Source of the DNA: Octopus vulgaris | Lineage: Eukaryota | Assembly: GCA_951406725.2 (NCBI GenBank) | Contig: OX597838.1 | Coordinates: 3,472,001 to 3,536,000 of the forward strand | Direction: 5' to 3' | DNA: 64,000 nt | In this document: in pieces, positions 1-64,000 of the stretch | Numbering within the stretch: position 1 is the stretch's first letter | How the letters are laid out: every line of letters begins with the position of its first letter | The notes under the pieces: generated by a model | Told to the model about the DNA's origin: nothing | Database searches by the model: none | What the model saw: only the letters and a program-made list of their open reading frames with translations | Position numbers and translations under genes: made by a program

Positions 1-705
1 TGCCGAGTAGTGGGACTGAACCTGAAGCTCTGTGGTTGGGAAACAGACTTCTTACCACATGGCTACACCTGTGTTTACTGTAGGGGAAAAAAACTGCAAA
101 ATTTACTGAATTGTTGGCTGTCCATGAAAATGCTTGAAGCAAACCTTTCGAATGTTTCAGTATGAGAATATGTCTGTGTTTATGAAGCTTGTTTCTCAAC
201 CATGTGGATTCTGGCTCAGTGCCATTTTGCGACACCTTGGGGAAAGAGTCTTCTATTATAGCGTGTGAGGCTGCCCAAAGCCTTGTGAGTAGATTTGGTA
301 GATGGAAACTAAAAGAAACAAGTCATATTGACACGTGTGTGTGTGTGTGTGTGTGTTACTGTCTATTTGCTCTGACATCATGTGATAGTTGTAAATGAGT
401 GTCACTGTCTTGCAAGCGGTGTCCTTGGTTTCCAATCTGCCATGAAAACATGTCTGGGCTTGGGGAAACATTACCTTACTTAGAAACAGGTGAGGGTTGG
501 TGACAGGAAGGGCATGTGTCTGGCCATGGAAAATCTTCCTCAACTATTTCCATCTCACCTACGTCAGTAAACATGACAGAAGTCAGCTCTGTTTGTTATA
601 TTGTTTAAAAAATAATTAATTGCCTTCCAAAATCTAATTCTCTTCTTGTTAAGAGTTTTGAATTCATATTATGAATGAATCATCCTTTTTTTATTTTTTT
701 TTCAG

Positions 706-824
706 CTGCCTGGTTACCCAGACGTCAGCCTGTCGAAGGATTTCCTTAGAGTTTCCCAAGAAAATTCAGCACCTCTGTTCCTAGCACATGAAGAAACCCT
801 TTGCAAGAAAGCACTAAATGCTTG
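706..824 (+). CDS. AAAS: AAAS coding exon ([40 protein letters not shown])
   Basis: Polypyrimidine tract plus ttcag acceptor, gtaaag donor; resembles the aladin N-terminal region. Confidence 0.85.
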
Positions 825-2882
825 GTAAAGTACATTTATATCTGTCTGTGTGTCATTGAAACATCTATTTGTTGTATAGTCCTGGTCCAGTAGACCTAAG
901 TTAAATCTGGCCCAATGGAACTAAGTTACCCCTGGTCCATTAGGCTTAAGTTAGCCCTTCTCTAGCTGATGTAAGTTAGCCTTGTCCAGCAGACCCATGT
1001 TGGCCCTGGTCCAGCGGACCCAAGTTAGCCCTGGTCTCGTGGACCAAGTTGGCCCTGGCCCAGCGGACCCGAGCTGGCCCTGGCCCAGCGGACCCGAGCT
1101 GGCCCTGGCCCAGCGGACCCAAATTGGCCCTGGCCCAGCGGACCCAAGCTGGCCCCGGTCCTGCGGACCAGAGTTAGTTCTGATCTGGCAGACTTAAAAT
1201 TGTCTTTTTCACCTCAGACCCCTGCTCTCATCCTCAGATAAAATTTGTGACCGAGTAACACAATGTTAGAAACTTCTGATAATATGAAATTGACCGATTT
1301 TTCAGGACAAAGTGGACAAATGTCCCCATAATTCCTCCCTAAAATCACTGCTCAAAGTTGTTGCTTTAATCTATATCTTTCTCTCTTTATCCTTACCTAC
1401 ACACACACACACACACATGTATATGTAGGCACAGGTGTGGATTACTTGCTAACTGCATGGTTCCAGGTTCAGTCCCACTGCGTGGCACCTTGGGCAAGTG
1501 TCTTCTACTATAGCTCCAAGCCAACAAAAGCCTTGTGAGTAGATTTGGTAGATGGAAATTGAAAGAAGCCTGTCGTGTACATATATTGATATAAGTACCA
1601 GTTGAACACTGGGGGAGATGTAATTGACTAGCCACCTCCCCTCGAAATTTCAGGCCTTGTGCCTATTGTAGAAAGGATTATCATCTACTATAATAATACT
1701 CTTGTGTATTTCTCCGTCACAACATGAATGAGAAAGGATGGGGTGATGGATGAATAAGGAAGGAAAGGGTGATGGCAAACTTGGTAATGGAATGATGGAA
1801 GTTCTACAGTGAAAAAAAAATCAAACAGCGTTTCAACTCTGCATGAGTATATGTGTGTGTGTGTGTGTGTGTATGTAAAAGGGAGGTATGTGAATGTTTG
1901 TGTGTGTGTGTGTGTGTGTGTGTGCAATGGAAGTGGGATGGTGAACATTCAATGCTGAGAAGAAAAATCAAACAGCGTTTCAACTCTGTGTTAGTATATG
2001 TGTGCATAAGGGAAGTATGTGAATGTTTGTATGTGTGATTATTATGTACCTTATTTTGTACCTTATTTATATATAAAATACTATAATTCGCCATCATTTT
2101 TGGCAGCAGAGGGCCAGTTACTTATTATTATAATTTTTTGTTATTTCCAGGTATGAAACTGGCTTATCAGAAGCTTTGGCTGTCCTGAACAGAGATGATG
2201 GAGGTGAGTAAGGTCTTTTCTAGAATATAATCATGTCCTTGTATCTACCGATATTTGTCTATTCACCTACCCTTCCATTCATCCATCCACTCACCCATCC
2301 AGCTATGACCATCCATGTAGAACCTCCTTCACCCATACACACACACACACAAAGTAAAGTGGCTGAGTTCGTTTCGAGTGTTGGGCCTCATGGAGGCAGT
2401 GACCGAGACCTTTGGCATTATGTCGTGCTTCGGAAGAAGACCCATCAAGCCGAGCAGAATCGCAATCATGGCAGATACCTGTGTCACACAAATTGGCTCG
2501 CCATCCTGGCGGTATGTAATTGCACCCCAGTGTCACGCAAATGGCACCTGTGCCGGCTGCATGTAAAAGCACCCATTACTCTCTCGGAGTGGTTGACATT
2601 AGGAAGGGCATCCAGCTGTAGAAAACCATGCTAAATCTGAGTGGAGCCTGGCGCAGCCTTCCAACATGCCAGCCCAATCAAACCATTCAACCGATGCCAG
2701 CATGGACAATGGATGTTAAATAATGATGGGGAAAAGCTGCAACCTGGACCGGCAAACAAGCAAATCCCATACATTGAGCTTGTGTGTTCAATAATGTCTA
2801 CAACACTTAACACTGTTTTTAATTAATATTTGAATTTATTCTCATGTACCGTAAATCCTTAAGTATAAGCAGATGCTTTTAC

Positions 2883-2921
<39 letters not shown>

Positions 2922-3460
2922 GTTTTGTGTGAACTTTTCCAATTCCTTATTTCTATTTTCTTCAGCTCCATCTCTGGTGTCTGCTGTTGCGAGTGGAATC
3001 CTGACGGTTATACGCTGGGCCAAATCTATTCACCCCTTAATCAGTAAATTAACTGTGAGTATGGATCAGAATCTCTGTTGGTCATTTAGTTTTGATATCT
3101 TTGTTGGAAAATTTACCTTTTTTTGTTTGTTTATGCTTAACCTGGACCAGGTCCAAATTCCTAGGACATGCACATATACATCGTCATCATTTTAAATGTT
3201 TCCATGCTTGCACGGATCAGACAGAACTTGTTGAGGCAGATTTTCTATGCCTGGATGCCTTTCCTGTCACCAACCCTCATCTGTTTCTGAGCAGGGTAAT
3301 ATTTCCCCGAGGTTAGACAGGTTTTTCTGGAAGACTGGACACAATGCCACTTGCATGGTGATGTTGTTTCTTTTACAGCCATCCCGTGATGTCAAAATAA
3401 GGCCACATGCACATACATGTTCAAACATGTACAAACATGTACTCCCACACAAAGAAGTAC

Positions 3461-3494
<34 letters not shown>

Positions 3495-5229
3495 TGTAGG
3501 CGTGGCTGTGTGGTAAGAAGCTTGCTTACCAACCACATGGTTCCTGGTTCAGTTCCACTGCGTGGCATCTTGGGCAAGTGTCTTCTACTATAGACTCAGG
3601 CCAACCAAAGCCTTCTGAATGGATTTGGTAGACGGAAACTGAAAGAAGCCCATCGTATATGTGTGTGTGTGTGTGTGTTTGTCCCCCAGCATCACTTTAC
3701 AACTGATGCTGGTGTGTTCACATCCCTGTAACTTAGCATTTCGGCAAAAGAGACCAATAGAATAAGTACTAGATTAACAAAGAATAAGTCCCGGGGTCGA
3801 TTTGCTCGACTAAAGGCGGTGCTCCAGCGCGGCTGCGGTCAAATGACTGAAACAAGGGTAAAAGAATACTTTAGAGTAGATTGTGGTTGCATAACTTTTG
3901 TGCCTACAAGTCATTCTGAAAAGGAGAAAAAGGAATCCAACTCTTTTCAGTTTTATGAAATAAATCTCCATTTTTTTTTTTTTTCTGACAAGAAATTTAT
4001 TTTCTTTCTCTTCGTTTCAGCTGTCCACTGATGACATCATCAATCAGTATTCCTCACCCACAAACTGGTAAGTATCTACTGCACCCCACCTCTCTCTTCT
4101 CTCCCCTTCTCTCCTCTCCCACATCTTGCTTTCCTGCCTCCTCTCTCACCCACTTCTTGCTCTCCCTTCTCTGTCCCCCTCCTCTTTGTCCTCTTCTCTC
4201 TCTCCTTTCTCTTTCTCTCTTCTCTCCTCTCCTCTCCCTCTACCTCCCTCCCTCCCTCCTCTCCTCCTTCTCTCTCTCCTCTCCTCTCCCCCTTCTCTCT
4301 CTCCTCTCTCACCATCCTCTCCCCTCTCCCCTTCTCTCTCTCCTCTCTCACCATCCTCTCCCCCTCCATCCTCTCTTATGCTCCTCCCCCTCCCAATTTT
4401 TTCCATTCTCCATTACCATGATAACCACCTCAGCACCATACTACCACCACCCTCACCACAATACATTTTGTATCCAACTGACATTAACACTTTATGTAAA
4501 TTTCCATTGTAATTGATTCTGTCTGTTTGTCTTTCTGCAGGTCTCCTGGAATTATCTGTTCATTTGCATGGCACCCACATGCCCTCAAGTTTGCTTACGC
4601 ACTCATAGACGACTCTGTCAAAGTCCACACGGGTGGTATGTCGCTGGTTCCCATCTTGAGGACCAAGTTACAGAAGAACGTCATAGACCTTGCTTGGCAG
4701 TAAGTTTTACAATTAGCCCCTCCCGGCCTATCCAGACCTCCACTCTATCCTTTATCAAATGTTGAATTTAGCTTAATTTATTTGCCATGCTGATGATTTC
4801 AAAAAGGGACGAAATAGCACTATACATGGCTACCAATGACTAGAATCTTTAAAATTTTTATTTGTAGAAAAAAAGGAAATATATATGCTCTGTAATTTCT
4901 GTCTAAATTCTTTGATGTAAAGTTCAAACCTGTATAATTATATATATATATATAAAGTGTATGGCTCAGTAATTAGAGCGTTGGGTGAGCAAGACACTTT
5001 ATTTCACGTTGCTCCAGTTCCCTCAGCTGTAGAAAATGAGCTGTGATGTCACTGGTGCCAAGCTGTATCGGCCTTTGCCTTTCCTTTGGACAACATTGGT
5101 GGCATGGAGACGGGAGGCTGGTATGCAAGACTGACTGCTGCTCTTCCACGAAAAACAACCTTGTGCCCCAGAGAGGAACGTTCTAGGTGCAATCATGGTT
5201 ATTTGTGACTGAAGGGGGTTTTCCTCCTC

Positions 5230-5265
<36 letters not shown>

Positions 5266-7442
5266 TTATATATAAAAGTGAAGTTGTGTGCTGTCTGTCT
5301 CCTACGATTTAGATTCCTAACTACTCCCACATTTTGCGGTGCAGTTTAACCAAAACCGGGTATCTTATAGTCGTGATTCATATCGAGCCCTTCTGGGTAT
5401 TAACGCGCGTCTACGATGGGTCTACGATTTTAAAAATAATTTACCATAATTTTTTTCCATTTTAATGCCTTGTTTTCGCTATTATATAAGGGAAGTAACT
5501 CTCTAAAAATGTCTACGATGAGTCAACGATTTAAAAAAAAATTTACCATAATTTTTTCTCCATTTTTAATGCATTTTTTGCTATTTTTTGGCTATAACTC
5601 TCTAAAAAGGCTTTATAGTTATTTCCCTTACAAACCTGAGCAACACTGGGCGATACTGCTAGTATATATATATATATAATACATAATCCGAACATGGTCG
5701 ATGCCAGTGTTCCCTGACTGGCTCCTGTGCCGGTGGCATGTAAAAAGCACTATCCGAATGTGATCGATGCCAGGGCTGTCTGACTGGTTCCTGTGCCGGT
5801 GGCACATAAAAAGCACCCACTACACTCTCAGGGCGGTTGGCATTAGGAAGGGCATCCAGAAACCTTGCCAGATCAGATTGGAGCCTGGTGCAGCCTCTGG
5901 CTTTCCAGGCCTCAGTCAAACTGTCCAACCCATGCCAGCATGGAAAACAGCTAATCCACTTTTCTAAACTTTCCTGTCCATCTCAACTTAATCTTGAAGG
6001 GATCATCTCCTTCCTAGATGACAACTGACCACCAGGGGTACAGCATAAATATCTTTTATTTTTTCTTTTCCAGACCATTCTCTTCTTCTGTGCTTGCGGT
6101 GGCCTGTCGTTCTTGTATCCTTATTTGGCATGTGGAACCGATGTCTCTCGCAGAACGGTAAGGAATATCTTGGGCTTCTTTCTTGTCTTAAATCATCTCG
6201 AATCAAATCTCTTCAAAAATAAATCCTTCAGTAATATTTCCTTTTTCCTTATATGAACCCTGAATCTTCTGTTTTGCGGGTCGAAATGATTCGGCATTGT
6301 CACTGTAACCACCACCACCACAGCTGGTGCTACTAATACTACTACGACGACCACCACTATACCTCACCATATCACCATCACTACCATCAACTCCATCACT
6401 GCCACCAGCATCACCACCACTACCACCACCATTACACCATCACTACTGCAGTTGTCCCCATCCTCACAACCACCTTCACCACCACCACCACCACCATCCT
6501 CACCACCACCACCACCATCACCTCTACTACTAATTCAACCTGTTTTTATTTTTGCTTGCAGACCATCGGCCAGCTGTGTTCAGATTCTGCAACAAGACCA
6601 CCATTCTCCAGTGTCCAGTTTAGGCTGGAGTCCAAGTGGTGACCTTTTGCTCTCAGCTTCACCCATTGACACTGCTGTCATGGTTTGTTTCTTTCTCTTT
6701 TCTTTTCTTTTCACTCATTTAAAAAAAAAAATAACATTGCAGATAAAAAAAGCCTAATGAGATAACAGGTCGTTAACCTCATTAACCTATCGGATCAGTG
6801 ATTTATTGCAAGGTCAAGGGCTGAACAACTCTTCATAAACATTTATGTTGTCAGAGTGTATGTGTAACGTACCTGTTCACATGTCTAGTATGTATGTACC
6901 TAATTGTCTGTCTGTCTATCTGTTTGTCTGCCTGTCTGTCTATCTGTTTGTCTGTCTGTCTATCTCTATCTCTCTCTCCCTCTGTCTTTCTCAGTCTCTC
7001 TGTCTCTGTATCTATCTATCTCTCCCTCTGTCTATCTCTCTCTCTCTCTCTCTCTCCCTCTGTATCTGTCTTCATATTTATATCACTTTTCAAACTCCTC
7101 CCCCCACTTCCAGCTTCTCTTCCAAATACAATTAGCCATGTCCCTCCTCTATAGCAAGAAACCTGTTCTACTTTGGCCCTTTCCCTCTCACCTTACCCCT
7201 CCTTATTCTCCTTGCATAAAGTTCCCCTTGTATGGTATCCCCAGTAGTGCAGGTGCTACATAAAAAGCACCCTGTACACGCTGTGAAGTGGCTGGTGTTA
7301 GGAAGGGCATCCAGCTGTTGAAACCATACCAAAGCAGACAGTGCAATCCTTGAGACTGTCAGATCCTGTCAAACTGTCCAACCCATGCCAGCGTGGAAAA
7401 AGGGACGTTAAATGATGATACATATATATATGTGTATATATA

Positions 7443-7488
<46 letters not shown>

Positions 7489-8972
7489 GATATATGTATC
7501 ATCTCCGAAAATCTGCAGAAAACAACTTCTGTCACTTTCCAGGGGGAAAAATTAGAAGTAGTTGATAGCTTCCGTTATCTAGGTGACCAAGTCAGTAGTG
7601 GGGGTGGGTGTGCTGAGAGTGTAACTGCTAGAATAAGAATAGCCTGGGCAAAGTTTAGGGAGCTCTTACCTCTGCTGGTGACTAAAGGCCTCTCGCTCAG
7701 AGTAAAGGGCAGACTGTATGATGCATGTGTTCGAACTGCCATGCTACATGGCAGTGAAACATGGGCCGTGACTGCTGAGGACATGCGTAAGCTCATGAGG
7801 AATGAAGTCAGTATGCTCCGATGGATGTGTAATGTCAGTGTACTTACTCGACAGAGTGTTAGTTCCCTAAGAGAAATGTTGTACCTAAGAAGCATCAGTT
7901 GTTGTGTGCAAGAGAGACGATTGCGATGGTATGGTCATGTGGCGAGAATGGATGAAGATAGGTGTGTGAGAAAGTGCCAATCCCTAGCAGTTGAGGGAAC
8001 CCGTGGAAGAGGTAGACCCAGGAAAACCTGGGACGAGGTGGTGAAGCACGACCTTCGAACATTAGGTCTCACCATGGAAATGACTAGAGACCGAGACCTA
8101 TGGAAGTATGCTGTGCGTGAGAAGACCCGGCAAGACTAGTGAAGCCATAACCCATGGCCCCTACCTGGGACGTAGTCAGTCCGCCTGTGCATACCTTCCT
8201 GCTTGTGACACTTGTGAAGACCTGTTGTGGCAAATCAAATCAAAGTCAAATCGAATCAAGTCAAACCAAATCAAAATAGATGAACATCAATGGAATTTGT
8301 ATCCTTGTGGTACCAGTGCCGGTGGCACATAAGAAAACCATCCGAACCGGACCGTAGCCAGTACCGCATCGACTGGCCTCCGTGCTGTGGGCACGTAACA
8401 AACACCGTCCGAGCGTGGCCGTCTGGCACCTGTGTCGGTGGCACATAAAAACACCATCCGAGCGTGGCCGTCTGCCAGCCTCGTCTGGCACCTGTGTCGG
8501 TGGCACATAAAAACACCATCCGAGCGTGGCCGTCTGCCAGCCTCGTCTGGCACCTGTGTCGGTGGCACATAAAAACACCATCCGAGCGTGGCCGTCTGCC
8601 AGCCTCATCTGGCACCTGTGTCGGTGGCACATAAAAACACCATCCGAGCGTGGCCGTTCGCCAGCCTCGTCTGGCACCTGTGTCGGTGGCACATAAAATC
8701 ACCCACTACACTCTCGGAGTGGTTGGCGTTAGGAAGGGCATCCAGCTGTAGAAACACTGCCAGATCTGACTGGCCTGGTGCAGCCTTCGGGCTCCCCAGA
8801 CCCCAGTTGAACCGTCCAACCCATGCTAGCATGGAAAGCGGACGTTAAACGATGATGATGATGATAGCCGGCTGCCAACACTTTTTTCTGTAAAATAGAT
8901 ATATATATACACACGTAAATACATATATATATACACACATACATCATACATACATACACACATAAATACATG

Positions 8973-9008
<36 letters not shown>

Positions 9009-9431
9009 TACATAAATGCATGCATACATGGGAGAGAGAGAGAGACGACAGACAGTGGGAGCCACGTTGTGTCACATTTAAAGTTATCTCCCTTCGTTTA
9101 ATATTTCGAATTTAAAACGTCTCTAGACTGTTTTACTTTTTCAAATGAGTCTGACTTGAGGAAAATATTCACGAGAAACATTTGTTTCTTGACTGCTTAC
9201 AAGAGTTACGTCCCTGGAGCAACGTGAAGTGTTTTGCTCAAGAACACAACGCGTTGCCTGTTCCAGGAATCGAAACCACAAACTTATGATCATGAGTCCA
9301 ACACCCTAACCACTAAGCCACGCACATCCACTATATATAGTATTTATTCTATCGGACTCTTTTGCCGAACCGCTAAGTGACGGGGACGTAAACACACCAG
9401 CATCGGTTGTCAAGCAATGCTAGGGGGACAA

Positions 9432-9467
<36 letters not shown>

Positions 9468-11186
9468 TTGCATATGTCTGTGTGTATGTTTATATCTATA
9501 ATGTATATGTGTGTATATATACATATAACTATTTAAAAATATTTGTTTAGGTATGGAATGTTGCCATGGAAGCTGTAGTACCATTGCGGAGGATTGGAGG
9601 TGGCGGTAACACTATGGTGTGTTGGTCACCAGATGGATTCAGAGTAATGTCTGCAACACCAGGTTCAGTATTTAGGTGAGTACTCGGTAAAATGACTATC
9701 AGTGTGTGTATTTCTTTTTGTTTTTGCTTCAATTATGGACTGAGGTCATGCTGGAGCACCACCTTCGAGTGTTTCATTGAGCAAATCAACCCCAATAATT
9801 TTTTTTTTATTAACCCTGCCTGAAACTGCCCCCGGTTCTCTCAATTCCCTTTTTTAAAAATTGTCCCAATTAAAACCTCCATCAAAATTTCATGTTAATT
9901 TGTATTAAAGACACCAGCTTAATAATAATGAAGTTAATTTAATAAATATTGTGCTGTCTGGAAAGTTCTTGCCGATTTTTAAAGGAAAGAAAAAGGTCAA
10001 TAAATACTTGCCATTACATTTTTAATCAACCAAATATGAACCATTTTGTTGCACAATGCGTCTCCATATTTCCTTTGACTTGAAAATACCCTCTTCCCAG
10101 AACTGAGGTGGTTTCATGGCAAAGAATTCATCAAGGTATCTTTTTACGCCATCCAAGGAATTGAAATTTTTACCATTAAGACTATTCTGCAGAGACCTGA
10201 ATAAGTAGAAATCCGAAGGAGCAATATCTGGTGAATATGGAGGGTGGGGTAACACATCCCAGCCGAGCTGCAGCAATTTTTGTCTGGTTCCAAAAGCATC
10301 AAGTGCCGAAAATGAACTTTCTTATCTTTCATTTTAAAGGGTTACAGAATTAACACAGGTTATAGGATCATAAACCTTCTTCCAAGAAAAGATAGCTTAA
10401 ACTGTGCTCTAAATGGAGGTGTAGTCAAATCTTATTTTATGGACTCAACCATGTTCTAAAATATGTCGAAAGGTAAGCTATTATAAATCGGCACAAACTT
10501 TCCAGACAACCCAATACTTCATTACTTTCAAAATATGTTGAAACAAAGACAATAAATTTCAGCATTAATATGGTAATGAAGGGGTTAAACCTGGCACCTA
10601 ACCAATTGCTCTCTTATACTGAACTGCAAAGCTACAGGGACATAAACAAACCAACACTAGTTGTAAAGCTGTCATGGGACACACACACACACACACACAC
10701 ACATATGGTGGGCTTCTTTCAGTTTCCTTCTCCCACAAAGCTTTGGTTGGTTCTGAAGCTGTGTAGAAGACGCATGTTTAAGGTACTGTGCTGTGGGTCT
10801 GAACCTGGAACCATGTGGTTGGGAAGCAAACTTGTTGTGCTGCTCAACCACACCTGCTTCGATGAAATTAATTACTGCTCAGATATAAACAAGGGGGGGG
10901 GGGGCTGAAAAATTCCTGGCTTTGGGTAAAAGTAAATCCAGGAGGATCAGTTAATTATGACTTTATTCAACATATTCCCCCATCAGATTCACACACTTAT
11001 TGCAGTGCTCCTTACTTGACTAAAGTTGGTGCTCCAGCATGGCTGCAGTTAAATGACTGAAACAAGTAAAAGGATAGATATATATTGGATCCTAGTGCAG
11101 CTCTCTGGCTCACCAGCTCCAGTCAAACCGTCTAACCCATGCCAGCATGAAAAGTGGACGTTAAATGCCAATGATGATATATGTTC

Positions 11187-11225
<39 letters not shown>

Positions 11226-11535
11226 TCACGTGACCGACCAGTCCATCAGATGTTGCTACACACCGCTGGTCACAATGCGTTCGCATTGTTTTAGCCTTCG
11301 AATGACGCCACTCCGCTGGCTAAGTGAGCAGGCCAACAGAAGAAAGAGTATAGCAGGGATCACCACCCCCTGCTGGAGCCTCGTGGAGCTTCAAGGTGTT
11401 TTCGCTCAATAAACACACACAACGCCCGGTCTGGGAATCGAAACCGCGATCCTTCGACTGCGAGCTCGCTGCCCTAACCGCTAGGCCTGTAGGAAATCCA
11501 CCTCGACAGGAGTTCCATCTCCCCACATTGCGCCT

Positions 11536-11575
<40 letters not shown>

Positions 11576-14500
11576 CACACACACATGTATTTATACAAGA
11601 CAACAAATTGATACAGCATGGTTGGGTAGCCTGTAGAAGCCAGGAGGAGTTGGGGAGATGCAGAGGAAAGGTATGTGGGTGAGGAAGGATCACCGAAATG
11701 GGTGGAAAACCCCAAATCTTAGCCCTCCCAGAACTTACTTCCTCCAAGGTAGTTGAGTCTTCTCAAGAACCTTGACACCAGGTAAATTTTTATACATTAC
11801 CATTTAATACACATTGTTTCCCTATTTAATTCATTCTACCAACTTTTTTTCTCTTTTGTTGTTTTGTTTTCTTTTTATTTCACCTTTTATTATTTGTTTA
11901 TTATTTAGGGTTTGGCAAACGAAAACTTGGGGATGTGACAAATGGACTTTACCTTCCGGTCGATGCCAGGTAAGCCGCAGCACCAGCAGTCCTTTAATCA
12001 CCGTCACCCTTATATGTCTTGCCAGCCTCGCCTGGCCCCCGTGCCGGTGACACGTAAAAGCACCATCCGTTCGTGGCCGTTGCCAGCCTCGCCTGGCCCC
12101 CGTGCCGGTGACACGTAAAAGCACCATCCGTTCGTGGCCGTTGCCAGCCTCGCCTGGCCCCCGTGCCGGTGACACGTAAAAGCACCATCCGTTCGTGGCC
12201 GTTTGCCAGCCTCGCCTGGCCCCCGTGCCGGTGACACGTAAAAGCACCATCCGTTCGTGGCCGTTGCCAGCCTCGCCTGGCCCCCGTGCCGGTGACACGT
12301 AAAAGCACCATCCGTTCGTGGCCGTTGCCAGCCTCGCCTGGCCCCCGTGCCGGTGACACGTAAAAGCACCATCCGTTCGTGGCCGTTTGCCAGCTCTGTC
12401 TGGCACCTGTGCGGGTGGCACGTAAAAAGCACCCACTACACTCACGGAGTGGTTGGCGTTAGGAAGGGCATCCAGCTGTAGAAACACTGCCAGATCTGAC
12501 AGGGCCTGACGAAGCCTTCCAGCTTCACAGACCCCAGTTGAACCGTCCAACCCATGCTAGCATGGAAAGCGGACGCTAAATGATGATGATGATGTCACTC
12601 ATTAAAGGTACCACAGCATAAGACTCTGTGACCCTCTTTCCATGGTTGCCTGTCAGTTTAGAGTGCTCCCATCAGGCCTCACCTTTAGCATTTTTAAACA
12701 GGGCTACACAGGACAGTGTAATCGTTTTGTCGTTGTTTTAGTGTCTTCTATTCTGTGCTTGCCTTGGGGAGATGGAACTCCTGTCGAGGTGGATTTCCTA
12801 CAGTTGGATGATGCCTTTCCTGTCACCAACCTTCACCGCTTTCCAAGTAAGGTAATACTTCCCCTTGACCAGATATGCTTCCACAGAAGATTGGAAGCAA
12901 AGGATACTGTTTGTATGATGGTGACACTTACTCACTCAACTATCATGTGGTGTTAAGGCAAGGAGACAGTAACATGCACACGTACACATGCACATTTACA
13001 GACACACACATATATACACACATGGATACATACTCATATATGCACACATTTACACGCACACACTCTCACACGCATACATATGTTCACAGTTTCTTTCATT
13101 TTCCTTCTACCACATACATACACATGCTGGGCTTCTTTCAGTTTCCTTCTACCACATCCTCTCACAAGTCTTTGGTCGGGCCTGAGGCTATAGTAGAAGA
13201 CACTTGCCCAAGGTGCCATGCAGTGGGACTGAACACCGAACCATGTGGTTGGGAAGCAGGCTTCTTACCACACAGCCACACCAGCATCTGCGGTAAACAT
13301 AATACAAGATGAAACATCCATGAAAAGCGGCGAGCTGGCAGAAACGTTAGCAGGCCGGGCAAAATGCTTGGCGGTATTTCGTCTGCTGTTACATTCTGAG
13401 TTCAAATTCCGCCGAGGTCGACTTTGCCTTTCATCCTTTCGGGGTCGATTAAATAAGTACCAGTTACGCACTGGGGTCGATGTAATCGACTTAAACCGTT
13501 TGTCTGTCCTTGTTTGTCTCCTCTATGTTTACCCCCTTGTGGGTAGTAAAGAAATAAGATGAAACATCCTTTATTGATAGTAACTCCCAGTGGGAACTTA
13601 AAAACATGAAGGGGACAGTACACTGGGGACTGACCTAAGGCCAAAAAACAACAACAACAATGATTGGTTCAATAAAGGGTCATCTGCTGAAGACTGTGTT
13701 TTTGTATTGTAGACGGCATGTTGGAGCCCCGATGGCAGCACTTTGCTGTTTGCGACTGACACGGAACCTCTGGTGTATGCGGTGACCTTTAGCACCAACA
13801 AAGAAGCAGGGACCGTTGGAGGCAACCGAACGGCTGAAGTGTTCCTCGATCTGTCTTTGGTCAGTCTAACTTCATCCCTTGATGAAGACATCAAGTAAGT
13901 GACCCATCTTTTTTTTTTTTTTTTTTAAGAATTGAATTGAATTGAATTGAACTAAGCATTTCACCCAGTGTGCAAACGATTCTGCCAACTCGGTGGCACA
14001 TAAAAAGCACCATCCGTTCGTGGCCGTTTGCCAGCTCTGTCTGGCACCTGTGCGGGTGGCACGTAAAAAGCACTCACTACACTCATGGAGTGGTTGGCGT
14101 TAGGAAGGGCATCCAGCCGTAGAAACACTGCCAGATTTGACTGGGCGGGCCTGATGAAGCCTTCTGGCTTCACAGACCCCAGTAGAACCGTCCAACCCAT
14201 GCTAGCATGGAAAACGGACGCTAAACGATGATGATGATGATGGTACTAGCAGTATCGCCCGGCGTTGCTCGGGTTTGTAAGGGAAATAACTATATAAGCA
14301 TTTTTAGAGTTACAGCCAAAAAATGGGGAAAAAAATGATGGTAAGTTTTTTAAAAATCGTAGACATTTTTAGAGAGTTACTTCCCTTATATGATAGCGAA
14401 AAAATGCATTAAAATGGAAAAAAATGATGGTAAATTTTTTTTTAAATCGTAGACTCATCGTAGACACGCGCTAATACCCAGAAGGGCTCGATATGAATCA

Positions 14501-15359
14501 CGACTATAAGATACCCGGTTTTGGTTAAACTGCACCGCAAAATGTGGGAGTAGTTAGGAATCTAAATCGTAGGAGACAGACACCACACAACTTGACTTTT
14601 ATATATAAAGATATATATATATATATAAATAATACAAATGAGTTAAAGGTTCCCTACAGCTGTTTCAGACAGTTTTTATTGATGGACCCTTTGATTACAT
14701 AAAGAAAAAAAAAACATTTCCTTCAGGCGATTAAAAATTTGGTTCAGAGATAAAAATACAAGATGTGGATTGACCCTCTCAATTAGGCATATAATTATAA
14801 TTAAGGGTACTGGAGAGGCACCACCATGCCAGAAACAGCAGTCAAAACTGACTCTAGAACCACATCATATTTTCATATAGCTGTTCATGAATTCTGTGCT
14901 ATATGAGTACATGTGGTTCTAGAGTTAATTTTGACTGCTATTTCTGGCATGGTGGTGCCTCTATGGTACCCGTAATTATAATTATTATATACCTATAATA
15001 ATTATTACCTATTTGGTTTTCTCCATGCTGGCCACTTGATATGATCATCATTCTAAATAATGGTCTTGTCTTTTATAAATATATATATATATACACACAC
15101 ACACACATATATATATGAGGGTATTATTGTTTATAATAATATCAGTGGTTTAGCATTCATAAAAAAACCTCAAAGGGTTTATATATATATTATATATATG
15201 CATGAGTGGTTGTGTGGTAAGTAGCTTGCTTACCAACCACATGGTTCCGGGTTTAGTCCCACTGTGTGGCACCATGGACAAGTGTCTTCTGCTATAGCCC
15301 CGGGCCAACCGATGCCTTGTGATTGGATTTGGTAGATAGAAACTGAAAGAAGCCCATCG

Positions 15360-15392
<33 letters not shown>

Positions 15393-18300
15393 ATATGTTT
15401 GTGCTTGTTCCCTCGACATCACTTGACAACCAGTGCTGGTGCATTTACATCCCCGTAACTTAGCGGTTCGGCAAACGAGACCGATAGAATAAGTACTAAG
15501 CTTACAAAAAATAAGTTGTTCCTTCGTAAAGCTAATAATGTCCTCCGTTGTCAGCTTGTTAATATCCTTTGGTGGACTCCAGAGTGGCCAGGTTCGCCAG
15601 TTGTTTATAAATGGCAATGGTTTGATTTGTGAAAACCATTTAAGCCTTGCGCTGGTTAGGTTCAGCGTTTGCCATAATAAAAGTGCAGAATCTTGACCAG
15701 TAATCGGGCCATGATTCAGACGCTGAGACCAGAGCAACAAATGGTGGGATAGCAGCAGCAGAAGTTGGAATACGGGAGCTTGGACTGGAATCTTTTTCAG
15801 AAATTCAAACATGAATCAGCCTTCTCAAAGCCTCCATGTCTTCTCTGTGTTGCTGCGTCTGTTCCTCCATTTGTTCTCTCTGCAGTTGAAGTTGTTGTGT
15901 GAGTAACTTTATCAGCTCACTGCTTTATTTCGCCATTGCTATCAACATAAAAATAGTTAAATTATCGATAATAGAAATATTAAATTACTAAGTCTCTCTA
16001 AAGGAGATTACGGCAGCGTTACTGGATTTAAAGGTTATCGCCATACTAATATGGCAGTCTATAAATATAAGACTAAAGCTGTCGCTGATTAACTCCAAGA
16101 GGCCACCGCCTCTAGCTAGCTATATGACACACGAACCTGTGTCCATTACAACCTTCGAACAAGGGAGGTCAGCCGCTTCACCTTGCTAGTCAGACATCTG
16201 CAGACATGTTTCAGGGTTGTTGCCCTTTATCAATGCAGCGTAGTCAGAACCAGCAGGTGTCGCTACTGACTGTCTGTTCGAAGATTTTATTTACCTAGTT
16301 ACACTGGAATACATCCACTTGTTTTCAATAATAGAAATATTAAAATTATCGTTTTATCTAAACTGAAGCTTATGTGCAAAACTGATTGTTTACCTTTCAA
16401 ATAATTATATCTGAGTGTCAAGGTAAAAAGTCCATTCTGCAAGAATAGCCTTTCTTATCCTATCGTAAGAAGTCCACTTCACAAAAATGACAACAGTTTC
16501 CTACCGTCGACACCAATTTGTTATATTTCCCTTGTTTACTTACAAAGAGCAGAGTAATAATCCAGGTAGGTGTGTTGTCTGTGGCTCAATATACTTCTCT
16601 CGTTTACTCGCAAAGAAGAAAACACAGTGGTTCTCCAGATAGGTGTGAAGTCTGTTTATTCCAACTGCAAAACTCAAAACTAATAATAACGAAAACAAAA
16701 ATCGAGACACTTTGTGAATATTCTCGTGAGTTCCAGAACTTTGAATTCTATTGGCAAACAATCTTCACAACAATATTATTGTCCATCCCCTATTTACTAT
16801 TTTGATGCATAGACCCCTTTGTTTATTATTTTGTTCTGGTGAATTCCTTTAACTATTCGATGTTTAAAAACTAGTTTTATAGAAACTTCTTTTGAAATTT
16901 CCTATTTTGTTTTTCGCACATTAACTTGTGTAGGTTGGACCCTGTAAAATGTTAGAGAAAGAATCTCAGCTGTTTCTTGCAATACATACCAATATATGCA
17001 TCTAAAACAGGGGTTCTCAACCATTTCTCATCTATGGATCCCTCTTATTACTACTTTATTCTGGTGGACCCCCATATCTATCTGATGTTTGAAAACTAGT
17101 CTTATCGATACTTCTTTAAAATTCCCTATTTTGTTTTTCACCCATTGACTTGTGTAGGTGGAACTTCGCAAAATGTCAGAAAAAGAAACCCAGCTGTTTC
17201 TTGCAATACATACCAATACATACATCTAATGCAAAATTGTTTCAGGGGCCCTTAAAACATTATTGTGGATCCCTAATTTACTATTTTGTTGCGTGGACCC
17301 TCAAAAATCATGGACTGTTAGGGGCTATACCAACCCCTGTTGAGAATCACTGATTTAAATCCTTTTCCTCCAAAGTTGCTGGCCTTGTGCCAAATTTTTA
17401 ATGCGTTCTTTTAGGTGCAGTCATTGGTGGGTGGATGTGGTCAAGAGTTTTCTCATTCTTTGGCATCTTGGAGCAGTTGTCATCCTGTGCAACCTTCGGC
17501 TGATCATTGCCTTGTGTGTCTGACAATGTTAACACAGTTTTTGTTTAATTTCAGAATTGGTGGCTGTGTTCAAAGTTTGGTCTGGGACCCCACTGGTTCA
17601 CGTTTAGCTCTGCTGTTCAAAGGTAAATTTTTTTAATAATCAGATTTCTTAAATCCTTAAAATCCTTAAAAATGTTTCAGCCCGAAGGCTGCGGCCATGC
17701 TGGGGCACTACTATCTGCTAGAAAATTAACAATCTCATCACCAAAATCTCAAAGCTATGAGATAATACATGATTAATTGAAAACTATGGACAGAGTAACC
17801 TGAATGGCCCAAATATTCTACCAGTTTTATGCTTAAACTGGCCAGATCCTGTCTCTCACACCTACCCTACAATGTCATTCTAAAAACAAACAATCACATT
17901 GAAAAGCTAAGACATAATGCATGATTAATTCAAAATAATTAGTTTTTTAAAATAGGAATAAAAAAGCAATGCATTTGACAGAGTAATCAGAAATTTAAAG
18001 GGTTGAACAGGTTGTTCTAACTTCTGTTATTTTGTGGTGACCCTTTCAGTAAATCCCTTCCGGTTCAAAGTACTCCGTCTCCAATTCCAATATGAAATAC
18101 TCCCACCCACTTCCACTTCTAATGTTCCTGTTTGTATTGCAGAATCCTTTGGTTGTAAGAAAAACCTGATAGCAGTATTCCGTACAACAAAAAGCCCTTC
18201 TCTGAAAGCCACGCCATGGTAAGGAAATTTGTTTTGCTTCTTTTTGACCCCCAACTCACATGACTTGACCCCTTGTTCTATGAAACTAAATGTTCTGTGG

Positions 18301-19272
18301 CCGATGCCGGTGTCACATAAAAGCACCTGTGCCAGGTGGCACGTAAAAAGCACCCATTACACTTTGTGGAGTGGTTGCCATTGGGAGGGGCATCCAGCCG
18401 TAGATCCCATGCCAAGTCAGACTGGAACTGGCTTACCAATTCCAGTCAAACTGTTTAACCCATGCCAGTATGCAAAGCAGATGCTAAATGATGACGATGA
18501 TGATGATATCAGTTTTAACCTTTCATTATAATTTCATTTCAGAACTTTTGTCTTGTTCCAAACATCAGCATCAATCATCATCATCATCATCATCATCATC
18601 ATGATGCTGGTATAGATTGGATGGTTCTACAGAATCTGCTGAGTCCAAGGACTGCATTGTTCTCCAGTCTCTGCTTCGACATGGTTTTAGTTTCTACAGC
18701 TGGATGCTGTTTCTAATGTCAATCACTTTGCAGCATGCACTGGATGCGCTTTTATTTTTCCGTGGAAGCAGCTCCAGTGAGGCCCCCATGCAGCGTGTAA
18801 GACAGTAAAGACCTGGATTGGAGGGTAGCATATGTGCGAGGAGATGAGGGTATAGAGCAGGTAAGGGTAACGTTTTTGGAGATGCAGATCACACAAAATA
18901 TGGCACATCAGGTGCATCACTTGAGACATGGCTCATCTTCAGGTGGGCTGCACTACTAAGAAAAAAAATGGGAGGTGTTTTATCATTAAGTATGCCATTC
19001 GGAAAGCTCAACGGGTTGCGTTTTGCTCACGACCAGTATAAAGTAAAAGAGGGGGGAAGGACGGAGGGGCAAGTAGGTTCTTGTAGTGGAGCCACTAGGT
19101 TACTCACCTGTAGGTAGGAGAGGTGAAAATGATGAGAAGCAGCTGCAAATCCAGGTGTCACTTTGAGGTGTGTAGACCTGTGTTTGGGACAGTGGATTTT
19201 GAAAAAAAAATAATGAAAAAAAAGAAAGCTACTTACCACACAGCCACTCCTGCGCCTCTCTCTCTCTCTATG

Positions 19273-19304
<32 letters not shown>

Positions 19305-21725
19305 GGGGCATATACTTTTTTCAGTTTCCATTCACCAAATCTGTTCACAAAGCTTTGGTTGGCCCAGGGCTATAGCAGACACCACTTACCCAAGGTACCA
19401 CATTATGGGATTGAACCTGGAGCCATGTGGTTGGGAAGCAAAACTTCTTAACCACACGGCCACACATACACCTATAGTATATAAAATAATAAATTTACAC
19501 AACAAAGTAGAATCTGAAAAATACATTGTTAGAAATTAAAAATATTAACGATCAATATTTTAAAATAATTTTTGACTAATTAACATTTCATTGTCCCCTT
19601 AATTGCAGTGGTTGGGTCAAAGGTGAAGAAGGAGATTCAGCGCAGTTCATTTGTTTCAAACCCAAATTCCAAGATGGCGCCTTACTGACTGTGGTGAGTA
19701 TTGCTGTAGTCTGGGCTGAAATTGTGGAGTAAGGAATTCTTGTGCGTGTATGTGTGTGGATTTGCACATGTAAGTATGGTTGTGTGTGGGTGTGTGAGAG
19801 AATGTCTGTGCATGCATTTGTGTATGTGTGTATTGTGTGTGTGTGGTTGCAGAGGAGAGTGTAACAGGCAATGAGGGCTGGTTATATGAGCACCACAAAA
19901 AATGGACTGGAGTGGAGTGTGGGCCCAGGCTACCAGTGTCAGTACAATATGTATTTATAAGTGGTGACTGAGAAGGGGGGAGTGAGTTTGGGTGATAGTG
20001 AGAGAAGCTTGTGTGAGTGAACAAGTGAGAGAGAGCGAGAGAGAGAAAGACAGTCGGGAAGAACGAGTGAAAAGGAGGCATCGGTTGAGTGGTTTGTCAG
20101 AAACTAGTAAGCCAGGGGACTGTTCCAGGCTCTGCTGTCTACTTTGACATGGTTTCTATGGCTGGATGCCCTTATTAACATCATCATCATCATCATCGTT
20201 TAGCGTCCGCTTTCCATGCTAGCATGGGTTGGACGATTTGGCTGAGGACTGGCGAACCAGATGGCTTGCACCAGGCTCCAATCTTGATCTGGCAGAGTTT
20301 CTACAGCTGGATGCCCTTCCTAATGCCAACCACTCCGAGAGTGTAGTGGGTGCTTTTATGTGCCACCGGCACGAGGGCCAGTCATCATTATTATTTAATG
20401 ACTGTTTTCCATTCTAGCATGGTTTTTGTGGCTGGATGCCCTTCCTAATGCCAACCACTCCGAGAGTGTAGTGGGTGCTTTTATGTGCCACCGGCACGAG
20501 GGCTAGTCATCATTATTATTTAATGACTGTTTTCCATTCTAGCATGGTTTTTGTGGCTGGATGCCCTTCCTAATGCCAACCACTCCACTATGTATGGGGT
20601 GCATTTTAATGTGGCACCATGAAAGTAAAATAATGAAGATATAGCTTCTTACAATGCGAAAAGGGAACATTTTAGCAGCACAAAGGGACCATTGCTAGAA
20701 GAATATGTCGATTATAGACAACAGACAGTATGGCCAGATCTGTATGGAATCACATTTCTTTATTCAGTTCACTTTTGATGATGGACCTTTGTGCCCTAAA
20801 ATATGTAAGGGTTATTAAAATGTTTTCCCTTTCCACAATAAGACCCAAAGGTGTCAGGTAATATTAAGTGCTACGGACAGACTATAGTTAAGCTCTAGGT
20901 TCAGGGATTATGTGAATAAGGAGTCCAACGTAGGCCATATATTACCATGCGTATACATAAAAAAAATTAACAGAATGAGATAAAAATCCAAGGCTGTGAA
21001 AGATTTCAGAACATTTATAAAGTTAAGGTCTTACAGCTGCTGTTTCTGGGATATTTTTTATATACCTTCATCGGAGACGGTATGAGAAAATGGTTAAGCA
21101 ATAGTTATTCTAGATAAGATATGAAAGAGAGAGTGAAGTGGAGGAATGAAAACAGACGTGAGATATGCGTTGATATTGTATCAGCAGTTCCATTATTTAG
21201 GCAGAATGGTATACATAGAAGATTCCTGTAGCTCGTGAGTAAGTTCCAATAGTATTTAAAATTGGTCATTCCAAGTATAGAGTTTGTATGTGTGTGTATA
21301 TATATTTATATATATATATATATAGAGAGAGAGAGACAGAGAGTGTGTATGATCACAACTGTCTGATGAATGGGTATGGACAATATCAACTCTGAGTTAC
21401 AGTTTATGAATATTTTTCAACTTTAGTAAAAGCAAATTACTCTACCTTTGGTATTTGAGTACTATTTTTTTCCCACTTTGTTTTGCATTTATGTGCTTAC
21501 TCTTGTGTGTTATATATGTATGTATGTATATAAGACCTCTTGAAACTAAAGAGTTTTTGTTCTGTTGTTCTTCAGGTTTGGTCCAGTGGTAGAATTTCTC
21601 AAGTGCCTTTCTATTTCCTTGTTCCTGACAAGATTTCTTCTGGAGGACCTCTACAGATGGCGCCACAGTTTGGCCCACAGCCTGATTGCCTACTTTTCTC
21701 ATCTGCCATGTCTGATTTGGACTGA
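706..21725 (+). CDS. AAAS: Aladin (WD40-repeat nucleoporin), 5'-partial multi-exon gene; exons 706-824, 2151-2203, 2966-3054, 4021-4067, 4541-4699, 6074-6157, 6562-6682, 9551-9675, 11909-11969, 13713-13894, 17555-17622, 18143-18218, 19609-19693, 21576-21725
   Basis: All exons have AG/GT boundaries with consistent phases. The spliced protein contains aladin motifs [87 protein letters not shown]. The start exon is not in the window. Confidence 0.95.
878..1195. repeat. 25 bp GC-rich minisatellite, about 12 units
   Basis: Unit gctggccctggcccagcggacccga, decaying toward both ends. Confidence 0.85.
2151..2203 (+). CDS. AAAS: AAAS coding exon ([17 protein letters not shown])
   Basis: ttccag acceptor, gtgagt donor, phase-compatible with neighbours. 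Confidence 0.85.
2966..3054 (+). CDS. AAAS: AAAS coding exon ([30 protein letters not shown])
   Basis: ttcag / gtgagt; RWA-S-H motif of aladin. Confidence 0.88.
4021..4067 (+). CDS. AAAS: AAAS coding exon ([16 protein letters not shown])
   Basis: tttcag / gtaagt; 47 nt. Confidence 0.88.
4541..4699 (+). CDS. AAAS: AAAS coding exon ([52 protein letters not shown])
   Basis: ctgcag / gtaagt; first WD repeat. Confidence 0.92.
5263..5662 (+). mobile_element. Non-autonomous Helitron
   Basis: Starts TC, ends with a short GC-rich segment and CTAG, lies between A and T with no TSD; related copies at 14246-14611 and 51519-51902. Confidence 0.75.
6074..6157 (+). CDS. AAAS: AAAS coding exon ([28 protein letters not shown])
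   Basis: ttccag / gtaagg. Confidence 0.93.
6562..6682 (+). CDS. AAAS: AAAS coding exon ([40 protein letters not shown])
   Basis: ttgcag / gtttgt; WD repeat. Confidence 0.94.
7498..8865 (+). mobile_element. 5'-truncated RTE-clade LINE (end of RT ORF, 3' UTR, (GAT)n tail)
   Basis: [11 protein letters not shown]...[12 protein letters not shown]...LHGSETW...[12 protein letters not shown]...[10 protein letters not shown] is open to TAG at 8139 and ends in gatgatgat. Confidence 0.9.
9551..9675 (+). CDS. AAAS: AAAS coding exon ([42 protein letters not shown])
   Basis: tttag / gtgagt; WD repeat. Confidence 0.94.
9947..10516 (-). mobile_element. Internally deleted mariner transposon with both TIRs
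   Basis: ~30 bp inverted termini flanked by TA. The N-terminus [13 protein letters not shown] is joined almost directly to the C-terminus [28 protein letters not shown]. Confidence 0.9.
11909..11969 (+). CDS. AAAS: AAAS coding exon ([20 protein letters not shown])
   Basis: tttag / gtaagc; 61 nt. Confidence 0.94.
12021..12595 (+). mobile_element. RTE 3'-UTR-derived repeat with six tandem 61 bp units
   Basis: Same 3' end (aggaagggcatccagctg...(gat)n) as the RTE element at 7498-8865. Confidence 0.75.
13327..13560 (+). mobile_element. tRNA-derived SINE, second family, with a MetaSINE-like central domain
   Basis: Head GGCGAGCTGGCAGAA...GAGTTCAAATTCC followed by GCCTTTCATCCTTTCGGGGTCGAT..ATAAGTACC. 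Other copies at about 22400, 28170-28572, 29970-30200, 31465-31672, 32377, 35090, 45070. Confidence 0.75.
13713..13894 (+). CDS. AAAS: AAAS coding exon ([26 protein letters not shown]...SLDEDI)
   Basis: ttgtag / gtaagt. Confidence 0.94.
14246..14611 (-). mobile_element. Non-autonomous Helitron (same family as 5263-5662)
   Basis: Near-identical reverse complement; TC...CTAG termini. Confidence 0.75.
15520..15935 (-). mobile_element. Ty3/Gypsy LTR retrotransposon 5' (gag-like) fragment
   Basis: Frameshifted ...[24 protein letters not shown]....K...YKQLANLA...[13 protein letters not shown]; PBS-like TGGCG near 15935. Confidence 0.6.
16198..16238 (-). ncRNA. Minimal type I hammerhead ribozyme motif, U3-A8 variant
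   Basis: CUGCA-UUGAUAA-AGGG-caacaa-CCCU-GAAAC-AU-GUC/UGCAG. Confidence 0.7.
17555..17622 (+). CDS. AAAS: AAAS coding exon ([22 protein letters not shown])
   Basis: tttcag / gtaaat. Confidence 0.94.
18143..18218 (+). CDS. AAAS: AAAS coding exon ([25 protein letters not shown])
   Basis: ttgcag / gtaagg; FRT..SP motif. Confidence 0.9.
19609..19693 (+). CDS. AAAS: AAAS coding exon ([29 protein letters not shown])
   Basis: ttgcag / gtgagt. Confidence 0.93.
21576..21725 (+). CDS. AAAS: AAAS terminal coding exon ([19 protein letters not shown]...SDLD*)
   Basis: ttcag acceptor, TGA stop ending at 21725. Confidence 0.93.
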   Translation, partial: VWSSGRISQVPFYFLVPDKISSGGPLQMAPQFGPQPDCLLFSSAMSDLD

Positions 21726-22073
21726 ATCTTCTCATTCTCCCTCTCACGTCACACCACTTCAACAGACCACCACTGCTGAAAAGACTCTCCACTGTACAAA
21801 GACTTGATGGTCTGATTTCTCTTTCTCTCCATGCAATACAACACTATGAAACAACACTACTACCACCAACACACCACTGTACAAGACTATACCAACACAA
21901 CCACTACGCTATACTACATTGCAGGACCACCACTACTGAATGGACTCAATGTCGTATAAAGATTTCATGAACTGTGTGTTTCTCTCCAACACACCTCTAG
22001 ACCACTCTCCTGCCATTTCACTGCCACATGACCACCACTGTTGAAGGACTCCACTGTTGTACAAAGATTTTGA

Positions 22074-22079
22074 AATAAA
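22074..22079 (+). terminator. Candidate AAAS polyadenylation signal AATAAA
   Basis: First AATAAA after the stop codon, followed by T-rich sequence; no transcript evidence. Confidence 0.4.
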
Positions 22080-22889
22080 CTCCTCACCCCACTCCTCATT
22101 CTCCCACCACAGCTGTCTTTCTTCTTCGATTTATTTATTTTAATATCTTTTGTTGCTATAGTGATGTTGGTATTTAACCCAGGGCAGGTTCTGACCAAGC
22201 TGGCTTCAAATCGAACACATGCACCAACTGTGATCATCTTGTTTTTGTTTTCAGACAGAGTAAGAGCCAAGTATATCTTGGACTACATTACGTGTCCTTC
22301 CTTTTTCTTCTAGACAATAGAAGTGGTATGAGGGAGGTTTGGTTGTTGTAGTTATTTTAGTTGAACAGGTTTCAACATTGCAGACCCTCTGCGGGAATAA
22401 GGCGGTGAGCTGGCGGAATTGTTAGCAAGCCGGGCAGAATGCTTAGCGGTATTTCAACTGTCTTATGTTCTGAGTTCAAATTCCGCTGAGGTCAACTTTG
22501 CTGTTCTTCCTTTCGGGGTCGCACTGGGGTCGATTATCAAATGTTTATTCACTAAAATTGTTTTGAGTTAATCACGTACCATCTTTGTAGCATTGAGATT
22601 CCGATGTTATTTATGTTTAGAATGACATTGTAGGGTAGGTGTGAGAGACTGGATCTGGCCAGTTTAAATGCTAAATGGTTAACTGTTTCTCTGCATATGT
22701 TCCCTTCTTCCTCTAAAAAAAAAAAACTCCCCTGTTGGTTCACAATTGTTGTTTAGCTCCAGATCAGTTCCTGGTTGAATAGACCTATAATCAAAGACAT
22801 TCGTTCAAAACCCGTTGTTTTCCCACTGACTGTTGGCAACATTTATCTGCGCGTATTCTTTTAACATAAGATTGTAGGGCTTGGCATGT

Positions 22890-23901
22890 TCAATACGGTG
22901 TATGCCCTCCCTGGCTGTTCAAAACGGCCATACACCGTCGGTGCAGGGAATGCATGAGGCGGTTCACAAAAGCCATTGGCACCTGTGCCCACACCCTGAG
23001 GAAAGCTGCCCCCAGTTCCACACGAGTAGTCGGCCTTGGGACCACCTGGTTCAGCCGTCTGGATTTCATTCCACAGGTGTTCAAATCCGAGCTGAGAGCC
23101 GGCCACGGTATGTTTCTGATGTTGTGCTAACGCGGGAAGTCCATGGTGACCCTGACCGTGTTGGAGGGAGCATTGCCCTGCTGGAACACGTAGTTATTGT
23201 GCGAAGATGGGCACAATGTGAGATTTTAGGATCTGCTCAATGTAGCCTTGCGCTGTGATGCGATTTCCTCTGCTTGCACCAACATTTTGGAGCACATGGG
23301 GTCCAGTTCTCTGCCTATAGCACCCCAAACAATAGTGCTTTCGGTCACCCCACGCGTCTCTATAGCGTTCATCCCTCTTACGTCACACCCTCACTCTGCC
23401 ATCCGAAGCGGAAACGCAGTATTGGCTCCCGTCAGAGAAGACTATCGATGTCCATTGTTGATGTTGCCAATGTCGATGCTGTGTAGCCCAGTGTGGTCGT
23501 GCCTGACGGTGGTGGGGGATGGGGACAGGCCCTCGGGGAAGACGACGGTAATGCAGGGCGGCGGCGGCCAGTCGACGTCGTACCGTGTCCTCGCTGATGG
23601 GTCGCTGTTCAGTGCCAGTGGTCGCGCAAGCCATCACGCTGGCCGGTCTGAAGCGATCATGGAGGTGTTTCAGGTAGATGAAGCGGTCCTGCCTGGACGT
23701 GGTCAACTGGGGGGTGCCCTCTGTGAACATGGTCTGCAGTGCTGTTGGTGTTGTATCGCTGTTTCAGGCGATAGATGGTGCTGACATGGACACGACTATA
23801 TCATCACCCTCAAGTTTCGAAGCAACCAAGGCACAGTGCCCTGCTTGCAATCGGCCGATAGATTACTCTCTCTCTCTCTACGTTGCTGACAATCGGGTCA
23901 T
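22890..23901 (-). pseudogene. Tc1-family transposase pseudogene
   Basis: TTSRQDR...ISEDTVRRRL...WTSIVFSDGSQY...DGRVRV...FQQGNAP...WPALSSDLN...GGHTPY, with frameshifts and stops. Confidence 0.88.
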
Positions 23902-24221
23902 ACCTGACGCGTCCAAATTACGAATTAATTTTATTCAAGCCACAAGGGCCAAACATAGAGGGGACAACACAAAAATGAGCACGGGAGTTGGGAAGTGTGT
24001 GCAATTACATAGAAATGAAGGATTAAAAATTTATGATGATAAAACGAATGAAAAACAAACAGTACAATGAAGTGGGGGGCGGTTACGACCCCGCAAGACA
24101 CGTTCCTCCACTGGACCTTTTGGTTTACCTGTTACAGATTACATTCATGCAGGGTCTTTCATTTCCAACACGTATACCACTTATTTACAATTGATGGATA
24201 TTTGTCCTCATTTTGTTTCTT

Positions 24222-24267
24222 AACACAACGTTTCGGCTGACATATCCTCCAGCCTTCATCAGGTGTC
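24222..24267 (-). ncRNA. Minimal type I hammerhead ribozyme motif (Penelope-type), inverted copy
   Basis: GACAC-CUGAUGA-A-GGCUG...CAGCC-GAAAC-GUU/GUGUU. Confidence 0.72.
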
Positions 24268-24497
24268 TTGGGGGAAATTTCGAACCTGGGTTCTCATTCC
24301 TAAGGTATTTTTCGATGTTGTTATTGTTATTATTATAATTCAGGTCACTGCCTGGAATCGAACTCGGAATCTTGGGGTTAAGAGCGCGGACTACTAACCA
24401 CAAGATTCCGAATTCAATTCCAGACAGTGGCCTGAATAATAATAATAACATTGAAAAATACCTTAGGAATGAGAACCCAGGTTTGAAATTTCCCCAA

Positions 24498-24543
24498 GAC
24501 ACCTGATGAAGGCTGGAGGGTATATAAGTCGAAACGTTGTGTT
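24498..24543 (+). ncRNA. Minimal type I hammerhead ribozyme motif (Penelope-type)
   Basis: GACAC-CUGAUGA-A-GGCU...AGUC-GAAAC-GUU/GUGUU. Confidence 0.7.
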
Positions 24544-24659
24544 AACAACAAAACAAGATGAGGTCAAATATCCGTCAAATGTAAATAATGTAAATAATAT
24601 ACATAATTCCTCATCTCTTAAATATAAAAACTGTATTATGTATACCACCTGCTACCATC

Positions 24660-25320
24660 TTTTACCATACGTGTCCGATGACAGGCACCTCATTTCTAGC
24701 CTTATTTTCCTTCGTAGAAGGGAAACAAAAGTTTACCAAACCTTAGCCAGAAATGAAGATGCCTGTCGCCAATCCTTTCATTCGTGTCCTCCATACAGCC
24801 TCTTTCGCTAAGCGACCACTACGAGAAAACAAACCTTATCTTCTCTGTTCAGTGAGAGAGGTGGAACAATCTTTATGACTGATTCGGACGACAGCTGTAC
24901 TCTTCCCAGACGTGACAGCAGTCGTTCGACGTAAATCCACAGCTCTGTAGTCTCCGAACACTGCACAAATGCGTGCGGAACAGTTTCACTGCCCCACCCC
25001 ACATCTTGGGCAGGTGGGTGATCATGAGGCACCGTGCCTTGCGAATTTATCGTGAACTGGTAAGGCTCTTCGGTAACACTGCCAGGCTAGGGACCTCTGG
25101 AAGTTGTCTAGGGGGTCTCGGCTCGAATGTCCTTTTGAACAGGCTGGCTAGTTGACCATCGTGGAAACCCAGGTTTTCTCTCTCAGAGCGTCATCACACT
25201 TGGCCTCTACCAACCCTATATAGAATGACGAGGTGGAACTCACGCTACCAGCATTGCCCGTGCGGCAGAAGAAAAGTTGATAGAGAAATTAGCGAGAGAC
25301 AGTAGAATTTTACGTACTCT
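24660..25320 (-). mobile_element. Tx1/L1-clade LINE ORF2 C-terminal fragment (zinc-knuckle region)
   Basis: LAWQCYRRALPV...TCPRCGWGSETVPHAFVQC....LW, with stops; boundaries approximate. Confidence 0.75.
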
Positions 25321-63707: not shown

Positions 63708-64000
63708 AGATAGATTTCTCTTGAATAGCCGTTTTGAGTCGTTCCATCTGTTGAACATAGAGTTCCGCGTTGACCATTTGGTTCCGTTCAAGCAATTCGT
63801 AATGGATAATTTCTTCCCAGTCCCACCATACGCACAGCATCGTTTTACACAGATGAAGATCCGGGTAATGAAATCTTGTTTGAACGTTGGGAAGAAGTTG
63901 TAAACAACAAGGGTGAATACATTATTGATTAATTAGTTGTTATTTCTTTTATTAAACCTTTTAAAAATTTAAATTTAGAAAAAAACGGCGGGAACTTAGT
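63708..64000 (-). mobile_element. Mariner transposase fragment running to the window edge
   Basis: PDLHLCKTMLCVWWDWEEIIHYELLERNQMVNAELYVQQMERLK. Confidence 0.85.

Follow-up and report, generated by a model that had tools for sequence, protein, structure and literature searches.

A 64-kb stretch of Octopus vulgaris DNA (the window) carries, on its minus strand, a copy of a 360-nt non-coding repeat unit with a type I hammerhead ribozyme motif, which belongs to a family dispersed in the 2.8-Gb genome in hundreds of copies. Judged from sequence comparison, this element is real, selected and mobile, and resembles an animal retrozyme at the family level; self-cleavage is predicted from its fold, and a circular RNA stage is proposed by analogy. 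The copies very probably represent a non-autonomous hammerhead element mobilised by Penelope-like elements (PLEs). It has been reported that PLEs are 'strong candidates' for the entry of retrozymes into genomes (PMC7229834) and that the function of hammerheads in PLEs is 'still unclear' (PMC8557442).

The boundaries of the insertion were defined by comparison with other copies and with an empty site (Table 1). The preliminary description had proposed a unit of about 340 nt (15985-16327) flanked by a 17-bp direct repeat. In 29 of the 29 other best-matching loci fetched, the second unit extends further and the match continues into it, which places the unit length at 360 nt (15968-16327) instead. 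The 17-bp repeat does exist, but it does not flank the unit, and its right copy is composed of the 15-nt 3' end of the second unit and two bases of the target-site duplication. In three other runs (X16, X17 and X18, coded as organisms A, C and D), contigs link position 15958 to 16343, and this empty allele skips 384 nt, corresponding to the 375-nt insertion and the 9-bp duplication. The second-unit stub and the empty site rule out the 17-bp repeat as a target-site duplication or LTR. When folded as a circle, the 360-nt unit had an MFE of -111.8 (z -4.6) with 64% of bases paired, and forcing the hammerhead fold in the circular unit costs 0.3 kcal/mol. The window copy comprises 1.04 units with one hammerhead, whereas an active retrozyme copy has two, and it is likely to be a dead-end, monomer-type offspring.

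Table 1. Features of the hammerhead element and its insertion site, in window coordinates.
Feature	Position	Strand	Basis
Whole insertion, 375 nt: full unit with, on its 5' side, a 15-nt second-unit stub	15968..16342	-	
360-nt repeat unit, non-coding	15968..16327	-	Junctions between tandem units elsewhere; position p of the unit is window 16328-p
5'-truncated second unit (unit 346-360), 15 nt	16328..16342	-	Runs on in other loci
Target-site duplication, left copy, 9 bp AAATTATCG	15959..15967	.	Sequence and empty allele
Target-site duplication, right copy, 9 bp AAATTATCG	16343..16351	.	Sequence and empty allele
60-nt 'tail' between two preferred 3' ends (unit 300, 360)	15968..16027	-	Arm 3' ends
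Type I hammerhead	16198..16238	-	Sequence and covariation; contact bases kept
Hammerhead stem I	16238-16234/16202-16198	-	
Hammerhead core pair	U3 = 16233, A8 = 16228	-	
Hammerhead stem II	16226-16223/16216-16213	-	
Hammerhead loop 2	16222-16217	-	
Palindromic stem III of hammerhead	16209-16204	-	
Predicted hammerhead cut	Between 16203 and 16202	-	Inferred from hammerhead numbering
Predicted tertiary-contact bases	16196..16242	-	UAC bulge 16242-16240, U1.7 16196, last loop-2 A 16217
Long imperfect hairpin, hammerhead at tip	16153..16283 (133-nt fold 16152..16284)	-	Fold and 5'-truncation cluster
Site (unit 59-76) duplicated by L1/Tx1-type LINE insertion in other copies; unoccupied in window copy	16252..16269	-	

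The motif at 16198-16238 is the single match to the hammerhead pattern within the window, and all parts originally claimed for its minus strand were confirmed, including a 5-bp stem I, a U3-A8 core, a 4-bp stem II, a palindromic ACAUGU and a GUC triplet. The suggested extension of stem I was also recovered, in the form of a hairpin of ~130 nt (-56.8 kcal/mol, z -6.5) whose stability was reached by none of 200 shuffled sequences. On the other hand, its characterization as a 'minimal' hammerhead does not hold, since the motif keeps U1.7 and the final loop-2 A, which are tertiary-contact bases of full-length type I hammerheads. Across 23 superfamily sequences, this loop-2 A is invariant, and at least 90% conservation was found for U1.7 and for the U of the UAC bulge, which we take to resemble that of the Schistosoma ribozyme. 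A Hoogsteen contact between U1.7 and the loop A is a feature of full-length hammerheads (PMC11875169). While the minimal hammerheads of PLEs are described as carrying one more base behind A9 and a long stem II (PMC4209133), the octopus motif has no base inserted after A9, a stem II of 4 bp and conserved contact bases. It also differs from the plant LTR retrozymes in topology (type I, not type III), in the absence of an LTR pair and in a duplication of 9 bp rather than 4. In the monomer, no pairing is predicted for stem III, which would make a dimer necessary, as with the newt and axolotl ribozymes; a weak palindromic helix III is likewise reported for amphibian retrozymes (PMC7229834). In the subfamily of the window copy, A10.1-U11.1 occupies a pair that is usually G-C (PMC4209133). 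Rfam covariance models returned no hammerhead match for the window or for four of four relatives, one of which is C3-G8; thus, the expectation that consensus searches would miss this motif is correct for Rfam, but the U3-A8 pair is not the sole cause.

A DNA search of the genome yielded 2933 candidates; identity was 95-100% in all 40 that were scored. An exact 30-mer containing the U3-A8 core had 194 matches in the genome and none in the reversed control, whereas the C3 variant matched once (as C3-A8) and the 30-mers with a purine at position 3 also matched once; a 26-mer near the 3' end of the unit had 632 exact matches. Among 74 insertions chosen by a 3' motif and not by their core (contigs C1 and C2), U3-A8 was present in 54 of 55 cores. 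Two outcomes named beforehand as fatal to the proposal, namely a family consensus of CUGAUGA and a lack of other copies, did not occur: the 30-mer counts identify U3-A8 as the family consensus and, together with the 54 cores, rule out a single doubly mutated copy.

On a wider scale, a 31-place pattern (no matches in reversed controls) detected 1862 superfamily motifs, comprising 1186 U3-A8, 556 C3-G8 and 120 mixed cores, in subfamilies ranging from 92% down to about 60% identity. The C3-G8 branch could be aligned along the unit at 58-59% identity (E down to 2e-10), with an alignment score of 140, where shuffled sequences reached 91 at most. Locus L018 had pointed to a subfamily lacking the hammerhead; this was rejected, as the odd middle of this copy has a 92% match 800 bp off within the locus. 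The novelty implied for U3-A8 was not sustained; the pair itself is already known, and natural U3-A8 cores have been published (PMC4209133, PMC3088659). In the accessible literature on cephalopods, U3-A8, PLE footprints on retrozymes and Tx1 targets, no description of the family and no report of PLE footprints on retrozyme insertions was found; the family may be annotated in Repbase/Dfam or in supplementary data.

The helices of the hammerhead co-vary among the 23 superfamily sequences: 96% of 299 cells are paired, and 11 of 13 pairs have two-sided changes. The corresponding shuffle test is inflated by relatedness, and slid controls drop to 24-50% paired. The centre of stem III varies among AU, UA and CG (GC also occurs in the wider motif set), yet it is palindromic in 23 of 23 sequences. 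A tree of 42 rows contains one 3-8 change (support 97/96), with three mixed rows uncounted and long branches flagged. Given this single change, the swap alone is weak evidence of selection, and the case rests on the other co-varying helices. The idea that a joint change from C3-G8 to U3-A8 suggests selection is therefore valid for the structure as a whole but not for the swap, which is one event retained across deep lineages of the tree. In the light of this covariation, the hammerhead structure is under selection. In the unrooted tree, the C3-G8 copies share a single branch, set among four or more deep lineages with U3-A8; midpoint rooting would nest C3-G8 inside U3-A8. A low mutation rate of the core was set aside as evidence, being biased by locus picking. 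Exchanges at positions 3 and 8 of the hammerhead were reportedly studied by Przybilski and Hammann in 2007, according to a statement by Perreault.

Insertion footprints were examined in 74 insertions with 121 arms, which stand behind the first 100 of the 632 26-mer matches listed (loci L032, L033, L035, L036 and L031 were represented by their duplicates, while C2:155394120, 161480580 and 172255028 came in through earlier loci). The 3' ends of the arms lie at unit ~360 in 53 of 121 and at unit ~300 in 49 of 121, and (TA)n adjoins 70 of these 102 long or short ends. Two inverted arms are present in 40 of the 74 insertions, with the 3' ends directed outward in all 40, and 26 of 29 classifiable inverted pairs combine one long with one short end (binomial p about 8e-6, by hand). 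Copies range from 0.1 to 2.6 units and form partial tandems with a fixed 3' end and 5' truncation, and duplications of 9-15 bp occur at non-microsatellite target sites. Both tandem copies and target-site duplications, which the preliminary description had singled out for checking, were thus found. Its view of a small non-coding retroelement from the retrozyme and Penelope world was supported as well; the longest ATG frame in the doubled unit has 30 aa.

Partial tandems, an inverted arm, a one-sided tail and a (TA)n bias make up the pattern described for PLEs (PMC8557442), and the presence of such scars suggests that the copies were likely brought into the genome by a Penelope enzyme. An intact PLE of 775 aa, with RVT_1 and, at its C-terminus, a GIY-YIG domain, was identified in the genome and leaves the same scar pattern with a tail of 37 nt. 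It was rejected as a proven partner and serves only as a model of the mobiliser, because significant similarity to the unit is absent and it is much younger (0.09% median pairwise divergence, versus 2.3% from the consensus for the family). The putative clade name Neptune is based on domain order and linker cysteines rather than on a tree. No significant similarity was found between the unit and the 3' ends of the two PLEs compared, the best match being a terminal 32-mer (E 0.33).

The 5' ends of the arms provide information about the RNA template. The cleavage site was read through 74 times, with one 5' end at unit 122-128 (2.1 expected), and the unit junction was passed 40 times, again with no accumulation of 5' ends (2 vs 1.7 and 2 vs 3.4 expected). 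Among twelve windows of unit positions tested, 5' ends accumulated at the long hairpin's base (16168-16157; 16 vs 4.2 expected) and just 5' of stem I (13 vs 4.7 expected). The pile-ups at the hairpin and the passes of the cut site imply a template of folded RNA that was unbroken at the cut site; a re-ligated circle and an uncut linear RNA are equally compatible with this. Of the 121 arms, 27 are longer than one unit and two are longer than two units; arms of 893 and 937 nt occur. Rare variants were common to units within an insertion at 30 of 7652 sites (0.39%), versus 0.034% between insertions, an eleven-fold difference as expected if one monomer was copied repeatedly. Two same-strand hammerheads occur in 4 of 74 insertions, so that the family includes copies with at least two intact hammerheads. 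No long array was detected in the assembled sequence among the first 100 of 632 matches listed, where the longest run had three units, and by arithmetic the density of ~0.25 runs per Mb in the listed places already accounts for all 632 matches. None of the runs that contain the family is recorded as RNA. Contigs of presumed RNA runs contain the family sequence and lack the flanks of this locus; such contigs cannot separate a circle from a tandem or reveal RNA ends.

The units also serve as targets of other elements. A 1.7-kb ORF1-only LINE-like element was observed at unit 59-76 in different host copies, with duplications of 11-18 bp. Among 16 exact 3' ends of this LINE, 11 adjoin unit 59, three lie at the equivalent position in a sister subfamily (in one case matched by the first 22 bases only) and two are elsewhere. 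With 14 of 16 ends at one site, the element appears to be site-specific, and it may be of L1/Tx1 type; Tx1-clade LINEs are reported to target repeats (PMC4494074). A different 5.3-kb element (zf-CCHC, APE, RT and zf-RVT domains) lies a short way off, within a sister unit, and has a duplication of 20 bp. A 5' transduction had been considered for a flank common to three copies and was dismissed, because this flank is the 3' end of the LINE inserted in the unit, with duplications.

Animal non-LTR retrozymes, their circles and the PLE hypothesis were described by Cervera and de la Pena in 2020 (PMC7229834). At the family level, the octopus element shares with them a type I hammerhead in each non-coding unit of 170-400 nt, a self-paired monomer and co-occurrence with PLEs, and the closest example described there is from mussel (~350-390 bp). 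An animal (non-LTR) retrozyme, with a whole cycle including a circle and Neptune-type PLE mobilisation, is the reading we consider moderately probable. The cycle would begin with read-through transcription of the few copies that have two or more same-strand hammerheads. Two hammerheads, with U3-A8 in place of C3-G8, would then pair via their palindromic stems III and cleave behind GUC to give the 360-nt monomer, which a host ligase may close into a circle, as proposed on the model of the retrozymes of coral, mussel and axolotl. A GIY-YIG/RT protein, to which the observed footprint points, would nick AT-rich DNA and prime from two constant positions inside the unit (360 and 300), frequently with one on each target strand, so that inverted arms arise. 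Copying passes the cut site and the unit junction and stops randomly or at the hairpin, leaving the observed range of unit numbers and short variable duplications.

The circle would explain all template data and is the preferred template, while an uncut multimer with template jumps would explain most of them. The latter reading, which retains the same element and PLE mobilisation, takes the template to be an uncut linear multimer or read-through RNA, with a hammerhead that cuts rarely or only trims and with extra units derived from template jumps or a hidden source array. It agrees with the lack of enrichment of stops at the cleavage site and with the absence of a same-strand hammerhead pair in 70 of 74 insertions; moreover, dimer-type PLE hammerheads are described as poor cleavers in vitro (PMC4209133), and the hammerhead-less Naiads form partial tandems and inversions (PMC8557442), so that tandems do not need a circle. 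However, a linear template would shorten in each generation, yet the 893- and 937-nt arms exist with no array seen among the matches listed, and 5' ends are not piled up at the unit junction. The core, palindrome and contact bases were also kept while the rest diverged to ~60% identity, which would need a working ribozyme in the cycle. A linear template is thus considered rather unlikely.

It is improbable that the units are solo or duplicated pseudo-LTRs (pLTRs) shed by an autonomous PLE, since PLE protein matches were found near 3 of 61 family loci and in no case upstream on the same strand, long arms always run into another unit, and the hammerhead is of the full-length type, not the minimal type of PLEs. 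Moreover, 59 free 5' ends were counted, and besides one fold-back pair their sole shared flank is the LINE inserted in the unit. Such an origin would nevertheless account for the PLE-type scars, and it accords with reports that the pLTRs of PLEs carry hammerheads, including U3-A8 ones (PMC4209133), and that frog retrozymes are sisters of pLTRs (bioRxiv 10.64898/2026.07.22.740005), as well as with a separate U3-A8 family in this genome, 3 of 16 loci of which lie 3' of remnant PLE ORFs; the unit had no match to this ORF-linked family. Spread at the DNA level (as a satellite, a Helitron-like element or by recombination), with the hammerhead an incidental or doubly mutated relic, is very improbable. 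Although tandem units exist and repeats of ~360 bp are often classed as satellites, the insertion footprints largely refute this explanation already: 3' ends are fixed, 5' truncation is random, arms are inverted, duplications vary and an empty site exists. It is further opposed by truncations that cluster at an RNA hairpin, a U3-A8 consensus and co-varying helices.

Several differences from known systems were observed alongside these similarities. Compared with the retrozymes in PMC7229834, the octopus core is mostly U3-A8, and the copies are dispersed and mostly shorter than 1.5 units instead of forming tandem arrays; in that work, circles were shown and PLEs proposed, whereas the octopus family has readable insertion ends that match PLEs and a predicted circle. 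With the Neptune-type PLEs described in PMC8557442, it shares partial tandems, inverted arms that are 5'-truncated, a one-sided tail and (TA)n targeting, but the unit has no ORF and its tail is 60 nt, compared with the 30-40 bp reported for PLEs. MRC1 and other non-autonomous Chlamys elements are also non-coding, PLE-mobilised units with head-to-tail copies; they are described as having no canonical hammerhead and a 3' end like that of their autonomous partner (PMC8557442), while no such partner was found for the octopus unit with the two PLE 3' ends compared. The vertebrate retrozymes of a 2026 preprint (bioRxiv 10.64898/2026.07.22.740005) are likewise dispersed monomers of similar unit size with a proposed PLE origin. 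That proposal is based on co-occurrence and pLTR similarity in 31 vertebrates, three insects and a coral, whereas the octopus case is built on insertion-site footprints and has no pLTR similarity. In the same preprint, only one of nine frog retrozyme dimers is reported to cleave in vitro. U3-A8 is also present in the hammerheads of the Schistosoma Cercyon PLE, with ~1,300 hits reported in 2014 (PMC4209133), and the natural U3-A8 hammerheads of Perreault et al. 2011 contain the same compensatory pair and are stated to be active in vitro (PMC3088659). Few U3-A8 examples are given in the latter study, in contrast to the octopus genome, where it is the majority core of a superfamily of >1,000 copies with a homologous C3-G8 branch.

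A broader scenario, put forward tentatively and unlikely to hold in full, is a superfamily without master arrays in which a PLE reverse transcriptase would copy a ribozyme-made circle from two fixed starts, U3-A8 would be ancestral with C3-G8 a later reversion, and PLE, retrozyme and LINE would form a three-tier stack of parasites. What these results add is a superfamily that is dispersed and has mostly U3-A8 cores, in which PLE footprints can be read and a LINE inserts site-specifically; CUGANGA descriptors would miss about two thirds of this superfamily (1186 + 120 of 1862). The genome allows a direct test, as it contains naturally occurring homologues of the U3-A8 and C3-G8 types together with an intact ORF of a PLE, and a prediction distinguishes a circle from a linear RNA. 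Moreover, the copies are scattered and of sufficiently recent origin that every insertion can be read, and their footprints point to PLE enzymes with no need of sequence similarity.

The 360-nt retrozyme units also carry insertions of other elements, and at several loci of the genome (L-numbers; table below) an ORF1-only element of about 1.7 kb, putatively of the L1/Tx1 type, was found inserted at unit positions 59-76. Insertion at this site was sometimes repeated, and of the element's 3' ends, 14 of 16 lie here or at the homologous site. Unit position 59 is also the exact start of three independent arms (L047, L237 and L177/L293), with no LINE 3' end adjoining. A separate 5.3-kb LINE, which is interrupted by stop codons, entered a unit of a sister subfamily a short distance upstream of its hammerhead and is accompanied by a 20-bp duplication; a similar insert may be present at L291, in the C3-G8 branch. 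In one inverted unit (L018:1118-1215), a stretch of approximately 100 bp, copied from a repeat at a distance of 800 bp, takes the place of the hammerhead region.

Coordinates of repeats and inserted elements in the window and at other loci (L)
Feature	Location	Strand	Remarks
Penelope-type RT fragment	window 61444-61701	(-)	34% identity to intact PLE over ~85 aa
Abundant SINE-like repeat	window ~15200-15360
Abundant SINE-like repeat	window ~15430-15510
ORF1-only L1/Tx1-type element (putative)	L286 2558-6091; L287 1968-3691; L288 6542-8259	as analysed
Same element, other loci	L294-L309
Target site of same element	window 16252-16269		unit 59-76
5.3-kb LINE	L289:2198-7472		zf-CCHC, APE, RT, zf-RVT

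The two SINE-like repeats of the window presumably resemble a SINE family, and pieces of the first (~15200-15360) are found again at several window positions.

Among Penelope-like elements (PLEs), that of L152-L161 is very young, with a 775-aa frame and a pairwise difference of 0.09%. A canonical hammerhead is absent from it; its 3' region contains a degenerate look-alike (near L152:6325-6365) with U3/A8, a 4-bp stem and a palindromic hexamer, in which the A13 position is C. An older, second family of U3-A8 hammerheads is of the minimal PLE type, with an extra base after A9 (L250-L265, e.g., L255, L256 and L264). In three of 16 loci it is located 3' of remnants of PLE ORFs that share its strand, and the family has two 3' ends separated by about 40 nt; a search for a sequence match between this family and the 360-nt unit found none.

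Genome-wide, 544 C3-G8 motifs have ACAUGU as stem III, compared with 10 in the control; many of these are old and diverse and are probably relics of the pseudo-LTRs of other PLEs. In two copies of a sister subfamily (L295 and L303), the core shows a U3-G8 wobble together with C7, and the palindrome of stem III is longer; they possibly represent an intermediate of the 3-8 swap.

Follow-up and report, generated by a model that had tools for sequence, protein, structure and literature searches.

Within a 64,000-nucleotide stretch of the Octopus vulgaris genome (hereafter the window), a palindrome bears a tRNA-like sequence near its centre and a hammerhead ribozyme motif on each strand, raising the question of what such a structure is and how it arose. 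The initial annotation had read it as a non-autonomous element in which a tRNA-derived polymerase III promoter is coupled to a self-cleaving ribozyme, and from which a transcript of either polarity would form a viroid-like rod. Our analysis leads to another answer. The palindrome is probably one decayed insertion derived from a Penelope-like retrotransposon, namely from its end repeat (pLTR). This repeat has a tRNA-derived, likely polymerase III promoter, and most of its short copies were likely made by the Penelope enzyme from SINE-like RNAs.

Two head-to-head partial copies of one repeat

The palindromic stretch at 24181-24637 is real and is built of two head-to-head partial copies of a repeat of about 280 nt. 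The inversion described in the initial annotation stands, but the arm limits given there (24181-24375 and 24400-24588) have to be redrawn, as the plus arm runs from 24376 to about 24637 and the minus arm reaches 24380, the two overlapping by 5 nt (Table 1). The (AAT)n runs were found in the arms where they had been described, as were both B-box-like sites, although that of the plus arm fails the strict pattern. The A-box-like site assigned to the minus strand of the centre is instead the antisense of the anticodon-arm region, and between 24300 and 24460 the strict A-box pattern is unmatched on both strands; a promoter acting from the palindrome centre is therefore unsupported. The further fragment that had been placed at about 32945-33000 does belong to the same family but comprises its 3' part only.

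No Penelope ORF was found adjoining the 24181-24637 locus. About 400 nt to the left of the insertion lies a broken piece of a Tc1/mariner transposase (HTH_Tnp_Tc3_2; 22878-23784 on the minus strand, including 23383-23763), and 7354-8139 (+) holds what we take to be a C-terminal piece of an RTE-like, LINE-type reverse transcriptase. Exon-like frames at 6290-6757 and 40967-44957 (+) resemble a WD-repeat gene (aladin-like) and legumain, relative to which the palindrome may be intronic or intergenic.

Table 1. Coordinates of the palindrome, its parts and a separate family fragment in the window
Feature	Position	Strand	Basis or remark
Target-site duplication, left copy, 11 bp	24170..24180	+	10/11 identical to 24638-24648; one CpG-type change
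Target-site duplication, right copy, 11 bp	24638..24648	+	Pairs with 24170-24180
Inverted arm: pLTR copy truncated on both sides (family positions 40-237), without tail or A box	24181..24380	-	Family majority matched at 187/195 aligned bases
Direct arm: pLTR copy without A box, starting at family position 21 and reaching the family's far 3' end	24376..24637	+	Family majority matched at 243/256 aligned bases
Arm overlap, 5 nt (junction microhomology)	24376..24380	.	Complementary to 24395-24399
tRNA-derived head remnant	24376..24432	+	tRNA-Arg TCG (locus L075), z 9.9, 0/300 shuffles
B box of plus-arm head, mutated	24410-24421	+	Fails strict pattern
B box of minus-arm head, intact	24354..24365	-	Strict box pattern
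(AAT)n spacer, variable in length	24435..24449	+	Sequence, family copies
ATG opening the Penelope protein frame in ORF-bearing relatives, 5' of the ribozyme	24469..24471	+	L201, L204: 95 stop-free codons into the ORF
Type I hammerhead of the minimal kind with unchanged core and weakened stem II; cleavage predicted at 24538/24539	24498..24543	+	Sequence, folds
Type I hammerhead of the minimal kind with unchanged core and 5-bp stem II; cleavage predicted between 24227 and 24226	24222..24267	-	Sequence, folds
One-sided tail, absent from the minus arm; start of the coding ORF in full-length elements	24589..24637	+	Family alignment, ORF-linked loci
Separate short 3' fragment of the pLTR family, without head or ribozyme	32951..33015	+	83% alike over 65 nt

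The repeat is the end repeat of a Penelope-like element

A search of the 2.8-Gb genome seeded with the plus arm gave 3,388 candidates, of which 40 were scored and the best 30 examined. These best 30 of the 3,388 copies stop sharply at one common 3' end, and the 5' end that they share lies some 20 nt before 24376. An exact 32-mer of the repeat has 2,214 matches (0 for a reversed control), copies are about 92-93% alike to the family majority over the body, and the unit was also found in sequencing runs from 6 organisms.

The association with Penelope RT/GIY-YIG ORFs that had been suggested for this locus is borne out at the family level. When only the ORF end was used as the query, 30 loci were recovered, and all but one had the unit behind the GIY-YIG stop codon (29/30, a count that includes the query locus and three apparent duplicates); the exception keeps 5 nt and an (AAT)n run. 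With the ORF start alone as the query, the 3' part of the unit directly abutted the ORF in 24/30 loci, and in positional samples some heads are preceded by coding sequence. The ORF upstream of the head contains a reverse transcriptase domain (Pfam RVT_1, E 5.8e-8) and its C-terminal part resembles GIY-YIG clusters with a score of 0.97, the family being annotated on 18-27% of the cluster members; Pfam gave no match on the GIY-YIG piece itself, and the C-terminal part has no significant match to the 781-aa Penelope-like (PLE) family of this genome. The linked ORF is putatively Poseidon-like.

A near-complete though broken element (L153) has a tail that continues in frame into the N-terminal part of the ORF, and in 2 of 14 copies examined (L201, L204) this frame can be read, stop-free for 95 codons, from an ATG that lies 5' of the ribozyme. 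Partial tandems place the head before the ORF start in four loci (L189, L197, L207, L214). The order of the element is GIY-YIG stop, tRNA-derived head, (AAT)n, ATG, hammerhead, tail and the rest of the ORF, and the repeat is the pLTR of a Penelope-like RT/GIY-YIG retrotransposon. The composite proposed in the initial annotation was thus correct in its parts, a tRNA-derived head and a hammerhead, but not in its status as a separate non-autonomous unit, being the pLTR of the autonomous element itself.

Other PLE families (the 781-aa ORF and its kin), retrieved by a Pfam GIY-YIG search of the genome, were considered as the partner and rejected, as their hammerheads differ and none of 30/30 loci had a BLAST match to the unit. 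One such family is young (L151 1245-3587, L154; L031-L060), with many identical 781-aa frames and hammerhead-like motifs carrying a U3-A8 core variant; L154 has an additional upstream frame of 430 aa.

Inverted pairs carry a Penelope insertion footprint

The initial annotation had connected the inversion with Penelope integration, and a sample of 54 insertions (60 loci less 6 duplicates) supports this: 35 are head-to-head, 1 is tail-to-tail and 18 are single, a tail arm is paired with a no-tail arm in 27 of the 35 head-to-head insertions, and target duplications of at least 9 nt were called automatically in 13/35, against 0.68 for shuffled flanks. The palindrome locus shows the inverted copy, the one-sided tail and the target duplication, all three. 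Sister arms (54 pairs) share non-majority bases at 0.63% of sites, 3.5 times the 0.18% (maximum 0.32%) obtained in 500 shuffles, indicating that both arms usually come from one source element; the palindrome's own pair has 0 private shared variants at 118 sites.

The junctions overlap in 46/69 cases, are blunt in 4/69 and contain extra bases in 19/69, with an overlap of at least 3 nt in 34/69, a count that has no null and that BLAST ends inflate. Both the position of the junction and the lengths of the arms vary from copy to copy. At L114 (1340-1360) the junction geometry is nearly that of the palindrome, with arms from family positions 40 and 23, which suggests a secondary junction hot spot where the D arm and the anticodon arm are complementary.

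Fold-back or self-priming has been proposed for Penelope inverted ends in the available passages of PMC3846280. A single-cDNA fold-back would fit the 5-nt overlap of the palindrome but leaves unexplained why the second arm ends at a second preferred 3' end. In a species that has the family, RNA-seq reads diverge from the reference at two 3' positions separated by 34 nt, single copies too can end at the second preferred 3' end, and the PAc enzyme extends both strands in vitro (PMC11167929). Priming from both cut strands is favoured over fold-back for the inverted pairs. On balance, the reverse transcriptase/endonuclease would cut the two target strands about 11 bp apart, each cut would prime a cDNA, one from each internal start site, and the cDNA 3' ends would join by a few complementary bases (here 24376-24380), leaving one arm with a tail and one without.

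The tRNA-derived head is a likely polymerase III promoter

By shuffle-tested comparison with 27 distinct tRNA sequences from the same genome (30 loci, only 6 amino-acid types), the pLTR head best matches tRNA-Arg(TCG) (z 10.9, 0/300 shuffles), so that the tRNA-like head of the initial annotation is indeed derived from a tRNA. The arginine isotype is tentative, because Arg(TCT) and Thr follow at z of about 8. The annotation had also looked to standard RNA search tools to recognise the head, which neither of the two used does: Rfam returned only hairpin or microsatellite noise on the window, the locus and a full-head copy, and ARAGORN called 0 tRNA genes in the window and 0 in 29/29 family loci. 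The family majority holds both a strict A box and a strict B box, the A box lying 5' of the part retained in the palindrome arms; at the palindrome locus the A box is absent on both strands, and the B box satisfies the strict pattern in the minus arm alone. With the A box missing from both arms, this copy would be dead as a polymerase III unit. In five other loci (L103, L107, L115, L164, L172) different retroelements have apparently landed within the (AAT)n spacer or next to it, so that the head is split or replaced.

Counts of exact 20-mers are flat upstream of the head (850 at about 145 nt and 929 at 15-25 nt) and then step up 5.5-fold at the tRNA start, reaching 5,148 in the head and 7,482 behind it, a step inflated by the ORF-linked copies, which at 88% likeness over the unit, against 92-93% for short copies, are more diverged and yield fewer exact matches. 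About 5/6 of the head copies are without an ORF side. With 6 duplicates removed, the 30 head-anchored loci come to 24. In 14 of these the copy begins between family positions -2 and 12, and in 4 more it does so behind a short fold-back stub, as judged by eye; truncation within the head accounts for 3 loci, 2 retain 15-21 nt from upstream of it, and the last extends far into the ORF. Six copies found from the ORF start reach the head, of which 4 continue upstream and 2 start there.

One could suppose that these short copies are an independent SINE, made when a tRNA head fused once to a Penelope 3' end, with an autonomous partner that has no head. The predominance of head copies without an ORF side is what such an origin would give, as is the closer likeness of short than of ORF-linked copies to the family majority. 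In nearly all loci recovered with the ORF end, the head nevertheless comes after the stop codon, which contradicts the strict form of this origin, and the head also precedes the ORF start in the partial tandems described above; we regard it as very unlikely.

The sense strand holds no TTTT run in the unit and none in the 2,315 nt of the L153 ORF. Other copies, surveyed as 72 segments with a coverage of 12 or more, have 0.25 TTTT per kb and no common site, as compared with 3.3 per kb in the 781-aa PLE family, which is of like composition, and 1.7-5.9 per kb in 8 of 9 other groups of retroelement ORFs, the ninth being a 555-nt piece with none. Against shuffles of the ORF itself the deficit has P values of 0.007 (single bases), 0.027 (dinucleotides) and 0.064 (synonymous codons); it is modest, and suggestive rather than conclusive. 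Considered together, the A and B boxes in the family, the step at the tRNA start and the 2.3-kb ORF without TTTT make it likely, as far as sequence can tell, that the tRNA-derived segment serves as a polymerase III promoter and that the tRNA-headed unit is transcribed from it. A source copy would then probably be transcribed from its head onward through ribozyme and tail, as no TTTT run intervenes.

About 6% of each of three raw RNA-seq runs was compared with a reference comprising the ORF end and the unit at 85% likeness, in libraries that may miss short RNAs. Between 6,700 and 9,700 reads mapped per run, with mate directions equal and 66-71% running on into unlike flanks, and in these ordinary RNA-seq data, all three runs being from a species that has the family, neither the starts nor the ends of reads accumulate at the head or the hammerhead cut site. 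The pattern fits passive read-through and is uninformative on short polymerase III RNAs.

The same starts could arise if the tRNA segment were a passenger in the same pLTR insertion, with the RNA made by polymerase II or read-through and with a border hairpin stopping reverse transcription or letting the cDNA fold back. A hairpin spanning the border of ORF and head is predicted at -13.4 kcal/mol in one ORF-linked copy and -8.1 in another, and the fold-back stubs of 4/24 loci, the upstream extension of 4/6 ORF-start copies, and the palindromic pLTR starts without tRNA published, and the self-priming proposed, in the available passages of PMC3846280 all speak for such a course. Yet the A and B boxes are intact although the cloverleaf is unrecognised, many junctions pair a head-start arm with an arm from an unrelated position, so that annealing of a palindrome is unnecessary, and 2.3 kb run without TTTT; on these grounds a passenger origin appears rather unlikely. 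As a separate observation, the 20 nt preceding the head in L131 (oriented, about 1880-1925) resemble the start of the head in inverted and decayed form, as would be expected had a fold-back junction long ago become fixed in a source element.

Minimal hammerheads and the viroid-like reading

Both hammerhead motifs, and the predicted plus-strand cut, lie where the initial annotation had located them, and its assignment to the minimal Penelope type agrees with the minimal type I pattern in the available passages of PMC4209133. The features matched are the core boxes, the bulged base, G10.1-C11.1, the palindromic helix III bases, and stems I and II. Stem II of the plus-arm motif has one mismatch. 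The predicted pairing probability of stem II exceeds 0.9 in the left arm and the family majority and is 0.0 in the right arm alone. Rfam gave no hammerhead match at the palindrome locus.

All 11 core bases are kept in 59/114 copies. In 138 copies unselected for the ribozyme, core bases differ at 36/1,173 positions (3.1%) as against 668/15,713 (4.3%) elsewhere (p 0.049, composition unmatched), and the single common variant in the first hammerhead box falls on the free position N7. This slight difference and the placement of the common variant make it likely that the hammerhead is maintained in source elements and decays in their copies. A second minimal hammerhead, of another family, lies at 58705-58755 (-) with a different stem II and the same core and palindromic helix III bases, and is probably another Penelope stub. 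A further hammerhead-like repeat, the third, whose stem II is very short, occurs on the opposite strand of L038 at about 946.

Were the palindrome itself a functional unit, transcription of either polarity would have to give a viroid-like rod with an active ribozyme. Read-through RNA of the whole 24181-24637 is indeed predicted to fold as a rod (-284 kcal/mol, z = -29.7, equalled by 0/100 shuffles), each strand has one intact core, and about half of the copies keep the core entire. In that same rod, however, the predicted pairing probability of stems I and II is 0.00 for either polarity and every core base is paired, both ribozymes being wholly bound to the antisense arm, and the viroid-like claim of the initial annotation is rejected on this account. 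Moreover, each strand offers a single sense ribozyme of a type that requires a dimer and cuts poorly, according to the available passages of PMC4209133, and two sense ribozymes in tandem are found at few loci (L100, L173). Junctions and arm lengths vary freely, core decay is near background, and the palindrome has no A box, leaving this interpretation with a probability close to nil.

Returning to the pLTR insertion that we prefer, the hammerhead would be inherited from the pLTR. By analogy with published work, cleavage would require a dimer or the assistance of a protein, and the ribozyme may be dispensable for insertion. In any read-through RNA of the palindrome, pairing of the arms would silence both ribozymes.

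Implications

The locus itself is one among thousands of dead copies, and its mirror layout is already known. SINEs are normally taken to use LINE enzymes. A tRNA-headed short element with a full Penelope footprint means that some repeats filed as SINEs may be Penelope products, and the likely promoter would let short pLTR copies multiply into the thousands in the manner of a SINE. With so many paired insertions, a statistical test of how Penelope elements form their inverted ends is also feasible.

A more far-reaching reading is that an autonomous Penelope element captured a tRNA-derived promoter and is transcribed wholly by polymerase III, its 2.3-kb ORF purged of TTTT, while the same promoter yields a SINE-like, pLTR-only swarm mobilised by the Penelope enzymes. 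This is possible but doubtful. If polymerase III did read the whole coding element, a protein-coding retrotransposon would be using a class of promoter for short non-coding RNA, which raises the questions of how a coding RNA made by polymerase III is translated and what a ribozyme within the first codons does.

Comparison with known systems

The inverted layout, the tail, the target duplication and the minimal hammerhead have already been published for Penelope-like elements. In the available passages on EN+ elements (Adineta Pen2a, PMC3846280; Anolis PAc, PMC11167929; the scheme in PMC8557442), the ORF likewise joins a reverse transcriptase to a C-terminal GIY-YIG domain, the first codons lie inside the pLTR, the hammerhead sits at the ORF start and partial tandems occur, as do an optional one-sided tail, an inverted 5' copy and a target duplication of about 10 bp. 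In PAc the ribozyme marks the beginning of the ORF, and the tail is bounded by two internal RT start sites (PMC11167929). The octopus family differs from these elements in having a tRNA-derived segment with A and B boxes between the stop codon and the ATG, in that most copies begin there, and in its ORF without TTTT; for Adineta Pen2a, a TATA/Inr-like promoter is described in the passages available (PMC3846280).

The hammerhead shares with the metazoan Penelope-like ones, as portrayed in the same portions of PMC4209133, the core boxes, the extra base before stem II, G10.1-C11.1, palindromic 15.2-16.2 and a 5-bp stem I, and is distinguished by a stem II of 5 bp rather than 7-8 and by a U at the predicted cut site; opposite-strand hammerhead pairs 100-700 bp apart are mentioned there. 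The Schistosoma Sm-alpha and Sj-alpha repeats (available parts of PMC2770079 and PMC6765202) are also tRNA-related, SINE-like and hammerhead-bearing, and are reported as polymerase III transcripts. By these descriptions they are set apart as tandem repeats that self-cleave from multimers, whereas the octopus copies are scattered, are arranged head-to-head and belong physically to an element with a Penelope ORF. Tandem retrozymes have been linked to pLTRs in the accessible text of bioRxiv 10.64898/2026.07.22.740005; head-to-tail tandem units each with a ribozyme, of the retrozyme or Sm-alpha type, do not characterise our loci, where head-to-head pairs and singles dominate.

With tRNA-derived SINEs the short copies have in common a tRNA head, small size, high copy number and a 3' end shared with an autonomous partner, but the partner is a Penelope element rather than a LINE and itself carries the head, there is no A-rich tail, and inverted pairs occur. 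The tRNA-derived octopus SINEs OK, OR1 and OR2 were reportedly described by Ohshima and Okada in 1994. In the part of the literature available, OR2 is listed as a CORE SINE. The main text of an octopus repeat annotation, in its available passages, reports many unclassified SINEs and makes no mention of a hammerhead or ribozyme (PMC13282606). Chlamys/MRC1 is non-autonomous, and the passages of PMC8557442 describe no tRNA head for MRC1. Cassandra, Helenus and Ajax, in the available account (PMC10886601), resemble the octopus repeat in carrying a small-RNA-derived polymerase III-type sequence within a terminal repeat; they are non-autonomous LTR elements, whereas the octopus repeat belongs to a coding Penelope element. 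Full-text literature searches brought up no paper on a tRNA-headed pLTR or a Penelope-mobilised tRNA SINE, and the repeat databases Repbase, Dfam and SINEBase may list the family. What sets the octopus family apart from all of these, judged by its sequence, is a Penelope pLTR that starts with a tRNA-derived and probably polymerase III promoter.
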